Sequence record: PQ724393.1 | DNA from: a phage | DNA length: 64,000 nt | Reading direction: 5' to 3' (one strand) | Shown: positions 1 to 64,000 of the stretch, piece by piece | Numbering within the stretch: the stretch's first letter is position 1 | Layout of the letters: every line of letters begins with the position of its first letter | The notes under the pieces: model-generated | What the model was told of the DNA's origin: nothing | The model's input: only the letters and a program-made list of their open reading frames with translations | Databases searched by the model: none | Program-made: the position numbers and the translations under genes

Positions 1-72
1 GAAAGTCTTTAAAGAAGAACTTAGATTTAGTCGAGTTTTTAACCAGGGCCATCAAGTTATCATATAATTCAA

Positions 73-486
73 TCATTGCTTTATCCTATGTTGGGTATTC
101 CAAGGTGGATTAAATTTCTTTATGAACATTGGCTCTTCAAGAGACATGGTCTCAACTGACATAGTTCCAAGTTCGTTAGTCATCGACAGATTAAAGCACT
201 GTCTAGCATAGAACTCTACCTTTTTACCAGCCATTAATGCTTCATGAATCAGAATGGACTTGGTCGAATCCGACGTTTGGTCCTTACGATTAATAGCGGT
301 TCGGTAGTAGTTGATGCGCTTACGAAGATTTTTAGTCTTCCCGATGTAGACTAGTATATCATCAACCGCTATAGCATATATGACATTTTGTTTATTTGGT
401 ACTGTGAGTGGAGCTATGGTGGCGTCATCTTGGAGCTCCAGTGTAACGTACTTGATAAAGCTAAATTCATCTGCGATTTCTTTCAT
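73..486 (-). CDS. denA: Endonuclease II (DenA), GIY-YIG nuclease; track ORF extends to 510 but the extension overlaps a hairpin, so start placed at MKEIADEF
   Basis: GIY-YIG motif (VIYAIAVDD...LVYIGKT...RINYY); position directly downstream of nrdB as in T4. Confidence 0.6.
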   Translation of the reverse strand: MKEIADEFSFIKYVTLELQDDATIAPLTVPNKQNVIYAIAVDDILVYIGKTKNLRKRINYYRTAINRKDQTSDSTKSILIHEALMAGKKVEFYARQCFNLSMTNELGTMSVETMSLEEPMFIKKFNPPWNTQHRIKQ

Positions 487-494
487 AGCAATAA

Positions 495-508
495 GGGGCC
501 GAAGCCCC
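495..508 (-). other. Stem-loop GGGGC-UUCG-GCCCC (as read on minus-strand RNA) between nrdB and denA
   Basis: Perfect 5-bp GC stem with tetraloop seen directly; no strong U tract. Confidence 0.35.
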
Positions 509-513
509 ATTCC

Positions 514-1683
514 TTAAAAATATTTCTTGTATGACGCCATTACTTTTTCATCGACATCATTATCAATTTGTGCTACAAGGTAAGAACTGATTTCCACTTC
601 CTGAGGAGCCGCCTGTACAGCATCAGAGTTCAGGTATTCGCGAATCCAAGGATAAGGATGGCGAGTAGGAGCATCAGTAATAGGACACGGTAAGCCACAT
701 TGCTTCATACGAGAAACTGTCAGGTAATCGACAAAAGCACCCATGTTCTGAGTATTTAATCCAGGGCAAGTACCATCTTTGAACAGGTGAGCAGCCCATT
801 CTTTTTCTTGACGGTTAACTTCCATGAAAATATCAACTGCTTCTTGTTCACACTCTTGAGCAATTTTAACCCATTCATCACCATCTGTACCAAGCTGGAG
901 TTGACGGATAATGTACTGGGTGCCTTTAAGGTGAAGCTGTTCATCACGTGCAATGAACTTCATAATCTTAGCATTACCTTCCATGATTTCCATGTTTTTA
1001 TGGAAGTTAAAGGTGCATGCGAAAGATACATAAAAACGAATAGCTTCCAATGCGTTGATTACATGCAGGCAGAGGTAAAGAGAGCGCATTAGTTCGTATT
1101 TAGCGGTTTTAAGACCTTCACTGAACTCATGGTATTCTTCTAAAGCATTTTGGTATTTACGTGTTTTTTCAATAACGTCATCGTAATAACGACCAATAGA
1201 TTCGGCACGTTTCATGATAGCGTCGTCCAACAGAATTTCATCAAATACCTTAGATGGGTCTGTATAGAGGTTACGCATGATATGGGTATATGAACGAGAG
1301 TGAATGGTTTCACTAAATGTCCATGTTGCCACCCAAGTATCAAGGCTAGGGTCGGAAATCAAGGCTTGAAGTGCAGCAGAAGGAGCACGACCTTGAATAC
1401 TATCCAGAAGTGATTGATACTTCAGATTATTGGTAAAAATATTTTGCTGGAATTGTGGAAGCTTATTAAACTGGGCAGCATCCATCATCAAGTTGACTTC
1501 TTCTGGACGCCAGAAAAAACTCAACTGCTTCTCACAAAGCTCTTCGAATACTTTATGGCGTTGGATATCATATCGAGCAATACCCAATCCTGAACCAAAG
1601 AACATCGGTTCGACTAAAACATCAACTGGGGTAGTATTAAAAACTGTAGACATGTTATTCTCATTTGTTAGTGACTCATCCAT
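514..1683 (-). CDS. nrdB: Ribonucleotide reductase beta subunit, uninterrupted (no intron)
   Basis: 389 aa ORF with class I RNR small-subunit features; adjacent to nrdA. Confidence 0.9.
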   Translation of the reverse strand: MDESLTNENNMSTVFNTTPVDVLVEPMFFGSGLGIARYDIQRHKVFEELCEKQLSFFWRPEEVNLMMDAAQFNKLPQFQQNIFTNNLKYQSLLDSIQGRAPSAALQALISDPSLDTWVATWTFSETIHSRSYTHIMRNLYTDPSKVFDEILLDDAIMKRAESIGRYYDDVIEKTRKYQNALEEYHEFSEGLKTAKYELMRSLYLCLHVINALEAIRFYVSFACTFNFHKNMEIMEGNAKIMKFIARDEQLHLKGTQYIIRQLQLGTDGDEWVKIAQECEQEAVDIFMEVNRQEKEWAAHLFKDGTCPGLNTQNMGAFVDYLTVSRMKQCGLPCPITDAPTRHPYPWIREYLNSDAVQAAPQEVEISSYLVAQIDNDVDEKVMASYKKYF

Positions 1684-1705
1684 GAGTCAATTATAATCAG
1701 ATTTA

Positions 1706-3961
1706 TTAAAGCTTACAAGCTGCACAATCGTCGGCTTTAGGAGTTTCGATTTCGTAATCGTCTGTACCAGAGCCATCACGGGTATTGTGGTAGTAAAAAT
1801 TCTTGAGCCCATAATACCATCCGTACAGCAGGTCATCAAGCATTACGGACATCGGAACTTTTCCTTTCTCATAGTTCTGAGGGTCGTAATACGTATTCGC
1901 TGACGCCGATTGGCAAACCCATTTCAACATAATTGCTACTTGGGTAAGATAAGGTTTATTACCTTTCTTAGCGAGGCTCCAAGCGTAATCATAGAGGCCT
2001 TGGTTATGTTCTACATTAGGAACTACCTGACGGAAGTTACCTTCTTTAGATTCTTTAATACTTACCGGCCCACGCGGAGGTTCGATACCGTTGGTAGAGT
2101 TGGAAACTTGGCTGCTTGACTCGCATGGCATAAGTGCTGATAATGTGCTATTACGGATGCCATGTTTAGCCAGGTCTTCCCGCAACGACGACCAGTCACA
2201 AACATAGTTTGGGGCTGCGATTTGGTCAATCTTTTTATTGTACCAGTCGATAGGAAGCTCGCCTCGAGACCACTTAGTGTCTGAATAATACTCGCAAGGT
2301 CCTTTTTCTTCGGCCAACTTGATTGATGCTCGGATAAGTCCATATTGTAATCTCTCAAACAGTTCATGAGTTAAATCGTTTGCGTCTTCATAAGAAGCAA
2401 AGTTGCTTGCCAACCATGCAGCGTAGTTGGTAACACCTACACCCAAGTTACGACGTTTCTTAGCCTTCAAAGCTTCAGGAACAGGATAGCTTTGATAATC
2501 TAATAGGTTATCAAGTGCACGTACCTGTACTTCAGCGAGTTCGTTGATTTTGTCTTGGTCTTGCCAATCAAAGTTATCCAACACGAATGCAGACAGCGTA
2601 CACAATCCGATTTCAGCGTCCGGACTATTCACATCGGTAGTCGGGATAGCAATTTCACAACACAGGTTACTCTGGCGAATAGGAGCCTTTTCACGAATAA
2701 ATGGGGTGAAGTTGTTAGTGTTATCAACAAACTGAGGATAAATTCGTGCAGTGCCTGAACGTTCGGTCATAAACAATTCGAAGAGGTCGCGTGCTTTAAT
2801 ACGTTTCTTACGAATACTAGAGTCTTTTTCAGCCGCTTCATACAATTCACGGAAACGTTCTTGGTCTTCAAAATAAGAATAATAAAGCTCACCACCCATT
2901 TCATGAGGACTGAACAGCGTGATGTAATCATTTTTACCGAAACGTTCCATCATAAGGTCGTTCAACTGGATTCCGTAGTCCATATGGCGAATACGGTTCT
3001 CGTCGACACCTTTGTTGTTTTTCAGAACGAGCAGATTTTCAACTTCCAAATGCCAAATAGGATAATAAGCAGTAGCAGCGCCGCCACGGATTCCACCTTG
3101 TGAACATGATTTAACAGCAGTCTGGAAATGTTTCCAGAATGGAATAACGCCTGTATGTTTGACTTCACCCATGCCAATACGAGAACCTTCAGCACGAATC
3201 ATACCAACGTTGATACCAATACCTGCACGTTTAGAAATGTATTCAATTATTGAGTTAGCAGTTTTGTTAATAGATTTCAGTGAGTCGCCTGCTTCAATAA
3301 CCACACAAGAACTAAATTGACGGGTTGGTGTACGTGCCCCAGCCATAATAGGAGTTGGTAATGAAACCTGACGGGTACTTACAGCATCATAAAAACGAAT
3401 AATATGGGCTAAACGGTTCCCTGGCTCGTCTTGGTGTAAGGCCATGCCAATACACATGATAGCGAACTGAGGGGTTTCATAGATTTTACCGGTTGTTTTA
3501 TCTTTAACCAGATATTTCTCTTTAAGCTGCATTGCGCCAGCGTAAGTCAATTCAAAGTCACGTTCATGCTTGATATGAGATTCTAAGAAAGTAATTTCTT
3601 CTGCAGAATATCGAGACAGCAATTCTGGGTCATATTTACCTTCGTTAACACAATAGGAAATATGGTCAATAAAACTACGCGGTTCAAACTGGCCATAAAC
3701 TTCTTTACGCAGGGCAAACATCAATTGCTTTGCAGCAACATACTGATAATCAGGCTCTTCAACCGAGATAAGGTTGGCCGCGACCTTAACAGTCAAATTC
3801 TGGATATCTTTGGTAGTCATACCATCACGAAGGTGGGATTTGATTTCTTCGTATAATTCGTAGGGATCGATTTGGGTTCCTTCACAACCCCAAGTCAGAA
3901 CTTTAATAATTTTTTGTGCGTCAAAATCTTGGGATACACCACTACTCTTTTGTACTTGCAT
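1706..3961 (-). CDS. nrdA: Ribonucleotide reductase alpha subunit
   Basis: 751 aa ORF, class Ia RNR large subunit with C-terminal CxxC tail; synteny with nrdB/td. Confidence 0.9.
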   Translation of the reverse strand: MQVQKSSGVSQDFDAQKIIKVLTWGCEGTQIDPYELYEEIKSHLRDGMTTKDIQNLTVKVAANLISVEEPDYQYVAAKQLMFALRKEVYGQFEPRSFIDHISYCVNEGKYDPELLSRYSAEEITFLESHIKHERDFELTYAGAMQLKEKYLVKDKTTGKIYETPQFAIMCIGMALHQDEPGNRLAHIIRFYDAVSTRQVSLPTPIMAGARTPTRQFSSCVVIEAGDSLKSINKTANSIIEYISKRAGIGINVGMIRAEGSRIGMGEVKHTGVIPFWKHFQTAVKSCSQGGIRGGAATAYYPIWHLEVENLLVLKNNKGVDENRIRHMDYGIQLNDLMMERFGKNDYITLFSPHEMGGELYYSYFEDQERFRELYEAAEKDSSIRKKRIKARDLFELFMTERSGTARIYPQFVDNTNNFTPFIREKAPIRQSNLCCEIAIPTTDVNSPDAEIGLCTLSAFVLDNFDWQDQDKINELAEVQVRALDNLLDYQSYPVPEALKAKKRRNLGVGVTNYAAWLASNFASYEDANDLTHELFERLQYGLIRASIKLAEEKGPCEYYSDTKWSRGELPIDWYNKKIDQIAAPNYVCDWSSLREDLAKHGIRNSTLSALMPCESSSQVSNSTNGIEPPRGPVSIKESKEGNFRQVVPNVEHNQGLYDYAWSLAKKGNKPYLTQVAIMLKWVCQSASANTYYDPQNYEKGKVPMSVMLDDLLYGWYYGLKNFYYHNTRDGSGTDDYEIETPKADDCAACKL

Positions 3962-4089
3962 AATTTCCTCAATATGTTAGGTTCTACATCTATAATAACA
4001 TAGAACCTGTTAAGCATGGACTGATATTTATAGAATGAAATTCAGTCCGACCATAATAACCAAAAACAGAGTACAGATTATTTGAATTT

Positions 4090-5744
<1,655 letters not shown>

Positions 5745-5767
<23 letters not shown>

Positions 5768-6101
5768 AATTAGACCGTAGCTTTTTAATGGCAGTAAAAT
5801 CTTTGCGAATATCGAGAACCAATTTGTAAAGATGTTTAATTGTATCTGTATCAAAATATGATACCGCGCAACGTGATTGGCGAATATCTTCTAATGAATA
5901 TTTGCTTTCGCAAGACCCGTATCCAATGATACCACTAATGCACTTGTCATTAAGCGTATATTTCTGTGGGCCATCAATATTATTTTTAGGATAGATATAA
6001 AGGCTCCAATCAAATTTTTGTTCAAGCGTATTAACCTTAACTTCAAGAATCAGTTCAGGATGGGCATCATCTTTAGCAAAGCAAGTGTATTCAGTAAGCA
6101 T
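5745..6101 (-). CDS. Hypothetical protein
   Basis: 118 aa ORF, SD-like GAGGTG upstream, stop/start overlap with upstream gene. Confidence 0.45.
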
Positions 6102-6346
6102 TATAGCACCTCAACATGTGTGATATCGTTTGGCCAAATGATGTCATGATGGTTATAATAGGAAATATCGCCCTTAACAAAACGATAATTATTACCACGG
6201 CCTTGCTCCCAGGCCAAAGATACCTTATGGAGGTTTTCATAACGGTCCCTGACCCAAAAGGATTCGTCATATGCTGTATTATTATAAAGTCTATCCAATT
6301 CTGCTTCGGTACCAGTAAACTCTTTTAAATTGATAGTAATTTGCAT
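6101..6346 (-). CDS. Hypothetical protein, 81 aa (track ORF 6101-6583 trimmed to internal Met)
   Basis: Strong SD GAGGAAAA 6 nt before internal ATG; longer reading overlaps neighbouring gene. Confidence 0.4.
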   Translation of the reverse strand: MQITINLKEFTGTEAELDRLYNNTAYDESFWVRDRYENLHKVSLAWEQGRGNNYRFVKGDISYYNHHDIIWPNDITHVEVL

Positions 6347-6356
6347 TATATTTTCC

Positions 6357-6596
6357 TCACGCTTTCTTAGCGATTTTCCAGTCAGCTTTAAATTGGTCGA
6401 CATCAGAGTGGTGAATCCAGAAACCAGACGAGCTACCATCTTCATAAAGAGGACAACCATCACACTCATCTTTCCAACCCATCGCGCATAAAGCTTGTTC
6501 AGCTTTTTCCAGAGCTTCCGGGTTATTACCTTGGATTGTGAAGTACCATTTGCCTTTAACTTCAGAATCGTTGATTGATTCACGTTGTAATTTCAT
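6357..6596 (-). CDS. Hypothetical protein, 79 aa
   Basis: SD AAGGAGAA before ATG at 6596; early promoter just upstream. Confidence 0.45.
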   Translation of the reverse strand: MKLQRESINDSEVKGKWYFTIQGNNPEALEKAEQALCAMGWKDECDGCPLYEDGSSSGFWIHHSDVDQFKADWKIAKKA

Positions 6597-6620
6597 TTTA
6601 TTCTCCTTAGTTGACAAGGC

Positions 6621-6651
6621 TATAGTATCACTACCATAGCCTGATGTAAAC
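6621..6651 (-). promoter_or_regulatory. T4-type early promoter (GTTTAC -35, 18 nt spacer, TG-extended TACTAT -10)
   Basis: Minus-strand GTTTAC at 6646-6651 and the conserved TGATACTATAG block. Confidence 0.5.
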
Positions 6652-6879
6652 TTATTTTTGAATTAAGCCCATATAAAATTTAGTGTCTTCCGGGTGCATA
6701 CCGTCGCAATACTCGTCAGCCATAAAGCGGGTAAGGTCTTCAAGAGGACCTTGGACTTCAATTTGCATACTACAGAATTGAGTATCTTTAATATGGGTCA
6801 CAACTAAAGAAGGATAACGATTACGGATAACTTCGTAAGTGTATTCAAAATCAACGATATCAATATTAACCTTAGCCAT
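6652..6879 (-). CDS. Hypothetical protein, 75 aa (start moved to MAKVNID)
   Basis: SD GAGGAAAA before the internal ATG; upstream ATG lies in the leader. Confidence 0.45.
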
Positions 6880-6910
6880 TTTATTTTCCTCACTCATTAG
6901 TTGATAGGTC

Positions 6911-6940
6911 TATAGTATCATGTTTAAAGGCGTTGTAAAC
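6911..6940 (-). promoter_or_regulatory. T4-type early promoter
   Basis: GTTTAC (6935-6940), 17 nt spacer, TGATACTATAGACCTATCAACT block. Confidence 0.55.
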
Positions 6941-6942
6941 AT

Positions 6943-7215
6943 TTATTTTTGAATTTTATCAAGCCATTTACCAAGTTTAATCATTTCTTTGGTAGCTTTT
7001 TCCATACTTCTGAATTTAACCAGTAAAGGTTGTGAATCAACACCCATAACTAAGGTGGTTACAAGACTATGTTCACCTACAAGCCATAATGAATAAGTTT
7101 GGATATCGAGCCCGTAATTTCGGTCTTTATGAACTCGTACGCCCATAACTTCAAACTGTTCGCTGGCTTTTTCTACGGCATCCAGGAAATCATCTTTAGT
7201 CATGTTAAATTCCAA
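6943..7215 (-). CDS. Hypothetical protein
   Basis: 90 aa ORF, overlaps upstream gene by 11 nt (coupled). Confidence 0.45.
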   Translation of the reverse strand: MEFNMTKDDFLDAVEKASEQFEVMGVRVHKDRNYGLDIQTYSLWLVGEHSLVTTLVMGVDSQPLLVKFRSMEKATKEMIKLGKWLDKIQK

Positions 7216-7567
7216 AGGTAGCTTTAATCAAGGCAACAACTTCTGCCGCATTTTTATGATTGACTTGTACATGAATGGTTTGGGTATCTATTACAGGGGT
7301 ATCATCTACTTCTATGAAGTGTTTGAATTCCCATTCAGCGAGTTCAAAATATTCATCAGCATTATCTAGGCTATCTAAGATAGTACCGTCTTTCATTTCA
7401 ACTTTTTCAACAAAATAATCACCGTCGATATAACACATATCCAGGACTTTAAAGGAACCACCGTGTTGTTCCATCAGTTTGACCATACGTGAGTTATCGT
7501 CAGGACTACCCTCAATGAATTTTCTTTTAGAAGAAGGGTCTAATGCGTAAGTTTTACCAGTTTCCAT
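7205..7567 (-). CDS. Hypothetical protein
   Basis: 120 aa ORF, SD GAGGAAAT upstream, downstream of an early promoter. Confidence 0.45.
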   Translation of the reverse strand: METGKTYALDPSSKRKFIEGSPDDNSRMVKLMEQHGGSFKVLDMCYIDGDYFVEKVEMKDGTILDSLDNADEYFELAEWEFKHFIEVDDTPVIDTQTIHVQVNHKNAAEVVALIKATFGI

Positions 7568-7594
7568 TTTTATTTCCTCATGTAGTTGATAAGT

Positions 7595-7625
7595 CTATAG
7601 TATCATGTTTAAAGGCATTGTAAAC
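7595..7625 (-). promoter_or_regulatory. T4-type early promoter
   Basis: GTTTAC (7620-7625) plus TGATACTATAGACTTATCAACTAC block. Confidence 0.55.
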
Positions 7626-7641
7626 CATTAAATGCCAAAAA

Positions 7642-7661
7642 GGGAAGACCGAAGTCTTCCC
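7642..7661 (-). terminator. Hairpin GGGAAGAC-UUCG-GUCUUCCC downstream of gene 32
   Basis: 8-bp stem with UUCG tetraloop immediately 3-prime of the gp32 stop, followed by a U-rich stretch. Confidence 0.5.
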
Positions 7662-7677
7662 ATTATAAATCAATAAC

Positions 7678-8583
7678 TTATAGACCAGCTAACAAATCGT
7701 CCAGACCGTCGTCATCAGAAGGACTTACTGACGGCTCAGGAGTAGTGGAACGAGCAGGTGTAGACGGTTTGGAATCATATGCATCAAGGTCTGCACTGAA
7801 TGCGTCCAGGTCATCACCAATCTTATCAGCGGCTGCAGAAGCTTTAGCGGCAGCACCACCAAGAGCAGCTGTACCAACAACTTTCTTAAACTTGGCTTCG
7901 TTAGTTTCGAATGATTTGAAATCGAGCAGTTTAGAAAGGTCGTGCATTTCTTCCATCAATTTAGCTTGGTAAGCTTCGTCATTGATGTTAGGAATTTCAG
8001 ACTGACCCATGAATTTGGAATCGTCGTAGTTTTTGAAGTCGCCAACTTTCTTAGATTTCAGTACGAAGTTCGCACCATCAAACGGACATGTTACGTCAAC
8101 CGGCACTTCACCAATATCAGTATCAACTTCAACCATCTGGTTGATTTTATCCATAATTTTCTGACCGAAACGGAATTTAAACACTTTACCTTCGTTAGCA
8201 GGCACTGCACTATCCTTAATAACAAGGATGTTAGCCCAGAAGGAAGTTTTACGTTTCATCAGTTTGTATTCGGCATTATTAGTATTAAAAGTATCGTTCT
8301 GGTTCATGTATTTACATACAGGACAAGAATCGAAATCACCGTGAGTAGACGTACAGTTTTCAATATACCATTGACCATTTTTCTTAAAGCCGTGGTTAAC
8401 GAGCTTAATGAATGGAGATGGATTTTCTTCGTTTTTCGAAGGTAGGAAACGAATTACCGCAGTACCAACACCATTGTCATCTTTCAATTTCCATTCAGCT
8501 TTATCATCGGAAGAGAAAGAAGAACCACCTTTCATTGCAGACAGTTGAGCAGCCAGTTGGGAAGGGTCTTTACGTTTAAACAT
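7678..8583 (-). CDS. 32: Single-stranded DNA-binding protein gp32
   Basis: 301 aa, Zn-binding Cys/His region and acidic Asp/Ser-rich C-terminus typical of gp32; synteny 32-59-33. Confidence 0.9.
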
Positions 8584-8672
8584 ATTATTTACCTTAGCAG
8601 ATTTATCAGTTGTATTTTATTGACAGTTTTTAACAGATTGAGTTAGTATATTAACACAGTTGATTTGAAGCA

Positions 8673-9326
8673 TTAAAACTTGCAAGATTTGATAGTTTCA
8701 ATGAACAATTTACGAGCTTCTAAATTATCGATTATAAGAATTTTCTTATAAGCATTTAATTTAGTCGAATACTTAGACCACACTAAATCGTTGGTCTGTT
8801 CATCATGTTTATTTATTATATCCATAAATGAATCAAGCAAAATAAACGTTTCGAACGAAATAACATTCGATTGAAGGAGCTTAAAAATATAGCTCGAGTT
8901 AACTTTTTTATTATACTCAAAAATTTCAGAAAGCGCTTGAACTTCCACTTTCTTACTAAAATAATAAATGTTTTTGATATCATCCTCAAAAACTTGTTTT
9001 ATTCTTTTAAGTCTACCGATATATTCTCGGTAAAAGACTAAGGCGTCAGCATCACTGATGTCGCCAATCCATGCGTCTTGGTTAGCCACCAAGTTACTCA
9101 TGAAGATAAGAGCAAGCTCTTTCAAAGTGTATTTATCACTCAATTTCTCGAAGAAATATTTGTCACGACGTTTTTGGTAAGCCGTATCAGAGATTCGCAT
9201 GACCCAGTTATATTTTATAACGTCGTATTTGGCATTGAAGTGATGTTTGAGCATTAAGTATAGTGAATATACGCTCTTACCATTCACCATACGGTTATTG
9301 TTTGGTGGCATGCGAATCTTAATCAT
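8673..9326 (-). CDS. 59: Helicase loader gp59
   Basis: 217 aa, same length and position as T4 gp59. Confidence 0.75.
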   Translation of the reverse strand: MIKIRMPPNNNRMVNGKSVYSLYLMLKHHFNAKYDVIKYNWVMRISDTAYQKRRDKYFFEKLSDKYTLKELALIFMSNLVANQDAWIGDISDADALVFYREYIGRLKRIKQVFEDDIKNIYYFSKKVEVQALSEIFEYNKKVNSSYIFKLLQSNVISFETFILLDSFMDIINKHDEQTNDLVWSKYSTKLNAYKKILIIDNLEARKLFIETIKSCKF

Positions 9327-9625
9327 AACAAGAAATCCAAGGTATTAGTTTTTTGCGTTCGTGCCATTGAAGGACGAAGCAAGTTATCATCAATGGCTTC
9401 GTTCATAATTTTATCAATAATTCCTGCAGGCAAATAACGAGCAAAGTTACCTTCAGGGATGCTGTTCTCTTCCAACCATGCGGTAGCCGCTTCGAGGTAA
9501 CTACAACCTTCAGCCTCAACAAAGGCCTCAATATCAAGGCCATTCTGTTGTTTATTTACCAATACATGGACAGGTTCAGAAGCGGTATTAACCGCTCCAT
9601 CAAAATCATTCAAAGATTGTGTCAT
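9323..9625 (-). CDS. 33: Late transcription co-activator gp33
   Basis: 100 aa acidic protein in the T4 gene 33 position. Confidence 0.55.
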   Translation of the reverse strand: MTQSLNDFDGAVNTASEPVHVLVNKQQNGLDIEAFVEAEGCSYLEAATAWLEENSIPEGNFARYLPAGIIDKIMNEAIDDNLLRPSMARTQKTNTLDFLL

Positions 9626-9884
9626 ACAGTTCTACCACTTCAGTTTTTTCGTCTTCGAAACGTTCACGAGTGCCTTTATGATACAGTGAGAACAGCTGGT
9701 TAAACATTTTACCGTCGACACCAAGTTCAGTCTTAGCACGGTCTTTGATATCTTTAATTTCATCGCCATAGGCTTCCATTTTTAATTTAGTATCGGAAGC
9801 AGACTTAATCAGTTGTGCCAATGTGTTACCATGTTCTTCTTGATTGAATTCAACTTTCACTTTTTCTTTAGCCATTATATTCAC
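9606..9884 (-). CDS. dsbA: dsDNA-binding protein DsbA
   Basis: 92 aa, position between 33 and rnh. Confidence 0.5.
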   Translation of the reverse strand: MNIMAKEKVKVEFNQEEHGNTLAQLIKSASDTKLKMEAYGDEIKDIKDRAKTELGVDGKMFNQLFSLYHKGTRERFEDEKTEVVELYDTIFE

Positions 9885-9885
9885 C

Positions 9886-10833
9886 TTAATAAAAATCAGC
9901 TACCGTAGCAGTTAGTTTAGACAAACCAGATTTAACGAAATAAGGATAGACTTTAGATTTCGAAGGTTTGTTATACGTATTATATCTTTCGGTAATTAAA
10001 GCAACAATATCATCTGGAATAAAGTCCATATCAATTAAGATTTGGTTTTCACAGAAACGTTCATATTGTTCCTCAGTAAGAAGTGTTTTAATTATATCAT
10101 GGTCATAATAATTCAGAGCAATTGCTTCAAGTTCCTTGGCACGAGTGCTAGGAGTACGTTCGCCTTCAACCATAGTCAACCAATAATCACCACGAACTTT
10201 AATACTTGCAACGTTATCCTTGCGGTCGCCTTTAACAACCTTAGTTACACAATCAAGCAAGGCATCACCGGATTTTGTTTTGACGAATTTTTTCTGCATT
10301 GGAGACCATTGTTTTACACCAGGGAATTTATGAAGTTGGGTAAAGTCACCATCCGAAGAACCGATCATAACAGGATGACCTAAAGCCGTAAGGATACGAG
10401 TCAATACAGCAATATGGTCATCAGCCTCGATTGTATCGATATTCATAACAATATAAGGCATATTATGTTCAAGCTCATCAACAATAATATGCATTGCCGT
10501 GAATAAACCTTCCCAATCAAATGGTGATTCATCACGTGCCTTAGCACGGTTTTTCTTATAATAAGAGGAATAACGACGGCGCCAATAACCTGATTTAGAG
10601 TTATCAACACAAATGATTAGTTGGTTGTAACCTTGTTTACGGAAGTCTTTAATGTTTTTCTTAATTGAATTCAACACGAGGTGTCGAAGCATTGCTGTGG
10701 TTACTTTAGGAAATCCAGCGTTTTCACCAAATTCTTGGAAGGCCGCCGCCATAATGATTTGGCTGAAATCCAGGAGTAAAAATCCGTCTTTTTGTTGGTC
10801 TTCTTCAGGAAGTAAAAAATCTAAATCGTTCAT
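9886..10833 (-). CDS. rnh: RNase H / 5-prime-3-prime flap exonuclease (start set at MNDLDFLL; track ORF extends to 10866)
   Basis: FEN-like acidic motifs (CVDNSKSGYWRR, IGSSDGDFTQL); SD AGAGG before internal ATG. Confidence 0.8.
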   Translation of the reverse strand: MNDLDFLLPEEDQQKDGFLLLDFSQIIMAAAFQEFGENAGFPKVTTAMLRHLVLNSIKKNIKDFRKQGYNQLIICVDNSKSGYWRRRYSSYYKKNRAKARDESPFDWEGLFTAMHIIVDELEHNMPYIVMNIDTIEADDHIAVLTRILTALGHPVMIGSSDGDFTQLHKFPGVKQWSPMQKKFVKTKSGDALLDCVTKVVKGDRKDNVASIKVRGDYWLTMVEGERTPSTRAKELEAIALNYYDHDIIKTLLTEEQYERFCENQILIDMDFIPDDIVALITERYNTYNKPSKSKVYPYFVKSGLSKLTATVADFY

Positions 10834-10864
10834 ATGAACCTCTGTCCAATTAGTGTAGAGGTTC

Positions 10865-10893
10865 ATTATATCATGACCCTAGAAGAAGTAAAC
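10865..10893 (-). promoter_or_regulatory. Early promoter for rnh (GTTTAC -35, 17 nt, TATAAT -10)
   Basis: Minus-strand GTTTAC and exact TATAAT with canonical spacing. Confidence 0.5.
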
Positions 10894-10900
10894 ACTTTGC

Positions 10901-10908
10901 TATAAATA
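10901..10908 (+). promoter_or_regulatory. T4 late promoter TATAAATA upstream of gene 34
   Basis: Exact octamer about 32 nt before the gp34 ATG. Confidence 0.6.
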
Positions 10909-10940
10909 GTTCTATACCCTGAAAACGAAAAGGAAATAAA

Positions 10941-13900
10941 ATGGCCGATATTTTAAAACCTGCATTCCGTGCTACATCCGGACTCGATGCTGCGGGCGAG
11001 AAAGTTATCAATGTTGCCAAAGCCGATTACAATGTATTAGATGATGGCGTCAACGTTGAATTCTTTATAGATGAGAACACCATCCAGGCGTACGACGAGA
11101 CGCGCGGATATAAGAATGGGTTTGCCGTAATCCATGACCAACGTATCTGGGTTGCTCAACGTGATATCGCTGCACCAGCCGGAACTTTTGTACCTGGTTA
11201 TTGGACCGCTACCCGTACCGACCCTAAATGGATTACCGTAGCGTCTCCTACACGCCAGCTGGCTTCCGGTGAATATATTGCGGTGGATTCTGCTGCTAGC
11301 TTTACTACATTTACCCTGCCTCCGAACCCTACTGACGGTGATACAATCGTAATCAAGGATATTGGTGGTCGTGTAGGTTATAATGAAATTAAGCTCCAGT
11401 CTAGTTCTGCTCCAGGCGGCGGTAATCAGAAAATTGTTCGTTTTGGTAATCAGTTCACTGAGACCTTAATTACGAAGCCTTTTTCTTATAATATGATTAT
11501 CTTTGCCAACCGTTTATGGCATTTCTGGGAAGCAGCTAATGAAGAACGTGGTATTCGTGTAGAACCGAACACCGCTCAGTTCCAATCACAAGCGGGTGAT
11601 AACGTTTTGCGCCGTTATACTTCAGGTGCAGTAATTAAGTTTACTCTTCCTAAGTATGCGAACCAAGGTGATATTATTAAAACCGTTGATATCGATGGTT
11701 TAGGAAGTAAGTTCCACTTAATTGTAGAAACGTTTGATGCTTCGTCTGCATTAGGTAAACCTGGGCAGCATAGTATGGAATTCCGTACCTCCGGCGATGG
11801 ATTCTTTGTTTATAACTCTACCGAAAAATTATGGTATGTTTGGGACGGTGATCGTCAAACTCGTTTACGCGTAATTCGTGACGATGTTGAACTCTTGGCT
11901 AACGAAAGCGTTATTGTTTTTGGTCCTAATAACACGACACCACAGACAATTAATATCACATTACCTACAGGCGTAGCCCAGGGTGATGTAGTCAAGATTG
12001 CTCTGAACTATCTCCGTAAAGCTCAGACGGTAAATATTAAGGCCGCTGTAGGAGATAAAATAGCTTCTTCGGTTCAATTGCTCCAGTTCCCTAAACGTTC
12101 TGAATATCCGCCAGATACTGAATGGGTATTGAATGATGTATTGACCTTCAATGGTAACTTAAGTTATACTCCGGTTATTGAACTGAGTTATATTGAAGAC
12201 TCCACTACAGGTGGCAAATATTGGGTTGTTGCTCAGAACGTTCCTACTGTAGAACGTGTAGATTCTAAAGATGATTTAACCCGTGCTCGTCTTGGTGTTA
12301 TTGCTCTGGCGTCTCAGACCCAAGCAAACGTCGACCATGAAAATAATCCTGAAAAAGAACTGGCTATCACCCCACAGACTTTAGCCAATCGTGTAGCTAC
12401 CGAATCACGTCGTGGTATTGCTCGTATTGCTACTACTGCTCAGGTAAACCAGAACACAACTTTCGCGTTCCAGGACGATTTGATTATTTCTCCTAAGAAA
12501 TTAAACGAACGTACTGCAACCGAAACTCGTCGTGGTGTTGCTGAAATTGCTACGCAAGTTGAAACTGATGCCGGTGTTGATGATACAACCATTATCACTC
12601 CTAAGAAGCTACAGACGCGCCAGGGAACTGAAAGCCTGTCTGGTATAGTAAAATATGTATCTACCACAGGAACCACTCCTGCGACTTCTAGAGCAACTGT
12701 AGGTACTAACGTTTATAATAAGAACACAACTACTTTAGTTATTTCTCCTAAAGCTTTAGACCAATATAAAGCCGATCAAAATAACCAAGGTGCTGTATAT
12801 CTTGCTACGCAAGCCGAAGTTAATGCGGGTGCTACTAACCCAGGTTTTAGTAACTCGGTTGTCACACCTGAAACATTGGGTGCTCGTCGTGCTACTGATA
12901 CTAATCATGGTTTAATTGAAATTGCTACGCAAGCAGAGACTGATACTGGAACTGATTATACTCGTGCGGTAACGCCTAAGACGTTAAATGACAGGAATGC
13001 TACTCAAACACTTACTGGTATTGCTCGTATTGGTACTCAAGTAGAATTTGATGCAGGTGTATTAGATAATGTTATTTCAACTCCGTTGAAAGTTAAAACA
13101 AGATTTAATGATACTGCTAGAACTTCTGTCTCAGCAGCCAGTGGTTTGATTGAATCAGGAACCTTATGGAACCATTATACACTAGATATCCGTGAAGCAA
13201 GTAATACTCAACGTGGTACAGCTCGTTTGGCGACCCAAACTGAAGTTAATACTGGTACCGATGATAAAACAATCATCACTCCGCTTAAGCTTCAAGCTAA
13301 AAAGGCTACCGAAAACGCTGAAGGTATTATCCAACTCGCTACTCAGGCCGAAGTTATTGCGGGTACGATAAGTAATAAAGCGTTTAGTCCCAAGCATTAC
13401 AAATATGTCGTCCAACAGGAAAAATCCTGGGAAGCTACTTCTGCTCGTAGAGGATATGTTAAATTAACCACAGGTACCGCCACTTGGGAAGGCGATGATA
13501 CTAATGGCTCTGTTGCTAACCTGGCTAAATTTGAAGACGATGGTTTTGCTATTTCACCACTTCAGATGAACACCGCATTAACTCACTATCTTCCTATTAA
13601 AGGTAAGGCTTTTGACTCCGATAAATTGGACAACCTGGATAGCTCTCAGTTCGTCAGGAGAGATATCGACCAAATAGTTGAAGGAACATTAACCCTTCGT
13701 AAAAACATCAGAATCGATGGCCAGTTAACTACAGGTGGTACAGGTGAGTTTGGTGGTTCTTTAGCTGCTAATTCTACATTTACTATTCGTAATACAGGTG
13801 CTTCAACTCGTTTGGTATTTGAAAAAGGACCACAAACTGGAAATAACCCGTTTCAAACCATGAATATCCGAGTATGGGGTAACCAGTTTAGCGGTGGAAG

Positions 13901-14840
13901 TAATACAAGTCGTTCTACTATATTTGAAGTTGGTGATGAAACGTCTAATCACTTCTATTCACAGCGTAACGACGCTGGTAATATTACTTTTAGTATCAAC
14001 GGCACAGTTCAACCGATTAACGTTGATGCATCCGGAACATTGAATGCTAATGGTGCGGCGACATTTGGACGTTCAGTGACTGCACAGGGTGAATTCACAT
14101 CTTATAGTTCAAACGCATTTAGAGCAATTAACGGTAATTATGGTTTTATTATTCGTAATGCCGGTAATGACACCTATTTTATGCTCACCGCGGCGGGTGA
14201 ACAGACCGGTGGATTTAATGGATTACGTCCATTAATAATTAATAACCAATCGGGCCAAGTAACTATTGGTGAAAGCTTAATCATTGCCAAAGGTGCTACT
14301 ATAAATTTGGGTGGTTTAACAGTTAACTCGAGAATTCGTTCGCAGGGTACTAAACCTGCTGACCTTTATTCGAGAAAACCTAATGCCGATAATACAGGCT
14401 TCTGGTCCGTTGAAGTTAATGATTCAGCTACATATAATCAGTTCCCTGGTTATTTTGAAATGGTCGAAAAAGTTAACGAAGTAACAGGATTGCCTTACTT
14501 AGAACGTGGTGCAGAGATTAAATCCCCTGGCACATTGACCCAGTTTGGTAATACCCTGAATTCGTTATACCAAGATTGGATTACTTATCCTGCTAATGCC
14601 AACGCACGTACTACTCGTTGGACCCGTACATGGCAGCAAAGTAAAAATGCATGGTCGGGTTTTGTTCAGGTGTTTGATGGCGGTAACCCTCCTCAACCTT
14701 CTGATATCGGCGCCCTTCCGGCGGATAACGCTTCGATGAGTAACTTGACCATTCGTGACTGGTTACGTATTGGTAACGTTCGTATAGTTCCTGACCCGGT
14801 AACTCGTTCTGTTAAATTCGAATGGATTGATACACCATAA
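10941..14840 (+). CDS. 34: Long tail fiber proximal subunit gp34
   Basis: 1299 aa, repeated beta-rich fibre motifs, first gene of the 34-38 late block. Confidence 0.85.
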   Translation: MADILKPAFRATSGLDAAGEKVINVAKADYNVLDDGVNVEFFIDENTIQAYDETRGYKNGFAVIHDQRIWVAQRDIAAPAGTFVPGYWTATRTDPKWITVASPTRQLASGEYIAVDSAASFTTFTLPPNPTDGDTIVIKDIGGRVGYNEIKLQSSSAPGGGNQKIVRFGNQFTETLITKPFSYNMIIFANRLWHFWEAANEERGIRVEPNTAQFQSQAGDNVLRRYTSGAVIKFTLPKYANQGDIIKTVDIDGLGSKFHLIVETFDASSALGKPGQHSMEFRTSGDGFFVYNSTEKLWYVWDGDRQTRLRVIRDDVELLANESVIVFGPNNTTPQTINITLPTGVAQGDVVKIALNYLRKAQTVNIKAAVGDKIASSVQLLQFPKRSEYPPDTEWVLNDVLTFNGNLSYTPVIELSYIEDSTTGGKYWVVAQNVPTVERVDSKDDLTRARLGVIALASQTQANVDHENNPEKELAITPQTLANRVATESRRGIARIATTAQVNQNTTFAFQDDLIISPKKLNERTATETRRGVAEIATQVETDAGVDDTTIITPKKLQTRQGTESLSGIVKYVSTTGTTPATSRATVGTNVYNKNTTTLVISPKALDQYKADQNNQGAVYLATQAEVNAGATNPGFSNSVVTPETLGARRATDTNHGLIEIATQAETDTGTDYTRAVTPKTLNDRNATQTLTGIARIGTQVEFDAGVLDNVISTPLKVKTRFNDTARTSVSAASGLIESGTLWNHYTLDIREASNTQRGTARLATQTEVNTGTDDKTIITPLKLQAKKATENAEGIIQLATQAEVIAGTISNKAFSPKHYKYVVQQEKSWEATSARRGYVKLTTGTATWEGDDTNGSVANLAKFEDDGFAISPLQMNTALTHYLPIKGKAFDSDKLDNLDSSQFVRRDIDQIVEGTLTLRKNIRIDGQLTTGGTGEFGGSLAANSTFTIRNTGASTRLVFEKGPQTGNNPFQTMNIRVWGNQFSGGSNTSRSTIFEVGDETSNHFYSQRNDAGNITFSINGTVQPINVDASGTLNANGAATFGRSVTAQGEFTSYSSNAFRAINGNYGFIIRNAGNDTYFMLTAAGEQTGGFNGLRPLIINNQSGQVTIGESLIIAKGATINLGGLTVNSRIRSQGTKPADLYSRKPNADNTGFWSVEVNDSATYNQFPGYFEMVEKVNEVTGLPYLERGAEIKSPGTLTQFGNTLNSLYQDWITYPANANARTTRWTRTWQQSKNAWSGFVQVFDGGNPPQPSDIGALPADNASMSNLTIRDWLRIGNVRIVPDPVTRSVKFEWIDTP

Positions 14841-14848
14841 GAGGTAAT

Positions 14849-15973
14849 ATGGAAAGATTTATGGCTGAATTTGGACAAGATTACGTTCAAATTCCTGTAC
14901 TATCTGAAAATAATGCCGTTAGTTATAAACTTAGTATAGCAGGGAGCTGTACTAAGTCTACTAAAAAGGCTTATATCAAATTTCAAGATGAGGACTTCGG
15001 TCCTCAGAATTTCCAATCCGGCCTAAATTTGGTTGAAATAGACCCGACAAATAACACAATAGTAACTACAAAATCATACTCATTTACCAAAGACCATGAT
15101 GTTATTTCCCAAGCGTTTATAACTTATATTTCATCTATACCTGCTGGTAGAATTGTTTGCATTATTTCTTCCGGCAAATTAAACGCCTCACAAGTATTAA
15201 TTGATTGGTTTAGGGCTTCCGGTTCTACAGCATTTCCGGATAAATGGCTTATTGATAAAGTGGATACTTCTTATTCAGCTTTTTATGTTTCAGGAAGAAA
15301 TGCTATTGTAATGGAACATGTGCTTTATAACGATGGCGTTTTGGTAGAAGATGTTTCCACTCCATTAGAAGTCGTTTATGATAACTTTAATGATGTAGGT
15401 GGGACCGGGTTCCCTGTTAGAGTCATTGAAGATGAAAATACTTACTATAGCGGAGCTACTCAAGAAATTAAAAGGTTTCCTACCAATTCCGCCATAACTC
15501 CTTGTGCCGGTTATAATATGGTCCCTGGAGATTTCTTTTATCTTAAATTCCAAATGACCTATGACCAGGCTTTAAAAGATTTGGGGACGACTCAGATGTC
15601 CATACGATTTTTTAATGGCCAAGAAATGCTTCAATCCACTGATATCAATATTCCTGTAGGAGCAGGCTCTCCACCGGCAGGCGCATGGATGACTTTTGAG
15701 CGCGTAATAGAAGTTCCGCCAAATGCCAATGGTTTTACATTATATTGTAGAAAAACTGTCTCAGGCGGAGTAGGAGGTGTTAGGAATGTTATGTTTGGTG
15801 AAATAGCTAGACCTGAAGATACCCCTAAATCCGCTGAAATCGGTGTTAATGGTATTCGTATGAGCTATGGTACCGAAACCCGTTCAATGGGTAATGTTAT
15901 TGCACAATTGAATGACAAATCATCTGGTAACGCAGGTAAAGTATTTGTTCAAGAATTTAAAGAAAAATATTAA
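14849..15973 (+). CDS. 35: Long tail fiber hinge protein gp35
   Basis: 374 aa, size and synteny. Confidence 0.7.
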   Translation: MERFMAEFGQDYVQIPVLSENNAVSYKLSIAGSCTKSTKKAYIKFQDEDFGPQNFQSGLNLVEIDPTNNTIVTTKSYSFTKDHDVISQAFITYISSIPAGRIVCIISSGKLNASQVLIDWFRASGSTAFPDKWLIDKVDTSYSAFYVSGRNAIVMEHVLYNDGVLVEDVSTPLEVVYDNFNDVGGTGFPVRVIEDENTYYSGATQEIKRFPTNSAITPCAGYNMVPGDFFYLKFQMTYDQALKDLGTTQMSIRFFNGQEMLQSTDINIPVGAGSPPAGAWMTFERVIEVPPNANGFTLYCRKTVSGGVGGVRNVMFGEIARPEDTPKSAEIGVNGIRMSYGTETRSMGNVIAQLNDKSSGNAGKVFVQEFKEKY

Positions 15974-15994
15974 GGGACCGTAAGGTCCCTTTTT
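15974..15994 (+). terminator. Intrinsic terminator GGGACC-GUAA-GGUCCC + UUUUU after gene 35
   Basis: GC stem, GNRA loop and T-run seen directly right after the gp35 stop. Confidence 0.65.
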
Positions 15995-15996
15995 GC

Positions 15997-16004
15997 TATA
16001 AATA
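15997..16004 (+). promoter_or_regulatory. T4 late promoter TATAAATA upstream of gene 36
   Basis: Exact octamer about 26 nt before the gp36 ATG. Confidence 0.6.
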
Positions 16005-16029
16005 CGTTATCTAATAAAGAGGAATAACT

Positions 16030-16677
16030 ATGGCTGATTTAAAATTAGGCTCAACCGCCGGAGGTTCCGTTATATGGCACCAAGGCAACTTTCCGCTGAC
16101 GCCGGTATCAAATGATATTTTATATAAAACCTACAAAATCTATACCGAATTTAATAAGCCTCAAGCTACAGATAACGACTTTGTTTCTAAGGCAGCCGGA
16201 GGTACATATAAAGGTACTGTTAATTTTGAAAAAGGTATAACTTTTAACGACTCTGCCGGGTATGCTATTAAATTGGGTGCCAGAGAAGGCGGGCAACCTT
16301 TTACCGCTTCATTTAAGATTAAAGGGTCTTTTGGCCTTGAAACTGAAACGGGGACCCCATTTGTAATCTTCAACCCGAGCACTACAGTAGGAGCTAACCG
16401 TCTTACAGTAATGGGTGATATCCTTGGTCGTCAAATTAAAGACGAATCAGGCCGAGTGTTTTCTCCAGGGAATGCTCCGACAAAAGCCCAGGTAGGATTA
16501 AGTGATGTGGATAACGCAAAACAGGTCCAAATAAATAATAGTAACATACAATCCATGGCTGGTGTTCTTTCAGCCCCAAATTTCATATCTAGGAACCCAG
16601 GTACATTGAACGAACACGTTCCTCGTATTGACCAGGTTGTTCTTAGAGGTACATCTGAAGATTTTGGATATTATTAA
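16030..16677 (+). CDS. 36: Long tail fiber distal connector gp36
   Basis: 215 aa, size and synteny. Confidence 0.7.
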   Translation: MADLKLGSTAGGSVIWHQGNFPLTPVSNDILYKTYKIYTEFNKPQATDNDFVSKAAGGTYKGTVNFEKGITFNDSAGYAIKLGAREGGQPFTASFKIKGSFGLETETGTPFVIFNPSTTVGANRLTVMGDILGRQIKDESGRVFSPGNAPTKAQVGLSDVDNAKQVQINNSNIQSMAGVLSAPNFISRNPGTLNEHVPRIDQVVLRGTSEDFGYY

Positions 16678-16685
16678 GAGGCATT

Positions 16686-19600
16686 ATGGCTACTTTAAAA
16701 TCGATACAATTTAAAAGAAGTAAAATAGCAGGAGCCAAGCCTACTGCAGCCCAGTTAGATGAAGGTGAACTGGCTATTAACTTGCGTGACCGTACCATTT
16801 TTACTAAGTCAGACCAGGGACAGATTATTGACCTTGGTTTTGCAAAGGGTGGTACTGTCGATGGCGATGTAACTATTAATGGGACCCTGAATTTAAACGG
16901 TCCTGAAATTGTTGCCTCTGGTGGTTATATAGAATTTAACTATCGTACGACAGGTAGTGGCTCTTGGGCAGGCCAGCACAGGGCCAAAGCTCCTATTTTT
17001 GCTGATTTAAGTGCGGCTGCATCTACTTCAGAATACAACCCACTGATTAAACAACGCTTTAAAGATGGAACATTTTCAGCAGGCACATTAGTTTCGGAAG
17101 GTAGTTTTAAATTCCACTATATTAATGAAGCTGGTGATTCAAAATATTGGACCTTTAATCGTAATGGTAATTTTCAAGTTGATACCGGTAGTTTAATGGT
17201 ATCAGCAGGTAATATTTCTGCATCAGGCAACATAAATTCGGCTAATGGTATTATCACCGGTCCTGAAATTGTTACCAAAAATATTAATTTCAGTACAAAA
17301 TCATTTGTAGCTAATGCAAATATAGGATACGACTGGGTTTCATTACCTACCTGGGTTTATAATCCTCCTGCTGATGGTTCTGATGATACTACTAACGGTT
17401 TAAACTATTTGCGTAAATTGCGTGCATCAAGTGCATCAAGTATTTTCCATGAAATTGCTGATTGTCGCAAAGGTAAACCACAAGAAATTTCTTGGTGGAC
17501 CGGCGTAGGACCATCGTCTTTCCAATGGGCTTTTGATAACTCTGGACGTATTACCGCAGGTAAATCAATTTCTGTAGGTCTTCCTGATAATGGTACAAAT
17601 GGTCGTTACCCACTAGATTCAGCAATTTCTATTGGTATTGCAATTGGTGATAATGACACCGGTATTAAATGGGTTCGTGACGGCGTTATTGATTTCATGG
17701 CTAACAGTATTTCAACCGCTACCATTTTGAATAACGGTATTAACAGTACTAAAAAATTGACGGTCGGTTATAGCCGTGATTCCGGCTCTACTTGGGATTT
17801 CCCAAATAACAACCAGGCAATGTTTACTGCTCGTACCGATATTGATGGTAATAATAATGGTGACGGTCAGACTCATATCGGTTATAGCAGCAATGCCAAG
17901 ATGTATCACTATTTCCGTGGCACAGGTCGTATGTCTGTTAGTATGGGTGATGGACTTCTTGTTGAACCGGGTATTTTAGATATTAAAACCGGTTCAAATT
18001 CATTAAATTTACGTGCTGACGGTACTGTTGCTTCAACGAAAAGAATTAAACTTGATAATGGATTGGTTCTTACCGGTTCTAGACCTGATGGTATTCAACT
18101 TGATGCACCCACATCAGTAGATGGCACTAAATCTATTTTGTGGGCTGGTGGTACTCGCGCAGGTCAGAATAAAAACTATGTAACTATTAAAGCATGGGGT
18201 AATGCATTCAACTCAACTGGTGATAAAACCCGTGAAACCGTATTTGAAGTTGGAGATGGACAAGGATACCATTTTTATTCACAGCGCATATCCCCTACCG
18301 GAGTTGAAACAGTTGGCCCTGTGATTATTCAAATGGCAGGTAGTTTATTGGCTCGTGGTACGTTAAACACTGATGGCAATCTTTATGTGAAAGGATTAAG
18401 TACACATGAAGGTACTGTGACCATGAATAATGGCCTTCGTTTAACTGGCGGCGCTAATATAAGCGGCCAGGTTAAAATTGGTGGTGTTAACGATGCATTG
18501 AGAATTTGGAACGACCGATATGGTGCTATTTTCCGTCGCTCAGAAACATCATTACATATTATCCCGACCAATGAAAATGAAGGTGAAAACGGTCCGATAA
18601 GCAACCTTCGCCCGTTTAGTATTGAATTAGGTACTGGTGCCATTAATATGGGCCATTCTTTAATGATAGGCAACTCGGCCCGCGGTGATGGCCTGCTGAA
18701 TATTGATACCAAAGCATTCTTGATTACAATTAACAGTCATTCGAAAATTAAACCTAATTATCGTATGGACTTAGAAAACGGTGCTTATATAAATGCTTTA
18801 ATGGATGCAAACGGTCGTTCAGCTGGCGCAGGTTCATTCGCGTCCCAGAATAATGAAAACGTCCGCGCTCCATTCTACATGAATATCGACCGTGATGATA
18901 CCAGCACTTATGTTCCAATGATAAAGCAACGTTATGTTCAGGGTAATGGATGTTTTTCAATAGGTACTTTGTTGAATAATGGCAACTTCCGCGTCCATTA
19001 TCACGCTGGTGGTGACGGTGGTTCGACTGGTGCTCAGATTGCAGATTACGGTTGGGAATTCACTAAATCCGGTGATTTTGTATCTCCACGACGTGTCTCG
19101 GCAGGTGGTTCGGTTTATCTAGGTACGGATGGTAATATCACTGGTGGTTCTGGTAATTTCTCTAACCTGAATACTACTTTAGACCGCAAAGTTACCACGG
19201 GGTGGATTAACTATTCTTCTGAAAGTGGCTGGTATAAATTGGCAACAGTAAATATGCCTCAAGGTGCAGCTACGGTCCAATTTAAAATAACAGGCGGTTC
19301 CGGTTTTAACGTTGGTATTTTTAGACAAGCAACAATTAATGAAATTGTATTGCGTTCCGGTAATAATACACCTAAAGGAATTAACGGTGTTTTATGGCAG
19401 CGCGAAACTGATGCTATTAAAGACATTGCATATATTAATACCTCAGACGATGAGTATGATGTTTATATTAATTGTGGTACTTATTTAAATAGACTTACCC
19501 TAGAATATAGCACTTCAGAAAACGCTTCGGTAGTAGTTTATGGATTATATGGGCCTACGCAATCACCGGTAGAAGAGCTTCCTGTAGATATTGTTAAAGG

Positions 19601-20663
19601 TCGTGTTTTTAAACTTCTTAATAATAGCTCAGATGTTTTTGACGCTGGTAGTTCTAATATTTCTACAAATGCCACCTTTGTTGCTAATACAACTGTAGGT
19701 TTCCGCCATAAATCCAATGGTGATGAAAGTGGTTCTGCCGCTACTCTGTTTTATAATGATGGTACTACGTTCCATATATTATTAACAGATAAGAACACCG
19801 ACACAGATAAAACTAAAGCCTCTGGTTCTAACAACAGTTTAAGGCCTTTTTCTATCAATATTGCTTCTGGTAAAGTAACTATTTCAAACTCTATGAGTGT
19901 TTCTGGTGTTGCAGAGTTTTATAACGGTCTTAATATCAAAAACAATGGAAGCATTAATTTTGATAAGTCTGGTGCGAACCCGAGAAACATGCGTATATTC
20001 CATGCCGGTGATGCTTCACGTGGAAACCGTATTGAAGTTGCGGATGAGTCTAATTACTTAGTTTATTGGGAAAAAACTCCGGGCGGCGCAAACCGTTCTT
20101 CATATAACCAATGTGAAGTTAATGGTATAACTACTCTTAACGTTAATACTAAAGTGAACACCCCACAAATTGGAGCATTTGGTGTTAACACAACTAATGG
20201 ATTTGGTGGTAACTCAATTGTAATAGGTGATACCGATACAGGTTTCAGACAAGTTGGCGATGGACTTTTAGAAGTTTGGACCAATGCCGTTCGCCGGATG
20301 CGATTCCAGAGTGGTGACACTTATTCTGATATGAATATAAATGCTCCAAACGTTTATATTCGTTCGGATATCAGATTGAAATCTAACTTCAAACCTATTG
20401 AAAATGCTCTTGAAAAGGTTGAACAGCTCGACGGTTTAATCTATGATAAAGCTGATTATATTGGTGGAGAGGTTGTTCACACTGAAGCAGGTGTTATTGC
20501 ACAGAGCCTGGAAAAAGTATTACCTGAAGCTATTCGTGAAGTTGAAGATATCAAAGGTAATAAAGTTCTGACCGTTTCGACTCAGGCCCAAGTGGCGCTG
20601 TTACTTGAAGCGGTTAAAACCCTGTCGGCTAAAGTTAGAGAACTTGAAGCTAAATTAAATTAA
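16686..20663 (+). CDS. 37: Long tail fiber distal subunit gp37 with C-terminal intramolecular chaperone-like domain
   Basis: 1325 aa; C-terminal ~110 aa carries SDIRLK (S74-type autoproteolysis signature) and a coiled-coil tail. Confidence 0.85.
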   Translation: MATLKSIQFKRSKIAGAKPTAAQLDEGELAINLRDRTIFTKSDQGQIIDLGFAKGGTVDGDVTINGTLNLNGPEIVASGGYIEFNYRTTGSGSWAGQHRAKAPIFADLSAAASTSEYNPLIKQRFKDGTFSAGTLVSEGSFKFHYINEAGDSKYWTFNRNGNFQVDTGSLMVSAGNISASGNINSANGIITGPEIVTKNINFSTKSFVANANIGYDWVSLPTWVYNPPADGSDDTTNGLNYLRKLRASSASSIFHEIADCRKGKPQEISWWTGVGPSSFQWAFDNSGRITAGKSISVGLPDNGTNGRYPLDSAISIGIAIGDNDTGIKWVRDGVIDFMANSISTATILNNGINSTKKLTVGYSRDSGSTWDFPNNNQAMFTARTDIDGNNNGDGQTHIGYSSNAKMYHYFRGTGRMSVSMGDGLLVEPGILDIKTGSNSLNLRADGTVASTKRIKLDNGLVLTGSRPDGIQLDAPTSVDGTKSILWAGGTRAGQNKNYVTIKAWGNAFNSTGDKTRETVFEVGDGQGYHFYSQRISPTGVETVGPVIIQMAGSLLARGTLNTDGNLYVKGLSTHEGTVTMNNGLRLTGGANISGQVKIGGVNDALRIWNDRYGAIFRRSETSLHIIPTNENEGENGPISNLRPFSIELGTGAINMGHSLMIGNSARGDGLLNIDTKAFLITINSHSKIKPNYRMDLENGAYINALMDANGRSAGAGSFASQNNENVRAPFYMNIDRDDTSTYVPMIKQRYVQGNGCFSIGTLLNNGNFRVHYHAGGDGGSTGAQIADYGWEFTKSGDFVSPRRVSAGGSVYLGTDGNITGGSGNFSNLNTTLDRKVTTGWINYSSESGWYKLATVNMPQGAATVQFKITGGSGFNVGIFRQATINEIVLRSGNNTPKGINGVLWQRETDAIKDIAYINTSDDEYDVYINCGTYLNRLTLEYSTSENASVVVYGLYGPTQSPVEELPVDIVKGRVFKLLNNSSDVFDAGSSNISTNATFVANTTVGFRHKSNGDESGSAATLFYNDGTTFHILLTDKNTDTDKTKASGSNNSLRPFSINIASGKVTISNSMSVSGVAEFYNGLNIKNNGSINFDKSGANPRNMRIFHAGDASRGNRIEVADESNYLVYWEKTPGGANRSSYNQCEVNGITTLNVNTKVNTPQIGAFGVNTTNGFGGNSIVIGDTDTGFRQVGDGLLEVWTNAVRRMRFQSGDTYSDMNINAPNVYIRSDIRLKSNFKPIENALEKVEQLDGLIYDKADYIGGEVVHTEAGVIAQSLEKVLPEAIREVEDIKGNKVLTVSTQAQVALLLEAVKTLSAKVRELEAKLN

Positions 20664-20668
20664 GAAAA

Positions 20669-20682
20669 GGGCCTTCGGGCCC
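20669..20682 (+). other. Hairpin GGGCC-UUCG-GGCCC in the 37-38 spacer, abutting the gp38 SD
   Basis: Perfect stem and tetraloop seen; no U tract. Confidence 0.4.
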
Positions 20683-20694
20683 TAAGGATTTATT

Positions 20695-21495
20695 ATGGCA
20701 ATCGTAGGATTACCCGGTTGGGTCGGCCAATCTGCAGTTGACGAAACAGGTCAACGTTGGATGGATGCAGCAATGCGTGATGTTCGTGTAGCTGTTCCGG
20801 GTTGGATGGGTTCGATGGCTAACCAATCAAAAGAAATTTACTTATCTATAGGGGCTAATCATAACTATGATAGGAATACCCTTATAAACTGGATGAGAGC
20901 ACAAGGTGGTGCGCCTGTGGTTATTACAATTACCGGCGACTTGGTATCAAATAGCCGCGGAAACCCTTGCCTGGAATTCCCTAGCAATCTTCCTAACGCA
21001 TATATTCAACTTACCATTAATAGCGGTGTGACTGTTTATGGCCGAGGAGGCCGAGGAGGCTGGACCCATAGCAACGGCAATGGTAATGGTGAGGCCGGCG
21101 GAATAGCCATACAAAACAATGCCGGAACTAAACTTCGTATCCGTAATAATGGCGCTATAGCCGGTGGTGGTGGCGGTGGCGGTGGCATCGCGTATAGGCC
21201 CCATTCAGGTGCTAACTGGCAAGATATAGGCGCTGGCGGCGGTAGACCATTTGGTGCAGCTGGTGGCGGAGGATACTCCGGTGGGGCGGCATCTCTTACC
21301 GGAGCAGGTGGTGGTTATAATTATGGTAACGCGCATTCCGGTGCTGGTGGGAATGTCGGTGCTAAAGGCCAAAACGCTTGGAATGATGGAGGTAAAGTGC
21401 TTAAAGTTGGCGCTGGTGGTAATGCTGGGGCAGCAGTCGCCGGTAATGCTCCTAACTGGCAAAACGTTGGTACGATATACGGAAGCAGAGTATAA
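20695..21495 (+). CDS. 38: T2-type receptor-binding adhesin gp38 with glycine-rich motifs
   Basis: N-terminus MAIVGLPGWVGQSAVDETGQRW, poly-Gly blocks, C-terminal WQNVGTIYGSRV. Confidence 0.8.
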   Translation: MAIVGLPGWVGQSAVDETGQRWMDAAMRDVRVAVPGWMGSMANQSKEIYLSIGANHNYDRNTLINWMRAQGGAPVVITITGDLVSNSRGNPCLEFPSNLPNAYIQLTINSGVTVYGRGGRGGWTHSNGNGNGEAGGIAIQNNAGTKLRIRNNGAIAGGGGGGGGIAYRPHSGANWQDIGAGGGRPFGAAGGGGYSGGAASLTGAGGGYNYGNAHSGAGGNVGAKGQNAWNDGGKVLKVGAGGNAGAAVAGNAPNWQNVGTIYGSRV

Positions 21496-21505
21496 TACCC
21501 CATAT

Positions 21506-21513
21506 TATAAATA
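21506..21513 (+). promoter_or_regulatory. T4 late promoter TATAAATA upstream of holin t
   Basis: Exact octamer followed by AAGGAG SD and ATG. Confidence 0.6.
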
Positions 21514-21531
21514 TCTTTAAAGGAGAAAAGT

Positions 21532-22185
21532 ATGGAACCAAAAGTAGGATTTTCATTATCAGACCTACTTTTTGGACTTCTTGATAGAATTTTTAAAGAT
21601 ACTTCTTCCGGGAAAGTAGTTTTTTCCCGGGTCCTAGTCGTAATATTATTGTTCTTTATGGCACTGGTTTGGTATAAAGGCGAGTATATTCTAAACTTTT
21701 ACAAAGAGACAACTTATGCCTCTTATACTGAAATGATTAGACAAGACCAGGACAATAGATTTAAAATTGCGGCTATCGAGCAGCTCCGAATAGTGCATTC
21801 TTCTTCAGGCGCGGACTTCACAGCAATATATTCTTTTAGACCAACCAACATGAATTATTTTGTGGATATGGTTGCTTACGAGGGTAAATTACCGGAAACG
21901 GTAGACGCAAAAAATACGGGAGGGTTTCCAATTGACAAAACGTCAGTAGAATATATGGCGGGAGTTAACGGGAACTATTTTGAATCAAGTACCGAAACTG
22001 TATTCCTTCCTACAAAGAAGAAAACACAATTCACATATATGTTTTCATGCCCGTTTTTTAATTTGGATAACGTCTACGCCGGCTCGATATCGTTGTACTG
22101 GTACGATATCAAACCGGATTTAGGATTTCCTAGACTTTCGTCTATGTGTGGTCAAGCCGGGAGGACATTAGGTCGAACACGTTAG
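21532..22185 (+). CDS. t: Holin T
   Basis: 217 aa, N-terminal TM segment plus large periplasmic domain, T-holin-like; after gene 38 as in T4. Confidence 0.8.
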   Translation: MEPKVGFSLSDLLFGLLDRIFKDTSSGKVVFSRVLVVILLFFMALVWYKGEYILNFYKETTYASYTEMIRQDQDNRFKIAAIEQLRIVHSSSGADFTAIYSFRPTNMNYFVDMVAYEGKLPETVDAKNTGGFPIDKTSVEYMAGVNGNYFESSTETVFLPTKKKTQFTYMFSCPFFNLDNVYAGSISLYWYDIKPDLGFPRLSSMCGQAGRTLGRTR

Positions 22186-22457
22186 AAATTGGAGGTATAC
22201 ATCATTAAATAACGGTGTATATCTTCATATCCTTCATTAAATTGCTCTATAAGAGTATCACGTTCATCTTCAGTTAAAGACTTAAATAATTTGTTATAAG
22301 ACAAACCATTAAGTTCCTTTCCATGTTCATTACGAATACCTAACTCATTCAAAAAGGCAATAAACTCATCACGACGTTGCATGATGTCTTCACAATCCGT
22401 TTTAATCAAAATGGAAACAATAGTAGCAATTTCGGAAACGATTTCAATTTTAGTCAT
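22182..22457 (-). CDS. asiA: Anti-sigma-70 factor AsiA
   Basis: 91 aa; IASILIK...FIAFLNE...FNEG...YRYL pattern as in T4 AsiA. Confidence 0.75.
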   Translation of the reverse strand: MTKIEIVSEIATIVSILIKTDCEDIMQRRDEFIAFLNELGIRNEHGKELNGLSYNKLFKSLTEDERDTLIEQFNEGYEDIHRYLMMYTSNF

Positions 22458-22498
22458 AATATTCTCTTCAATTCAGTACGACATCATCTGATAGGGCT

Positions 22499-22527
22499 AT
22501 ACTAACATATCCTTAGGGATTGTAAAC
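22499..22527 (-). promoter_or_regulatory. T4-type early promoter upstream of asiA
   Basis: GTTTAC (22522-22527), 17 nt spacer, TAGTAT -10. Confidence 0.5.
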
Positions 22528-22671
22528 ATGTTCTTCGTTCTTTTTAACATATTCCTGATACATCTCTTCTATTGGTTCCTGGAACTTAAAATCAGCTCCC
22601 AGGAATTCCTCAAAGCACTCCTGCTCACGTGTACGCATGCCTGTTACGGTATTCTCTAAGTTATGACTCAT
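22513..22671 (-). CDS. Small hypothetical ORF, 52 aa
   Basis: Hand-translated; ATGA-coupled to upstream small ORF. Confidence 0.25.
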   Translation of the reverse strand: MSHNLENTVTGMRTREQECFEEFLGADFKFQEPIEEMYQEYVKKNEEHVYNP

Positions 22672-22780
22672 AGCCTTTACCCTTATGTTTCTGTTTACGT
22701 TTAGACTCTTTAAGATTTTTCTTCTTGTCCTTATGGACAGAAGCCTTATTGAAATCGTGCTTAGCTACCAGATTGTTCAT
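22661..22780 (-). CDS. Small basic hypothetical ORF, 39 aa
   Basis: Hand-translated lysine-rich ORF. Confidence 0.2.
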   Translation of the reverse strand: MNNLVAKHDFNKASVHKDKKKNLKESKRKQKHKGKGYES

Positions 22781-23045
22781 CACGTAATTTCCTTAATTGA
22801 TATTCAAGAGAGCTAATAATTTCTTTATTAGTCGCAATATACATATCACGTAGGAATGGCTTCAACCCTTCCATATTCCCATGAATTGTCTTGGAACTAA
22901 TATTCTTTATATATTCATGGTCTAATGCATCCCAAGCCGGTTGGTTGACATAAGTTCCCCAGTTGTCTTCCACCATGACATTCAGTCGTTTAATATGATT
23001 AATATGGGCTTCGATTGCATCAATCTGGAGTTGTTTAAGATTCAT
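22761..23045 (-). CDS. Hypothetical protein (asiA-motA interval)
   Basis: 94 aa ORF. Confidence 0.45.
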   Translation of the reverse strand: MNLKQLQIDAIEAHINHIKRLNVMVEDNWGTYVNQPAWDALDHEYIKNISSKTIHGNMEGLKPFLRDMYIATNKEIISSLEYQLRKLRDEQSGS

Positions 23046-23533
23046 TAGTAAAGGTCCTCAGAGTAAAGTTCTTTTTCACTACCACCACGTTCAATACGAA
23101 CTTGATTAGCATATGTTGCAATTACCATTGCTTCTTCGCGAGTCCAATAGTTTGAGTATTGGTCGATAAATCCTTGGTCATCACCACAGACGTGCTCGGA
23201 TACAAGTTTATCACTTACCTGGTCAAGCACTTCTGCCATATCTTTAGAATAATGACGAGCTCCTGGAATAACCAATGTCCCACCGTCTTTTAACTTAAAA
23301 CGGTTGGCCGCGCATACAATTCGACGTTGGTATTTTTCATTGTTGTTCCAATAGGCAATCTGCCAACAGATTTCTGGGACTTCATTCAAAACATCCTCTT
23401 CTGTATATTCGGTGTAATCGCCATAGGCCTGTAATTTAGCTGCTAGACTTTCAGGCGTCTCGCGAGAAAGAGCTTTATCTAACAAGGCCATTCGGTCTTT
23501 GAAGGATAATTCTTTACCTTTTAATGGATTCAT
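23045..23533 (-). CDS. Hypothetical protein
   Basis: 162 aa ORF, coupled to neighbours. Confidence 0.45.
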
Positions 23534-23889
23534 TTAACAATTACCTTATAGCCTTTAACTTTAGAAAATGATTGGATTTTGGAACCGGTTTCTATTAACA
23601 TATCTTCATTAGAAGAAGATAGCATGATATCCACGATTTGACCTTTACCGTATGGGTTGATAGAAACTTCTTCCTTGGCAATCATAGCTAAAAATCTATT
23701 TAACTGCATACCAAATTCAAGACTCACTTCATGAATACGAAGGTTAAGCTGGTATACTTTCTTAACACCGTTAACTAAGGAAGCCATTTCATTCCATGCA
23801 TTACGTTGTTCTTCGCGAGGCTCTTCAATCAATTTAAGGGAGTGGCCTTCGCCGTCCCAGTTAAGTTCCATCGGAATCATTTGAACCAT
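23530..23889 (-). CDS. Hypothetical protein
   Basis: 119 aa ORF. Confidence 0.45.
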
Positions 23890-24206
23890 CCTTTAACACG
23901 TTGCCAGAGGCTTTTCTGTTGGGCTTTATTAACACCAATTGAACGAATAACCGGCTGTGATTCCTGGTATTCTTTGTAGTCGGCTTTATAGACTTCATAA
24001 GCGGCTGGAACAAAGGTGCTGATTGCTGCCATAAAGTTCTTACGAATTCCCATAGAAGCTTCAGAACCGCCACGGATGATTAAGTATTTACCTGCTTTAA
24101 TCTTAACAATAGTGCCGAGATAAGCACCATGGTACCAAATGTCCCAACCTTCTTGAGTAGGTTCTGCACAACGACGAAGTTCATTAACAATATTCAGCTT
24201 GTTCAT
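23877..24206 (-). CDS. Hypothetical protein
   Basis: 109 aa ORF immediately downstream of motA. Confidence 0.45.
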   Translation of the reverse strand: MNKLNIVNELRRCAEPTQEGWDIWYHGAYLGTIVKIKAGKYLIIRGGSEASMGIRKNFMAAISTFVPAAYEVYKADYKEYQESQPVIRSIGVNKAQQKSLWQRVKGWFK

Positions 24207-24224
24207 AATAATTTCCTCAGTCAG

Positions 24225-24857
24225 TTAAATTGCGTTGGTTACGGTTTTGATAACTTCAGATGATACGTTTTGGAAGTCGATATAAGTATTCTTACCACCA
24301 GTCTTAATCTTAACATCAAGGTTCAAGGAAGTAAACACTTGTTTTTCTTTATCAGTCATATTATAACCGAAGATACGCATCATTCCATCACGACGGACTT
24401 CGATTTGACGAATACCATTGGTGCGTTTAGCGAATCGAACTTCAAGGTTGCTACGGTTTTCAGCAATTTCACGAATCTCGATACGGTCTTCCAACAAAGA
24501 TTTAACTTCATCAGCCAATACCACCATTTCAGGAGTAACACCACGTGAGCTACGCGTTTTACGTTTTTCCAACATCTCTGGAGCATTTTCAGAAGCGAAC
24601 AGGTCGGCAGCTTTTTGAACTAGGTCCATTGCTTCACCTGTAGCCACCAGTCCATCACCAGATTTTTCGATGAATCCTTTCTTAATCAATACACCGATGT
24701 TAGAGTTAACTACCGCAGCACTAAATTGCTCACTCAGGGCTTCACGGACTTCGCCTGAAGTGATGAAGTTATTCTTGATGATATGTACTAAGATAGAAGC
24801 GGTTTTTTCATTCAGGACGTCTTCAGAAGCTTTGATGATGTAAGTAATTTTAGACAT
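24225..24857 (-). CDS. motA: Middle transcription activator MotA
   Basis: 210 aa; MSKITYIIKAS...VNSNIGVLIKKGFIEKSGDGL...RTNGIR...MRIFGY resembles T4 MotA. Confidence 0.8.
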   Translation of the reverse strand: MSKITYIIKASEDVLNEKTASILVHIIKNNFITSGEVREALSEQFSAAVVNSNIGVLIKKGFIEKSGDGLVATGEAMDLVQKAADLFASENAPEMLEKRKTRSSRGVTPEMVVLADEVKSLLEDRIEIREIAENRSNLEVRFAKRTNGIRQIEVRRDGMMRIFGYNMTDKEKQVFTSLNLDVKIKTGGKNTYIDFQNVSSEVIKTVTNAI

Positions 24858-24889
24858 TTTGTATCTCCGATAACCATTTATTTGATAGG

Positions 24890-24921
24890 TCTATAGTATC
24901 ACGTTTAAAGCAGAAGTAAAC
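24890..24921 (-). promoter_or_regulatory. T4-type early promoter upstream of motA
   Basis: GTTTAC (24916-24921) plus TGATACTATAGACCTATCAAAT block. Confidence 0.55.
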
Positions 24922-24944
24922 ACCTTTTTGCACTAAACCAAAAA

Positions 24945-24962
24945 AGGAACCCTAAGGTTCCT
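24945..24962 (-). terminator. Intrinsic terminator AGGAACC-UUAG-GGUUCCU + U5
   Basis: Stem-loop followed by U-run on the minus-strand transcript. Confidence 0.55.
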
Positions 24963-25066
24963 TACTTTTTAAAGTGGGCTGCTATTAAACCTATAGCTAA
25001 GCCTGTCGCCAGGCCTAGGATAACAGCAAAGATACAGAGTAACAAGAACTCGACTCCAAGGCTCAT
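24962..25066 (-). CDS. Small hydrophobic membrane peptide, 34 aa
   Basis: Hand-translated ORF with ATGA overlap to gene 52 stop. Confidence 0.3.
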   Translation of the reverse strand: MSLGVEFLLLCIFAVILGLATGLAIGLIAAHFKK

Positions 25067-26442
25067 AGAGCCTCCAAATCTTTAACATACTCGGTTACAA
25101 CATCAGTGGTTTTCCAATATTGATGCTCTTCTTTCTTAGCCTTGGCTTCTAAGGCCAATTTCTTAGCTTCATCTGATGTGATATGGAAAATGTTCATGGC
25201 TACTAGTTTATCAGCATACTCGCCGTAGACTTTATTACTAGCCAATTCTTCGGTTAAAACCTTACGAGTCTTACCTTGGATAACCACTACGCCATCAATA
25301 ACATCTTTGATAAATGTGGCTTTAGCCAATGCCAGTTTGAAAGCTTCTTCAGTTTCGATGATTTTACCATCAATACGTTTCTGTACAAAGGTCTTACGGA
25401 CCTCAACGAAATCACGAATCAGTTCAACTGCATCTTCGTAAACCTTAAGTTTACCTTTCTCATTAATGACAGTCAGGTTTTGTGAACGGCGTTCGATTAA
25501 CCCGAAGTCCTTCATGATTTTTTCATGCTTCTTGTTTTCTTCGGTAGGCAATTCATATTCTTTACGAATCTTAACCTTGAAGCCGAAACCGTTCTCGTCA
25601 CAGTCATCGTCATACGTGATATACCCTTTGTCTTCTAAAGGGTCTAATACCTTGGCCACGTACGTTTCACGATCATATTTGTATGGGATTTCCGTGATAT
25701 GCATTTGGGTTCGAGATGTGAACTTATAGGTCCCACGAATCTCATAACTACCTGGTTCAGTCTCAACAACATCACCACGGAATTCAGGATAAGCCACTTT
25801 AGGCTTGGTTACACGTTTTTCCTGAAGAACTTGTAATACAGCTTTCTTAACAGAATCAAAACTATGAGGAAGAATATTAGTTGCATAACCAGTTGCAATA
25901 CCGGAAACGCCATTAAGAAGAACAGTAGGAATAATAGGCAGATAAAAAGCCGGTGGCTTATGTTCGACATCCGCATGAACCGGAGCATATTCTGTGTCCT
26001 TATAAACTTTTGCAAAGTTACTTCCAATACGAGCAAAAATATAACGAGAGGCCGCCGCCTTTTGAACCAAACGAGAACCAAAGTTACCCTGGCCATCCAA
26101 CAGTGGGAAGTTGTTGTTCCATGTGTTAGCCATCAAAGCCCCTGCTTCCTGAGCAGAACCTTCACCATGATGATATCCAAGGTCGGCTACGCCACCAGCG
26201 ATAGAAGCCAGTTTGTGGAATTTTTCTTTATTACCACGAGCCATATCAAGACAACGAGCAACTACAAAACGTTGTACAGGTTTAAAGCCGTCAATCATAT
26301 TTGGAATGGCACGGTTTTCGACAGTATACATTGCATAAGCCAATGCTTCGTTGTCGATAATACTTTTTAAGTCGCGAGGAGTAAAAGTATCGTCGTAAAC
26401 ATCTAAAGCCTGTTTAAAAAGGGTATCAATTACATCAGCCAT
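25063..26442 (-). CDS. 52: DNA topoisomerase II medium subunit gp52 (GyrA-like)
   Basis: 459 aa; GyrA N-terminal motifs (GFKPVQRFVV, active-site Tyr region). Confidence 0.85.
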   Translation of the reverse strand: MADVIDTLFKQALDVYDDTFTPRDLKSIIDNEALAYAMYTVENRAIPNMIDGFKPVQRFVVARCLDMARGNKEKFHKLASIAGGVADLGYHHGEGSAQEAGALMANTWNNNFPLLDGQGNFGSRLVQKAAASRYIFARIGSNFAKVYKDTEYAPVHADVEHKPPAFYLPIIPTVLLNGVSGIATGYATNILPHSFDSVKKAVLQVLQEKRVTKPKVAYPEFRGDVVETEPGSYEIRGTYKFTSRTQMHITEIPYKYDRETYVAKVLDPLEDKGYITYDDDCDENGFGFKVKIRKEYELPTEENKKHEKIMKDFGLIERRSQNLTVINEKGKLKVYEDAVELIRDFVEVRKTFVQKRIDGKIIETEEAFKLALAKATFIKDVIDGVVVIQGKTRKVLTEELASNKVYGEYADKLVAMNIFHITSDEAKKLALEAKAKKEEHQYWKTTDVVTEYVKDLEAL

Positions 26443-26446
26443 AATT

Positions 26447-26587
26447 TTACCATACTAGTGAATGAATAGCCATAATAACATCGGAAATAAAAAGCACAAC
26501 TTGGATAAGTCCGAACATTACTCCATAATACAGCGCTACTAATAAAGCAGCAAGGACTAACGAGTAGCCCAGGATTTGTTTAATCAT
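26447..26587 (-). CDS. Small hydrophobic membrane peptide, 46 aa (T4 ac position)
   Basis: Hand-translated; 5 nt upstream of gene 52. Confidence 0.3.
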   Translation of the reverse strand: MIKQILGYSLVLAALLVALYYGVMFGLIQVVLFISDVIMAIHSLVW

Positions 26588-26748
26588 TTCTTGACCAAGG
26601 CTTCCAGAAATTTAACGATTGCATCAATTACGAACCAAGTGCAAATAAATCCAACAGCGAAAGGACCTGGAACCCACACACCAGCAGCAAAAAGGGTTAC
26701 CCACACAATAACAATCACGAGCCAGATAAAAGTATAAATCGGTAGCAT
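26584..26748 (-). CDS. Small hydrophobic membrane peptide, 54 aa
   Basis: Hand-translated; ATGA overlap with next ORF. Confidence 0.3.
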   Translation of the reverse strand: MLPIYTFIWLVIVIVWVTLFAAGVWVPGPFAVGFICTWFVIDAIVKFLEALVKK

Positions 26749-26835
26749 ATTTTCCTCATTAGCGTCCGAAGACGCCTTTAGTTTTAAGATTGTTACGATA
26801 GAACTGCATCACATGTTCGTTATGGAAATTACTCA

Positions 26836-27285
26836 TTAGTAAGCCTGCAGAACGAATTTGAAGTTATCAGCCAACATACGGTTCATTTCTTCCAGGGTCT
26901 GGAGATCTGAACTATGGTTGCGAGTGAAAGCCATTGCAATTTGTCCTTTACCAAAACCTGTAGTCAGAGGTTTCATTTTAGAAGCCGGTACATAAAGAAC
27001 TTCATACAGGATACTGTTAGTTTTCATGGTACGGTTGGCTTGAGAACGAGCTGAACGAATATTCTTAAGAACACCATCCAGACCTTGTCCTGAACGCTGA
27101 TTACCTACATAGAAGCGAGCAGCTACGATGCGGTTTTCGCCAACACCTTTAACAAAGAAATAGAAGCCTGGCTGGGCAGAGATTTCTTTAGAAGGCTTAC
27201 CGTTTTGGTATTCACCATTCTTAACATAAGCAACAGTAGTAGCACCTGCAGACAGAACGTTACGGCGAGTCATATAAGTATTCAT
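26836..27285 (-). CDS. ndd: Nucleoid disruption protein Ndd
   Basis: 149 aa, T4 Ndd-like size and position; C-terminus [16 protein letters not shown] recalled as Ndd-like. Confidence 0.5.
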
Positions 27286-27362
27286 ATCAATTTCCTCAGT
27301 AGATTAATGTTTTGTTATCCAGTCAACGAGAACCATTATAACATGATTCTCGAGGTTGTAAA

Positions 27363-27731
27363 CTATTTTTGTAGCTGTTCTAAAATAAATCCGCTCGTAT
27401 AAAAGGAAGCATTATAAACCTTATTCAGTGGGTGCAAAGCACGTCCGTATGTATCACGTAGTTCTTTGATAACATTTTCATAGCTCACATAGTAAGCACT
27501 ACGATAGTCCGGGTCCATGCTCATACGGAATTTGATGAACCGATAAAAGCCTGTTTCCGGATCTTGAACGAAAACGAAATCCGCGCTTGCCATAGTTTTT
27601 GGATTTACGCCTGGAATCATACTTTGATTGAATGATACCGTTGCCTCCTGAAGGCTGAGTTGTTTAAAGAACATAACTTTAGAGTTACCAAAAAATACTT
27701 TAGACATGATATTTTCCTTATTCAGCGTCAA
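27363..27731 (-). CDS. Hypothetical protein
   Basis: 122 aa ORF. Confidence 0.45.
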   Translation of the reverse strand: MTLNKENIMSKVFFGNSKVMFFKQLSLQEATVSFNQSMIPGVNPKTMASADFVFVQDPETGFYRFIKFRMSMDPDYRSAYYVSYENVIKELRDTYGRALHPLNKVYNASFYTSGFILEQLQK

Positions 27732-27930
27732 CAGAAATAGCCATCAGTTCATCAACGGTAAGACATTGTACACTTGGCCCTACACAAAAGCGCTTAGTTG
27801 AATCATAGAGGTCTGTAGCATTTACAGGCTGCAATTCAGTACCAACTTGCAAAGGAGAAATGCGAATCAGTTGTTGGCCGTTATGTAATACAAAGCTCTC
27901 ACCAACTGCGACATCTTTAAAAAGTTTCAT
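27718..27930 (-). CDS. Hypothetical protein, 70 aa (start at MKLFKD; track ORF to 27972)
   Basis: SD GAGGAAAA before internal ATG. Confidence 0.4.
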   Translation of the reverse strand: MKLFKDVAVGESFVLHNGQQLIRISPLQVGTELQPVNATDLYDSTKRFCVGPSVQCLTVDELMAISVDAE

Positions 27931-28074
27931 AATATTTTCCTCAGAAGTTAAAGAATACACGTACATGGTCAATCATAAAAACGATTGGGAAAATGCTCAA
28001 TACTACTAACAACACAAACATGTTCCAAATTGCTTTAAGTAAGTTTTTCATAATCATCTCCATTAGTTGATAGG

Positions 28075-28106
28075 TCTATAATATCATGTCTAATGGAGAT
28101 GTAAAC
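28075..28106 (-). promoter_or_regulatory. T4-type early promoter
   Basis: GTTTAC (28101-28106) plus TGATATTATAGACCTATCAACT block. Confidence 0.5.
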
Positions 28107-28196
28107 TGATTTATGCCAATTTCCACAACAATAAACTAAAACATACACAAATCACCGGGATACAGGTCAACCAAATAAGGCACCACATTTTGCTGC

Positions 28197-28454
28197 TCAT
28201 AATTCCACCTCAATGATTTCAATCTTCTTGGCTTTGATAGCTTTCTTCAAATCCGGGTAAACTTGAGTACAGTAAGAATTATTCAACTCGCCATTCACCA
28301 AACGTTGAATCTCTTCATGGGTGGTCAGATAAGGTTGGTCCGTCTCATATTTAGATAAATCCAGTCCGGTAATGCAAAAATCTTCTCCATCCGAAAAGGT
28401 TGAAAACGATACAAACTCACGGGTAATTTTATGTTTAGCGTAATAGAATTTCAT
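28197..28454 (-). CDS. Hypothetical protein
   Basis: 85 aa, SD GAGGAGAAA upstream. Confidence 0.45.
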   Translation of the reverse strand: MKFYYAKHKITREFVSFSTFSDGEDFCITGLDLSKYETDQPYLTTHEEIQRLVNGELNNSYCTQVYPDLKKAIKAKKIEIIEVEL

Positions 28455-28484
28455 TTTTGTTTCTCCTCATAAGTTGATAGGAAG

Positions 28485-28514
28485 ATAGTAACACCGTCCT
28501 TGGTGTATGTAAAC
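28485..28514 (-). promoter_or_regulatory. T4-type early promoter (variant with CAAGGA...GTGGTA spacer)
   Basis: GTTTAC (28509-28514), TACTAT -10. Confidence 0.45.
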
Positions 28515-28530
28515 TGTTTTGTGGAAAAAA

Positions 28531-29115
28531 TTATAAGGCGAGATACCAGCCGCTAAAATTACTCTTACGGACTAGCTTTTTGATGGCTTCTCTATCACCA
28601 GAGAATTTAGGAGTGAACAGGACGTCGCCTGCCTCATTTACTGAAGTGTTGAATATAATTATACAGTCTGCAACTTTATGATTCAGGAGTGGGCCTAGGT
28701 TAATCCCTGTTCCATAAGGGAAGTCACCGGAGTATCCTGTAGTACAGGAAATCCACTTAGAATCCGACTGATGGGTCTTGACCTCTACACGAAGTCCACA
28801 ATACATAGGATGGGCTAAAACATCCCATGCATAGGTATAAGGGTCGTCATGGTCTTCCAGACCGCTGTTAACATATCCTTTCAACCAATCCGCCACCATA
28901 TACTCGGCATACGTTGCAATGACACACCGAGTCAATACTTCTTTCTTATCTTGGGACGGGTCTTGACTTAAGGAATACAGTACAGTATCCTTAATCTTAA
29001 CCTTCATTTCGCCTGTTAAACCAGATGTCTTCAGGGTAAATGTCGGCATCGCTGCCAATCGGAGTAGTCCCGGGTTCGTCTTCACCATAAATGCCTCGAA
29101 TATGAAGTTCACCAT
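28531..29115 (-). CDS. Hypothetical protein in the T4 denB position; start uncertain (alternatives near 29049 or 29007)
   Basis: 194 aa ORF; its 5-prime part overlaps the upstream ORF. Confidence 0.35.
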   Translation of the reverse strand: MVNFIFEAFMVKTNPGLLRLAAMPTFTLKTSGLTGEMKVKIKDTVLYSLSQDPSQDKKEVLTRCVIATYAEYMVADWLKGYVNSGLEDHDDPYTYAWDVLAHPMYCGLRVEVKTHQSDSKWISCTTGYSGDFPYGTGINLGPLLNHKVADCIIIFNTSVNEAGDVLFTPKFSGDREAIKKLVRKSNFSGWYLAL

Positions 29116-29329
29116 AATAAATTCGGTCGTTAGGCTCTAAAGTATCGGAATCTACTAAAGGAAACTCGCCTTCAACCACCTCATCACATTCTAGAAAAGC
29201 GTAATGAACATCACCAGGGTGTTTAACGAGCTTAGCACAATAAACAGTGCCTGCTTTATGGAACCCACGCAAATTAGAAATCTTGATATCGCGTTCACCT
29301 ACATTCAGGTAATTAATCATTTTACTCAC
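28997..29329 (-). CDS. Hypothetical protein
   Basis: 110 aa ORF downstream of rIIB. Confidence 0.4.
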   Translation of the reverse strand: MSKMINYLNVGERDIKISNLRGFHKAGTVYCAKLVKHPGDVHYAFLECDEVVEGEFPLVDSDTLEPNDRIYYGELHIRGIYGEDEPGTTPIGSDADIYPEDIWFNRRNEG

Positions 29330-29519
29330 CGAAATAAGAAATACGAACCTCTAAACAATGAGCATAAGCACCCATCGCATCCAGTTGTGAAATAAGTAAC
29401 CCTTGTTGACGGATATCGAGAGTTTCAAAAACACCGCCTTTAATAAAGGTTTCTAGTGTATTAATTTTAAGAACCAACTGGTCGTATTCTTCAACTACAC
29501 GTGCTTGGTAACCTAACAT
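29322..29519 (-). CDS. Hypothetical protein
   Basis: 65 aa ORF, SD AAGAGGAAA upstream. Confidence 0.35.
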   Translation of the reverse strand: MLGYQARVVEEYDQLVLKINTLETFIKGGVFETLDIRQQGLLISQLDAMGAYAHCLEVRISYFGE

Positions 29520-29531
29520 AATTTCCTCTTA

Positions 29532-29547
29532 GGAGGCCGAAGCCTCC
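29532..29547 (-). other. Hairpin GGAGGC-UUCG-GCCUCC between rIIB and the next gene
   Basis: Perfect 6-bp stem and tetraloop; no U tract. Confidence 0.4.
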
Positions 29548-29554
29548 AATTAGT

Positions 29555-30586
29555 TTATTTGTATTCGTTTGCAAACTGTTCAGTGACGTCTTCCAGAACT
29601 TCATAATAACATACACGCATTTTAGCATCACCGTAATCGACTGGGATACTAACAACATCACGCGGGTTAACTTTACATGAAACTACTTTACAGTTTGAGC
29701 TACCAAAATGTCTGATATAGCTACGAGAGCAAACATGCAGACCTGTTGAACAAGTTACTTCGTCGTCATCATTTACACGCGAACGAGGCATTTTAACTGG
29801 TTTGCCTGGCGAGTTATCAAACGTACCGGTACGACAGTCGGTGTAATCGGAGTTAACTACCTTCCATGTAATAAAGTGGCCATCTTCAGTGATTTTGATA
29901 TCGTTTGCAACCAGGAAGTCGAACAGACGCTGTACAGCTTTTTCGCTTGGGTTTTCTAACAGATTCTCAAGGAACGGCAGGTAGAATTCGAAGTCTTCAC
30001 CATTTTCCATTGAGGTGATAATACGGTCAATCAACCCTGAACGCAATTCGATACCTTGATAAACCAGACGTCCACCTTCAATACGAACGTTACCTTTAAC
30101 GAAAGCCTTAACAGCTTCTTTAATGGAAATCAGTTTAATCGCATCATCGAAACGAGATTCTTTAAGAGCCTGTACGATGGCATCGAAATGTTTGTTCTTA
30201 TTAGTGGTGTTCCATACTGTACGGCCTTCAGTGATGGATACGAATTTAGAACTCGCGTTCCAAATAATTTCAGGACGAGAACCACCAATAGTAGCTTCAA
30301 CAGGAACTACACGAGGCTCGTTAGGAACTGTTACTTTGATATTTCCGGTAATAACCACTTCTGCCGGGGCATTAAGAGGTACAGTAGGTGCTTTTTTAAG
30401 AGATTCGGCTAATTCTTTAGCTACTTGCGAACGTTTAGCTTCTTCAGCATTTTTCAGGACTTTACGAATGGTATCAACCGAAACACCATACCAGTCAGCT
30501 AGTTCTTGCTGAGTATAATTACCAGATTTATAGAGGGAAACTACTTTCTCTTGTTCAGATTTAGCCAGGCACTTAATATTGTACAT
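29555..30586 (-). CDS. rIIB: rIIB membrane-associated protein
   Basis: 343 aa, T4 rIIB-like; directly downstream of rIIA. Confidence 0.8.
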   Translation of the reverse strand: MYNIKCLAKSEQEKVVSLYKSGNYTQQELADWYGVSVDTIRKVLKNAEEAKRSQVAKELAESLKKAPTVPLNAPAEVVITGNIKVTVPNEPRVVPVEATIGGSRPEIIWNASSKFVSITEGRTVWNTTNKNKHFDAIVQALKESRFDDAIKLISIKEAVKAFVKGNVRIEGGRLVYQGIELRSGLIDRIITSMENGEDFEFYLPFLENLLENPSEKAVQRLFDFLVANDIKITEDGHFITWKVVNSDYTDCRTGTFDNSPGKPVKMPRSRVNDDDEVTCSTGLHVCSRSYIRHFGSSNCKVVSCKVNPRDVVSIPVDYGDAKMRVCYYEVLEDVTEQFANEYK

Positions 30587-30600
30587 AATATTTCCTTAGA

Positions 30601-32811
30601 TTAAGCCGCTTCCACGGCTTTCATGAATTTAACGATTTGAGCTACAGAAGCCTCGGTAATGGATGTTCCACGACGATACATGTAGTCCGAAACTAAATGG
30701 TAATCAGATTCAAACTGTACAGTCATTTTATCATTGTTACTTGAAGCATTATTGGTTAGCGTATTGAACGTCGTGTTACAGATTTTCTTGATAACGGAAA
30801 GCTTATCATCAGTGATATAACCATGGAAATTCATATAACGGAATATATCATAGAAATTACTCAGACGAGTATATGCTTCAGACACCGGCTTGTCACTGAA
30901 ATACTTAGTCATGAAACCAAGCTCAGGGAACTTAGCAATGATTTCAAGGTAATACCTTGCACGGGTATTACTACCAATGTAGTCATCAATATCTACCGCA
31001 TCCAATGCTTCGGCATAAGCTTCTAATGTAGCTTCCATCAGGCATTCACATTGGCCTAACTTTTTAATCTTTTTGGCAATCTGAGGGCGAATGATATGGA
31101 ATTCGGTAGCACCAATCAAATTAGCCATACGACACATGGTAGTGGTGTTGATGTCAAAGATACCATAAGCTTCATCCATTCCCATGATATCAGAACGACT
31201 ACCAAACAGAACATAACCGGTAATTTCTTCTGCTTCAGCTGCGGTCAAATACATGGTCTCTTGTTGCCAGCGCCCGTCTTTAATGAACCAACGATAAGCA
31301 CTTGGTGTTTTAGGACGCGGTTCTGATGAACGGACAGTAACCGGAATCCATGGCTTAACAATTTTATTCAGTTCAGAGACTTTATAAAAATGAATTGTGT
31401 CACCTTTAAAAAGTTCTTTAACCTTTTCAAGTTGTTGCATTTGCAACATTGAATTCGGGTCGACGAAAATAAGGTCGGTCCCGGATTTAGGAATATTGTT
31501 CTCTTTAACAATTTTCTTGGCCGAAGCACTGTTGTCCATTGCTAAGGCCCAAAGTCCTCGAACTAATGGCACACGGCCCTTTTCATCGTCATAAACAATA
31601 TGGATTTCTTTATTATTAATGCCTAATAGGCCACTAAGTCCTGCTACCGAAGAAGTATTACTACTCGGCTTAATTCGTCTCAAACGTGGGTCCATACAAA
31701 CTTCGTAAACAACACCCAAATTAATAAGGTCGTTTTGAAGTGTATAACGTTGGTATAATTTCTCATATGTCAATTTTTCTGTAGTAAACAGGCTAGTCCC
31801 ACCTTTTTTGGTAAGATAGTCACGAGCACTGTAACCAAGGTTAGAAAGGTCACGATAAACATGGCGTGGATTATCAGATTCAACCCATTCCTGTGTATCG
31901 TTTTTAAAGACCAATGCATCCAAGGCTTCGATACGAGTTGCAATATTTTCCATTGTGCGTTTATCAAGAGACAACACTTCACGAGATGGAGCAATATCCA
32001 GCGAGCCCATAGGGAACTTAATATAAACTACATCATGGCGAGTACGCATCCATGTGCCTTTAATATAAGCCGAATCCAATGGATAAACAATACCACCATA
32101 AACGGCATAAAGTCCTGAACGTTCAAAATCTCTGTAACCGGTATCAGTTACAGCATAGTAGTCTTCGAATTCAGGGAAATAATCAACTTCGGCCCCATCA
32201 ACATCACCGAGTCCAATGAACGGTCGCATGATATAACGAACTTCAGTTTCAAACTTACGGAAATCTTCTTCATCAACAGGAACCGTGATTTCTATACCGG
32301 TTTTGTCACCTGGATTCATAGGTTCAACGAAAGTAGGTTTAATCTGAGGTCCATCACCATCCATATAAGCTACATAACCGCGAACTTCACCATTATGCCA
32401 CGAGGTAATATTAAACGTTTCGGTATAACTGAACGGAGATTTTGAACCAAGGCCAAAGCCACCGATGAAATCGTTAGAAGCTGTTTTGGATGATGCGAAA
32501 TAAGAGTTATACAAACCTGTTTCGTTTTCATCACCACGAATTTGGAAATCACTCATGCCTGGCCCGAAGTCACGGCATACAAAACGAGGGTCCAGTTTAC
32601 CAGGAACCTGTACTTTCCAACGTTCTTTATTACCATTCAGAATATGAGCATCAATCATATTGGTAATTAGTTCACGAACTACAGCACGCACCTTATTACT
32701 ATAAAGGTCTGATGAAAGAATTTTAAAGACCTTAGGCGAGGCCTGGATAGTAAAGCCTGTGGACTTAGCGCCATTACCAATGATTTGTTCTTTTTCGGTT
32801 TCAATAATCAT
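30601..32811 (-). CDS. rIIA: rIIA protein (GHKL ATPase-like N-terminal domain)
   Basis: 736 aa, T4 rIIA-like size and N-terminal ATPase-like motifs (GFGLGSKS). Confidence 0.85.
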   Translation of the reverse strand: MIIETEKEQIIGNGAKSTGFTIQASPKVFKILSSDLYSNKVRAVVRELITNMIDAHILNGNKERWKVQVPGKLDPRFVCRDFGPGMSDFQIRGDENETGLYNSYFASSKTASNDFIGGFGLGSKSPFSYTETFNITSWHNGEVRGYVAYMDGDGPQIKPTFVEPMNPGDKTGIEITVPVDEEDFRKFETEVRYIMRPFIGLGDVDGAEVDYFPEFEDYYAVTDTGYRDFERSGLYAVYGGIVYPLDSAYIKGTWMRTRHDVVYIKFPMGSLDIAPSREVLSLDKRTMENIATRIEALDALVFKNDTQEWVESDNPRHVYRDLSNLGYSARDYLTKKGGTSLFTTEKLTYEKLYQRYTLQNDLINLGVVYEVCMDPRLRRIKPSSNTSSVAGLSGLLGINNKEIHIVYDDEKGRVPLVRGLWALAMDNSASAKKIVKENNIPKSGTDLIFVDPNSMLQMQQLEKVKELFKGDTIHFYKVSELNKIVKPWIPVTVRSSEPRPKTPSAYRWFIKDGRWQQETMYLTAAEAEEITGYVLFGSRSDIMGMDEAYGIFDINTTTMCRMANLIGATEFHIIRPQIAKKIKKLGQCECLMEATLEAYAEALDAVDIDDYIGSNTRARYYLEIIAKFPELGFMTKYFSDKPVSEAYTRLSNFYDIFRYMNFHGYITDDKLSVIKKICNTTFNTLTNNASSNNDKMTVQFESDYHLVSDYMYRRGTSITEASVAQIVKFMKAVEAA

Positions 32812-32818
32812 ATTTTTC

Positions 32819-33022
32819 TCAATTCAGGTTACGTTTAAAAAGGTCTGCTACTTCAAGGAGCTCGTCCTTAGTAGCGATGTCGTTGAGTATTTTATATCTG
32901 ATTTCTTTAAAGCGTTCTTTAAAATCCTCAGCTGCATTGATATCAAAAAATCGTTGGATTAACCGGAATTCTTTATGGACGGCTTTATCGAACAAATCAA
33001 TATTCACTTTAAAGTTTGTCAT
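32819..33022 (-). CDS. Hypothetical protein
   Basis: 67 aa ORF. Confidence 0.4.
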   Translation of the reverse strand: MTNFKVNIDLFDKAVHKEFRLIQRFFDINAAEDFKERFKEIRYKILNDIATKDELLEVADLFKRNLN

Positions 33023-33359
33023 TTTTAACTACCTCATGTTGAACATATTCTCTGGTAGAACCGAGTTCAGCCAGAATTCTTCTCATAGAACCCATTGTAC
33101 TTTTGTGCTCTCTGTGGCGATACAATATCTCCAGAACCTTTTCCTGGACAACAGGAGAGAGCGCCTGGTTATCTTTAATCTTTAAGGCAATAGATTTTAC
33201 AGCCTTAAGATATTCTAGCCCCTTACCGCTTGTAATCACTACTCCTTCATCTTTACAGTTACGAATAGCGGTTTCCATAAAGGATAAAGCCAGGTTGTCA
33301 GTGTTCACTATACTGTTATCTTGCATAATCATATTCTCACCTCTAGATAATCCTATCAC
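33009..33359 (-). CDS. Hypothetical protein
   Basis: 116 aa ORF. Confidence 0.4.
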   Translation of the reverse strand: MIGLSRGENMIMQDNSIVNTDNLALSFMETAIRNCKDEGVVITSGKGLEYLKAVKSIALKIKDNQALSPVVQEKVLEILYRHREHKSTMGSMRRILAELGSTREYVQHEVVKNDKL

Positions 33360-33383
33360 AGTTTTGTTATGTTGTAAACCCCG

Positions 33384-33401
33384 AAAAGGGCCTTGCGGCC
33401 C
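33384..33401 (-). terminator. Intrinsic terminator GGGCC-GCAA-GGCCC + U4
   Basis: GC stem, tetraloop and U run on the minus-strand transcript. Confidence 0.5.
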
Positions 33402-33405
33402 TTAA

Positions 33406-33558
33406 TTATTCAATTTTGTAGACTTGTCCTCGAACTTGATAAAATTCGCCTTCCCAGGTTTCTACCATAATGGTCACATACTCTGCGAACAAAGGTCTCT
33501 TCTCGGCCCAGAGATATCCAAATTCACCGGTGGCTAGCGTTATCCAGTACTTTCTCAT
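33406..33558 (-). CDS. Hypothetical small protein, 50 aa (track ORF trimmed)
   Basis: SD AGGAG before internal ATG just downstream of gene 39 stop. Confidence 0.35.
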   Translation of the reverse strand: MRKYWITLATGEFGYLWAEKRPLFAEYVTIMVETWEGEFYQVRGQVYKIE

Positions 33559-33601
33559 AAAGTCTCCTAATTGTATGGCACTCATGTACCATACATATTT
33601 A

Positions 33602-35419
33602 TTACGACATCCAGGCCTTACGGAGTTGAGGGTCGTTCCCGAGGAGCATTTCGAACTGTTCTTTCCAATCTTCAGGCAATTGAACCACATCAAATTTAGG
33701 GTCTTGAATCATTCGACGGTATTCAGCCTTCTCAAGAGAACCTAAACCTTTAATATATCGAATAGAATGTTTTGGTAGAGAGTCCTTGGCTTTGGTATAA
33801 CTAGGAACATCATAAAACCATTCCTGTTCTTTACCAATCTGAGCAATAATCACCGGAGTTTTACAGAATCGTACTCGGCCTTGTTCGAATAATTCAGGCC
33901 ATTGGCTAAAGAAGGCTAGCAATGACGGATAAATCGAGCCTGTACCATCCACATCGGCATCAGTCATAATAGCGATATTACGATAGTTAGTTTTATCTGC
34001 AGGTTCGCCAATAACCAGTCCAGTGATTGCACAGATATCAAACAATTCTTTGTTCTTCATGATATCAACTGCAGGCATACCCCAGGTATTCATAACCTTA
34101 CCACGCAATGGATAACCGCCTTGAAGGTCTTTATTACGTACTTCAATGAAAGGACCCATTGCTGAATCACCTTCAGTCAAGAACAGAGTTGTATCGGCAT
34201 CTTTACCATACATATTGGCTTTAATATGCTTATGGACCTTAGCTTTCAAAGCTTTCTTAGCGGCTTTTGTTTCTGCTGCTTTTTCGGCTGCTAATTTACG
34301 TGCTAAAGCAGCTTCGACGATAGGCATAATCAACCCATCGACCTTAAGAATCATCGATGCAATTTTCTTAGCATCAATTTGGATATGGCTACGAATCTCG
34401 CCAAACGGGGAGGTCAAACGCTCTTTAGTCTGGGAATCAAAACGCATATTACTCATATCACGAATGAACATTACCATCGTAAGGCATTCTTTAACACGAG
34501 CCTTAGTTACTTCAATTCCACGATATTTCTTTTTAATACCAGGCAGAAGGTGCTCACAAATGTCATCGAATACACATTCAACGTGGTGGCCACCATTCTT
34601 GGTATGGATATTATTTACATACGTCAGTTGACGGAACCCATCCGGAGAAGGAGTAAATGCCATCGAAACATTATCAGTTTCTTGGATTACAAAGTCATCA
34701 CCAAATTGCTTAGCATACTTTTTAAAGTTGCCATCTACTTTTTTACCATTAAAAGTAAATTGAATATCAGGATAAATTACGGCCAGTGTTTGAAGACGGT
34801 CTAATGTAATATCCAGATAAATTTGGGTCAGGCTATTTTCTTCGAAATGGTTAAAGTCTGGGGTGAATATAACCGAAGTACCCTTACCTTTAGATTTCTT
34901 AGTAGTCCAACCTTTGTTTTCCATTCCGTTAGAACAGTTAACAGTAATCTCATTCTCGCCATCAGAGGTGATGCCTGTGAACAAAACAGAGAAGATATTA
35001 GTTAAACTACTACCGACACCATTCATGCCACCTGTCTTACGCTCTGAGTCATCTCCAAAGTTACCACCGGCCTTTGGAATAGTCCATGCAGCTACAGGAC
35101 CCGGAATTTGTTCGCCATTTTGGTCAGTAACCATTGCTTGTGGAATACCACGGCCATTATCGGAAACTGAAACCTGATTATTCTTAATTCGGACATCAAT
35201 TTTGTTTGCGAATTTAAAATTAGTACGAATAGCTTCATCGACAGAGTTATCAATGATTTCGTCAATTAATTTAACCAGTCCAGGAACATAGTTCACCTGG
35301 GTAAAATTACCAAACAGGAATCGACCGTGAGCTTCATTAGCACTTGAGCCAATATACATCCCACTACGTTTTTTGATATGTTCAATGTCGGACAGTACTT
35401 TAATTTCATTCTTAATCAT
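33602..35419 (-). CDS. 39: DNA topoisomerase II large subunit gp39, full-length GyrB-like
   Basis: 605 aa single ORF with ATPase and TOPRIM motifs; not split as T4 39 + 60. Confidence 0.85.
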   Translation of the reverse strand: MIKNEIKVLSDIEHIKKRSGMYIGSSANEAHGRFLFGNFTQVNYVPGLVKLIDEIIDNSVDEAIRTNFKFANKIDVRIKNNQVSVSDNGRGIPQAMVTDQNGEQIPGPVAAWTIPKAGGNFGDDSERKTGGMNGVGSSLTNIFSVLFTGITSDGENEITVNCSNGMENKGWTTKKSKGKGTSVIFTPDFNHFEENSLTQIYLDITLDRLQTLAVIYPDIQFTFNGKKVDGNFKKYAKQFGDDFVIQETDNVSMAFTPSPDGFRQLTYVNNIHTKNGGHHVECVFDDICEHLLPGIKKKYRGIEVTKARVKECLTMVMFIRDMSNMRFDSQTKERLTSPFGEIRSHIQIDAKKIASMILKVDGLIMPIVEAALARKLAAEKAAETKAAKKALKAKVHKHIKANMYGKDADTTLFLTEGDSAMGPFIEVRNKDLQGGYPLRGKVMNTWGMPAVDIMKNKELFDICAITGLVIGEPADKTNYRNIAIMTDADVDGTGSIYPSLLAFFSQWPELFEQGRVRFCKTPVIIAQIGKEQEWFYDVPSYTKAKDSLPKHSIRYIKGLGSLEKAEYRRMIQDPKFDVVQLPEDWKEQFEMLLGNDPQLRKAWMS

Positions 35420-35470
35420 GTTATTTCCTCATGTAGTAGGAGAATATTATCCCATTTCACTTAAAGCATA

Positions 35471-35485
35471 AAAGGGCCGAAGCCC
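35471..35485 (-). terminator. Hairpin GGGC-UUCG-GCCC + U-rich tail
   Basis: Short GC stem with tetraloop followed by UUUAUGCUUU. Confidence 0.4.
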
Positions 35486-35746
35486 TTAATCAAATCGAAT
35501 GGTCGACTTTTTAAAGAATAACCCAGAACAAACTGTTCCTTCAACCCTTTTACCTGTCGGCCCTACAGCAATAAAGCCTGTACGCTGGAAATCATCTTCA
35601 GAACAGCCGAATAAGTTGTATCCTGTGATTTGGATTTGTTCGTAGCCATTTGCATCCAATACACGGGTAGCATTATCGGCATCAGTACAACCAACCAACG
35701 AAACTGCTAGTACAAGAGCCGCAATAGAACGATTAACATATTTCAT
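35486..35746 (-). CDS. Putative lipoprotein, 86 aa
   Basis: Signal peptide with lipobox LVGC at residues 17-20. Confidence 0.5.
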   Translation of the reverse strand: MKYVNRSIAALVLAVSLVGCTDADNATRVLDANGYEQIQITGYNLFGCSEDDFQRTGFIAVGPTGKRVEGTVCSGLFFKKSTIRFD

Positions 35747-35752
35747 AATTTC

Positions 35753-35929
35753 TCACTTAGTTAGCAGGTCATAGAACCCGCCGTTAACATGTTTAGGAGC
35801 TGAAACTAACCGAACAGCCAGCCGATGGCAATCAGGGCAAACATCATTATCTCTTTCAGAGATTTTCTTGATTTTTTCGTATTCTTTTGCACAGTCTTCG
35901 GATTGGCATTTGTAATCATAAAGTGGCAT
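35753..35929 (-). CDS. Small zinc-ribbon protein, 58 aa
   Basis: Hand-translated; two CxxC pairs (CQSEDC ... CPDC). Confidence 0.35.
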   Translation of the reverse strand: MPLYDYKCQSEDCAKEYEKIKKISERDNDVCPDCHRLAVRLVSAPKHVNGGFYDLLTK

Positions 35930-35930
35930 A

Positions 35931-36317
35931 TTATTCCTTAAAGTGGGCTTTCAACATCTGGTAAACGGTCCAGGCTTCAGAATTATTGGAGATAGTGATT
36001 TTGGTCAAAGGGAAATCACTTGGTTCATATGGGGCTACATCTTCAGACTGGTCTTCGTCTTCACTGTCAACTTCAACCATTTCTGTAAAGAATTTACGCT
36101 CACTCGCGTATATAACCATATCTTTATTATCACCGTAAACCAGGTCGAAGTTGATTATGCATCCATTTGAAATTTTAACCGGAGAAAAACCTTCACCTTC
36201 AATAATAACATCGGCTACAATATTATTGATATCTCTACGACGGAATTCAGCTTCTGCCGCGTCATCTTTAAAATAGTACCATTTACCTTTTTCAAATTCG
36301 AGTTCTTGATTAAGCAT
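35931..36317 (-). CDS. Hypothetical acidic protein, 128 aa (track ORF trimmed)
   Basis: SD GGAAGGAAA before internal ATG. Confidence 0.4.
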   Translation of the reverse strand: MLNQELEFEKGKWYYFKDDAAEAEFRRRDINNIVADVIIEGEGFSPVKISNGCIINFDLVYGDNKDMVIYASERKFFTEMVEVDSEDEDQSEDVAPYEPSDFPLTKITISNNSEAWTVYQMLKAHFKE

Positions 36318-36549
36318 TGTAAGTTTCCTTCCAGAAGTCGGTGCCTTCAGCAGTGATTTCACGGAACACTGCGTAGATAGGATTTTTATCACCTTGATTT
36401 TCATATACATAAACCGACGATAAATGAGAAAACGTATCAGAATGTTCCTTTTGAACCACGATTAAATCAGGGTTGAACAAAACATCTTCAAATTCTTCAC
36501 GAGTCGAGTTTGCAGTGATTTTAGTAGTCATTTTAAATCTCCTTAACAA
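36310..36549 (-). CDS. Hypothetical protein
   Basis: 79 aa ORF, SD AAGGAG upstream. Confidence 0.4.
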   Translation of the reverse strand: MLRRFKMTTKITANSTREEFEDVLFNPDLIVVQKEHSDTFSHLSSVYVYENQGDKNPIYAVFREITAEGTDFWKETYNA

Positions 36550-36692
36550 GCTTTAATTAAAAGATACAGACAGATAACGATAACTGCAATCATAATATAA
36601 GGTGCAAACATTTTTATTCTCCATTTCACTCATTTGTTTTGATAGGGTAATCTTATCACTACCCTACCGTATTGTATACTGTTTTTTAAACT

Positions 36693-37259
36693 TTATGCAC
36701 GGTGAATGTTAGCATATTCAACAATAAAGCTTTCAGGAACAACCTTAAAGGTTCCAAGGAACACGATGTTATAGAGCTTAACGCCACCTTCAACCCACTG
36801 GTCTGTGATGTAACCAGACATGCTACTGGTTTCGTAAGTACCAAAAGGTTCGTCAACATATTTGAACGGTTTAGGAGTATTAAAACACACTCCTCGACCT
36901 AATTTCCATTTGAAATCAACGCCTACATGAGATTGGTCAATAGTTTCAACGTCTTGAGCTACTACGCCACGGATATCATTGCTTTCACATACATACCCAT
37001 CATGAGATTCAACTTCTTCAACTACAGGAGCGATGTATCCGGTAAATTCAGTCGATTCCAGGAATTTAGCGCGCACATAGCCGAATTGGGTTTCAGTCTG
37101 GCGATTTTTAGGAATGATACGAACTTTTACTTCATAATTTTCTTCACTGACACCTTCTTTAAGTTGGATGCTAACAACTTCAACTAAACTGCCCGCAGCT
37201 TTTGAACGAGACTTTTTGGATACACGAACGATACTGCCGATATCGGAAATAGTAATCAT
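36693..37259 (-). CDS. Hypothetical protein, paralog A of tandem pair
   Basis: 188 aa; C-terminal GYITDQWVEGGVKLYNIVFLGTFKVVP shared with the adjacent gene. Confidence 0.5.
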   Translation of the reverse strand: MITISDIGSIVRVSKKSRSKAAGSLVEVVSIQLKEGVSEENYEVKVRIIPKNRQTETQFGYVRAKFLESTEFTGYIAPVVEEVESHDGYVCESNDIRGVVAQDVETIDQSHVGVDFKWKLGRGVCFNTPKPFKYVDEPFGTYETSSMSGYITDQWVEGGVKLYNIVFLGTFKVVPESFIVEYANIHRA

Positions 37260-37332
37260 AATTTTTCTCTCTTGGTTAAAGGTTTATTCTCCATGAGAGC
37301 CATTATAACATGGCCCTCGATAAAGTAAACTA

Positions 37333-37884
37333 TTAATTCAATACGTTAACCACTGCACTACGAGGTACTACACTAAAATCACCAGCATGGACAACGTTCA
37401 GGAGTTCAACACCATCTTCAATCCACTGGTCTGTTACCCAACCGCAGATAGGGTTATCAAAAGGACGACGGATAGCCACAGCAGCACACAGAAGGTCGGT
37501 AGGGTCTTGTTCGACTTCGACTTCACGGAAAAGCCCAAATTCAGCTTCATAGACTAGGATTTTCTCTACTTTGTTATTATCTAACCGGCGGCCATGTATT
37601 ACGTAAGATTTAGTAAACCAGTCACTTTTGGCGAATTCTTCAACAATAAATTCGCCTTCGCCAAAAACATCAGTCAGAGTTTTATAACCGGAAATCAAGG
37701 CCTTAGTTTTAATTTCAGGTTCAACCAGTTTGTAGGTTTTGCCGATTTCGATAGTCTGAGTAGTCATAGCGGTTTCCTTAATTTCCAGTGGTTTAACAGG
37801 GCATACATAAGTGCTTAAAACATCAAAATCAATCAGTTTAGCTGCCGGATTCGGGGTGTATTTAGGGTTGTAATTAAATTTCAT
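37333..37884 (-). CDS. Hypothetical protein, paralog B of tandem pair
   Basis: 183 aa; C-terminal GWVTDQWIEDGVELLNVVHAGDFSVVP. Confidence 0.5.
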   Translation of the reverse strand: MKFNYNPKYTPNPAAKLIDFDVLSTYVCPVKPLEIKETAMTTQTIEIGKTYKLVEPEIKTKALISGYKTLTDVFGEGEFIVEEFAKSDWFTKSYVIHGRRLDNNKVEKILVYEAEFGLFREVEVEQDPTDLLCAAVAIRRPFDNPICGWVTDQWIEDGVELLNVVHAGDFSVVPRSAVVNVLN

Positions 37885-38390
37885 AATTTTCTCATTTCAA
37901 TAAAATCTACGAGTTCGGCATAGGATTTGCGGAACATTACTTGGCGGCCACCAATGACAACCTCATCTTCAGGTATTTCGTAAACAGCAAGGTAGAATCC
38001 TTTAGAAGATAATTCTTCGCGCTCTTCACGAGTGAACCAGCGCATCATATCATACTCACTGGCAAAAGCAAAATGGTAGAGGTTAACAAACCAGCCTGGA
38101 ATATAATCGTCGCAGCCTTCATAATCAGGCCGTTTCCACTTAGTTCTAATGGTTTTATTAGAATTTTCTACCAGCAACGTATCTTGACTTGGTAGTGGGA
38201 TATTTTTATTAATGCTATGATGATGTCTAAAAATAGGTCTGTCTAAACCTACTTCTAATAACCAGCCTTCACTCCACGAGTCTGTTGTACTTCTATACGG
38301 GGTCATTTGAGTACAGAGGTCTCGTCGTATTGTGATAGCGTTTCCATCATCTAAGATACTGAACGATGACTCAACTCGATAAATTTTCAT
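37881..38390 (-). CDS. Hypothetical protein (T4 motB position)
   Basis: 169 aa ORF downstream of an early promoter. Confidence 0.4.
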   Translation of the reverse strand: MKIYRVESSFSILDDGNAITIRRDLCTQMTPYRSTTDSWSEGWLLEVGLDRPIFRHHHSINKNIPLPSQDTLLVENSNKTIRTKWKRPDYEGCDDYIPGWFVNLYHFAFASEYDMMRWFTREEREELSSKGFYLAVYEIPEDEVVIGGRQVMFRKSYAELVDFIEMRKL

Positions 38391-38414
38391 TTTGTTCTCC
38401 TCATGTTGATAGGG

Positions 38415-38445
38415 TTATAGTATCATGCCATGAGGAGAAGTAAAC
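38415..38445 (-). promoter_or_regulatory. T4-type early promoter
   Basis: GTTTAC (38440-38445) plus TGATACTATAACCCTATCAAC block. Confidence 0.5.
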
Positions 38446-38449
38446 ACTT

Positions 38450-39124
38450 TTATCGATTTTTTACACTTAATGGGTCTGGATTCTCAGGAACATCTTCCAG
38501 GTTTAAAGCATATCGTTGGGCATATTTAAGCATCAAGATATCCTTAGCACAGTCATGGATAGAGTCATGAGCAACAAAGCCATTCAAGGTTCCGTTAGGC
38601 AGAGGGCACATGCTCAATCCGCGCGTTAGTGAGTACGCTTCAACGGCCGTACGGATATCGCGTTGGTTCCAGAATTTAACCGGTTCTAATTTACTGGTAT
38701 CAATTTCATTCTCAGGAACACCTTCAGAACGATAAGCATCGCGAATAAGGTCGACTAAGATAGGAAAGTCAAATGACATTCCACGACACCACATCTGTGA
38801 TTTCCACTGGTCTACATCATTTTTACGGCAATATTCTAAGAAGTTGCCGATGCCGATAGAAGTGCTCACATCCATTTCGGACGGCGCCAGGTTTTTACGT
38901 GCTTCGGGCCCTTGTTCTTTCCACCACTGTAAAGTGCTTTTAGAAAACAGTCGTTTATCACGTTGAGAAGCTAGGTCAAATTTAATACGAAGGCCTCGTT
39001 GAGTAAGCTCTTCAAACGTTTCTACTACCTCTGGATTTGGGTCGTAAGCAATTACGGCTAGGTCAATAACCGCCGCATTTTGGGTAGTGGCAAAGGTTTC
39101 GAAGTCAATAATTACATCTTTCAT
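38450..39124 (-). CDS. dexA: Exonuclease A (DnaQ-like 3-prime-5-prime exonuclease)
   Basis: 224 aa; Exo I motif IIDFETF; position next to dda. Confidence 0.75.
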   Translation of the reverse strand: MKDVIIDFETFATTQNAAVIDLAVIAYDPNPEVVETFEELTQRGLRIKFDLASQRDKRLFSKSTLQWWKEQGPEARKNLAPSEMDVSTSIGIGNFLEYCRKNDVDQWKSQMWCRGMSFDFPILVDLIRDAYRSEGVPENEIDTSKLEPVKFWNQRDIRTAVEAYSLTRGLSMCPLPNGTLNGFVAHDSIHDCAKDILMLKYAQRYALNLEDVPENPDPLSVKNR

Positions 39125-39411
39125 TTAACGTACCTCATAAGGTCACGGATTTGACCAACGGTGTAGTCTTCAATATAAACTGAAGAGATATTGTCGTCCA
39201 TTAGACGCTGTATTGCGATAAAATCACTTTCAATCTCTTTAAGAGAATGCAAGACCTTATGAGCCTTGCCACGGATATTTGTATCGTCTTGGTTGACCTT
39301 AATAATATATTCTGTTTCAAATTTCAACTTATAAAATTGGTCTTTAGTTACTTTAATCATATTTTCCTCAAACATAGTAGGCATCAGTACGAGCACGAGT
39401 AATACTAACAT
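39121..39411 (-). CDS. Hypothetical protein
   Basis: 96 aa ORF between dda and dexA. Confidence 0.4.
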   Translation of the reverse strand: MLVLLVLVLMPTMFEENMIKVTKDQFYKLKFETEYIIKVNQDDTNIRGKAHKVLHSLKEIESDFIAIQRLMDDNISSVYIEDYTVGQIRDLMRYVK

Positions 39412-40699
39412 AAGCTAGCTGTGAAGCTAAATTCGCATCAGCCATGTGCATACATGGGGTATAGATGAAACTGTTCCGGACAGTAAGACCCTGTGATTTA
39501 TGGACGGTACTCACCGGAAGAGCCCGAACCTTAGTGAACATTCGCTTGGCTTTCCAGAAATCAGCCCACTTAGGTTTCTTACCTGTTCCACGCATAGCTT
39601 TGTACTCTGTAGCAACCTTAGCCAAGAAATAATGGAACTTCTCAACTGAAGCCTCATCGATAACCTTTAAATGCTCTACATAGTACTCGTCGTCTTCATC
39701 AACAGATTCTACTTGTAGGTCCCAGTAATTAATCATTTGACGAGTGCCTACGTCCTTAGCAGACAAGAACAATGAGGTATGATTCACATCCAGAATACGA
39801 ACCATTTGCCCGTTATTAAAAATGGTTTCAGAGAATTTCTTACCGTCGTATTCGAGCTCCTTCATAAAAGGCTCTTGCATCACGAGGATTTCACCCTTGA
39901 TATAAGGTGCATCAGTTTCATAAAGCTTTTTACGAATAATGCTATTCAGCTTTTCAACCGATTTATTTGTATAAGCAAACATCCTATTTTCAAATAAGGC
40001 ATCCGCGTCTTTTACGATGGAAAAATAATTCATCATAAAATCTTTTAAAGCCGTTTGAGATTTAAAACCATGGACCCCGTGACCTTCGAATATACAATCT
40101 CGGAACCATCCACCATTACGGATTTCAGTAGCAACCTCAATGATAGGGGCATTACTACGCATTACTTCAGTAAGGTGCAGCTGTTTAATTTTAGGATGAG
40201 TAAAGAACGGAGATAACTGCGGACTACCATCACTTCCAGGTTCTACCGGTTGTAGCTGAGCTCTGTCGCCAATCCCTAATACAGTGCACCATGGTGGCAC
40301 GGAGGATTCAATAATCTTAAACAGCTTACCGTCAATCATCGAGCCTTCATCAACAACTAACACATTGCATTTGCTCAAGTCAGGAGCTTCGCGTTGTTCA
40401 AAGATATCCTGGTCCTCGTATGTAGTAGGGTTAATCTTTAAGATTCGGTGGATTGTTGATGCTTCTTGGCCTGCGAGTTTCGACAATACCTTCTTGGCCG
40501 CATGTGTAGGGGCGGTCAAAATAACTCCGAGTTCACCGTTCTTGACTAAGTGGTCAAGGATAAATTTAGTAAGGGTCGTTTTACCTGTACCCGCAGGACC
40601 ATTCAATGTAATCCATTCGCCCTTACGTCGTTTAATAGCTTCAATGATTTCTTTAAAGGCCGTCCGTTGCCCAATATTCAAGTCTTCAAATGTAATCAT
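39368..40699 (-). CDS. dda: DNA helicase Dda (SF1B)
   Basis: 443 aa; Walker A GPAGTGKTT, motif II VDEGSM, strong resemblance to T4 Dda. Confidence 0.85.
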   Translation of the reverse strand: MITFEDLNIGQRTAFKEIIEAIKRRKGEWITLNGPAGTGKTTLTKFILDHLVKNGELGVILTAPTHAAKKVLSKLAGQEASTIHRILKINPTTYEDQDIFEQREAPDLSKCNVLVVDEGSMIDGKLFKIIESSVPPWCTVLGIGDRAQLQPVEPGSDGSPQLSPFFTHPKIKQLHLTEVMRSNAPIIEVATEIRNGGWFRDCIFEGHGVHGFKSQTALKDFMMNYFSIVKDADALFENRMFAYTNKSVEKLNSIIRKKLYETDAPYIKGEILVMQEPFMKELEYDGKKFSETIFNNGQMVRILDVNHTSLFLSAKDVGTRQMINYWDLQVESVDEDDEYYVEHLKVIDEASVEKFHYFLAKVATEYKAMRGTGKKPKWADFWKAKRMFTKVRALPVSTVHKSQGLTVRNSFIYTPCMHMADANLASQLAYVSITRARTDAYYV

Positions 40700-40995
40700 G
40701 CCAATTTTACTCGCTTAACATATAAAGTGTCTAAAATCAATTTTAATTCTCGGGCCCGTTCTTTGGTAGGAAAAACTGTTTTAGTTTCCCACTTATCAAA
40801 CCACCATTTTCTTGGCGTGCACACTGTTTCAAGGCGTCCAAGCCGAAGATATCTTTTTGTTGAGATTTCATAAGCCTCTAAAGCAGTGTCGGCTCCAATC
40901 TTTGACGAATACAAAGTCACTTCACCGGCATCTTCTAATGGAATTTCATACCCGTCTTTGTCCTTGTGAACTAATACATATGCATAGTACATCAC
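40696..40995 (-). CDS. Hypothetical protein
   Basis: 99 aa ORF, ATGA-coupled. Confidence 0.45.
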   Translation of the reverse strand: MMYYAYVLVHKDKDGYEIPLEDAGEVTLYSSKIGADTALEAYEISTKRYLRLGRLETVCTPRKWWFDKWETKTVFPTKERARELKLILDTLYVKRVKLA

Positions 40996-40996
40996 G

Positions 40997-41746
40997 TTAA
41001 CCTCTAATCAGTGAAAAAATTGAAGCATTCAGCGGAAGACCTTTTTTCAACTTCAATTTGTCAATAAAAGAAAGGTGTTCTAAACGCTCCAGACCTTGGA
41101 TAATTTTATCATACATATCGTAACGCGTTTCTGCTTCAGACAATTTAAACTTGACGCGCCAATCGGGTCCACCAATTAAAGATTTAAGGCCTTTTTCCAT
41201 AGTACCGATTGAAGCGTTAGAACCATGGATACGAGCCTTAACCGCGATGACAGAAGGGGTCTTATCAGTAGCTCCTGATTTAATAAGGTCCTTAAGACGT
41301 TTTTCACGCTTTTTAAGGCCTCTTTGAGTATCTTTAATATTTTTAACTATTTTACGAATTTTATAATAGTTATCGGGGGTTACTTTAAAACTATTAGGCA
41401 TTTTAGAACTACCTGAAATACGGACCGCTAAACGGGTTTGTGCGCGTTTCAATTCGTCTAGAGACAAATCGGCACGTAAGCTGTTGTACTTAACTTTAAC
41501 CGGGATTACATTACCTTCAATATAACCGATATCATTATTAAAACGTTCAAATGAAATCTTATCACTAACTGAATTCTCATCAAAGCGCTCGCCTGAATAA
41601 GCACACACCTTTTGTTCGAGAAGTCTACGAACATACTTACTAGACAGGTTGAAGTCCTTACCACGTTTTTTGGCGGAAGCTTTAGTGTGTTCGCGACGTT
41701 TATAAACCTTTAATTCAAATTCATCGTTAGTTTTAATAGCAGGCAT
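40997..41746 (-). CDS. Hypothetical basic protein (T4 srd position)
   Basis: 249 aa Lys/Arg-rich ORF. Confidence 0.4.
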   Translation of the reverse strand: MPAIKTNDEFELKVYKRREHTKASAKKRGKDFNLSSKYVRRLLEQKVCAYSGERFDENSVSDKISFERFNNDIGYIEGNVIPVKVKYNSLRADLSLDELKRAQTRLAVRISGSSKMPNSFKVTPDNYYKIRKIVKNIKDTQRGLKKREKRLKDLIKSGATDKTPSVIAVKARIHGSNASIGTMEKGLKSLIGGPDWRVKFKLSEAETRYDMYDKIIQGLERLEHLSFIDKLKLKKGLPLNASIFSLIRG

Positions 41747-41784
41747 AATATTTTTCTCATCTTACGGACGATTAGTTGATATGT

Positions 41785-41815
41785 CTATAGTATCATGTTG
41801 TTTGGTAAAGTAAAC
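41785..41815 (-). promoter_or_regulatory. T4-type early promoter
   Basis: GTTTAC (41810-41815) plus TGATACTATAGACATATCAACT block. Confidence 0.5.
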
Positions 41816-41884
41816 ACTTTTTTGCTTTAAATTTTCGACGGTATAATGAATCAAGGACTTTGCCTTTCAATTAAACCGGGTGGT

Positions 41885-42499
41885 TCAGTAAGAAAGAACG
41901 GAAAGATTCCAAATGGTGTAATTATTCCATTTAGGATTTCTCTCAATAGAGTCTACGCGCAGCGTAGTTCCCGCAGGGAACATCATCTCATCTTCATCAT
42001 TGATTAATTGTAAGTTTGCTACACGGGTAGATTCAGGAAATGCACCTGGGAACTCTTCAGGGGGTGCAGCACATAACATTTTAAAGATTTCTTCCTGATA
42101 ATTGTATACAAATGGGGCATCATTAATACAAAAGATATTAAATGTTCCATAGAAGTTATAAGATGCAAAATTCCTTGCCACGTTGAAGTCTTTAGAGAAG
42201 CTCATTACTCGGTCGAATTCAATTACGGCACCTACACACATTGTGGACTCTAGGTACTTCATAGTCTTTTTAGATATACCGCGATAGAGCTTATCAGGCA
42301 CTACAGAAGTCAGGTTCTTACGGATGATTTTGTTCAGAGTTTCCTGGATACAGTCCGGTTTATTTTCCATACACTGCCAGAGGGTACTCTGTTCTAAATC
42401 AGAATACACCTCATCAATTTCTATCTGAGTATTCTCACGGAAATCATCGCATTTAGCGTTGTTGATAAATTCTGCTAATTTATGGCTTGGATATAACAT
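41885..42499 (-). CDS. modA: ADP-ribosyltransferase, ModA-like
   Basis: R-S-E ART triad: YRG, SFS, acidic DEDE motif; 204 aa. Confidence 0.55.
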   Translation of the reverse strand: MLYPSHKLAEFINNAKCDDFRENTQIEIDEVYSDLEQSTLWQCMENKPDCIQETLNKIIRKNLTSVVPDKLYRGISKKTMKYLESTMCVGAVIEFDRVMSFSKDFNVARNFASYNFYGTFNIFCINDAPFVYNYQEEIFKMLCAAPPEEFPGAFPESTRVANLQLINDEDEMMFPAGTTLRVDSIERNPKWNNYTIWNLSVLSY

Positions 42500-42524
42500 A
42501 TTATTCTCCTCAGTCGATAGAAAG

Positions 42525-42554
42525 ATAGTACCACAAGATTCCTTGCCTGTAAAC
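42525..42554 (-). promoter_or_regulatory. T4-type early promoter (variant family)
   Basis: GTTTAC (42549-42554), TACTAT -10. Confidence 0.45.
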
Positions 42555-43126
42555 TAAAAATCCAACATTTTTAAATGAATTGTTTTGTACTCGATTTCAT
42601 ACGGGTCTCTTTTGATAGTTTCGATTGCAACAATCTCAAATCGTGATAGGCTAGAGACCATGAACTCACATTCGGTTTCGACCATGTCATAGAGGTCGAT
42701 ACGTGTCTCGTTGATTCCATTGTCTTCTACATTACCTGCAAGAACAAGGTCGATAGCATGGTTGTAGTAATCGAAAATGAATGGCGCATTTCTGAGGCTT
42801 AAAATGGTTTTGGTTCCGTATTCCCATGCACCGGCGAATTGACGGGCTTGTGAGTACTGCGTGCTAAAAGAAGTAACACGCCCAGGAGACCATTGACAAC
42901 CTACCGTAAGAAATCTTAACTGTCTTAGTTCTTCTTGGGTAATCCCACGATACAACTCTACAGGAACAGCAGAAGTCATATGCTTACGAACCAGCTTGTC
43001 GAGGTCGTAATGGAAATTAGGGTCTTCTTTAGAATTCAGACATTTCTCTAACAACGCTTGTTCAGATTTTGAGAATTTGGAATTGATTCGGTCTTGATAA
43101 AGACACATTTCTTGTTCGATGTTCAT
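42554..43126 (-). CDS. modB: ADP-ribosyltransferase, ModB-like
   Basis: R-S-E ART triad: YRG, SFS, ECE; 190 aa; paralog of adjacent modA. Confidence 0.55.
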   Translation of the reverse strand: MNIEQEMCLYQDRINSKFSKSEQALLEKCLNSKEDPNFHYDLDKLVRKHMTSAVPVELYRGITQEELRQLRFLTVGCQWSPGRVTSFSTQYSQARQFAGAWEYGTKTILSLRNAPFIFDYYNHAIDLVLAGNVEDNGINETRIDLYDMVETECEFMVSSLSRFEIVAIETIKRDPYEIEYKTIHLKMLDF

Positions 43127-43150
43127 ATGACCTCCAGTGATTTAGAGGTC

Positions 43151-43179
43151 ATTATAACATGAAGGGAGGAGGTGTAAAC
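43151..43179 (-). promoter_or_regulatory. T4-type early promoter (GTTTAC, 17 nt, TATAAT)
   Basis: Exact GTTTAC and TATAAT hexamers on the minus strand. Confidence 0.5.
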
Positions 43180-43433
43180 TACTTAAACACACCAAGTGGG
43201 ACGCCAAACACTGCAATGTCAGCAGCTTGGCCTGTTAAGGATTGGGTATATGAAGTATAAGAGCTTTTTGGTTGATAAGAGCTTTTTATTTCCTGCGCCT
43301 TGGCTGTAATCTTAGGAGCTTTTGCCTGAATATTTTTTTGCTCGATTTCCTTATGAGCTTGTTTACGGTCGATATCTAATGCCGATGTAGGTATATTTGT
43401 TAGCCAATTCATTATTTTACCCAAGGTGCCCAT
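43179..43433 (-). CDS. Hypothetical protein
   Basis: 84 aa ORF. Confidence 0.4.
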   Translation of the reverse strand: MGTLGKIMNWLTNIPTSALDIDRKQAHKEIEQKNIQAKAPKITAKAQEIKSSYQPKSSYTSYTQSLTGQAADIAVFGVPLGVFK

Positions 43434-43600
43434 GGTGGAGGGTCTTGATAGTAAGAAGCAAGGTCAGCCAGGGCATCTTTAGGCAACTTAAAACCGTGCT
43501 TCTGTATAATCATATCAAGTTCATTGACAAGGTCAATAGGCGGCTCCTGAGTTGTTTCAGGCTCAGGATCCGGAATGACGAACATATCAAATAAGTCCAT
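43412..43600 (-). CDS. Hypothetical protein
   Basis: 62 aa ORF. Confidence 0.35.
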   Translation of the reverse strand: MDLFDMFVIPDPEPETTQEPPIDLVNELDMIIQKHGFKLPKDALADLASYYQDPPPWAPWVK

Positions 43601-44091
43601 TAGTAACCACCGATAGGACCATAACCATACATACGAGCTCGTAACTTAGCATCACGAATAGCTTCTTCGGTCGGGGTAAAACGCAAACCAATATCAAAGT
43701 GTTTCCAAATCTGACATTCTACCTCCGTCAGGTCTTCGACGGTAGAAATCAAATACGTACGGCCTTTAAGACGTTCATTGGACATTCTATCAGTATCTTT
43801 ATAGAAAATATCCATGGTTCCTTCGGCATACGGGTCTGCCGGGTAACGATAGCCTTTGATATGCAAGGCTTGAGCCACGCTAAAAGGGCATCCCTCAGCG
43901 ACATCAACATTTTTGTTATGGTAAGCCTTCATCAGAATATTTTCTGGCAGCTTAATATCTTTTAATCGTGTTTCTAACTGGGTTATAGAATTCATACCAT
44001 TGTCGACAAAGATAAGACACGCCGTAGCATCATAAGGACGCGTTTGGCCTGATGAATCACGTACACGGAATTCGAGTTCATAGACTTTCAT
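43600..44091 (-). CDS. Hypothetical protein
   Basis: 163 aa ORF. Confidence 0.45.
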
Positions 44092-44241
44092 TATGTTTTC
44101 CTCTTTTTAGTTTACCTACTAAAGGACCATCCGGAATATTATTTTCTCGGATGTATTTCTCGTTTTCTTCCATCATTTTACTACCAATTTTAAGAAGCAA
44201 ATCCAATGCCTCTTTAGCTTGTTTTTCGGCCTCTTCAGTAG

Positions 44242-44442
44242 TCATGATTTATCCCCATAGATGTCACGCATAATTCTAAGAGCTTCGCGTTCTAATTTCT
44301 TTTCGCGTTCTTCACGGATACCTTTAAGAATCCATTCTTCGGAGTCGCGTTTCATTTCTGCATTGGCTTGGTCTAACCACCCGTCATCAAGATAATCGCC
44401 AGGACGGTCTAGCCAATCTTTAAGCCATGATAAAGGTTTCAT
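44242..44442 (-). CDS. Hypothetical protein
   Basis: 66 aa ORF. Confidence 0.4.
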
Positions 44443-44777
44443 TAATCACACGAGCCGGACGATGAGTCACAGCTTCCTGAGTCATAAGACGAATAAGAAG
44501 AATCACCAGTCCAAGAACTGACAGCCGCCGCAACCATAATAGGAGTGGTATCAATATGGCTTGTGCGACGAGCTTCTAGATGTTCTTTTAACTTTTTAGA
44601 ATTCAATGGAAGAGCGCCAGGCCCCACATTACCTGCTTTTTCAGGTTGACGGATAACTTCTTCCATCATACCATCGCCTACATAAACATATTCCCTTAAC
44701 TTAACGTCTGATGGACTAATAGGAACCGGACCTTCGCCTGGGGTAATTTTGAATAAATTCTTAAGCCACTGAATCAT
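44442..44777 (-). CDS. Hypothetical protein with Ser/Asp/Cys-rich tail
   Basis: 111 aa ORF. Confidence 0.4.
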   Translation of the reverse strand: MIQWLKNLFKITPGEGPVPISPSDVKLREYVYVGDGMMEEVIRQPEKAGNVGPGALPLNSKKLKEHLEARRTSHIDTTPIMVAAAVSSWTGDSSYSSYDSGSCDSSSGSCD

Positions 44778-45007
44778 AGGAAACCTCTCACAAATTTTAC
44801 ATCGCCATTGTCTAAGCGGATTTCTGCATTAAATTCTACAGAATTATCTTCATACATCATAAAAGAATGCGTAATAACATCGTCATGATACCCTAACCCG
44901 TATTTAAGCGAAACTTCTTGAGCAATCAAAGCACCTACTGCATTATTAGGTTTAATCCAACGATTTAACATAGTGTTCTCCTCTATAAGATAAAACCATC
45001 TTATCAC
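44774..45007 (-). CDS. Hypothetical protein
   Basis: 77 aa ORF, SD GAGGAG upstream. Confidence 0.4.
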   Translation of the reverse strand: MIRWFYLIEENTMLNRWIKPNNAVGALIAQEVSLKYGLGYHDDVITHSFMMYEDNSVEFNAEIRLDNGDVKFVRGFL

Positions 45008-45027
45008 AGTCTGCTCGTAAAGTAAAC
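44998..45027 (-). promoter_or_regulatory. Early promoter (GTTTAC -35, TAAGAT -10)
   Basis: GTTTAC (45022-45027) with 18 nt spacer. Confidence 0.4.
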
Positions 45028-45036
45028 TGCTAAAAC

Positions 45037-45060
45037 GAAAAAAGGAACCCGAAGGTTCCT
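45037..45060 (-). terminator. Intrinsic terminator AGGAACC-UUCG-GGUUCCU + U6 downstream of soc
   Basis: 7-bp stem, UUCG loop, U-run on the minus-strand transcript. Confidence 0.6.
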
Positions 45061-45065
45061 TATAA

Positions 45066-45299
45066 TTAAACTACTGGGGTCGGTGTGAACATTGCTGCGT
45101 TCTTGGTCTTCCAGTCAGCAGCATCAGTCACTACAGTAGTATAGGCTGCAACGGCCGAAGGGAAAGTCTGATAATGAGAATCTGCAATACGGTGCTCGTT
45201 TGAATAAATCTCAAACGGGACAGACACTTCAACACCTTTAACTTCTTTACCTTCACCAGCTGGATGCGTAAAGGTTTTGATATTAACGAAACCACCCAT
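45066..45299 (-). CDS. soc: Small outer capsid protein Soc
   Basis: 77 aa; VNIKTF and HYQTFPS motifs as in T4 Soc. Confidence 0.75.
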   Translation of the reverse strand: MGGFVNIKTFTHPAGEGKEVKGVEVSVPFEIYSNEHRIADSHYQTFPSAVAAYTTVVTDAADWKTKNAAMFTPTPVV

Positions 45300-45330
45300 A
45301 ATAAACTCCTTTGTTGTTTAATTACAGGTG

Positions 45331-45338
45331 TATTTATA
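45331..45338 (-). promoter_or_regulatory. T4 late promoter TATAAATA upstream of soc
   Basis: Exact octamer on minus strand about 32 nt before the soc ATG. Confidence 0.55.
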
Positions 45339-45340
45339 AC

Positions 45341-45880
45341 TTAATAACCTCGGTCTTGACGAGCAAAGTTCTCGGCATTTTTCAGATAATACAGTTTAAA
45401 GATTTCTTCAGCAGTCAGACCAAGACCTTGGAACATATTCAGAACAAAGTGCAGAATATCAATCATTTCGAATTTAATTTCGAGCTGGTCTTCAGGAGAG
45501 AGTTCGTCAATACGACGATTACGGAATTCGGCATGTTGTGCCTTCCACGGCTTCCACACACTGGATGCGGCTTTCTCACCATTACTCATACCGCCAAGAG
45601 AAGTCAGAAGTTCACGGAATTCATCATCAATATAATCTTTCTGGTTGCGAAGCCAATCAACAACTTGACCTGCTGTAGCTAGTTCATCAGGATTGGTGTT
45701 GAATTCTGATTTTTCAGTAGCCAAACGAACCTGTAATGATTTCTGCATATCAAGCATAACCTGCAGAGGGTCTTTATCTTCGTGAATCAGAGCATTAAAA
45801 TAAGCTTCTTCAGCTTTATCAACACCTGCAATAAGTTGTGAGCATTCGTTAAAGTGTGCCATTATATTTTTCCTTTTCAA
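45341..45880 (-). CDS. 56: dCTP pyrophosphatase gp56 (MazG-like)
   Basis: 179 aa, T4 gene 56 position next to soc. Confidence 0.6.
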   Translation of the reverse strand: MKRKNIMAHFNECSQLIAGVDKAEEAYFNALIHEDKDPLQVMLDMQKSLQVRLATEKSEFNTNPDELATAGQVVDWLRNQKDYIDDEFRELLTSLGGMSNGEKAASSVWKPWKAQHAEFRNRRIDELSPEDQLEIKFEMIDILHFVLNMFQGLGLTAEEIFKLYYLKNAENFARQDRGY

Positions 45881-45952
45881 TTCATTAGTAAGTTAGATAA
45901 TTATAAACTGTTAGATTAAAGCGAATAAATATTAATTTAACAGGAGGATAAC

Positions 45953-46153
45953 ATGGGTAGTATTTTTTACCAAATCTGGAAATTGGCCGAAAAGAAAGAC
46001 AAGAAAATGATGTTAGGTTTTCTTGCGCTAGACGTATTCCTTTGGAATCTTTTAGTAGTCCCTGTAGCCGCTAGCCAAGGGATAATTTTACCAGCGGTTA
46101 CAATGGAACACGTATTAAGCATAATTGGATTCTTTAGCGGAGTTCCTGCCTAA
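45953..46153 (+). CDS. Small membrane protein, 66 aa, opposite strand to its neighbours
   Basis: Strong SD AGGAGG 7 nt before ATG; two hydrophobic segments. Confidence 0.45.
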   Translation: MGSIFYQIWKLAEKKDKKMMLGFLALDVFLWNLLVVPVAASQGIILPAVTMEHVLSIIGFFSGVPA

Positions 46154-47178
46154 ATTTTGGAATATTTAGAAAGTCTCATTTTGGCCATTAGACCTTGGGC
46201 TATATTAGCTTTCATATATGTCAGTACATCATTTATATCAGCTTTATCTTTCATAATCATATCATTTATATCTTTAGAAGGCCATGGAGCCTTGTCCCAG
46301 AATAGAACCCTTTCGCCAGCATCAACTAATCGTTGCATACGCTTAATTGTGTCAGGATGGCGGGGTTCATTGTCCATTACCCAGGCACGAGTTTCTTTAC
46401 ATGGAACTATAGCCAAATCTAACGACCCGCCAGTAATTGCTATTGCATTCGGTACGAATAATGAATCGATAGGACCTTCCATTACCCAGACCAATTGACG
46501 TTCGTCGACTGTATCCATTCCATATATTTTTGTAGCTTGGTCATGAGCTTTTATTGTAATATATTTTTGTGGAGCATCTTTACGCAAGGCTCGACCCTGA
46601 AAACTTTCTATTTGTTTATCCTTATTGAAAATAGGAATAACCAAACGAGGCTCAGGCATTTCTTTAGAATAGGTCCCTGGATTCACAGAGTTCACCAATG
46701 CCGGCCATTCTTTAGTAAACCACAGCCGGTTCCATTTGTTTTCAGGAATGCAACGTAGTGTTACATATTTGATAATAGGATGGTCCTTCGGCATTCTATC
46801 TAATCGTTCACAGAAATTAAGCTTTTCGATGACAGGCATCTTAGCTTTAATTTTTTCAGATATCTCCACCTTAGGTGCAGCTTGTCTCCCGAACGATTGC
46901 TCTTTATGTTTCTCAAGAATATATTCTCGATATAAATCCGGCTCATATTCGTATAGATACTTCTTAATTCCTGCTGAATAGTCGCAGTTAAAACAGTGCA
47001 GCATTACGGAGCCATCATTAGCCGGATAGGCCCAAAAACGAGCTTTGTTCTCATCTTTTTGGGAGTCGCCACATACACGACAACGACAGTTTAATTTAAA
47101 ATCACTACCGGTTACTTGTCTGAATTTAGGTTGGTAATTCAAGGCACGTACAGCAAATTCTCTATCGACATATGACAT
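46150..47178 (-). CDS. 61: DNA primase gp61
   Basis: 342 aa; N-terminal zinc ribbon (CRCRVCGD...CFNC) and TOPRIM-like region. Confidence 0.85.
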   Translation of the reverse strand: MSYVDREFAVRALNYQPKFRQVTGSDFKLNCRCRVCGDSQKDENKARFWAYPANDGSVMLHCFNCDYSAGIKKYLYEYEPDLYREYILEKHKEQSFGRQAAPKVEISEKIKAKMPVIEKLNFCERLDRMPKDHPIIKYVTLRCIPENKWNRLWFTKEWPALVNSVNPGTYSKEMPEPRLVIPIFNKDKQIESFQGRALRKDAPQKYITIKAHDQATKIYGMDTVDERQLVWVMEGPIDSLFVPNAIAITGGSLDLAIVPCKETRAWVMDNEPRHPDTIKRMQRLVDAGERVLFWDKAPWPSKDINDMIMKDKADINDVLTYMKANIAQGLMAKMRLSKYSKI

Positions 47179-47216
47179 TATTTTTCCTTGGGCTCTAAAT
47201 TAATAGAGCCATTATA

Positions 47217-47378
47217 TCATTCGTTTTCGGATTTTTCTTTACGCTTTTTAGATGGGATTTGTTCAGGCCCTTTGTTGACGACTGCGCCTGAGGTAGTTCC
47301 GGAGGCAATATTAGATGGATTTCCACCAGCATCGCCTGCGACCATATCTTCGTTCATAACTTCTTTAAAAGATTTCAT
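47217..47378 (-). CDS. Small Gly/Lys-rich hypothetical ORF, 53 aa
   Basis: Hand-translated; SD AGGAG upstream; TATAAATA octamer at 47392-47399 (minus). Confidence 0.25.
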   Translation of the reverse strand: MKSFKEVMNEDMVAGDAGGNPSNIASGTTSGAVVNKGPEQIPSKKRKEKSENE

Positions 47379-47394
47379 AGGCTCCTGGCCTTAT

Positions 47395-47586
47395 TTATAT
47401 TACGAAAATAGCTTTATCACCATTTGCATCAGTGACTTCATAGGTATCTTCGTGGTAAAGTGGGATAATCCAAGTCACACCATCACCAGCAATAATATGG
47501 ATAGCTTCTTGGTCTTTTGATACGATTTCATATTCTTCGAACAATTCGAATACAGAAATCTTAGAGCCCGTACACATTGCACTCAT
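47395..47586 (-). CDS. Hypothetical protein
   Basis: 63 aa ORF. Confidence 0.35.
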   Translation of the reverse strand: MSAMCTGSKISVFELFEEYEIVSKDQEAIHIIAGDGVTWIIPLYHEDTYEVTDANGDKAIFVI

Positions 47587-47782
47587 ATTGTTCCCTTCTT
47601 TTAATCAGTTGACGATGAGCCTTTTTAAGTTTACGAAGCTGGCGCTTAGTCGGCCGTGCAACATAAGCTTGAGTAGTTACTCGTCCAAAAACACCATACT
47701 TAGGTGAAGGAGAATCAATAAAGACTTCCCACTGGCAGGAGTATCCGTATACCGCTTTAGAGAATTGAGTTAAGACAAACAT
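47561..47782 (-). CDS. Hypothetical small basic protein, PTKRQ-motif family member 1
   Basis: 73 aa; ARPTKRQLRKLKK motif shared with ORF 48573-48812. Confidence 0.4.
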   Translation of the reverse strand: MFVLTQFSKAVYGYSCQWEVFIDSPSPKYGVFGRVTTQAYVARPTKRQLRKLKKAHRQLIKRREQYECNVYGL

Positions 47783-47783
47783 A

Positions 47784-48218
47784 TTAACCTCGATTCATAA
47801 AGGCATTAAAAATCTGGTCGTCAATTGAATAAACTGGAGCTTCCAGAATTTTCAACAGACTGTTTTTGATATACTTGCTAGGGATATCCATATTAACGCG
47901 GTCGTTCAATTCGTTGTCCGGGTGGATATCTTTAAATTCGAATCCTTCAAATTCAACCTTGTCCGGAAACCCGTCAGCGAAAAAATAAACCAATTGGTGC
48001 ATTGCATTGAGCGAAAATAATTTAGACTTAACAGCAATAAGTTCTTGCCAATGGTTTAATTCTCTGTTAAGAAGTTTATGAGCGAATACAATTCTATCGT
48101 CGCTATCAACAATAAAATAACCTAGGTACTGATGGTCGTCGCTCCAAAACATCCTGTATGCTTGTGCATTCGGATTTTTACAACGAAGCTTTTTAATAAC
48201 CAAAGTTCTGTTAATCAT
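47784..48218 (-). CDS. Hypothetical protein, 144 aa (track ORF trimmed to MINRTL)
   Basis: Longer reading would overlap sp. Confidence 0.4.
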   Translation of the reverse strand: MINRTLVIKKLRCKNPNAQAYRMFWSDDHQYLGYFIVDSDDRIVFAHKLLNRELNHWQELIAVKSKLFSLNAMHQLVYFFADGFPDKVEFEGFEFKDIHPDNELNDRVNMDIPSKYIKNSLLKILEAPVYSIDDQIFNAFMNRG

Positions 48219-48219
48219 T

Positions 48220-48513
48220 TTACTCACCTGTAACCTCTTTAACGATGTTTTTGTTATCGAAATTAGCGTCACAATACAAAACATAGTTGTACTGCATAAC
48301 ACCGGTTGAAGCTAATTGGTCGGACACTTCTTTAACCATGTCAGGACGGTCACGTTTAGTGATGTTCATGATATCGGCATAAATCTGATGTTCAACATCA
48401 GTTTGGTCGGCAGTCATAGACCACTCACAAAGGTCTTTATCCAATCCGGCCGTTACTGGAGCTGTACCACATGATGCTACGGTAATAATTGCTGCGATTA
48501 ATAACTTTTTCAT
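48220..48513 (-). CDS. sp: Periplasmic superinfection-exclusion protein Spackle
   Basis: 97 aa; signal peptide then DKDLCEWSMTADQT...VMQYNYVLYCD as in T4 Sp. Confidence 0.7.
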   Translation of the reverse strand: MKKLLIAAIITVASCGTAPVTAGLDKDLCEWSMTADQTDVEHQIYADIMNITKRDRPDMVKEVSDQLASTGVMQYNYVLYCDANFDNKNIVKEVTGE

Positions 48514-48540
48514 TTCAATCTCCTCGTTAGTTGATAGGTC

Positions 48541-48571
48541 TATAGTATCACCACCATAGACCGTTGTAAAC
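48541..48571 (-). promoter_or_regulatory. T4-type early promoter upstream of sp
   Basis: GTTTAC (48566-48571) plus TGATACTATAGACCTATCAACTAAC block. Confidence 0.55.
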
Positions 48572-48572
48572 T

Positions 48573-48812
48573 TTATTTTAACGAATCTTCCAAATAAATT
48601 TTACGGAATTTACGTTTTGTCTGACGAATCTGACGTTTAGTAGGCTTCACAGGAAATTCGAAGAACTCCACGTATTCCTGTTCATAATCATTATGACCTA
48701 CTGAAAGAACTAGTTCCCAGCTGCTTACGGTGCGTTGGATAAACATATTATGCTTACCAAAAGATTTATTCCAAAAAGAACTAGGAGTTGGCTTCATTAG
48801 TACAATATTCAT
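48573..48812 (-). CDS. Hypothetical small basic protein, PTKRQ-motif family member 2
   Basis: 79 aa; VKPTKRQIRQTKRKFRK motif. Confidence 0.4.
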   Translation of the reverse strand: MNIVLMKPTPSSFWNKSFGKHNMFIQRTVSSWELVLSVGHNDYEQEYVEFFEFPVKPTKRQIRQTKRKFRKIYLEDSLK

Positions 48813-48953
48813 TTATTCCTCGCCTTCATGTTTATGAGCAAATTCTTCTAATTCACGGTCACAATCTAAACAGGTTGCATTATCCCAAGCATCAAATACT
48901 GCTCGGTCTTCACTTACTGAACAACCACACACTTCACATTCAACTTCTTCCAT
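48813..48953 (-). CDS. Small zinc-ribbon protein, 46 aa
   Basis: Hand-translated; CxxC ... CxxC (CEVCGC ... CLDC). Confidence 0.3.
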   Translation of the reverse strand: MEEVECEVCGCSVSEDRAVFDAWDNATCLDCDRELEEFAHKHEGEE

Positions 48954-49157
48954 TTAGATTTCCTCAATGCGGGCATCATATTCAAAAACTTTATTGTCAT
49001 TAACAAAGGCTTTCACCAGTGCATTATTCACTTCTGCATACTGCACTGTAACCCATTCAATCATTTTTTGGTCACTAACATCCAGCGCAGTTTCTTTGGT
49101 AAACATATTACCGTTTTCAAACCAACCAATAAATACTACGATCTCTAATTTAAACAT
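48954..49157 (-). CDS. Hypothetical protein
   Basis: 67 aa ORF. Confidence 0.4.
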   Translation of the reverse strand: MFKLEIVVFIGWFENGNMFTKETALDVSDQKMIEWVTVQYAEVNNALVKAFVNDNKVFEYDARIEEI

Positions 49158-49487
49158 TTAGATTTCCTCGCAGAAGGCCCATTCAGCATGATAAACCGTA
49201 GCGCCTTTAGTATCATTTAAACAAACCACATCTACCGGAGCAATTACACGATAAAGACGGGGTTCTCCTCCCACTGAACGAGCTGCACGTCCAGCATAAA
49301 TCTTAGCCAAACCGATATCTTCAGTAAAGAACACTCGATTCAGGTTTTTCTTACGACCGGTTTCAGACAAAACTCCTGTTTCCTCAGGAGGACAAAGCAT
49401 ATTACCGATATTAGCAACACTACAACTTCCATGGTAATACACTTTATATTCTGCTTTACAGTCGATGGTTTTCATTTTGTTCTCCAA
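49158..49487 (-). CDS. Hypothetical protein with HGS ... Y ... E pattern
   Basis: 109 aa ORF downstream of an early promoter. Confidence 0.45.
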   Translation of the reverse strand: MENKMKTIDCKAEYKVYYHGSCSVANIGNMLCPPEETGVLSETGRKKNLNRVFFTEDIGLAKIYAGRAARSVGGEPRLYRVIAPVDVVCLNDTKGATVYHAEWAFCEEI

Positions 49488-49496
49488 GTTGATAGG

Positions 49497-49528
49497 CCTA
49501 TAGTATCATGCCTATAGGAGATGTAAAC
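49497..49528 (-). promoter_or_regulatory. T4-type early promoter
   Basis: GTTTAC (49523-49528) plus TGATACTATAGGCCTATCAACT block. Confidence 0.55.
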
Positions 49529-49536
49529 CCTTAAAA

Positions 49537-49557
49537 CAAAAAAGGAGCCGAAGCTCC
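49537..49557 (-). terminator. Intrinsic terminator GGAGC-UUCG-GCUCC + U6 downstream of gene 41
   Basis: Stem-loop immediately after gp41 stop, followed by U-run. Confidence 0.6.
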
Positions 49558-50997
49558 TTAAAATTTGATAGATGCTGCTAAATCGTCTAAATCGCTTCTA
49601 TTAACACGCGACTGGCGATTGACCTCGGCTTGACGATTCATCTCACCTGTAGCCTCACGAACGGTGTTCACTGGGCCTGGGTTAGAATCATCTTCAACTT
49701 CGTACCAACGTTGATTTCCTTTCTTAACACCAATCTTAAATTTGTTGTAGTAGCTCTTATCGCCATAACGAGATTTAAGCTGCTTAACCATCTGCATACC
49801 CATCTGAGCAAACTCTTCTGTCTCGACCACGCCTAACATGAAGTCTGCAGTATGTGCAATACCAAAGGATTCAGCGATATCAGCCATATCGATTTCGGCT
49901 GCAACGTTCGCGCCACGAGTAGTCTGGGCCGCGGTCCACAGCAATAATTTCTTCTCTACTGCAAGGCCACGTAGTTCTTCGGCAACCATCTTAATCAATC
50001 CGTAACTGTTTTCAGAGAAAACTTTCGTACGAGACGATGCACAGATAGCCAAGTAGTCAACGATAACAACCTGAGGGACAAAGTTTTGTTTGAGCTTGTA
50101 TTCGTTTAATAATGCACGGAAGGTATCAGCATTAGCACCACCAGTAGGATACTGTTTAATCTTTAAACGACCTAAAGTAGCAGTTGAACGCCATTTATCC
50201 ATCTTAGCTTTATATTCGGGCCACGAGACATGACCATCATCGATATCATCCAGTGATACGTCCAGAAGGTTGGCATCAATACGCTTAGCACATACTTCCT
50301 CTGCCATCTCCATGGAGATATAAAGAACATCGTAACCGGATTGAAGGTAATCAGCAGCCAATGAACAAAGACCAAGAGACTTACCTACGTTTGTTCCTGC
50401 CAACAATACGTTTTCAGTACCAAACTCGGCACCGCCCTTGGTAATCTTATTCAGAATATTAAGTCGGAATGGAACTTTACGTGCTTTATCGGAATAACTT
50501 TTGAATCGTTCTTCATAGTCATCCATCCAGTCATGACCTAATTCAGAATCGAAACAAATCGATAATGCATCACGCATGATATCTGGAATAGCACCGATAC
50601 CTGGAAGTTTTCTATTTTGTTGCTCAACCGGAAGGTCGGCATTAGTTTGGATTTCAATGATTTTTGAAGTTGCATTATACATCGCTGCTTTCTGAACGTA
50701 TTTCTCCGTCTCTTTAACCAACCATTCTTGGTCTTCAGGTCCGGCATTCAGCGAACTTAAAAGCTCTTTAGCGCCTTGGTGTTCAACTTCCGAAAGCGTA
50801 CTGTTATCTAATGCAATGCTCAGCGCGTTCTTAGAAGGCACTGCATTATATTCATTGACATGTTTTTTAATTTCTTTGAAAAGGGTCTTTGCAGGACCCT
50901 GGTCAAAATAAGAATCATTCATATAAGGCCAGACCTTAGTGAAATAATCACTATTGCCTAGCAGTTGAGCCAAAATAGTTTCTACCACTTCCACCAC
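49558..50997 (-). CDS. 41: Replicative DNA helicase gp41 (DnaB-like)
   Basis: 479 aa; Walker A GTNVGKS and DnaB-family motifs. Confidence 0.9.
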   Translation of the reverse strand: MVEVVETILAQLLGNSDYFTKVWPYMNDSYFDQGPAKTLFKEIKKHVNEYNAVPSKNALSIALDNSTLSEVEHQGAKELLSSLNAGPEDQEWLVKETEKYVQKAAMYNATSKIIEIQTNADLPVEQQNRKLPGIGAIPDIMRDALSICFDSELGHDWMDDYEERFKSYSDKARKVPFRLNILNKITKGGAEFGTENVLLAGTNVGKSLGLCSLAADYLQSGYDVLYISMEMAEEVCAKRIDANLLDVSLDDIDDGHVSWPEYKAKMDKWRSTATLGRLKIKQYPTGGANADTFRALLNEYKLKQNFVPQVVIVDYLAICASSRTKVFSENSYGLIKMVAEELRGLAVEKKLLLWTAAQTTRGANVAAEIDMADIAESFGIAHTADFMLGVVETEEFAQMGMQMVKQLKSRYGDKSYYNKFKIGVKKGNQRWYEVEDDSNPGPVNTVREATGEMNRQAEVNRQSRVNRSDLDDLAASIKF

Positions 50998-51311
50998 CTC
51001 TTAGATTTAATTTTATCCAGTTCTTCTTGTATTTGCATTGTAACACATTTTTCTACATGAAGCGCTAGCTCTTCTTTTCGGTCTTCGGAAGGTGTTCCGA
51101 AATCAACCGACACTTTTCCATCTTTCTCAATAACAATATTCATCACATAAACGATGTGAGCAGTGCCATCGGGTAAAGTAAGCATAATTTCCTGCTTAAC
51201 CGAACCCATTGACTTACGGATTATATCTAATGATTTCTCATAATAACGAGGGTCACTAGGACCCTCTTCGGTATCTTTAACAAAATTATCTAAATCAGAT
51301 AAATCAGTCAT
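50982..51311 (-). CDS. 40: Hypothetical protein in the T4 gene 40 position
   Basis: 109 aa ORF between uvsX and 41. Confidence 0.4.
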   Translation of the reverse strand: MTDLSDLDNFVKDTEEGPSDPRYYEKSLDIIRKSMGSVKQEIMLTLPDGTAHIVYVMNIVIEKDGKVSVDFGTPSEDRKEELALHVEKCVTMQIQEELDKIKSKRWWKW

Positions 51312-52485
51312 GGTCGCTCACAAAATTCATATTTTCTAAATCGTTTTCTATATCAGCGGCGCTTTGGGTATTTCCACCTAATTTAACAGCAACGTTCTTA
51401 GAGACACGAGAGTTAATAAGGTCGTTCACCGCATCGTCAACTTCTTTAATAGAATTAATTGCACCGAGCTTATACTTATTCTCGATTGCTTCACGGAACG
51501 GAGCATGTTTAAACAGCGGTCCCCAGAACTCGACACAATCGGTAGCTTTAGCACGCCATGATTTTTCTTCTTGAACCATTTCACCTGTGGTTTCGTCAAG
51601 GAATGCACGATTATACCAACCAGCTTTAGGTTTCACAACAAAGCCAATATCAGTAGCCATTTCAAGCAATCCACTGAATGGGTCGATACCACCTTCAAAG
51701 TTCACAGTAATTGGGAACGTTGATTTCTCTTTAACAGTACGAGATTTTTCGGCCTTCAGGGTGAAGTCATAACCAGTGAGCTCGGTGCCATCTTTAACCT
51801 GACGTTTAGAGATAAAGAATACGGTAGAAGCAGAGTACAGAATACCGGTACCGCCACCCATAATCTCTTTAGGATACATTCCACCAATTTCCATAGCCGT
51901 ATGGTTAATTGCTACACAAGGGATATCCTTGATGGTCAGATAAGGTGTTACGATACGGAACAGAGATTTCAGTGACTTAGCACGGGTCATATCACCTACA
52001 ACTTTCTCGTTCAAAGCATCTTCGGTTTCTTTCTTAGAAGCGGTGTTACCGATGGAGTCGATAAAGATAATAACCTTTTCACCACGAGTAATTTCTTCTA
52101 ATTGGTTGGTCATGTCAACCTTCAGTTGTTCAACTGACTGGATTGGCGTATGAACCACACGTTCCAGGTCAACACCCATTGAACGGAAATAAGATTCTGA
52201 AGCACCGAACTCAGAGTCATAGAACAAGCAAATTGCGTCTGGATATTTCTTCATATATGCCGCAACCATAGTTAATCCAAACAACGTTTTAAAGTGTTTA
52301 GACGGCGCAGCAAAGATTGTCAAACCTGATTGTAAGCCTGCATTCAACGCACCACCCAATGCAATATTAAGCATAGGAATACGAGTAGGAACTTCGTCAC
52401 GACCATTAAACAATTTAGATTTGGTCAGGTCGGCAGTCATTTTAGAAGTAGAAGCTTTAATCAAACGGGATTTTAAATCAGACAT
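51304..52485 (-). CDS. uvsX: Recombinase UvsX (RecA-like)
   Basis: 393 aa; RecA core motifs, strong resemblance to T4 UvsX. Confidence 0.9.
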   Translation of the reverse strand: MSDLKSRLIKASTSKMTADLTKSKLFNGRDEVPTRIPMLNIALGGALNAGLQSGLTIFAAPSKHFKTLFGLTMVAAYMKKYPDAICLFYDSEFGASESYFRSMGVDLERVVHTPIQSVEQLKVDMTNQLEEITRGEKVIIFIDSIGNTASKKETEDALNEKVVGDMTRAKSLKSLFRIVTPYLTIKDIPCVAINHTAMEIGGMYPKEIMGGGTGILYSASTVFFISKRQVKDGTELTGYDFTLKAEKSRTVKEKSTFPITVNFEGGIDPFSGLLEMATDIGFVVKPKAGWYNRAFLDETTGEMVQEEKSWRAKATDCVEFWGPLFKHAPFREAIENKYKLGAINSIKEVDDAVNDLINSRVSKNVAVKLGGNTQSAADIENDLENMNFVSDHD

Positions 52486-52562
52486 TATATTTTTCCATAG
52501 GCATCATTATATTTTACTCACGTTTTAAGATAGGGTAATTATATCACTTCACATTTACAGCG

Positions 52563-53456
52563 TTAAAGGACCACGTCCTCATAACTTGGCATTTCGTGCC
52601 CAGAATGGATATGGGCACCGAAATAAATGAATTCAGCCAGACCAGGATGGAATACTAAACCTGGGTTCTCATGATAAATGATATGCGGTCTTGATTTCAG
52701 AATCTGATAATACTCAACCTTACTCGGTTTGAATTTAACAATCTCTACATCAGGACGATAGTCTTCACGCTTAAATGAATCATTAGGGTTGGTGATATAA
52801 AGACGAGCACCTTCAGCCGCAGCTTGGTCTACAACTCTTTCGAATTGATAGCACTTATCCGAAATACGGAATGGATGGAAAATACCATCAATTTTAATAG
52901 GCGCTAGACCTTCAGAGTAACGCTCAATTACTGCAGGATTAATTACCTTTTGGTCTACAAAAATCTTATCAGAGGATGCACCTCGTGACACCAGGACGTC
53001 TTTCTGGCATTGATTCAGGACTGTAGTATAAAGTGAACGTTCAACTGAAGCCACATCAATATCAATGAACTCGTCGATATAATAACGAGGAACTTCAGGG
53101 TCCATTGTGATATTAAAGTTGAATTGTACAGTATGAGCACCATCATAACCTGTGATATCGGTTACCAGTCCTGAGCAATCATAGTATTCGATTAGTGAAT
53201 CGACTACAAACTCATTTTCAGACCAGAAATGTTTACGGGTTTCATAAGCATTTTCTTTATACCAAAGTGGTACGAAATTCAGTTCTGGGAATAATTCAAT
53301 GCATTCTTTGATATCGCTCGAATTTCTAGGATAAGCCAGATAATCACCTGGACGAGCACGATTTAAATGGAGTTGAAAATTGCCGTCCTTAAGGACGGCA
53401 TATTCACCTGTTTCGTAACTACGCATACTGAAAATAGGAACGATAAACAAACTCAT
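52563..53456 (-). CDS. Unrecognised protein in the T4 beta-glucosyltransferase position; candidate DNA glycosyltransferase
   Basis: 297 aa, ATGA-coupled to gene 42; no resemblance to T4 Bgt that I can recognise; possible DxD-like FIDIDV. Confidence 0.35.
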   Translation of the reverse strand: MSLFIVPIFSMRSYETGEYAVLKDGNFQLHLNRARPGDYLAYPRNSSDIKECIELFPELNFVPLWYKENAYETRKHFWSENEFVVDSLIEYYDCSGLVTDITGYDGAHTVQFNFNITMDPEVPRYYIDEFIDIDVASVERSLYTTVLNQCQKDVLVSRGASSDKIFVDQKVINPAVIERYSEGLAPIKIDGIFHPFRISDKCYQFERVVDQAAAEGARLYITNPNDSFKREDYRPDVEIVKFKPSKVEYYQILKSRPHIIYHENPGLVFHPGLAEFIYFGAHIHSGHEMPSYEDVVL

Positions 53457-54151
53457 TTCAGGAAACCTCGGACGTAGTCAAAATCACGTTCAAACACGTG
53501 TGCACTTACCATGGTGTGGGAATACGTACCTAAACCAACACCACACTGTTCAGCAATAAATGCCATCAGTTTACCCTGCAGATAGAAATCCAGCTGCATA
53601 ACAACAGCGCAGTTTTGTGAACGCATATGGGTGTGTGCATACAAACGCCCGTCACGAATATAATACGTTACCGAATCGGTGCAAGGGTATTCTAAGGATT
53701 CGTCAGAATCAAGGAGGGCTTGGTCTTGTTCTTGGAGAATCTGGAACACAACTCTTCGCGAGTTGGCCTTTTCTTTAAGCTCTTTAAGTAGGGCTGGGAG
53801 TTGGGCCGCAATTCGAGGTCCATAGAAAGTGTTGAAGTTTGCAGGCAATACGTCACTTTTCGGCTTATCAATGAACTTAGCAACATTAGGGTATTCCTTA
53901 AATGCTTCGGCAGCGTCAGTACCACCAGAAATCATAAATTTCCAAAAGGATTCGGCATATTCATAACTGATACGATTGATACGTGGGTCGGTGAATTTAT
54001 AGGTGCTGACATCCAGTACTTCTATAGAAGCAGAACCAATTTCATAACAACGTCCGATACGAGAATCAACTGCAAACTGTGGAGCTTCCAGGATTTCTTC
54101 GTTCATTTGTTTAAATGCATTTTCAAAACTAACAGCGGTAATGTGTTTCAT
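53453..54151 (-). CDS. 42: dCMP hydroxymethylase gp42 (thymidylate-synthase fold)
   Basis: 232 aa; SRRVVFQI and CTDSVTYYIRDGRLYAHTHMRSQN regions align with T4 gp42 motifs. Confidence 0.7.
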   Translation of the reverse strand: MKHITAVSFENAFKQMNEEILEAPQFAVDSRIGRCYEIGSASIEVLDVSTYKFTDPRINRISYEYAESFWKFMISGGTDAAEAFKEYPNVAKFIDKPKSDVLPANFNTFYGPRIAAQLPALLKELKEKANSRRVVFQILQEQDQALLDSDESLEYPCTDSVTYYIRDGRLYAHTHMRSQNCAVVMQLDFYLQGKLMAFIAEQCGVGLGTYSHTMVSAHVFERDFDYVRGFLK

Positions 54152-54684
54152 TTATTCACCTTATTTTCAATATATTCGTTCAGACGTTTTAATTCTACCA
54201 TATCAACATTAAGCAAATTATTATGGCCGTCATGATTTAAGATTTTAAACACGTTTTCAAAACATGTTTCGTATTGCTGGATAGTTAGGTTGAACTCATC
54301 TTTGGTTAATTTAATAAGGTCATCTTCGAAGTCTTCGTCTAATGGGTTGCGAGTTAAAATAACTTCGATAACGTTAAATTCAGATTTAAACCCTTTCCAA
54401 TCTTCCAGTTCTACATAAGGGTCCATTTCACCACGAAGGAATCCCGAGTAAACAATATTACTAGGATACCCACGGTCTAAGATGTAGACAAAATTAGGGT
54501 CTAAAAACTTATACAGAGTTTCAACTAAAGCCTTGTCATTATCAGTCCCTAATGAAATGCATTTGCCATTAATCTTTTTAGGGAAATCAATAAGACGATA
54601 TTTCTTATCAGATAAAAGTGATTCAATTAAAGTAGACTTCCCGGAATTATCCGGGCCGTCGATAACAATGATTTTTGGTTTCAC
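54148..54684 (-). CDS. Thymidylate-kinase-like P-loop kinase
   Basis: Walker A IIVIDGPDNSGKST; TMPK-like DRG...SNIVYSG region; ATGA-coupled both sides. Confidence 0.6.
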   Translation of the reverse strand: MKPKIIVIDGPDNSGKSTLIESLLSDKKYRLIDFPKKINGKCISLGTDNDKALVETLYKFLDPNFVYILDRGYPSNIVYSGFLRGEMDPYVELEDWKGFKSEFNVIEVILTRNPLDEDFEDDLIKLTKDEFNLTIQQYETCFENVFKILNHDGHNNLLNVDMVELKRLNEYIENKVNK

Positions 54685-55079
54685 GGATGATATGCCTTAT
54701 AACTATCAAGAGTTCCTTCACGAACCAATTCTTTAAAGTGGTCTGGACGGATTGCTCGGTCATCGATGATAAAAGTATAACTCGGCTTGTGTGTAAGCAA
54801 ATTGTGATATTTCAATCCAATTTTTTCAAGGTTCTTAACCAATGCAGGAACTACTTCAACCAAGATTCGACCTGGGCCACATGAAGTCATGCCACGGGCA
54901 GTGAATAATGTAATCTCGTACCCTTCATCATAAAGCTTATTAATCATGGACACCATTTCGGTGTCCGGTTTAAAGTTCTCATAATCACGGTCATGGTTCC
55001 AAATCGTGATTGTGTTATCGATATCAAAACATAAATGTGGCTTATTTTCTACTCGATGCGACATTAAATTTTCTTCCAT
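54681..55079 (-). CDS. Small HAD-superfamily phosphatase
   Basis: HAD motif I FDIDNTIT, motif II LFTAR, Lys in THKP, motif IV FIIDD. Confidence 0.6.
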   Translation of the reverse strand: MEENLMSHRVENKPHLCFDIDNTITIWNHDRDYENFKPDTEMVSMINKLYDEGYEITLFTARGMTSCGPGRILVEVVPALVKNLEKIGLKYHNLLTHKPSYTFIIDDRAIRPDHFKELVREGTLDSYKAYHP

Positions 55080-56767
55080 TGTTTGTGGAGTTCAGTAGAA
55101 CCTGTAGGTTTATATTTTACACCAGTTTCCTGGTCAAGCAAAACCCACTTATCAGGACAACGAGTAATAATTTGAGCCGTGATAGGGTCACGAACTTCAT
55201 CGACAAATTCACCAGTAATAAGCTTACGCTTACGAGGATGCCGCTTCAGCAGCACACTCAGTTGGTACAAACCGTTATAATAAGCACCCAGAGCTTTCAG
55301 AGGGTTATTCTTAAAGTAACCTGCCAGAGCCATCCAAATAACAGCAATCCAGAGCTTGTGCTTAAATGTGCACATAGGAATATCGTCTAAAGGCATAACC
55401 TTTTCAATATCAACGAATACACGAGTTCCATTACGAGTTAATCCACCCCATAGAGGGTCTGAGTTAAATTTGTCATAGCCATCGATAGAATAAAGCACCT
55501 TAGCTTCATCATAAATCGCAGGGCCTTTAGAACTATTACCGAAATAACCACGTGGGTCGATGATTTTAATATCACCTTCGTCCGACAGCATAATATTACT
55601 GTAGTGCGGGTCGCCATGAATAAGTTGGTACGGCTCTTTATGTTCAGACAGAATTTCTAGTGCGTGGCGGAGAAGTTTTTCAGGGTCGCCTACTTTGAAA
55701 TCGTTAACATGGGTAATGCCTTGTGGAGCAAAGCCTTCAATCAATCCAGCAATAGAAGCATTACGAATAAGGACCTTGTCCAATACTTCTTTCTTAACAT
55801 CAGAATACCATTGCTCATCGGACGGATTATCGATAGTTCCACCAAATGAACGTAATGCACTAATGACCTTATAAACCATGAGGACTTTAGTTTCTTTAGA
55901 CATAAACCGGTAGGCATCTGCCATGGTGCGACCAAAGATACGTTCCATTTTAATGAATTCGCCTGGAGCAAAGTCTACAATGCTCGGAACAAATTCAGAA
56001 TCAATAGAATTATACCAATTGATTTCTTTAGATTGGATTTCTTTACCTAATTCGTTGGTAGGTACTTTAATAGCCAGATTCTCAGTGAACTCTAATTTAT
56101 TAAATTCACGGTTAATTTCAGAATCTTCATGGGCCCTAGCCAGTTTCAATTTGTCACCGACATCAACCACAAAGTCCAGCTTACGTTCAGTCAAATGGAC
56201 CATCGAATCCAGGTTGTCTGCAAGGTCTTCGCCATAATTAGAACGGTCGAAACCTGTCCAATTAGCCACCTGATACAAACCAACCACACCACCGCCAGTA
56301 CCAATTTCACGCAAGTACGGTTCTTCAAATGTAAAACGACAGTCGGTCCCATAGGTATAACAGTAGTCGTTATCCCACTCAACTTTATGACCTTCAGGAA
56401 TAATATCACACCAGTTAAACAAGACATTATGCCCGATGATATCTTCGGCAATGCAATCGATAGCATGAGCTGAACCGTTGGCCACATCTACGTTACGAAT
56501 AGTGAATTTAGGCTTATCACTGGTAATCATGTTAATGGATTTAATGTAACCCTTAACGAGGTCATTAAATTTGCTGTGAATAACCAGAATAATTTCATCT
56601 GATTGGTTACTATACAAATCATACAAATGTTTTAGTACTGTATGCTGTTTGTAGTTAACCAATACCTTCGGGATTTCGTTAGTAATTGGATACAACCGTG
56701 AGCCAAGACCCGCGCCTAAAATAACAACCTTTTTCATTATCTGTTCCTCAAGTGAATGTAGGTACAT
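55064..56767 (-). CDS. Bifunctional sugar-1-phosphate nucleotidyltransferase / APH-like sugar kinase (start may be at the internal MKKVV)
   Basis: N-terminal RmlA-like ILGAGLGSRLYPITNEIPK; C-terminal kinase Brenner-type motif LIHGDPHYSNIM and IIDPRG. Confidence 0.65.
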   Translation of the reverse strand: MYLHSLEEQIMKKVVILGAGLGSRLYPITNEIPKVLVNYKQHTVLKHLYDLYSNQSDEIILVIHSKFNDLVKGYIKSINMITSDKPKFTIRNVDVANGSAHAIDCIAEDIIGHNVLFNWCDIIPEGHKVEWDNDYCYTYGTDCRFTFEEPYLREIGTGGGVVGLYQVANWTGFDRSNYGEDLADNLDSMVHLTERKLDFVVDVGDKLKLARAHEDSEINREFNKLEFTENLAIKVPTNELGKEIQSKEINWYNSIDSEFVPSIVDFAPGEFIKMERIFGRTMADAYRFMSKETKVLMVYKVISALRSFGGTIDNPSDEQWYSDVKKEVLDKVLIRNASIAGLIEGFAPQGITHVNDFKVGDPEKLLRHALEILSEHKEPYQLIHGDPHYSNIMLSDEGDIKIIDPRGYFGNSSKGPAIYDEAKVLYSIDGYDKFNSDPLWGGLTRNGTRVFVDIEKVMPLDDIPMCTFKHKLWIAVIWMALAGYFKNNPLKALGAYYNGLYQLSVLLKRHPRKRKLITGEFVDEVRDPITAQIITRCPDKWVLLDQETGVKYKPTGSTELHKQWKKI

Positions 56768-56797
56768 TATACACTATTTTTAATAAATTGGTATTGC

Positions 56798-57298
56798 TTA
56801 AATCTTATCTTTACCGATTTCAATACACCGTTCTATTGCCGCCGGTACTTTGGTCTTGAGCTTATTGATTTGTTTCTTATAATCACGGGCTTTATCGAAG
56901 CTCTCGGTTTCGAGCATTTCGTAATAACGAGCCTCGTGGATGGAAATCTGTAGATTGATATGGTTTACGCACATCGCATACAGTTTCTGCTTTTTGTACA
57001 AATCATCTTGACGCTTCATTTCTGCCTGGTGTTTGGCTAGTACCGCTTCACGCTTAGACTCTTGTTCACGTTGGAATTCGATTTCCCTTTGAGCATATTT
57101 TGCACAGTTATTACCGCATTGATTATTAGCTCGGGTATACACAAGCCCAGAACCAGCACGGAATTTCATTTCACCGTCATATTGTTTCTGTTCAGCTGCG
57201 ATACGAGCTTTACCAACTTCATCAGCCGAAACTGCATCGCCATATTGGACCGCGCAACCTGATAGGAGCATACTCATTGCGATAATTAACTTTTTCAT
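56798..57298 (-). CDS. Putative lipoprotein with coiled-coil region
   Basis: Signal peptide with lipobox LLSGC; charged helical region. Confidence 0.5.
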   Translation of the reverse strand: MKKLIIAMSMLLSGCAVQYGDAVSADEVGKARIAAEQKQYDGEMKFRAGSGLVYTRANNQCGNNCAKYAQREIEFQREQESKREAVLAKHQAEMKRQDDLYKKQKLYAMCVNHINLQISIHEARYYEMLETESFDKARDYKKQINKLKTKVPAAIERCIEIGKDKI

Positions 57299-57307
57299 GG
57301 AATTCCC

Positions 57308-57544
57308 TTACTGTTTAACAATAATGATTTGTGCATTTGATTTACGTTCAGCGACGATGGCCCAGATTAAAGCCACTACCCAACCAATCATCGTCCAACC
57401 CAACAGGAGGTTTAGGAAGAAAATTCCGACATTACTACGAGTGCCTCGCAGAAGAGCCAGAATCCATGGTAAAAAGTAACCGATGAACATAATAACCAGA
57501 GAACCGAATCCTAAAACACCAGCACTAACGATTAAAGCTTCCAT
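57308..57544 (-). CDS. imm: Superinfection immunity membrane protein Imm
   Basis: 78 aa, two TM segments, NLLLGWTMIGWVVALIWA motif; position next to gene 43. Confidence 0.55.
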   Translation of the reverse strand: MEALIVSAGVLGFGSLVIMFIGYFLPWILALLRGTRSNVGIFFLNLLLGWTMIGWVVALIWAIVAERKSNAQIIIVKQ

Positions 57545-57574
57545 TGTAATTTCCTCATGTAGTTGATAGGAAGG

Positions 57575-57604
57575 ATACTACCACGTTCCTTGTGGTATGT
57601 AAAC
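57575..57604 (-). promoter_or_regulatory. T4-type early promoter upstream of imm (variant family)
   Basis: GTTTAC (57599-57604), 18 nt spacer, TAGTAT -10. Confidence 0.5.
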
Positions 57605-57606
57605 AC

Positions 57607-60318
57607 TTAAAAGTCGAACATATCAAATAATGTTGCTTTTTTCTCGTAGTCGATTTTAGCAGACTCAGTAAAACCAGTCAGAGGCTTGATAAAGGTCTTT
57701 TGGAACAGTACGTTGTAGTCCATCCAACGGAGGACTTGGTCACGAATCTGAATCGGAAGTTCAATACCTGACGGCCATGCCATACAAGCTTCACCGAACG
57801 GGTTGCCTTCTTTAAGCGGCAGTACATATACCTTTTCACCATCAACGATACGAGGCATAGTCAAATCACCTGCAGAAGCACGCATGTAAGCTAAGCAACC
57901 TTTGATGTGGTACGGGCATTTAGAACCAGGGAATCCGCCTTCATTATATTTCTCGATGTTGTTAGCACTGGATACTGCTGCAATGCTTACATAGTTGAGT
58001 TCGTTAAATTCCTTATTAAACTGTTTGAAATATTCTTGCAAAGATGCCTCACCTTCCTGAAGCATACGACGGATACATTCCTTCAGAGCTTTCTGAACTG
58101 CTTTAGGTGTACTTGATTTCTGAGTTTCGAGGCCCATGATTTTCAAGTGTGGTTCGGCATAACGAGTACCTTCCATGTCCCAAACGTTCAGTGCATAACG
58201 TTTCTTACCTGTCCAGAATCCACCAAGACCTTTAGAACCAAGTGGAGGACCTGCGATAGCTTCTCGGTCCATGAACATCAAGTGCTGTTTGTTGTTCATG
58301 TACTCGCACATCTCACGGAAGCCTGCATCAATAGCCGGTTCCATACGTTCACGTGCAAATTTATCTAAGAAGTCAACCCAGTGGTTAGTATCACGGAATT
58401 TGTCTTCGCCTACTTTATTGATGATTGCATCAGCCTTAACATAAATGGAGTCAGTATCACCATAGAGCACGAACTTCTGGTTTTCAGTCTTGCACACACC
58501 ATTCAGGTATTCGTTAACCTTACGTTCAATCCATTGGAGGGCCATTTGACCAAACAGTGTGATTGCAGTTGCGTTCCTGAGGTCGTAATAACGGAACCAT
58601 ACGTTACCAAGTGCACCATAAAGGGAGTTGATAAGCAACTTACGGTTAATCTGAGCAGTCATACCTGCAACTTCGGTACGTTCAGCTCTGAACAACATTT
58701 CTCTTAAAGAAGGTGCTGACAGCGTTTTAATCTTGGCTTTGATTTCGTCAGAGAAGTCAAAACGATAATCGATATCCAGTGGACTATCAGCCGAGAGATT
58801 AGGATTTTCTAATGCTTCTTTAATTAACTCACCATTACGTTGAGCTGCAAGCATATAACCTTTATGTTCTTTACGTTGTAAGAACACCTTAGTGATTTCT
58901 GTAGGAATAACACCATCGCGGTCTTTATAGTACATCATGCCGTTAGGAGAGCAACTGTAGACGTCGCTAGGACGCGGAGCTGTTCCGGCAATATATTCAT
59001 GTATCGGTGCGTTAGCGAATGTCCCTGCGATGGTCTCTGGGCTTATATTCACTTGTCGAATGATACTCGGGTACAGAGATGTAAGGTCGAAACTCATTAC
59101 ATATTTGTAAGCGTTAGGAATCGGTTCCTTAACGAAAGCACCAGGATAAGGTTGAACCACGTGTGAACGAGCTTGTGGAATTACCTTGCCTTGTTCTTTA
59201 AGGCTATTAAAGATAATAGCGTCCCAAGTCTTAATTGGACTAAACACCGACTGAATCTGCATCTTGGCATAATAACCCATGTCCAAACTCAGAAGAATGA
59301 ACTGACGCTTCATATCAATCTGCACTACACGATATACGTCGATAATGTTATAGGAAATATATCGTTGGTGGTTCGTCTCACGTAACTTAGAGATTGGACC
59401 ATCATATTTCAACTTACCCACTTTCAATTCATATTCAGAAACATAATCCAGAGAATAAGAAGGCTGGTTGGTGAAGCTGAATTTTTTATAGAGGTCGATA
59501 TAATCCAGAACAGAGATACCGAACAATGTAATGATTTCACGAGCACCGTACATGTTCTCAATAACTTTAACACGAGTTTTACGATGTGGGCTTAATCGCT
59601 TAGCAGTGTTCTCACCGAACAGATTTTTCAGACGGTTATAAACGTACGGTACGTCAAACGACTCAACGTTCCATCCAGTCAAAATCACAGGAGTTTTCTG
59701 TTGCCAGAAATTCAAGTACTCAAGCATCATTTCTTCTTCAGAATTAAACGGAAGATAAACGATTTTGTCAATGATTTCCTGTGGAACTTCGTCACCACCT
59801 TCGTCTTGGAGTTTCTCAGCGATTTTAATCGACCACTCTTCAACAGTACCATAAGGCGAAACTAAAAGGTCGAATACATAGAATTTATCGTCAATCGAGT
59901 CGTAGTGGGTAATGGCATCGATAGGATGTTTAGCCTGAGCTGGTTCAGGGAATCCATCAGGAGATGTTACCTCGATGTCGAAGTTAGCAATACGAATCTT
60001 AGAAGAATCATATTTGATTTCTTTACGATAGGTATCAGACAAATAGGCTAATTTATAGTCGTCCATACCCAGGGCTTCGAGACCCATATCATCCATACGT
60101 TTCATCCATTGGGATGCATCACGCATAGAATCGAATTCTTTCTTAACACAACCCTTACCATAGATATCAATGTATTTTACGGCTTGCTCTGGGTTAGCAT
60201 GCATAAACATTGTGGGCTTGTATGGAACTTCACGACTACGTTCGTTACCATTTTTATCGATGTAACGTTCGAGAATATTATCACCGATTTGTTCGACTGT
60301 CAAATAGAATTCTTGCAT
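57607..60318 (-). CDS. 43: DNA polymerase gp43 (family B), start at MQEFYLTVEQIG; track ORF extends to 60378
   Basis: Exo and Pol motifs (FDIEV, YGDTDS); close resemblance to RB69 gp43 along the whole length; SD AAGGAAA before ATG. Confidence 0.9.
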   Translation of the reverse strand: MQEFYLTVEQIGDNILERYIDKNGNERSREVPYKPTMFMHANPEQAVKYIDIYGKGCVKKEFDSMRDASQWMKRMDDMGLEALGMDDYKLAYLSDTYRKEIKYDSSKIRIANFDIEVTSPDGFPEPAQAKHPIDAITHYDSIDDKFYVFDLLVSPYGTVEEWSIKIAEKLQDEGGDEVPQEIIDKIVYLPFNSEEEMMLEYLNFWQQKTPVILTGWNVESFDVPYVYNRLKNLFGENTAKRLSPHRKTRVKVIENMYGAREIITLFGISVLDYIDLYKKFSFTNQPSYSLDYVSEYELKVGKLKYDGPISKLRETNHQRYISYNIIDVYRVVQIDMKRQFILLSLDMGYYAKMQIQSVFSPIKTWDAIIFNSLKEQGKVIPQARSHVVQPYPGAFVKEPIPNAYKYVMSFDLTSLYPSIIRQVNISPETIAGTFANAPIHEYIAGTAPRPSDVYSCSPNGMMYYKDRDGVIPTEITKVFLQRKEHKGYMLAAQRNGELIKEALENPNLSADSPLDIDYRFDFSDEIKAKIKTLSAPSLREMLFRAERTEVAGMTAQINRKLLINSLYGALGNVWFRYYDLRNATAITLFGQMALQWIERKVNEYLNGVCKTENQKFVLYGDTDSIYVKADAIINKVGEDKFRDTNHWVDFLDKFARERMEPAIDAGFREMCEYMNNKQHLMFMDREAIAGPPLGSKGLGGFWTGKKRYALNVWDMEGTRYAEPHLKIMGLETQKSSTPKAVQKALKECIRRMLQEGEASLQEYFKQFNKEFNELNYVSIAAVSSANNIEKYNEGGFPGSKCPYHIKGCLAYMRASAGDLTMPRIVDGEKVYVLPLKEGNPFGEACMAWPSGIELPIQIRDQVLRWMDYNVLFQKTFIKPLTGFTESAKIDYEKKATLFDMFDF

Positions 60319-60375
60319 TTCATTTCCTTTATAGACGAGTGATTGTCTTTTGTTTGTTGATGAATCATTATACTC

Positions 60376-60395
60376 CAAAAAGGGACCGAAGTCCC
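60376..60395 (-). terminator. Hairpin GGGAC-UUCG-GUCCC + U5, followed by TGGAGTATAAT
   Basis: Stem-loop and U-run seen; TATAAT hexamer immediately 3-prime. Confidence 0.5.
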
Positions 60396-60400
60396 TTTGC

Positions 60401-60616
60401 TTAAATTTCTATTGTTTGACGTTTAATGGTTGAATTACCATCTTCGTCTTTAGTTTTAATCATAGCCTGGAAGACTTTCTGACCTGGATGTAGCAACTTA
60501 TGGAGTTCTTTTTGAAATTCTAGTTGGAGCTCTTCGGAAAGGTCAAAAACAGTTTGAGTTGGTGAAAGTCCGTATACCTCTTTAAGACGTTCACACGTTT
60601 CAATTTCAAGAATCAT
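60401..60616 (-). CDS. Hypothetical protein, 71 aa (track ORF trimmed)
   Basis: ORF between regA and 43; longer reading overlaps regA. Confidence 0.35.
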   Translation of the reverse strand: MILEIETCERLKEVYGLSPTQTVFDLSEELQLEFQKELHKLLHPGQKVFQAMIKTKDEDGNSTIKRQTIEI

Positions 60617-60617
60617 A

Positions 60618-60980
60618 TTAATTACCAATGCTATACTTAGACAGTAGTTCCCAGTCATTTTTCTGTTTAAAGGAAATGACACGGAAATTATTAGTGATTT
60701 CGAACAGCTCAGAGTCGTCTACGATATCAATAAGTCCCCAATCCTTAAGAAGCTGGGCGATAGAATCGCGGCGTTGGTAGTCTTCACCATCGATATCTAC
60801 CTGGCGACCGTCCATACGCAACATCTCTTTAAAGTGGACAATATAATACCGTCCTTGCTTTTGCAAAATGTGGCAGGATTGATATAGTTTCTTTTCTTTA
60901 TTATTGGCGATACCCATACGAGTCAGGGTCTCTTTCACTTTTAGGAAGTCTTCAGGTTGCTTCAGAGTAATTTCAATCAT
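60618..60980 (-). CDS. regA: Translational repressor RegA
   Basis: 120 aa; MIEITLKQPEDFLKVKETLTRMGIANN...NNFRVISFKQK nearly as in T4 RegA. Confidence 0.85.
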   Translation of the reverse strand: MIEITLKQPEDFLKVKETLTRMGIANNKEKKLYQSCHILQKQGRYYIVHFKEMLRMDGRQVDIDGEDYQRRDSIAQLLKDWGLIDIVDDSELFEITNNFRVISFKQKNDWELLSKYSIGN

Positions 60981-60986
60981 TTTAAT

Positions 60987-61559
60987 TTACCATTCCAATG
61001 CTTTCTTTTTCAAGTCTTTTTGTTCTTTCACATTTTTGGTCACGGATTTCAAGAACTCGTCCGTAACCAACCCTTTCATCTTCTTAAGCATTGCCGGAAG
61101 ATGGCCTTTAATTTTATAAGTCTCGAGATAACGATAAGCGTCATCATTATTAATTGAATGGTATTTCATCAATAAACGAGTAATAAAAACTACACTAACT
61201 TCATCATCATGGGCCTTAGCCCATTTACCAAATCTCTTACCCTTAGGAACAGCATGTAAAAGATAGTTGAAGTGACTTTGGTCGTCAAGTTTAAGACAGT
61301 TAACCATCGCGGCTTGCATAATGCAATCTACGTGTTGGCTCAAACTATTATCTAGCCAAAATTGATTATAGTTTTCTGATTGGGCCAAGTTACGTTGTTT
61401 TTTACCGTATGTGATATCGTTCATAATGGCAAACAATTCGTTTTCAGCCTTTTCTTTAAATGAATCGGCTAAGGCTTGAATAGCAGCGTCGTTACGTTGT
61501 TTCCAAGCAACTTCATGTTCATTCAGTTCAACGTCATCATCAAAAAGACTTATAGCCAT
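60987..61559 (-). CDS. 62: Clamp loader small subunit gp62
   Basis: 190 aa; overlaps gene 44 stop; synteny 45-44-62-regA. Confidence 0.75.
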   Translation of the reverse strand: MAISLFDDDVELNEHEVAWKQRNDAAIQALADSFKEKAENELFAIMNDITYGKKQRNLAQSENYNQFWLDNSLSQHVDCIMQAAMVNCLKLDDQSHFNYLLHAVPKGKRFGKWAKAHDDEVSVVFITRLLMKYHSINNDDAYRYLETYKIKGHLPAMLKKMKGLVTDEFLKSVTKNVKEQKDLKKKALEW

Positions 61560-62509
61560 TGGAGCTCCAGAGCAAGTTGGATAAACAGATAAGTCAGGTG
61601 AATTTCTGGGTTAGCCGCAATACCATGGTATTGGTTATTTTCACCGACGATTTCATACATTCTAACAATGCTTGGCCCGGGCAATTTACCATAGAGTTCG
61701 TTAGCCAATGTCATAATAAAGTTGGCATAATCATTGACATGACGTGGAGCTAATGCACGGAGTTCTTTAAAGTTTTTATCTTTCAGTGCGGCCACTACTT
61801 CATCAATAGGCGAATTGGTATTCATTACAATACTCAAAATGCCTGTATCGATTTTACCACTTGAGGAATAACGGTCTAGTTGGTTAATTGTTTTACGGAA
61901 GTCAGGGAAGTTTTGTTTAACTAAAGCAGCAATAACTTTAAGGTCTTCGACTTCGATATTTTCGTTTTTACAAATTGCTACTGCACGATGAATCATTTCT
62001 TTCATCATGGCAGTTTGGTCAGCTGGAGTGGCTTCACCAAATTTAATTACACGGCAACGAGATTGAAGTGGACCGATAATACCATCAATATTGTTTGCTG
62101 TAATAATTACAGAACAGTTTGAGGAATAGGCCTCTAAGAATGAACGAAGGTGGCGTTGAGCTTCAGCAACACCAGCACGGTCGAATTCGTCAATAACAAT
62201 TACCTTACGTTTACCTTCGATAGATTTAGAAGATGCAAAACGAGTAAGTTCGTTACGAACGAAATCAATACGGCAGTCAGAACCGTTAACAAACAACATG
62301 TCTGAATTTGTATCAGCACACAATGCTTTAGCTACGGTAGTTTTACCTGTGCCTGGTGAAGCAGAGACTAGGATAATGTTAGGGATTAGGCCCTTATTAA
62401 CAATTGCTTGGAGAGTTTCTTTATCATGAGCAGGCAGAATACACTCAGATAAAGTACCTGGACGATATTTCTGTTCGAACATGAATTCATTATTGTTTAC
62501 TGTAAGCAT
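61550..62509 (-). CDS. 44: Clamp loader ATPase gp44 (AAA+)
   Basis: 319 aa; Walker A SPGTGKTT, DEFD Walker B, SRC motif. Confidence 0.9.
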   Translation of the reverse strand: MLTVNNNEFMFEQKYRPGTLSECILPAHDKETLQAIVNKGLIPNIILVSASPGTGKTTVAKALCADTNSDMLFVNGSDCRIDFVRNELTRFASSKSIEGKRKVIVIDEFDRAGVAEAQRHLRSFLEAYSSNCSVIITANNIDGIIGPLQSRCRVIKFGEATPADQTAMMKEMIHRAVAICKNENIEVEDLKVIAALVKQNFPDFRKTINQLDRYSSSGKIDTGILSIVMNTNSPIDEVVAALKDKNFKELRALAPRHVNDYANFIMTLANELYGKLPGPSIVRMYEIVGENNQYHGIAANPEIHLTYLFIQLALELQWL

Positions 62510-62547
62510 ATTAATTTCCTCAGGTTTGTTTTTACATTATACTCCAA

Positions 62548-62564
62548 GGGAGGAATATCCTCCC
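62548..62564 (-). other. Hairpin GGGAGGA-loop-UCCUCCC followed by TGGAGTATAAT upstream of gene 44
   Basis: 7-bp stem; same hairpin-then-TATAAT arrangement as upstream of gene 43. Confidence 0.4.
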
Positions 62565-62570
62565 TATGCT

Positions 62571-63269
62571 TTAGAACGAGTGGCTTGAGCCTGCTTCCAT
62601 GGCCAATACATAAGAAGCTTGTGAACCTTCAAACTTAGCTGCAAAACGAGCATCCTGACCTTCACCGCGGGCCCATAACAACACATGATAATCGGCTGGC
62701 ATCATTTTCATATTGGTTTTGTTAATGATGAACTTAAAGTCAGGACCATCATGGTCAGCTACTACCAAAGAATACAGTGGACGAGTTAATTCTTTATCGT
62801 CGACTTGTTTATAACCGTTGATAACAATTTTACCATCGTCTACAGTGATTGCAAATGTATCAATACTCAGACCAGAGGACACTCGCATCAGCTGCTGGTA
62901 ATCTTCGGCTTTAAGGTCGAAAATAACTTCAGCCACAGGGAACGGGATAGCTTTGCTTGGGAATGCGATTGTGCTTGGGTCAGCAATAGGCCACTTAATT
63001 GTTGAACGTTGGTCTTTAATAATTAATGTGGTTTGGTCTTCACTTACCGAAACTTCAGCACTTTCCGATACCAAAGACAGAATACTTAAGAAGCCATTCA
63101 AATCATAGATTGCTGCTTCGATATCGAAGGTGTCGCTTACAGTGGCTTCACCATAACTTGCACCGGTAACAGATCGGGTCAGAATGGTGTTACCCGGTTT
63201 AAGCATAATGCCTGGGTTAATACCGGAGAAGTTTTTAAGAATGTTCAGGGTTTCTTTAGAGAATTTCAT
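62571..63269 (-). CDS. 45: Sliding clamp gp45
   Basis: 232 aa; close to T4 gp45 (LNGFL, FNFIINKTNMKM regions). Confidence 0.85.
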   Translation of the reverse strand: MKFSKETLNILKNFSGINPGIMLKPGNTILTRSVTGASYGEATVSDTFDIEAAIYDLNGFLSILSLVSESAEVSVSEDQTTLIIKDQRSTIKWPIADPSTIAFPSKAIPFPVAEVIFDLKAEDYQQLMRVSSGLSIDTFAITVDDGKIVINGYKQVDDKELTRPLYSLVVADHDGPDFKFIINKTNMKMMPADYHVLLWARGEGQDARFAAKFEGSQASYVLAMEAGSSHSF

Positions 63270-63293
63270 AATGTTTCCTTATCAAGTCAAAAA

Positions 63294-63749
63294 TTAAGCA
63301 ATAACGATCATTTGTTTACGGATTGATTCAGGCAGAGATTCAATATACTCTGGAATCTGGGAAGCAACAATAGCGCCGGCTTCAAGCAACTGCTCATCAG
63401 GGTCGACGCAATAATCATCTTCTAAACGTTCAGAACCGTCGCGGTCGATAACAAGTTTAGCACCTGCAGCCAGTGAATCATTATAATGGCGACGCATAAT
63501 TTCTACCCACTTATCAGATACGTCGTTATCAATAATACCGTAGAGCATGAACTTAGTTTCTTGTGGAAGAGACTGCAATCGACGTGCGGAGTTGGTATCA
63601 ATATTCAGTACCCATGATTTACGGATACGGTTCTGATTATGTGGGTTGGAGTCAGTACGAATGGTTTTAACTTGGATATCTTTAACAGTAATAGCGTTAG
63701 CAAACATAATATTTTCTCTCATTTGGTTGGTAGATGTATTATAAATCAA
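63294..63749 (-). CDS. rpbA: Hypothetical protein in the T4 rpbA position (start may be internal)
   Basis: 151 aa ORF between 46 and 45. Confidence 0.4.
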   Translation of the reverse strand: MIYNTSTNQMRENIMFANAITVKDIQVKTIRTDSNPHNQNRIRKSWVLNIDTNSARRLQSLPQETKFMLYGIIDNDVSDKWVEIMRRHYNDSLAAGAKLVIDRDGSERLEDDYCVDPDEQLLEAGAIVASQIPEYIESLPESIRKQMIVIA

Positions 63750-63769
63750 TATTTTAAAGCACTTAACGT

Positions 63770-64000
63770 TTAATCAAAGTATTCATAAACGAACCAGGCA
63801 GGGTTCCTGTTCGACATGATTCTATCATACTCTGACTTAAAAGCATTTCGGAGATAATCTTCAGTAACAAGATGTTCGTCTCCAGAGAAGTTGTTAACTA
63901 AAACATACCGCTTTAGTTCAGGAACGGCCAACAAATGCTGGCCTGTTATAAAATCACTCATTCTATCACCGTGAATCGTCCAACTTTCTTCATTTGAAGA
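63770..64000 (-). CDS. 46: Partial CDS, probable 3-prime end of gene 46 (recombination nuclease subunit); continues beyond the window
   Basis: Reading frame stays open from 63961 to the window edge; position matches T4 46. Confidence 0.35.
   Translation of the reverse strand, partial: SSNEESWTIHGDRMSDFITGQHLLAVPELKRYVLVNNFSGDEHLVTEDYLRNAFKSEYDRIMSNRNPAWFVYEYFD

Follow-up and report, generated by a model that had tools for sequence, protein, structure and literature searches.

The repeated elements upstream of minus-strand genes in a 64,000-nucleotide stretch of phage DNA (record PQ724393.1; the window, meaning the whole stretch that was analysed), among them the copy at 6911-6940, are recognisable from their sequence as the ordinary, strong early promoters that a T4-like (JS98-type) coliphage carries. 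The conserved block that follows their -10 element and crosses the start site is part of the early promoter class consensus in two diverged genera. The finding is real, yet it is largely known biology; its main points of interest are the cross-genus identity of the start-site block and the presence of covarying hairpins that overlap the promoters.

Early promoters of a JS98-like phage

Comparison with sequenced genomes assigns the window to a Dhakavirus, a JS98-like relative of T4. Bases 6000-9000 share 92-99% identity with Dhakavirus genomes (JS98, JS10, Bp7 and relatives), with gene 32, frd.2 and gene 59 present, and JS98 is collinear with the entire window, from 138976 across the ends of its record to 33638. 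The gene order begins with nrdB, frd, 32, 59 and rnh, followed by a plus-strand tail-fibre block (34-38, t), after which come asiA, motA, 52, ndd, denB, rIIB/rIIA, 39, motB, dexA and dda, then modA/B, soc, 61, 41, uvsX, imm and 43, ending at about gene 45. The T4 counterparts of these regions are dense in early genes transcribed in a single direction. In a BLAST search with one promoter of 52 nt, the one under study, phage WG01 shows 100% identity; among the genomes and matches listed, there are 16-19 copies per Dhakavirus genome, at most about ten in other T4-like coliphage genomes and one or two in T4-type genomes, as well as single matches, limited to the -10 and the block, in phages of Klebsiella, Acinetobacter and Citrobacter.

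A search of the window by motif used the strict pattern GTTTAC-N13-15-TGnTAnnnT, which is blind to the sequence 3' of the -10, and gives 20 exact matches, all 20 on the minus strand, compared with 0.14 expected from dinucleotide shuffles. A 21st site, also on the minus strand, carries the variant -35 GTATAC (its -10 starts at 36655). The earlier note on this DNA had described a family of about 16 copies, and each of its 16 coordinates corresponds to a real promoter-like site, with the first base of the -10 at 6627, 6917, 7602, 22504, 24898, 28083, 38422, 41792, 48547 and 49505 in the main group, at 28490, 42530 and 57580 in a second sub-family, and at 10870, 43156 and 45003 in TATAAT or TAAGAT versions; it had overlooked the five at 24312, 27340, 33355, 36655 and 37307. 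The complete set of predicted promoters is as follows (-10 positions refer to the first base; SD, Shine-Dalgarno sequence).

6608..6651, minus strand: early promoter of the frd.1 orthologue, spanning -35 to +8; -10 at 6627; JS98 orthologue at 145865; SD GGAGAATAAAA fits the RegB/S1 consensus
6898..6940, minus strand: early promoter of the frd.3 orthologue (the copy named in the earlier note); -10 at 6917; exact consensus block; JS98 orthologue at 146157
7583..7625, minus strand: frd.2 early promoter; -10 at 7602; terminator hairpin of gene 32 upstream (7641-7660)
10851..10893, minus strand: rnh early promoter, TATAAT type; -10 at 10870; JS98 150508
22485..22527, minus strand: asiA early promoter; -10 at 22504; block AGCCCTATCAGATG
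24293..24336, minus strand: promoter-like site within the 3' end of motA, 5' of arn.4; -10 at 24312; without the block; kept in JS98 at 163360
24879..24921, minus strand: motA early promoter; -10 at 24898; terminator hairpin upstream; one copy, compared with two in JS98 around orf253
27321..27363, minus strand: ndd early promoter, TATAAT type; -10 at 27340, enclosed by the inverted repeat CGAGAATCA/TGGTTCTCG
28064..28106, minus strand: promoter of an ndd.4-like ORF of 36 aa; -10 at 28083; spacer ATCTCCATTAG complementary to CTAATGGAGAT (SD)
28471..28514, minus strand: early promoter of sub-family 2; -10 at 28490; in-spacer hairpin ACACC/GGTGT; downstream ORF replaced relative to JS98
33336..33379, minus strand: early promoter with TAGGAT; -10 at 33355; terminator GGGCCGCAAGGCCC upstream
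36636..36679, minus strand: early promoter with -35 GTATAC; -10 at 36655, within the hairpin TAGGGTA/TACCCTA; followed by a micro-ORF of 22 aa (36543-36611), then cef
37288..37330, minus strand: motB early promoter (PmotB); -10 at 37307; TGn/-10 enclosed by the 8-bp hairpin GAGGGCCA/TGGCTCTC
38403..38445, minus strand: motB.2 early promoter; -10 at 38422; spacer TTCTCCTCATG complementary to CATGAGGAGAA (SD)
41773..41815, minus strand: srd early promoter; -10 at 41792; leader matches that of T4 promoter 11827
42511..42554, minus strand: modA early promoter, sub-family 2; -10 at 42530; CAAG..CTTG in the spacer
43137..43179, minus strand: modB early promoter, TATAAT; -10 at 43156
44984..45027, minus strand: mrh.2 early promoter, TAAGAT; -10 at 45003; terminator hairpin upstream; T4 orthologue 15264
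48528..48571, minus strand: sp (spackle) early promoter; -10 at 48547; block matches the consensus exactly; GGTCTAT in the spacer pairs with ATAGACC
49486..49528, minus strand: early promoter of an orf34-like gene and dmd; -10 at 49505; terminator hairpin upstream
57561..57604, minus strand: imm early promoter, sub-family 2; -10 at 57580; spacer hairpin ACCAC..GTGGT

All of the features that define the T4 early promoter family at the level of sequence are present in this set. A GTTTAC-like -35 lies at -36 to -31 (exact in 20 of 21 sites, GTATAC in the remaining one), the spacer measures 17-18 nt, and TG at -15/-14 together with T-12, A-11, A-8 and T-7 is found in 21 of 21. The A-rich, UP-like stretch 5' of the -35, in which A is enriched from about -38 to -42 and which often holds the stop codon of the preceding gene, contributes at most 0.9 bit and is weaker than the core elements, as it is in T4. 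The genes downstream are orthologues of frd.1/2/3, rnh, asiA, motA, ndd, ndd.4, cef, motB, motB.2 and srd, and further of modA, modB, mrh.2, sp, the dmd region and imm. Several sites have T4 orthologues that are themselves early-type promoters with similar leaders, and the positional orthology extends to matches with the leaders of T4 promoters 8194, 11827, 15264 and 7191. The proposal that these are early promoters of the sigma-70 type with a TG-extended -10 is supported, and the start sites and early timing in the window phage are predicted from homology with T4. T4 early promoters, which have reportedly been described by Liebig and Ruger in 1989, by Wilkens and Ruger, and by Miller et al. 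in 2003, are used by the unmodified host sigma-70 polymerase immediately after infection, and some copies are stimulated by Alt ADP-ribosylation.

The conserved block crosses the start site

Alignment of the 21 window promoters on their -10 elements yields the block consensus AGACCTATCAACTA, which spans -6 to +8, holds 6.6 bits and reads AGACCT/ATCAACTA when the start site is marked by a slash. Numbering is based on the label Pe133295 of the T4 record, which stands on the A seven nt after a TATTAT -10, so that the A of ATCAAC becomes +1 of the consensus; the earlier expectation of a start 6-8 nt after the -10 agrees with this label. The information peaks at C-3, C-2, T-1, T+2, C+3 and C+6 and is about zero past approximately +10, with the exception of the Shine-Dalgarno purines at about +11 to +16. 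Conservation had previously been described as running past the -10 into +1 to +15; it does cross the start site, reaching about +8, but since the profile is flat beyond about +10 there is no continuous conservation to +15. The near-identity of the copies is illustrated by the 23-mer TGATACTATAGACCTATCAACTA, which has 8 matches in the window at three or fewer mismatches where none is expected.

The block stays in fixed register with the -10 and not with translation signals: among the close-coupled genes the ATG follows the -10 at anything from 17 to about 49 nt. The motif CTATCAAC occurs nine times in the window, seven times within promoters at a constant distance from the -10; the two occurrences outside promoters are at chance level (2.6 expected), and the block was accordingly rejected as a free-standing motif. 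It was likewise rejected as a general feature of -10 usage, as candidates for middle-type promoters (MotA box with a -10) lack it in both the window and T4. Copies without the block are found among the TATAAT, TAAGAT and TAGGAT types (10870, 27340, 37307, 43156, 45003 and 33355), and the existence of such good promoters indicates that the block is not required for the class.

The same strict pattern, applied to 127 kb of the T4 genome, gives 31 sites, 31 of 31 on the minus strand, and their consensus after the -10, AAACCTATCAACTA (6.0 bits), is identical to that of the window at 13 of 14 positions. The matrix derived from T4 assigns the 21 window promoters a mean score of +3.98, compared with -9.68 for the sequences that follow other TAnnnT hexamers (p=1e-7), and for the window matrix applied to the T4 promoters the p value is 9e-15. 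Individual T4 promoters illustrate the agreement, those at 27056, 53919, 55360, 163649 (motA) and 167062 reading TACTATacaaCTATCAACTAc and that at 65390 (denV) reading TACTATAGACCTATCAACTAc. The notion that the block is something special to this phage does not survive the comparison, since T4's own early promoters carry the same block consensus.

In addition to the -6 to +8 consensus, the two phages have in common the orientation of the promoters, the sets of early genes behind them, and the elements of the promoter itself, T4 early promoters likewise comprising a GTTTAC -35, a spacer of 17-18 nt, TGn, TAnnAT and an A-rich upstream stretch. The spacer is 17 nt as often as 18 nt in the window but nearly always 18 nt in T4, the base at -13 is A in the window and G in T4, and the discriminator reads AGACC in the window, whereas ACAAC or TACCC is found in T4. 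The block also looks sharper in the window than in T4, because about ten of the window copies are near-identical over 23 nt. A consensus extending beyond the sigma-70 and UP elements has been noted for T4 early promoters (Hinton 2010, PMC2988021), and RB69, RB49 and 44RR have been reported to favour C at -3 to -1 (Nolan 2006, PMC1524935). The extended conservation is shared by the class, partly documented, and not peculiar to the window genome. In practical terms, annotation gains a ready matrix, covering -35 to +8, with which the early transcription units of JS98-like and T4-like phages can be located.

A probable role for the block at initiation

The explanation that we favour, and consider likely, is that the repeats are sigma-70 early promoter cassettes in which the block acts mainly at initiation, with recombination reinforcing the near-identity of the copies. 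The repeats belong to the 'UP / -35 GTTTAC / TGn / -10' class, which serves the host polymerase right after infection. The effect of the block on polymerase or RNA that we infer would be as follows. It would supply the discriminator, the start site and the first transcribed positions of a sigma-70 promoter that is over-anchored. With a pyrimidine at -1, a purine at +1 and a transcript beginning AUC, initiation would be fixed on the A seven nt past the -10, behind a discriminator that in many copies has G at -5, and the common initial transcribed AUCAAC would support a precise start as well as clearance despite the contacts made through UP, -35, TGn and -10. A secondary effect would be that all early mRNAs share a short, unstructured 5' end ahead of the putatively RegB-sensitive SD.

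In the strong phage early promoters T5 N25 and T7 A1, late steps of initiation are sensitive to the sequence between +1 and +20, and the T7 A1 transcript also starts AUC; effects of downstream or initial transcribed sequence have reportedly been described by Kammerer et al. in 1986 and by Hsu and co-workers. The resemblance of the T4-type block to these cases would be one of analogy, that is, strong promoters with information past the -10, and the sequences are not homologous. No mutational data on the positions of the block were found in the literature searched, and its function has apparently never been dissected before; the shared -6 to +8 block offers a cheap test case for the tuning of over-anchored promoters 3' of the -10.

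The earlier note had suggested an RNA 5'-end element, in which case the transcribed part, AUCAACUA and onwards, would be an unstructured, G-poor leader that sets mRNA stability or the loading of 30S/S1. Positions +1 to +8 are indeed conserved, and are poor in G in both phages (11% G in the window, 9% in T4); the leaders are short, with the SD mostly unpaired in the promoter's own transcript (probability about 0.63), and the next SD is by sequence match a RegB/S1 site, S1 being known to bind A/U-rich single-stranded RNA. However, the most strongly conserved positions, -3 to -1, are untranscribed, so that an RNA element cannot account for everything, and the block keeps its register with the -10 rather than with the SD or ATG. 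The block furthermore forms no secondary structure in the promoter's own transcript, and a known RNA family in the leader was rejected, as a scan of the whole window at the Rfam gathering threshold returned zero matches. Taken as the main function of the block, an RNA element is quite improbable.

Also considered was a binding site for a phage factor specific to early promoters, serving for example their rapid shut-off. Such a site would account for a block that is confined to the early class and not seen in the MotA-box candidates, and how early promoters are shut off has been described as incompletely understood (Uzan and Miller 2010, PMC3014915). Yet the block has no dyad or repeat symmetry, lies within the footprint of RNA polymerase and is missing from early promoters of the TATAAT type, and no candidate factor was identified. 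This reading is held to be very improbable.

Exchange between promoter copies

The near-identity of the copies is owed in part to exchange between them, a contribution that the earlier note had missed. The motA promoter region of the window (24881-24921) aligns to two JS98 positions that border orf253; JS98 has two promoter copies with identical spacers around this ORF, and the window has one copy and no ORF. At 6917 the spacer, AACGCCTTTAAACA, nearly duplicates that of the neighbouring promoter at 7602 and differs at 7 of 14 positions from the one in the orthologous promoter of JS98, AAGGTCTATAGGCA, which indicates gene conversion. Behind 28490 the ORF has been swapped between the window and JS98, with breakpoints at the leader and at the end of the ORF. 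The hydrophobic 22-aa micro-ORF behind promoter 36655 is absent from JS98 at that locus, but an unannotated T4 ORF, identical to it at 18 of 22 residues, lies at another locus behind early promoter 146119, which has the same promoter hairpin arms as 36655. Recombination or gene conversion between copies renders the copies within a genome more alike than function alone requires, and in the favoured account it would also move, delete and swap the small ORFs behind them.

These footprints bear on the view that the block has no function of its own and is a patch of homology, maintained by concerted evolution and hitch-hiking with the promoter. In addition to the exchanges themselves (the spacer shared by 6917 and 7602, the orf253 duplication, the ORF swap at 28490 and the mobile micro-ORF cassette), recombination between such cassettes is documented in the papers on PeSLs, the promoter-early stem-loop cassettes of T4-type phages (Arbiol 2010, PMC2839356; Comeau 2014, PMC4122927), and the lack of the block in middle-type candidates is as expected for a sequence spread by copying within one family. 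Counting against the favoured account, a hand count puts the difference in the block between orthologous promoters of the window and JS98 at about 8%. This pace is not clearly below that of the genome on average, so purifying selection on each copy is not strong. Against hitch-hiking stands the near-identical block consensus of T4 and the window, with matrices that predict one another. Homogenisation within a genome cannot hold two diverged lineages alike in the absence of selection or frequent exchange between phages, and recombination of this kind cannot by itself explain a consensus common to T4 and the window phage. Moreover, the promoters at 6917 and 48547 share an identical 23-mer despite wholly different spacers and leaders. 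Hitch-hiking as the full explanation is therefore unlikely, and the reading in which the block acts mainly at initiation is retained.

In comparative genomics the window cassettes appear to behave like PeSLs, with which they share the composition of AT-rich region, early promoter, SD and start codon, as well as the insertion, deletion and swapping of small ORFs among close relatives, as seen in the comparison of the window with JS98 and T4. The matrix would accordingly also flag likely swap points of small accessory ORFs. PeSLs are further characterised by mini-circles excised through recombination between flanking copies. The two differ in the position of their stems. PeSLs have a stem-loop just 5' of the promoter, where a terminator is found in 5 of 21 window copies and nothing of the kind in most, whereas the conserved stems of the window overlap the promoter itself, the spacer pairing with -7 to +8 or with the SD.

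Terminators, leaders and predicted RegB/S1 sites

The full cassette comprises, in order, the A-rich stretch, -35, spacer, TGn, -10, block, a short G-poor leader, a GGAG SD and the ATG, the last typically about 25-35 nt past the -10. A clear GC-rich hairpin with a T-run lies 8-22 nt 5' of the -35 in the five copies with a terminator (49505, 45003, 33355, 24898 and 7602), and three of these five terminators resemble one another (AAGGAACC-TTCG-GGTTCCTT and variants). Downstream, the SD reads GGAG or GAGG, with an A-rich tail behind it. In several leaders (6627, GGAGAATAAAA; 38422 and 49505, GGAGAACAAAA; also 42530) the SD and tail fit GGAGRAYARAA, the consensus for RegB/S1 cleavage, for which the site GGAGAAUAAAA is given (Durand 2006, PMC1702504). 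RegB is also reported there to cut at the motB.2 site of T4, to which the window site at 38422 is orthologous. The window elements are predicted sites, being sequence matches, and they lie 3' of the conserved block and separate from it.

Hairpins overlapping the promoters

Many spacers show specific complementarity to what follows them, either immediately 3' of the -10 or in the SD region, as demonstrated by a permutation test in which each spacer is paired with its own downstream sequence (cis) or with that of another promoter (trans). In the window the mean duplex energy is -7.9 kcal/mol in cis versus -6.1 kcal/mol in trans (p=2e-4), and 7 of 21 cis pairs reach -10 kcal/mol or below, compared with 12% of swapped pairs. 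The effect is also seen in T4, with -9.65 versus -5.97 kcal/mol (p=2e-4) and 12 of 31 cis pairs at or below -10 kcal/mol, compared with 8% of swapped pairs.

The motB promoter provides the clearest case. Its orthologues were sampled from Dhakavirus, VR-type (Gaprivervirus) and T4-type genomes, the Gaprivervirus loci, which have AG for TG at PmotB and in which the strict pattern finds no promoters, being used for covariation only. An 8-bp helix joins spacer positions -22 to -15 to -7 to +1, with TGn and the -10 in the loop; 80 of 80 cells are paired, and five of the eight pairs vary on both sides. The covariation score of 0.65, compared with 0.34 in shuffles, is reached by none of 500 shuffles, and registers slid by 1-3 columns show pairing of just 32-45%. 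The non-Watson-Crick pairs of this helix are all G.U on the sense strand. Of 22 strong stems, 19 fold better on the sense than on the antisense strand, an observation that is confounded by G/U content and is supportive only.

Since the promoter's own transcript starts within or after the 3' arm, these stems can form only in read-through RNA or in the sense DNA strand. On average the SD is unpaired with a probability of about 0.63 in the transcript that the promoter itself starts and of 0.35 in read-through RNA; in the latter it is fully paired at 43156, 38422, 28083 and 10870. Roughly one case in three or four has the SD itself as its 3' arm. Sequestration of the ribosome-binding site was nevertheless rejected as the purpose of the spacer complementarity (attractive at first sight for 38422, 28083 and T4 denV/regB), as chimeras with swapped upstream halves occlude the SD equally (p=0.97 in the window, 0.64 in T4). 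They do so because many spacers carry generic CTCC-like runs, and SD occlusion is hence not specific to each promoter's own spacer; such sequestration may still occur.

Hairpins that sequester the ribosome-binding site and contain an internal promoter have been described for the T4 genes e, soc, 49 and I-TevI (Uzan and Miller 2010, PMC3014915). The arrangement is similar in that the promoter lies inside the hairpin, so that read-through RNA has both arms and the promoter's own transcript is without the 5' arm. It differs in that the internal promoters are late (gp55) in the T4 genes but of the sigma-70 early type in the window. The window stems also mostly enclose the -10 without reaching the SD, and SD occlusion failed the control for cis-specificity. 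Stems enclosing the -10 are not described in the literature searched, the key older papers lying outside its reach.

A tentative reading, possible but less probable than its negation, is that the early promoters have a dual use, the spacer of the read-through RNA pairing with -7 to +8 or with the SD to form hairpins that are themselves under selection. If so, there would be a class-wide layer of RNA structure acting on read-through RNA only. It might, for example, stabilise the 3' end of the upstream message once RegB or RNase E has cleaved, serve as a processing signal or insulate translation, and the spacer 'sub-families' would be explained. Were the -10-enclosing hairpins functional, the classic early programme of T4 would gain a further, post-transcriptional layer, and spacers, which are usually deemed to matter for their length only, could hold a second code. 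In a variant of this reading, a hairpin in the sense DNA strand may aid the promoter itself.

The sub-family marked by CAAGGA...GTGGTA in the spacer, which had been set apart in the earlier note, is genuine at all three of its sites (28490, 42530 and 57580), but the spacer motif is in fact a hairpin, a point that the note had overlooked; the in-spacer hairpin reads ACACC/GGTGT here and ACCAC/GTGGT in T4-type phages. The ndd.4 promoter, too, has a different stem in each group: Dhakavirus carries ATCTCCATTAG/CTAATGGAGAT, and the T4-type phages pair GTTCCTCCG with CGGAGGAAC, U.G variants included.

Spacer complementarity within the early promoters

The spacers of early promoters, that is, the stretches between the -35 and -10 elements, show specific complementarity to the sequence directly 3' of the -10 or to the Shine-Dalgarno (SD) sequence. 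This complementarity is found at the following early promoters:

37288-37330, minus strand, PmotB (early promoter of motB)
27321-27363, minus strand
36636-36679, minus strand
48528-48571, minus strand
6608-6651, minus strand
38403-38445, minus strand
28064-28106, minus strand

At PmotB the -10 is enclosed by an 8-bp helix, 5 of the 8 pairs of which covary across the three phage lineages compared, with exceptions that are exclusively G.U on the sense strand. SD hiding, as a candidate role for the spacer complementarity, did not pass a specificity control.

Exchange between promoter copies

In JS98, two motA-type promoter copies with identical spacers (JS98 163945 and 164270) flank orf253 (71 aa), whereas the window has a single copy (24879-24921) and lacks the ORF, a clear footprint of a deletion or insertion running from one promoter to the other. 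Gene conversion is indicated between the frd.3 and frd.2 promoters, 700 bp apart, because the frd.3 spacer (-10 at 6917; 6898-6940) is nearly a copy of the neighbouring frd.2 spacer (-10 at 7602; 7583-7625), while that of the JS98 orthologue of the former is different and pairs with its own discriminator. JS98 also carries frd.2a and frd.2b in tandem, in place of a single gene in the window.

Neighbouring coding sequences and terminators

Within motA, at the 3' end of its reading frame, there is a full early-type promoter match (24293-24336), which lies about 100 nt upstream of arn.4, is without the start-site block (the conserved -6 to +8) and is kept in JS98. Two adjacent promoters each have the stop codon of the ORF before them (6652-6654 and 6943-6945) within their A-rich upstream element (…ATTCAAAAATAA, with GTTTAC coming 0-2 nt later in both); the sequence that they share therefore reaches into the final codons of the genes upstream.

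Directly 3' of the early promoter with its -10 at 36655 lies a short reading frame:

36543-36611, minus strand, 22-aa hydrophobic micro-ORF, MFAPYIMIAVIVICLYLLIKAC

Its T4 counterpart (18/22 identical; unannotated, NC_000866 about 146015-146083) occupies a different locus, behind T4 early promoter 146119 between frd.2 and frd.1; the cef locus of JS98, compared with that of the window, is without the micro-ORF.

Intrinsic terminators upstream of promoters include three that form a small repeat family (AAGGAACC-TTCG/TTAG-GGTTCCTT, AAGGAGC-TTCG-GCTCCTT):

about 45041-45060, minus strand, repeat-family terminator
about 24943-24962, minus strand, repeat-family terminator
about 49541-49558, minus strand, repeat-family terminator
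about 33387-33400, further terminator
about 7641-7660, further terminator

Candidate middle promoters

MotA-box-like sites, defined as TGCTTyA, 11-13 nt and a -10 (coordinates give its first base), are, from their sequence, candidate middle promoters:

63743, minus strand
35449, minus strand
30730, minus strand
26530, minus strand
13179, minus strand
9984, minus strand
8653, minus strand
41842, plus strand

Site 13179 and its T4 counterpart, 153023, are both antisense within gene 34, and the T4 site is separated by about 75 bp from the point at which oriG (ori34) is annotated, 152947.

What the first reader, a model, noticed from the sequence alone, without database searches (positions are those of the whole stretch)
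16686..21495. gp37 with a self-cleaving C-terminal chaperone signature, combined with a T2-type gp38 adhesin
The last ~110 residues of gp37 carry SDIRLK (DNA about 20353-20370) and a coiled-coil tail, the hallmark of the S74 intramolecular chaperone that cleaves itself off trimeric fibres (endosialidase, T5 L-shaped fibre). The next gene encodes a gp38 with the conserved T2/T6 N-terminus and glycine-rich motifs. This predicts a mature fibre tip made of C-terminally processed gp37 capped by gp38, in which case the variable segments between the Gly motifs of gp38 would set host range.
Basis: partly seen in the sequence, partly recalled or inferred. Interest (0 to 1): 0.55.

Follow-up and report, generated by a model that had tools for sequence, protein, structure and literature searches.

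The report
T2-type tail fibre tip, already known
This is the standard tail-fibre tip of a T2/S16-type T-even phage, in which gp37 carries a self-cleaving folding domain and gp38 is the separate receptor-binding cap; it is correctly read but already well described.

Summary
gp37 (16686-20663, 1325 aa) ends in a Pfam Peptidase_S74 intramolecular chaperone (aa 1227-1283, E=1.4e-14). SDIRLK lies at nt 20364-20381 (S1227 to K1232), not at about 20353-20370. The chaperone is 99 aa, not about 110. gp38 (20695-21495, 266 aa) is a GP38 adhesin (Pfam E=2.3e-67; S16 gp38 structure 6F45_D, E=6.7e-42).

Cleavage of the gp37 C-terminus followed by gp38 capping is described in the literature for T2, T6 and S16. 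T2 gp37 carries the identical stretch APNVYIR|SDIRLKSNFKPIENAL. T4 gp37 lacks the domain.

The window is a Dhakavirus-like genome. Its gp37 is 89% identical to that of phage dhaeg.

One addition: gp38 is a chimera. Residues 1-112 are T2-type (88% identity). The glycine-rich loop region (aa 113-240) is 74-77% identical to RB32 and AV119, both reported to depend on OmpA, against 56-58% to T2 and dhaeg. Five of six reported OmpA-contact loop residues are kept. I infer OmpA as the receptor.

Predicted sizes are 131.5 kDa for mature gp37 and 10.9 kDa for the released chaperone. Interest is low.

The parts
15997..16004 (+). T4-type late promoter box TATAAATA upstream of g36; likely start of the g36-g37-g38 late transcript
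   Evidence: Exact match. The same box lies before g34 (10901) and before t (21506). The total count in the window is not above chance, so the assignment rests on position and on T4 knowledge.
16030..16677 (+). gp36, distal connector of the long tail fibre (215 aa)
   Evidence: ORF. Its position matches the annotated gp36 of dhaeg, T2, T6, RB32, S16 and T4.
16686..20363 (+). Predicted mature gp37 (aa 1-1226, 131.5 kDa), the trimeric distal half-fibre ending in ...NINAPNVYIR
   Evidence: ORF. 89% identical over its full length to dhaeg gp37. Carries a Gp34_trimer-like domain at aa 509-646. The end point is inferred from the S74 scissile Ser. Mass.
20364..20381 (+). SDIRLK motif: scissile/nucleophilic Ser1227 and Lys1232 (+5) of the Ser-Lys dyad
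   Evidence: S, D, R and K are invariant in an alignment with T2, T6, S16, a T5-like fibre and a Thermus phage fibre. The T5 Ser1264/Lys1269 mechanism is described in PMC4690869.
20364..20663 (+). C-terminal intramolecular chaperone domain (Peptidase_S74), aa 1227-1325, 99 aa, 10.9 kDa, plus the stop codon
   Evidence: Pfam PF13884 E=1.4e-14. phmmer hits to the S16 gp37 construct 6F45_A (E=6e-4) and to the MYRF autoprocessing domain 7DC3 (E=0.02). tblastn matches in 1533 phage records, the listed ones almost all tail-fibre genes of many genera.
20592..20657 (+). Heptad-repeat (coiled-coil-like) tail of the chaperone, V1303-L1324
   Evidence: Hydrophobic residues at 3-4-3-4 spacing, read from the sequence. 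Predicted helical, but only in a low-confidence AF2 model.
20669..20682 (+). Intercistronic GGGCC-UUCG-GGCCC hairpin between the g37 stop and the g38 Shine-Dalgarno (AAGGA, 20684-20688)
   Evidence: Sequence; fold of -12.7 kcal/mol. The stem is kept with different base pairs in T2/dhaeg, T6/RB32 and S16.
20695..21495 (+). gp38 adhesin (266 aa), the monomeric cap of the gp37 trimer
   Evidence: Pfam GP38 E=2.3e-67 and Gp38_N E=5.8e-16. PDB 6F45_D E=6.7e-42 and 9V85 E=2e-39. PHROG 2056 'tail fiber protein; host specificity' E=8.7e-98.
20695..21030 (+). gp38 aa 1-112: T2-type attachment domain (W9, W22, W37) and the start of the beta-helix
   Evidence: 87.5% identical to T2 and 89.3% to dhaeg, against 39-47% to T6, RB32, S16 and AV119. 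The three Trp are invariant across the aligned sequences. The role of the Trp residues is described in PMC6851490.
21031..21414 (+). gp38 aa 113-240: glycine-rich motifs and hypervariable loops (the receptor-binding sandwich), of the RB32/AV119 (OmpA) type
   Evidence: 76.6% identical to RB32 and 74.2% to AV119, against 56-58% to T2 and dhaeg and 53% to T6. The DNA mosaic is shown. Contact residues are mapped.

Best explanation
g37 and g38 encode the distal tip of a T2/S16-type long tail fibre in a Dhakavirus-like T-even phage. The proposed sequence of events is as follows.

1. Three gp37 chains trimerise, nucleated from the C-terminus by the 99-residue S74 intramolecular chaperone (aa 1227-1325).
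2. Once the beta-helical tip is correctly folded, each chain cuts itself between Arg1226 and Ser1227. Ser1227 is activated by Lys1232.
3. The chaperone trimer (3 x 10.9 kDa) leaves. This exposes the flat ...NVYIR end of the 131.5 kDa mature gp37.
4. One gp38 monomer docks on that end through its N-terminal helical bundle, inserting W9, W22 and W37 into three symmetry-related pockets.
5. The gp38 polyglycine sandwich presents the hypervariable loops that bind the host outer-membrane receptor. From loop similarity to RB32 and AV119, that receptor is most probably OmpA.

Shown here: domain identities, motif conservation, gene order and the chimeric make-up of gp38. Inferred from homologues: cleavage, release, capping, stoichiometry and the receptor.
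For: S74 domain:
- Pfam match above the curated cut-off at the extreme C-terminus of gp37.
- The same domain is found in T2, S16 and dhaeg gp37 but not in T4 gp37.
- S1227, D1228, R1230 and K1232, plus the G..AQ and LP motifs, are invariant across T-even, T5-like and Thermus phage fibres.
- The Ser/Lys(+5) dyad and the folding-dependent cleavage mechanism are described for T5 pb1 and K1F (PMC4690869).

Link to characterised phages:
- T2 gp37 is 71% identical over the last 175 aa, with an identical APNVYIRSDIRLKSNFKPIENAL.
- T2/T6 gp37 is cleaved at its C-terminus and then capped by gp38 (PMC3157838).
- The S16 chaperone (last 113 aa) is autocleaved at DLNVS^SDRRIKK. The site aligned in the fPS phages is DVYIR^SDGRLKI (PMC7917993), the same context as NVYIR^SDIRLK here.

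gp38:
- Pfam, PHROG and PDB matches.
- Invariant W9, W22 and W37, which have a docking role in the S16 structure (PMC6851490).
- Gene order g36-g37-g38-t is as in T2, T6, S16 and RB32.

Receptor:
- aa 113-240 are 74-77% identical to RB32 and AV119.
- RB32 requires OmpA (PMC3157838) and AV119 requires OmpA (PMC12032242).
- AV119 contact residues R165, H167, S168, G169, A170, R181 and R262 are conserved as R168, H170, S171, G172, A173, R184 and R265 (PMC12032242).
Against: - There is no experimental data for this phage. Cleavage, gp38 incorporation and receptor are all by homology.
- The upstream Arg/Asp 'folding sensor' residues described for T5 and K1F could not be located without a trimer structure.
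- The single-sequence AF2 model of the C-terminal 176 aa was unusable (mean pLDDT 42.8), so the fold was not confirmed independently.
- For the receptor: identity to the OmpA-type adhesins is only about 75% in the loop region and 58-85% at DNA level. Two contact positions differ from AV119 (V166 to P169, as in RB32; D217 to N220).
- Few HVS substitutions are known to switch or broaden specificity. RB32 is also sensitive to LPS composition (PMC3157838).
Confidence: 0.9

Rival explanations
1. The receptor-binding loops of this gp38 target a different outer-membrane protein (T2-like FadL/OmpF, T6-like Tsx, or OmpC), or need LPS as a co-receptor, rather than OmpA. The fibre architecture is otherwise as in the best explanation.
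For: The N-terminal half, the segment at aa 131-150 and the C-terminal tail are T2-like. A few HVS substitutions can change specificity: PST versus T6 and SV76 versus T2. RB32 is also LPS-sensitive (PMC3157838). Type 1 OmpA adhesins are phylogenetically close to Tsx binders (PMC12032242).
Against: All four hypervariable segments resemble RB32 and AV119, not T2 or T6. For example, IAYRPHSGANWQDIG differs at one residue from each of RB32 and AV119 and is unrelated to the T2, T6 and S16 sequences. Five of the six reported R165-A170 loop contact residues are kept, as are R181 and R262; D217 is N here.
Confidence: 0.25
2. The S74 domain is a retained, uncleaved C-terminal knob, or is cleaved by a separate protease. 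gp37 stays full length in the virion and gp38 binds elsewhere.
For: Autoproteolysis was not observed here. The fold model failed. The P1 residue is Arg here, whereas it is Ser in S16.
Against: The Ser and Lys(+5) dyad and the other family-invariant residues are intact. The sequence around the site is identical to T2 gp37, which is processed. Arg at P1 is shared with T2, T6, RB32 and the fPS phages. An uncleaved chaperone would cover the gp38 docking face (PMC7917993).
Confidence: 0.04
3. This is a T4-type arrangement: gp38 is only an assembly chaperone absent from the virion, and the gp37 tip itself binds the receptor.
For: The gene name and position are the same as in T4.
Against: T4 gp38 matches no Pfam family, including the two GP38 adhesin families that match this protein. 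T4 gp37 ends in Collar and Phage_fiber domains with no S74, whereas this gp37 has S74 and no Collar. This gp38 aligns along its length with the S16 adhesin crystal structure.
Confidence: 0.02

Closest known systems
Phage T2 long tail fibre tip (gp37 processed at the C-terminus, capped by the gp38 adhesin)
   Same: gp37 is of similar length (1325 vs 1341 aa). It is 55% identical over aa 1-1084 and 71% over the last 175 aa, with an identical APNVYIRSDIRLKSNFKPIENAL and an S74 domain. gp38 aa 1-112 are 87.5% identical, as expected for the T2-type lock-and-key pairing of the gp37 tip with the gp38 N-terminus (PMC3157838). The gene order g36-g37-g38-t is the same.
   Different: The gp38 loop region (aa 113-240) is only 57.5% identical to T2 and carries RB32/AV119-type hypervariable segments. 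The receptor is therefore probably OmpA rather than T2's FadL/OmpF. The genome backbone is Dhakavirus-like, not Tequatrovirus.
Salmonella phage S16 gp37-gp38 complex (PDB 6F45)
   Same: gp38 is homologous over nearly its full length (E=6.7e-42). It has the same three Trp, G8 run and GGGRP motif. gp37 ends in an S74 chaperone that is autocleaved before gp38 docks.
   Different: gp37 is much longer (1325 vs 749 aa). The chaperone is only 27-31% identical and shorter (99 vs 113 aa). The P1 residue is Arg, not Ser. The gp38 loops differ (47% identity), and S16 uses OmpC.
Peptidase S74 C-terminal intramolecular chaperone of K1F endosialidase and T5 L-shaped fibre pb1
   Same: It sits at the extreme C-terminus of a trimeric fibre. 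The Ser and Lys(+5) dyad, the G..AQ...LPEA motif and a terminal heptad helix are present. A T5-like fibre (Salmonella phage 1-29) aligns at 36-38% identity.
   Different: It is shorter (99 vs 133 aa in T5). Here cleavage uncovers a docking site for a second protein (gp38) rather than the receptor-binding surface itself.
OmpA-dependent gp38 adhesins of RB32 and AV119 ('type 1' of Lutz et al. 2025)
   Same: The loop region is 74-77% identical. HVS2 differs by one residue, and contact residues R, H, S, G and A are conserved.
   Different: The N-terminal attachment half is of another subtype (39-47% identity), matching a different gp37 tip. DNA identity in the loop region is only 58-85%, so this is not a recent transfer from these particular phages.
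Phage T4 gp37/gp38
   Same: Same genes by name and position in the fibre operon. The gp37 N-terminus and the Gp34_trimer-like domain are shared.
   Different: T4 gp37 has a Collar/needle tip and no S74 domain. T4 gp38 is an unrelated assembly chaperone that does not match the GP38 adhesin families.

Membership tests
Peptidase S74 / C-terminal intramolecular chaperone domain (CIMCD) | Sequence match to the family profile above the curated threshold | tested here: met
   PF13884, aa 1227-1283, E=1.4e-14, 54.5 bits against a cut-off of 22.
Peptidase S74 / C-terminal intramolecular chaperone domain (CIMCD) | Located at the extreme C-terminus of a trimeric tail fibre or spike protein | tested here: met
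   The domain occupies the last 99 of 1325 aa of gp37. PHROG hits all place it at the C-terminal end of tail fibre profiles.
Peptidase S74 / C-terminal intramolecular chaperone domain (CIMCD) | Scissile Ser with Lys five residues downstream (Ser-Lys dyad) | tested here: met
   S1227 and K1232 are both invariant in the alignment with T2, T6, S16, a T5-like fibre and a Thermus phage fibre. The corresponding T5 residues are Ser1264 and Lys1269.
Peptidase S74 / C-terminal intramolecular chaperone domain (CIMCD) | Helical coiled-coil core and the overall chaperone fold | tested here: inconclusive
   A heptad pattern runs from V1303 to L1324, and helices are predicted. However, the AF2 single-sequence model has mean pLDDT 42.8, so no fold search was run.
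Peptidase S74 / C-terminal intramolecular chaperone domain (CIMCD) | Upstream Arg (from a neighbouring chain) and Asp that sense correct trimer folding | not testable with these tools
   This needs a trimer structure. Candidate residues exist (R1203, R1204, R1206, D1211, D1215) but cannot be assigned.
Peptidase S74 / C-terminal intramolecular chaperone domain (CIMCD) | Autoproteolytic release after folding | not testable with these tools
   Known for homologues only: T2/T6, S16 and T5.
T2/S16-type gp38 tail fibre adhesin | Match to the GP38 and Gp38_N profiles and to the solved S16 gp38 | tested here: met
   PF05268 E=2.3e-67 and PF21721 E=5.8e-16. 6F45_D E=6.7e-42 over aa 8-264.
T2/S16-type gp38 tail fibre adhesin | Three conserved N-terminal tryptophans that plug into the gp37 trimer | tested here: met
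   W9, W22 and W37 are invariant across 7 adhesins. Their role is described in PMC6851490.
T2/S16-type gp38 tail fibre adhesin | Alternating glycine-rich motifs and hypervariable segments in the C-terminal half | tested here: met
   Gly runs at aa 118-122, 135-136, 157-164 (G8), 181-183, 190-193, 205-207, 218-219 and 241-242. Gly is 36% of aa 113-250. The Gly motifs are conserved and the segments between them are variable.
T2/S16-type gp38 tail fibre adhesin | Encoded directly downstream of a gp37 that carries a cleavable C-terminal chaperone, with matching gp37-tip and gp38-N-terminus subtypes | tested here: met
   There is a 31-nt gap between g37 and g38. Both the gp37 tip and the gp38 N-terminus are T2-type, as the pairing rule in PMC3157838 requires.
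T2/S16-type gp38 tail fibre adhesin | Present in the virion as one copy per fibre tip | not testable with these tools
   Requires virion proteomics or electron microscopy.
OmpA-binding 'type 1' gp38 (RB32, AV119) | Hypervariable segments of the RB32/AV119 type | tested here: met
   aa 113-240 are 76.6% identical to RB32 and 74.2% to AV119, against 47-58% to T2, dhaeg, T6 and S16.
OmpA-binding 'type 1' gp38 (RB32, AV119) | Reported OmpA-contact residues (AV119 R165-A170, R181, D217, R262) | tested here: inconclusive
   R168, H170, S171, G172, A173, R184 and R265 are conserved. V166 is P169 here (as in RB32) and D217 is N220. The contacts themselves are in silico predictions in the source paper.
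OmpA-binding 'type 1' gp38 (RB32, AV119) | Infection depends on OmpA | not testable with these tools
   Requires plating on an ompA deletion strain.
T4-type gp37 needle tip with gp38 assembly chaperone | gp37 C-terminal Collar/Phage_fiber domains, and a gp38 of the T4 type | tested here: not met
   T4 gp37 matches Collar and Phage_fiber, with no S74. T4 gp38 matches no GP38 adhesin family. The window proteins show the opposite pattern.

The most novel reading that the evidence does not exclude
This gp38 is a natural chimera: an OmpA-type set of receptor loops grafted into a T2-type scaffold. The scaffold comprises the attachment domain, aa 131-150 and the C-terminal tail. The composition switches at or near the glycine-rich motifs. 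Phage dhaeg carries an 89%-identical gp37 but T2-type gp38 loops, so the two form a natural pair that differs mainly in the loops. That pair could test whether glycine-rich motifs act as recombination joints and whether loops alone retarget the fibre from FadL/OmpF to OmpA.
Probability: 0.55. Interest if true: 0.25.

Novelty: already known. Interest (0 to 1): 0.12.

Why it matters
It adds nothing to the known mechanism. The self-cleaving chaperone on gp37 and the gp38 cap are the standard description of T2- and S16-type fibres, and they are the commoner arrangement among T-even phages.

The practical value is annotation. It gives a predicted cleavage site (R1226|S1227), predicted product sizes, and a probable OmpA receptor for a Dhakavirus-like phage. 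These are useful for host-range prediction or for fibre engineering. The chimeric gp38 is a further example of module shuffling at glycine-rich motifs, which has been proposed since the 1990s.

Tried and rejected
- **Structure prediction.** An AF2 single-sequence model of gp37 aa 1150-1325 had mean pLDDT 42.8 and pTM 0.29. It was too poor for a fold search, so none was run.
- **Large protein database searches.** I did not run them to build an alignment. Pfam, PDB, tblastn and the literature had already settled the domain identity.
- **phmmer of full-length gp37 against PDB.** It matched the S16 gp37 construct only through an internal repeat (aa 315-342) and did not report the chaperone. Searching the last 119 aa alone recovered it.
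- **Literature.** A four-term search for T2 processing found nothing. A title-phrase search led to Trojet 2011, which cites Drexler 1986. I could not read the 1986 paper or Dunne 2018 directly.
- **T4-type reading.** I considered gp38 as chaperone only and rejected it.
- **T6-type gp38 N-terminus.** It is T2-type only.
- **Intercistronic hairpin.** Its folding energy is not exceptional against shuffles (z = -1.2). Only its conservation with changed base pairs supports it.
- **Whole-window scans.** There were no tRNAs and no Rfam families at gathering threshold.
Full report
**What is there**

One runs from 16686 to 20663 (1325 aa) and the other from 20695 to 21495 (266 aa). They follow ORFs of 1299, 374 and 215 aa and precede one of 217 aa.

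Pfam identifies the flanking genes as gp34 (Gp34_2nd, Gp34_trimer) and the T holin. The two genes in question match Peptidase_S74 plus a Gp34_trimer-like domain (the 1325-aa protein) and GP38 plus Gp38_N (the 266-aa protein). The order g34-g35-g36-g37-g38-t is that of T2, T6, RB32, S16 and T4.

The window as a whole is a Dhakavirus-like T-even genome. A 25-kb stretch is 91-92% identical to AnYang, MN04 and CLB_P2, and 96% identical to fDHCT2. gp37 is 89% identical over its full length to gp37 of the Dhakavirus dhaeg.

**Check of the observation**

SDIRLK occurs once, at nt 20364-20381. The back-translated pattern is expected 0.03 times per window by chance.

The motif is S1227 to K1232, so the C-terminal module is 99 residues rather than about 110. 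It is the start of a Peptidase_S74 match at aa 1227-1283 (E=1.4e-14, 54.5 bits against a curated cut-off of 22).

The last 22 residues show hydrophobic residues at strict 3-4-3-4 spacing (V1303, L1306, V1310, L1313, V1317, L1320, L1324). This supports the 'coiled-coil tail' at sequence level.

gp38 matches the adhesin profiles strongly: GP38 E=2.3e-67, Gp38_N E=5.8e-16, and PHROG 2056 'tail fiber protein; host specificity' E=8.7e-98. It also matches the crystal structure of S16 gp38 (6F45_D, E=6.7e-42) and a GFP-gp38 fusion (9V85, E=2e-39). Gly makes up 36% of aa 113-250, including a G8 run.

**Is the S74 domain a functional member of its family?**

I aligned the last ~120 residues with T2, T6 and S16 gp37, a T5-like L-shaped fibre (Salmonella phage 1-29) and a Thermus phage fibre. 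The invariant residues are S1227, D1228, R1230, K1232, a G..AQ motif and an LP motif.

In T5 pb1 the scissile Ser1264 is activated by Lys1269, five residues downstream. Cleavage requires a correctly folded trimer, and S1264A blocks it (PMC4690869). The same Ser and Lys(+5) spacing is present here.

phmmer of the last 119 aa against PDB finds the S16 gp37 construct (E=6e-4) and the autoprocessing domain of myelin regulatory factor (E=0.02). tblastn finds the module in 1533 phage records; the listed hits are almost all annotated tail-fibre genes, from many genera.

I could not confirm the fold independently. A single-sequence AF2 model was unusable (pLDDT 42.8). The upstream Arg/Asp folding sensor cannot be assigned without a trimer structure.

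**Link to experimentally characterised fibres**

T2 gp37 is 71% identical over the last 175 residues. It has exactly the same APNVYIRSDIRLKSNFKPIENAL around the site.

Trojet et al. 2011, citing Drexler et al. [quoted passage not shown] For S16, the last 113 residues are an intramolecular chaperone autocleaved at DLNVS^SDRRIKK, which exposes the gp38 docking surface. The aligned site in the fPS phages is DVYIR^SDGRLKI (PMC7917993). The sequence here, NVYIR^SDIRLK, is the same context.

I therefore place the cut between R1226 and S1227. This gives a mature gp37 of 131.5 kDa and a 10.9 kDa released fragment.

As a control, T4 gp37 carries Collar and Phage_fiber domains and no S74. T4 gp38 matches neither GP38 family. 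T2, S16 and dhaeg gp37 all carry S74.

**gp38**

In the S16 structure, three tryptophans at the tips of the N-terminal helices insert into three symmetry-related pockets of the gp37 trimer (PMC6851490). Here they are W9, W22 and W37, invariant among the seven adhesins aligned.

Trojet et al. describe a few N-terminal subtypes (T2-, T6- and K3-like), each paired with a matching gp37 C-terminal subtype. Here both partners are T2-type. gp38 aa 1-112 are 87.5% identical to T2 against 44.6% to T6. The gp37 tip is T2-like.

**A chimeric adhesin and a receptor inference**

The loop region (aa 113-240) is only 56-58% identical to T2 and dhaeg. It is 76.6% identical to RB32 and 74.2% to AV119. The C-terminal 26 residues are again T2-like.

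At DNA level, similarity to T2 and dhaeg holds to about codon 110, collapses across HVS1, partly returns at codons 131-150, and is replaced from about codon 161 by RB32/AV119-like sequence. T2/dhaeg-like sequence returns at codon 241. The megablast match to dhaeg ends at query position 4365, which is codon ~118 and falls within the first glycine-rich motif.

Only one record in the phage collection, DCP80, has the same gp38 (98%). It combines that gp38 with a different gp37 body (42% identity over aa 40-1084) and a similar tip (75%).

RB32 requires OmpA and is sensitive to LPS composition (PMC3157838). AV119 is OmpA-dependent and belongs to the 'type 1' group (PMC12032242). HVS2 here (IAYRPHSGANWQDIG) differs from each of them at one position.

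The reported AV119 contact residues R165, H167, S168, G169, A170, R181 and R262 are conserved here. V166 is Pro, as in RB32, and D217 is Asn. I infer OmpA as the primary receptor with moderate confidence. Small HVS changes are known to shift specificity, so this needs a plating test.

**Mechanism**

Steps 1-3 below are inferred from T5, K1F, T2 and S16. Steps 4-5 are inferred from S16, RB32 and AV119. Only the sequence features are shown here.

1. The chaperone nucleates trimerisation of the gp37 C-terminal beta-helix.
2. Correct folding positions Ser1227 next to Lys1232, and the R1226-S1227 bond is cut in each chain.
3. The chaperone trimer dissociates.
4. One gp38 monomer docks through its three tryptophans.
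5. The polyglycine sandwich presents the hypervariable loops to the receptor.

**Comparison with what is known, and verdict**

This is a member of the T2/S16-type long-tail-fibre system. Authors in the field describe that arrangement as more common among T-even phages than the T4 arrangement (PMC6851490; PMC3157838 abstract).

All sequence-level defining features that I could test are met. The biochemical features are untestable here. Nothing sets the region apart from known systems except the particular loop/scaffold combination in gp38. That combination is itself an instance of the module shuffling proposed by Tetart and Trojet.

Novelty: already known. Interest: low.

Noticed in passing
window 20669-20682 (with Shine-Dalgarno AAGGA at 20684-20688): A GGGCC-UUCG-GGCCC tetraloop hairpin sits between the g37 stop codon and the g38 ribosome-binding site. 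The stem is kept with different base pairs in T2/dhaeg (GAGGGC-TTCG-GCCCTC), T6/RB32 (GGGGC-TTT-GCCCC) and S16 (AGAGCC-TACG-GGCTCT). Its folding energy is not exceptional against shuffles (z = -1.2). From my own knowledge, it resembles the stable CUUCGG intercistronic hairpins known from T4.
   Followed up: partly
window 14849-15973 (gp35), aa 57-128: The proximal hinge connector gp35 matches Pfam ILEI (FAM3/interleukin-like EMT inducer domain, PF15711) at E=3.7e-9, above the curated cut-off. This is an unexpected family name for a phage hinge protein.
   Followed up: no
window 16686-20363 (gp37 aa 480-665, and about aa 990-1130): gp37 contains a domain similar to the C-terminal trimerisation domain of the proximal fibre gp34 (Pfam Gp34_trimer; PDB 4UXE, E=2.5e-10). 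A second, weaker copy is suggested by blastp to T6 and RB32 gp37. The GDxDTG(I/F)(K/R) motif also recurs at aa ~320 and ~1180.
   Followed up: partly
window 10901-10908, 15997-16004, 21506-21513: T4-type late promoter boxes (TATAAATA) lie just upstream of g34, g36 and t, as in T4. There is none between g36, g37 and g38. The window-wide count (6) is not above chance.
   Followed up: partly
L003 (Escherichia phage DCP80, PQ671644.1, 78423-91220): DCP80 is the only phage record with a near-identical gp38 (98%). There g37-g38 is flanked by a DNA primase gene and exonuclease subunit genes instead of g36 and t. The record is only 140,978 bp and both fibre genes are annotated 'hypothetical protein'. 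It is probably a rearranged or misassembled genome.
   Followed up: no
window 1-64000: No tRNA genes and no Rfam family at gathering threshold were found in the whole 64-kb window.
   Followed up: yes

Follow-up and report, generated by a model that had tools for sequence, protein, structure and literature searches.

A glycine-rich stretch of phage DNA at positions 21040-21440 of the window (the whole stretch of DNA analysed, 64,000 nucleotides in length) raises the question of what its repeats encode and whether they take part in changes of host range. An earlier note on this DNA had regarded it as a likely host-range hotspot of gp38, in which recombination between polyglycine blocks would swap the loops that recognize the receptor. 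On the evidence presented here, the region is very probably the receptor-specificity domain of this adhesin, carried as a foreign block of OmpA class on a Dhakavirus backbone. The earlier interpretation is correct in its essentials, although the idea has long been in print (Tetart 1998; Trojet 2011; Dunne 2018).

Gene Identity and Predicted Fold

The open reading frame (ORF) that contains the region is a long-tail-fibre adhesin gp38 of the T2/T6/S16 type, and it lies between the genes of the distal fibre subunit and the holin:

16686-20663, + strand: gp37, long tail fibre distal subunit, 1325 aa (PHROG 1699, E 5e-299)
20695-21495, + strand: coding sequence of the gp38 adhesin, 266 aa plus stop, with Pfam, PHROG, PDB and model matches
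21506-21513, + strand: TATAAATA, the T4 late-promoter consensus, 5′ of t and inside the conserved right-hand homology arm
21532-22185, + strand: holin t (Pfam Phage_holin_T, E 3.6e-66)

The identity of gp38, already proposed in the earlier note, is borne out by several matches. The ORF exceeds the curated cut-offs of both family profiles, namely Pfam PF05268 (E 2.3e-67, 227.5 bits, cut-off 25) and PF21721 (E 5.8e-16, 58.6 bits, cut-off 25), and it is also matched by PHROG 2056 (E 9e-98) and by the sequence of PDB 6F45_D (E 6.7e-42). The latter entry is the gp38 of Salmonella phage S16 (Dunne et al. 2018). The AF2 model of the protein (pLDDT 92.2) comprises an attachment domain and a sandwich, both of full length, and its predicted fold is a polyglycine-II sandwich on a beta-helix. 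In a Foldseek search this model retrieved 6f45_D (E 1.5e-23, TM 0.79/0.84), and no different fold scored better than E 1; against PP01 gp38 (9v85) the TM values were 0.72/0.85.

The fibre formed by gp37 is the one whose tip carries gp38. In the window, gp37 contains a C-terminal intramolecular chaperone domain (Pfam Peptidase_S74 at aa 1227-1283) and its final ~200 nt are 100% identical to those of phage fDHCT2. The gene order gp37-gp38-t is the same in fDHCT2, IME08, VR20, and T2. From established T4 knowledge, TATAAATA at 21506-21513 is presumably the late promoter of t, and the surrounding stretch 21503-21530 is identical in DCP80, fDHCT2, IME08, and VR20. A scan of 20550-21650 for sigma-70 promoters and terminators gave the same counts as shuffled sequences, and a hairpin at 20668-20683 is no more stable than its shuffles (z = -1.2). 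Minus-strand ORFs over the region, such as a poly-Pro ORF at 21036-21188, are a mirror of the GGN codons and were rejected as unsupported.

Conserved Glycine Motifs and Hypervariable Segments

[quoted passage not shown] Mean pairwise identity is 70-94% in the GRMs (81-94% in GRM1-3) and 21-36% in the HVSs; the alternation is also visible in the per-column entropy, and the order and number of GRMs are strictly kept in all homologues. The domain map is as follows (identities given as "all-pair" refer to the homologues; invariant glycine-motif columns were judged over 89 sequences):

20695-21036, + strand: N-terminal attachment domain and first part of the beta-helix, aa 1-114 (Pfam Gp38_N at aa 1-42)
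21037-21060, + strand: GRM1, YGRGGRGG, aa 115-122 (invariant G116, R117, G118, G119), left junction of the swapped cassette, with a perfect 9-nt tandem repeat at 21040-21060
21061-21096, + strand: HVS1, WTHSNGNGNGEA, aa 123-134, first extension of the polyglycine sandwich (all-pair identity 34%)
21097-21162, + strand: beta-helix rung between the sandwich extensions, aa 135-156, of T2/Dhakavirus-type ancestry
21163-21186, + strand: GRM2, a run of eight Gly, aa 157-164, encoded by GGT GGT GGT GGC GGT GGC GGT GGC (all-pair identity 94%)
21187-21228, + strand: HVS2, IAYRPHSGANWQDI, aa 165-178, predicted main receptor-contact loop (all-pair identity 21%)
21229-21255, + strand: GRM3, GAGGGRPFG, aa 179-187 (all-pair identity 93%; invariant G182, G183, P185, F186, G187)
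21256-21339, + strand: HVS3, aa 188-215, with minor Gly motifs inside (all-pair identity 36%)
21340-21369, + strand: GRM4, GAGGNVGAKG, aa 216-225 (invariant G216, G218, G219, G225)
21370-21414, + strand: HVS4, QNAWNDGGKVLKVGA, aa 226-240 (all-pair identity 27%)
21415-21447, + strand: GRM5, GGNAGAAVAGN, aa 241-251, where ancestry returns to the T2/Dhakavirus type
21448-21492, + strand: conserved C-terminal strands, APNWQNVGTIYGSRV, folding back into the beta-helix

The attachment domain (aa 1-114) goes with the phage backbone and the gp37 tip, its nucleotide identity to fDHCT2 being 99% over aa 1-70 and 89% over aa 71-114. Three tryptophans (W9, W22, and W37) are invariant in alignments A1 (10 sequences) and A3, and the model places helices at residues 10-18, 23-29, and 38-41; conserved tryptophans at the tips of the N-terminal helices have been described to dock into gp37 (PMC6851490). 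At the opposite end, the protein sequence of APNWQNVGTIYGSRV is identical to that of T2, with model strands at residues 254-257 and 260-262, and the domain description in which such strands fold back into the beta-helix comes from the same study (PMC6851490).

According to this architecture, gp38 would act as a monomeric adhesin capping the gp37 long tail fibre. The conserved Gly motifs would form polyglycine-II helices packed as a three-layer sandwich, and the HVSs between them would be distal loops touching an outer-membrane protein of the host. The region varies strongly among phages that differ in receptor and host, which supports the host-range role given to it by the earlier note: it is the GRM/HVS specificity domain of a T2-type gp38.

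Composition of the Glycine-Rich DNA

The description of 21040-21440 as GGN-rich and repetitive is confirmed, since 48 of the 133 in-frame codons are GGN as compared with 7 and 4 in the other frames. No other part of the 64-kb window is as rich in GG dinucleotides (57 per 401 nt; mean 17, sd 5.6), and the GC content of the stretch is 56.9%, versus 39.7% for the whole window. Glycine makes up 36% of gp38 residues 115-251 and 11% of residues 1-114. The 18-mer quoted in the earlier note, GGTGGCGGTGGCGGTGGC, is present exactly at 21169-21186 and with one mismatch at 21163-21180, and no copy was found in 100 shuffles; TRF reports (CGGTGG)x4.2 at 21162-21186 and a perfect 9-nt unit, (GGCCGAGGA)x2.3, at 21040-21060. 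The picture of poly-Gly blocks separated by short variable segments also proved accurate, as these segments do vary among homologues.

Such repeats might be thought to drive non-allelic events in a single gene, that is, slippage or unequal exchange between Gly blocks that deletes, duplicates, or resizes loops. The 9-nt tandem repeat and the (GGTGGC)n tract at 21163-21186 speak for this process, the longest Gly run (GRM2 in this gene) ranges from 7 to 9 residues in 115 of the 120 homologues, and indels are found beside the Gly motifs in HVS1 and HVS3. Nonetheless, we regard this explanation as improbable. Non-overlapping exact direct repeats in 21037-21495 reach at most 11 nt, a length equal to the median obtained when the codons of this protein were resampled 1000 times, the strict conservation of GRM order and number speaks against such events, and T6 is not viable after deletion of any single GRM or HVS (PMC3157838). 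The idea that the DNA is repetitive beyond the needs of the protein was rejected on the same resampling; the repetitiveness of the DNA is only what a Gly-rich protein dictates.

Predicted Receptor

The loops of this gp38 match those of the OmpA-binding class represented by phages RB32, FL08, and AV119, and OmpA is therefore the predicted primary receptor. By HVS type the protein carries the set 1,1,1,1, shared with 41 homologues. Amino acid identity to the OmpA class is 58-75% in HVS1 (67% in one of the comparisons, as against 23-31% to Dhakavirus-type alleles), 86-100% in HVS2 (RB32/FL08/AV119), 71-82% in HVS3 (75-82% in one of the comparisons), and 87-100% in HVS4, whereas identity of HVS1-4 to the other classes is 0-39%. 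The receptor of RB32 is OmpA together with LPS (PMC3157838), and FL08 and AV119 are OmpA-dependent (PMC12032242). In FL08 the contacts with OmpA (R165-A170 and D217) are in-silico predictions (PMC12032242); five of the six residues in R165-A170 are kept here, as R168, H170, S171, G172, and A173, while V166 is replaced by P169, as in RB32, and D217 by N220. O157-phage-like matches had suggested an OmpC binder of PP01 type, a candidate that was rejected: HVS2-4 of PP01 differ, and the group that includes this gp38 holds the OmpA-dependent FL08, AV119, and RB32.

It is important to note that single HVS changes can switch the receptor, as shown for the Q206L substitution of RB68 (bioRxiv 10.64898/2026.04.02.716166), and loop identities of 75-100% are therefore no guarantee of OmpA. 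Host range would indeed shift by point changes in the loops, and one could ask whether its variation here is mainly the product of point mutation and diversifying selection on loops, not of recombination. Besides RB68, single-residue receptor switches in HVS2/HVS3 have been published for T6/PST (PMC3157838), and the lone non-synonymous difference that this phage shows from DCP80 inside the exchanged block (described below) is N127D in HVS1. We consider this reading unlikely in view of three observations. Strong purifying selection acts on the loops inside the OmpA class (omega 0.06-0.11, saturated dS), HVS types form discrete sets, and what separates the window from its genomic relatives is an entire sharp-edged block and not a scatter of substitutions.

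Recent Exchange of a Specificity Cassette

The backbone of this phage belongs, as judged by genome-scale nucleotide comparison of 24 kb, to the genus Dhakavirus, whose members are the best matches. AnYang covers 91% of the 24-kb query at 91.4% identity and fDHCT2 78% at 95.9%, and IME08, CLB_P2, dhabil, and IME341 cover 82% at ~92%. A defined block departs from this backbone:

21043-21502, + strand: recently exchanged block (specificity cassette), near-identical to DCP80 and unlike the Dhakavirus relatives

With respect to fDHCT2 there is a single mismatch in 20651-20900; the two sequences diverge from 21051 on, agree at only 30-80% within the block, and are again 100% identical from 21503. 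The pattern with DCP80 is the opposite, with 31 mismatches in 20703-21042 and only 5 in 21043-21601 (99% identity), the near-identity extending past the block to 21601. In agreement with a recent event, dS against DCP80 is 0.06 in the HVSs versus 0.42 in the N-terminal part. Among 50,697 phage records, DCP80 is the sole one with more than 75% nucleotide identity to the block, and IMG/VR scans for the same cassette gave nothing closer than 70% at the amino acid level. The metagenomic protein cluster P0001 is 99% identical over its full length and has the same combination of N-terminal domain and HVSs; this phage shares its T2/Dhakavirus-type scaffold with OmpA-class loops only with DCP80 and P0001.

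The block has visibly the form of a cassette, and it appears to have been swapped in by natural exchange with its left junction in GRM1. Host range can also shift when T-even phages infecting the same cell swap the part of gp38 that bears the loops by homologous recombination, crossing over in conserved DNA beside and between these loops. Here the phage would have kept its own gp37 tip and gp38 attachment domain and acquired a foreign specificity block from GRM1 (about 21043-21051) to 21502, just short of the presumed t late promoter; that the transfer ran in this direction is something we infer.

An assembly artefact, namely a chimeric contig of a mixed T-even population, would also produce a mosaic of this kind. 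T-even phages do co-occur in samples, and DCP80, in which alone the block was otherwise seen among phage records, is unusual in its own right. Yet the ORF is intact, both of its domains are full length and modelled with high confidence, and the same N-terminal/HVS combination occurs in DCP80 and, independently, in P0001, which makes an artefact extremely unlikely. As to DCP80, it is filed under another genus, its record has 141 kb, and its gp38 is followed by an exonuclease gene.

Signs of an Older Mosaic within the Sandwich

Signs of a deeper mosaic lie beneath the recent exchange. In runs tests, the informative sites yield z values of -7 to -11, with ancestry switches at GRM1, Gly135-136, GRM2 (21161-21185), and GRM5 (21414-21443 in four triplets). 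The rung at 21097-21162 is 76-80% identical at the nucleotide level to fDHCT2, VR20, and T2, versus 44-59% to OmpA-class alleles, and falls in state A in three of four triplet segmentations; with its GGNVG, GRM4 likewise resembles the T2/Dhakavirus type more than the OmpA class, which has GGDAG. These switches coincide with the two extensions of the beta-helix that build the sandwich in S16 gp38 (PMC6851490). Against each of the two putative parental lineages the synonymous sites have reached saturation (dS > 1), and the signal therefore lies mostly at the amino acid level. A recent origin of this inner mosaic was rejected for the same dS values; only the block from GRM1 to t is recent.

It is nearly an even chance, in our view, that the sandwich, discontinuous in sequence (aa 119-136 and 157-about 245), was transplanted as a unit onto a T2/Dhakavirus-type scaffold of beta-helix and attachment domain, the rung (aa 137-156) and the C-terminal strands remaining of recipient type. 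Such a transplantation calls for a minimum of four crossovers, or else for two patch exchanges nested one in the other, all of them located at Gly motifs. If true, fine-scale exchange mediated by GRMs follows three-dimensional domain boundaries in nature, and the sandwich could be combined at will with different scaffolds, the two being separable modules.

Glycine Motifs as Sites of Recombination

Recombination at the conserved Gly motifs was proposed in print by Tetart et al. in 1998 (cited in PMC12032242), and experimental support for it has been reported (PMC3157838; bioRxiv 10.64898/2026.04.02.716166). The proposal of the earlier note that recombination between Gly blocks would swap the loops is supported with qualifications: a natural cassette junction does lie in GRM1, but the exchange is allelic, between the same motif of two phages, and not between blocks of one gene. 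The notion of a hotspot is qualified too, as crossovers are spread beyond the Gly motifs. Among 40 gp38 genes, 59 of 81 sharp identity transitions are in the N-terminal half (0.52 per residue); the density is 0.25-0.50 in GRM1, GRM2, and GRM4 and 0 in GRM3 and GRM5. In the C-terminal domain, 10 transitions occur in the 46 residues of the GRMs versus 9 in the 69 residues of the HVSs, and five of these nine sit in the Gly-containing middle of HVS3. Truncations of tblastn alignments at residue 109, probably due to the low-complexity filter plus divergence, were not used for breakpoints.

A quite different explanation, to which we give somewhat less than even odds, is that the Gly motifs are kept purely because polyglycine-II helices need them, with no recombinogenic role, and that exchange takes place wherever alleles share enough identity, mainly in the N-terminal half and the flanks, the GRMs being the sole conserved islands in a variable domain. 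The codon-resampled controls and the N-terminal excess of transitions are in line with it, as are the short exact stretches that alleles share at the GRMs (only 14-23 nt), the junction near aa 48 in the P0005 chimera, and the laboratory chimeras of Trojet et al., 14 out of 14 of which crossed over in the flanks, outside GRM1-GRM5 (PMC3157838). On the contrary, the denser transitions in GRMs than in HVSs, the junction of the window inside GRM1, and an engineered CM8 x EV240 recombinant that exchanged only from HVS2 on, with a crossover consequently near GRM2 (bioRxiv 10.64898/2026.04.02.716166), favour participation of the motifs. Junctions between divergent alleles are mappable only to conserved stretches, and their location at GRMs is therefore partly unavoidable; any special recombinogenic property of the motifs beyond their conservation would be a further, conjectural step.

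Whatever the role of the motifs, the four loops pass on mostly as one set. When the HVS types of 120 proteins were clustered, no four-combination (reticulate) pattern was found between any pair of HVSs, the N-terminal domain versus the HVS set being the one pairing that showed it; that single loops shuffle independently was accordingly rejected. A few three-combination cases (HVS type 2 sets in P0002, P0004, P0057, P0067, and P0069) are not decisive.

Implications

As the chief determinant of the outer-membrane protein used by a T2-type phage, gp38 has loops that predict the receptor and part of the host range, and this prediction is of use in choosing or engineering therapeutic phages. The window offers a clean natural example, in which a 99%-identical block is found in two phages filed under different genera with nucleotide-resolved junctions at GRM1 and the t promoter. 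A cassette swap is an ordinary, already described route of host-range change, and current understanding is left as it was. New for this phage are its Dhakavirus backbone, its DCP80-like block, and OmpA as predicted receptor.

Comparison with Known Systems

The T2/T6-type gp38 adhesins were reportedly characterized by Riede, Drexler, and Henning in 1987-89, by Tetart in 1998, and by Trojet in 2011. These proteins (PF05268, PF21721) share with the present one the gene position, the length, the N-terminal domain with three invariant Trp, and the same five GRMs and four HVSs followed by a conserved C-terminus, and they undergo modular exchange of specificity domains (PMC3157838). There is no architectural difference; what distinguishes this allele is its T2/Dhakavirus-type scaffold with OmpA-class loops. 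The gp38 of Salmonella phage S16 (PDB 6F45) has the same helical attachment bundle, beta-helix, and two-extension polyglycine-II sandwich, and the eight-Gly helix at its residues 151-158 has its equivalent here (PMC6851490). At 41% identity, the comparison reveals other loops, with HVS1 6 residues longer and HVS4 longer as the difference. PP01 gp38 (PDB 9v85, an OmpC binder) has the same fold and a T2-like scaffold but clearly different HVS2-4.

The T4 gp38, a tail-fibre assembly chaperone absent from the virion (PMC6851490), shares gene name and locus with the adhesin but is an unrelated protein; the label "distal long tail fiber assembly catalyst" on some homologues is a transfer from T4 and is wrong for the T2/S16-type family. 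The closest loops are those of the OmpA class, that is, RB32 (Ox2/M1-like) and the "type 1" phages FL08 and AV119. They are alike in HVS2, IAYR(P/V)HSGA(N/K)W(Q/K)DI, in the core of HVS3, GGGGYSGGAAS...GGGY(N/Q)YGNAHS, and in HVS4, QNAW(N/H/S)DGGKVLKVGA, with 71-100% identity per loop in HVS2-4. However, the N-terminal domain of this class is only 39-46% identical to that of the present gp38, its loops reach only 69-89% nucleotide identity with saturated dS, and the rung, GRM4, GRM5, and C-terminus of this gp38 are of T2/Dhakavirus type.

The gp38 gene and its locus

The interval 21040-21440 lies within an open reading frame that the earlier note had called gp38, and this gene call is borne out by matches to the Pfam families GP38 (PF05268, E 2.3e-67) and Gp38_N (PF21721, E 5.8e-16), to PHROG 2056 ('tail fiber protein; host specificity', E 9e-98), and to the solved structures of S16 gp38 (6f45_D, E 6.7e-42) and the PP01 gp38 receptor-binding domain (9v85, E 2e-39), as well as by its neighbours. 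The arrangement is the canonical T2-type distal tail-fibre locus:

16686-20663: gp37, upstream of gp38; 1325 aa, C-terminal Peptidase_S74 chaperone domain
20695-21495, + strand: gp38; 266 aa, contains 21040-21440
21532-22185: holin t, downstream of gp38

The AlphaFold2 model of gp38 (alignment of 89 homologues, mean pLDDT 92.2) resembles 6f45_D (TM 0.79/0.84) and 9v85 (TM 0.72/0.85), and its comparison with solved structures returned no fold other than gp38 below E 1. T2-type gp38 adhesins of wV7, JSE, HY03 and other phages are annotated as 'distal long tail fiber assembly catalyst' or 'tail protein and peptidase', names transferred from the unrelated T4 gp38 chaperone which mislead receptor prediction. 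The spacer separating the stop codon of gp37 from the start of gp38 contains a GC hairpin whose loop is UUCG (GGGCCTTCGGGCCC, 20668-20683), kept in DCP80, fDHCT2, and IME08; the fold of 20655-20700 (-12.7 kcal/mol) is not significantly more stable than that of shuffled sequences (z = -1.2).

Glycine-rich motifs and hypervariable segments

The scheme of five glycine-rich motifs (GRMs) and four hypervariable segments (HVSs) described by Trojet et al. (PMC3157838) was mapped onto this gp38, with boundaries set by per-column entropy (119 homologues), segment identities, and invariant columns (89 sequences).

Segments of the gp38 C-terminal domain (residues; window positions; sequence or character)
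GRM1: 115-122; 21037-21060; YGRGGRGG
HVS1: 123-134; 21061-21096; WTHSNGNGNGEA
Beta-helix rung: 135-156; 21097-21162; conserved
GRM2: 157-164; 21163-21186; eight Gly
HVS2: 165-178; 21187-21228; IAYRPHSGANWQDI
GRM3: 179-187; 21229-21255; GAGGGRPFG
HVS3: 188-215; 21256-21339; with minor Gly motifs
GRM4: 216-225; 21340-21369; GAGGNVGAKG
HVS4: 226-240; 21370-21414; QNAWNDGGKVLKVGA
GRM5: 241-251; 21415-21447; GGNAGAAVAGN
C-terminus: 252-266; 21448-21492; APNWQNVGTIYGSRV

Mean all-pair identity is 81, 94, 93, 70, and 74% in GRM1-5 and 34, 21, 36, and 27% in HVS1-4, so that poly-Gly blocks separated by short variable segments are indeed present. Relatives of gp38 occur in 760 phage records, with Escherichia, Shigella, Enterobacter, Yersinia, Salmonella, Citrobacter, Cronobacter, and others as hosts; across them the region is not invariant, and the HVSs differ strongly. 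In the crystal structure of S16 gp38, the Gly motifs are polyglycine-II helices forming a three-layer sandwich, which arises from two beta-helix extensions of 18 and 77 residues, and the HVSs are distal loops where the authors proposed receptor binding (PMC6851490).

The DNA is GGN-rich and repetitive, as had been described. The 18-mer quoted in the earlier note has an exact copy at 21169-21186 (chance expectation, none), GGN accounts for 48 of the 133 in-frame codons (for 7 and 4 when the other two frames are read), and glycine makes up 36% of residues 115-251 versus 11% of residues 1-114. GG-dinucleotide density reaches here the maximum of the 64-kb window (57 versus 17 +/- 5.6), and GC content is 57% versus 40% across the window. 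TRF detected (CGGTGG)x4.2 at 21162-21186 and, at 21040-21060, (GGCCGAGGA)x2.3, a perfect 9-nt tandem repeat that encodes GRGGRGG. Exact repeats that do not overlap nevertheless reach no more than 11 nt within 21037-21495, the median of 1000 synonymous-codon-resampled versions of the same protein; the repeats are therefore real, but solely a product of the Gly-rich protein.

Recent exchange of a gp38 cassette

The phage backbone is that of a Dhakavirus, the best matches of a 24-kb query being AnYang, CLB_P2, dhabil, IME341, fDHCT2 (95.9% identity), and IME08. When the gp38 gene alone was searched by megablast, Dhakavirus relatives matched gene positions 1-356 only (window 20695-21050), and T2, VR20, and CJ20 positions 1 to about 490 only (window to about 21185). 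Direct alignment to fDHCT2 gave one mismatch in 20651-20900 and scattered mismatches up to 21042; from 21051, inside GRM1, identity falls to 30-80%, returning to 100% from 21503, in a stretch that carries the T4 late-promoter consensus TATAAATA at 21506-21513; this whole stretch is identical in four of five comparison phages. The pattern is the opposite in DCP80, a phage filed as Gaprivervirus, with 31 mismatches in 20703-21042 and five in 21043-21601, four of them synonymous and the other N127D in HVS1. This picture is supported by dS: the comparison with DCP80 gives 0.06 for the HVSs and 0.42 for the N-terminal domain, and that with fDHCT2 gives 0.18 N-terminally and saturation in the HVSs. 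Of 50,697 phage records, DCP80 is the sole carrier of the block (next best, 71-74% nucleotide identity), and nothing nearer than 70% amino acid identity was found in IMG/VR; the metagenomic protein cluster P0001 is 99% identical to this gp38. On the evidence of these alignments, dS values, and database rarity, the block from GRM1 to the gene end has been transferred recently between two phages assigned to separate genera; the tip of gp37 and the gp38 attachment domain remained with the Dhakavirus backbone. This sharply resolved natural cassette swap, from 21043/21051 to 21502, is specific to this phage.

The GGCCGAGGA tandem repeat coincides exactly with the left junction of the swapped block. 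The second R of GRGGRGG is replaced by Q, H, or N in other gp38 alleles, and the repeat may reflect chance codon usage or be a remnant of slippage or gene conversion. As for DCP80 itself (PQ671644.1), its record is 141 kb long; locus 5001-6731 corresponds to window 21602 onward, gp37-gp38 are bordered by DNA primase and 'exonuclease subunit 1' in place of holin t, and identity to the window stops abruptly at 21601, about 70 nt inside t, which suggests rearrangement, deletion, or misassembly.

Deeper mosaicism

Informative sites were analyzed in four triplets, each of which set the window beside one allele of T2/Dhakavirus type and one of the OmpA class (the loop group of RB32, FL08, and AV119); the sites show strong clustering (z = -7 to -11 in runs tests). 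Ancestry switches at 21039-21052 (GRM1) and 21086-21103 (Gly135-136) in three of the four triplets, and at 21161-21185 (GRM2) and 21414-21443 (GRM5) in all four; the HVS1 segment was left unresolved by the IME08/ECML-134 triplet. OmpA-class ancestry marks aa 119-136 and aa 157 to about 245, which match the two extensions that form the sandwich in S16 gp38. The intervening rung and the C-terminal strands, parts of the beta-helix, are of T2/Dhakavirus type, the rung being 76-80% identical in nucleotides to fDHCT2, VR20, and T2 versus 44-59% to the OmpA class. This interleaved pattern fits several old exchanges ending at Gly motifs; its signal is largely at the amino acid level because dS exceeds 1 against both lineages, and junctions between divergent alleles are mappable to conserved islands only.

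Mosaicism is also seen elsewhere. At 20901-21042, within the beta-helix part of gp38, the mismatches of the window to fDHCT2 and to DCP80 fall mostly at shared positions, and the nearest alleles at 20980-21040 are VR20 and T2 (96%); this is a further small mosaic piece, with edges away from the Gly motifs. In the C-terminal part of gp37, surveyed over 20200-20470, identity to all five comparison phages is 50-70% at about 20245-20335 and rises again from about 20320; distal gp37 is itself mosaic, its last 200 nt or so alone being identical to fDHCT2. The metagenomic gp38 protein P0005 is a chimera, with residues 1-48 of window/T2 type and the remainder of FL08/RB32 type; its crossover is at the attachment-bundle/beta-helix boundary, away from Gly motifs. 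In the Dhakavirus phages KIT01 and MX01, OmpA-class loops accompany another type of N-terminal domain, which in MX01 shares about 46% identity with that of the window. Judging from such alleles, the whole gp38 gene has also been exchanged within Dhakavirus, besides the sandwich alone, presumably accompanied by the gp37 tip.

Glycine motifs as crossover points

The earlier note had proposed a host-range hotspot in which recombination between the glycine blocks swaps receptor loops. A recombination hotspot is a published hypothesis (Tetart, Desplats and Krisch, 1998, as cited in PMC12032242), supported by an engineered CM8 x EV240 recombinant in which exchange confined to HVS2 onward switched the receptor from Tsx to OmpA (bioRxiv 10.64898/2026.04.02.716166). 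That recombinant and the GRM1 junction in this phage uphold the Gly motifs as crossover points for loop swapping; recombination between different blocks of one gene, however, is not supported, given repeats no longer than the resampled median. Nor do the motifs rank first as crossover sites. Across 40 non-redundant gp38 genes, compared in pairs by an HMM within the gene bounds, 81 sharp transitions lead from near-identical to divergent sequence, although the pairs are not independent events and the HMM thresholds are arbitrary; the N-terminal half holds 59 (0.52 per residue), and the values per residue are 0.25 in GRM1, 0.50 in GRM2, 0.40 in GRM4, and 0.07-0.18 in the HVSs. All 14 laboratory chimeras of Trojet et al. 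had crossovers outside GRM1-GRM5 (PMC3157838). HVS types are inherited together as sets: in 120 proteins, the four-combination test showed reticulation nowhere but between N-terminal domain and HVS set. Exact identity between alleles at the GRMs is just 14-23 nt. A fair reading is that the conserved Gly motifs can and do act as crossover points, the sole ones available inside the domain; they are kept for structural reasons and are not preferred sites overall.

Predicted receptor

The loops match those of a large group (HVS2 86-100%, HVS4 87-100%, HVS3 71-82%, HVS1 58-75%) whose N-terminal domains are very different (39-46% identity). Three of its members have been characterized by experiment: FL08 and AV119 are OmpA-dependent, 'type 1' (PMC12032242), and RB32, placed there by alignment, has an adhesin that targets OmpA and LPS (PMC3157838). 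The predicted OmpA contacts R165, H167, S168, G169, and A170 of FL08 are conserved within R168-A173 of the window; V166 corresponds to P169, as in RB32, and D217 to N220. Purifying selection on these loops is strong within the class (omega 0.06-0.11). PP01 (OmpC) and T2 carry other loops. OmpA is the predicted primary receptor, with a likelihood kept moderate because single HVS substitutions can switch receptor, as RB68 Q206L does (bioRxiv 10.64898/2026.04.02.716166).

The glycine-rich region is confirmed as observed, and its interpretation is supported; the results particular to this phage are the swap at 21043/21051-21502 and the OmpA prediction. The feature itself is already known, an ordinary instance of the T2-type gp38 specificity domain.
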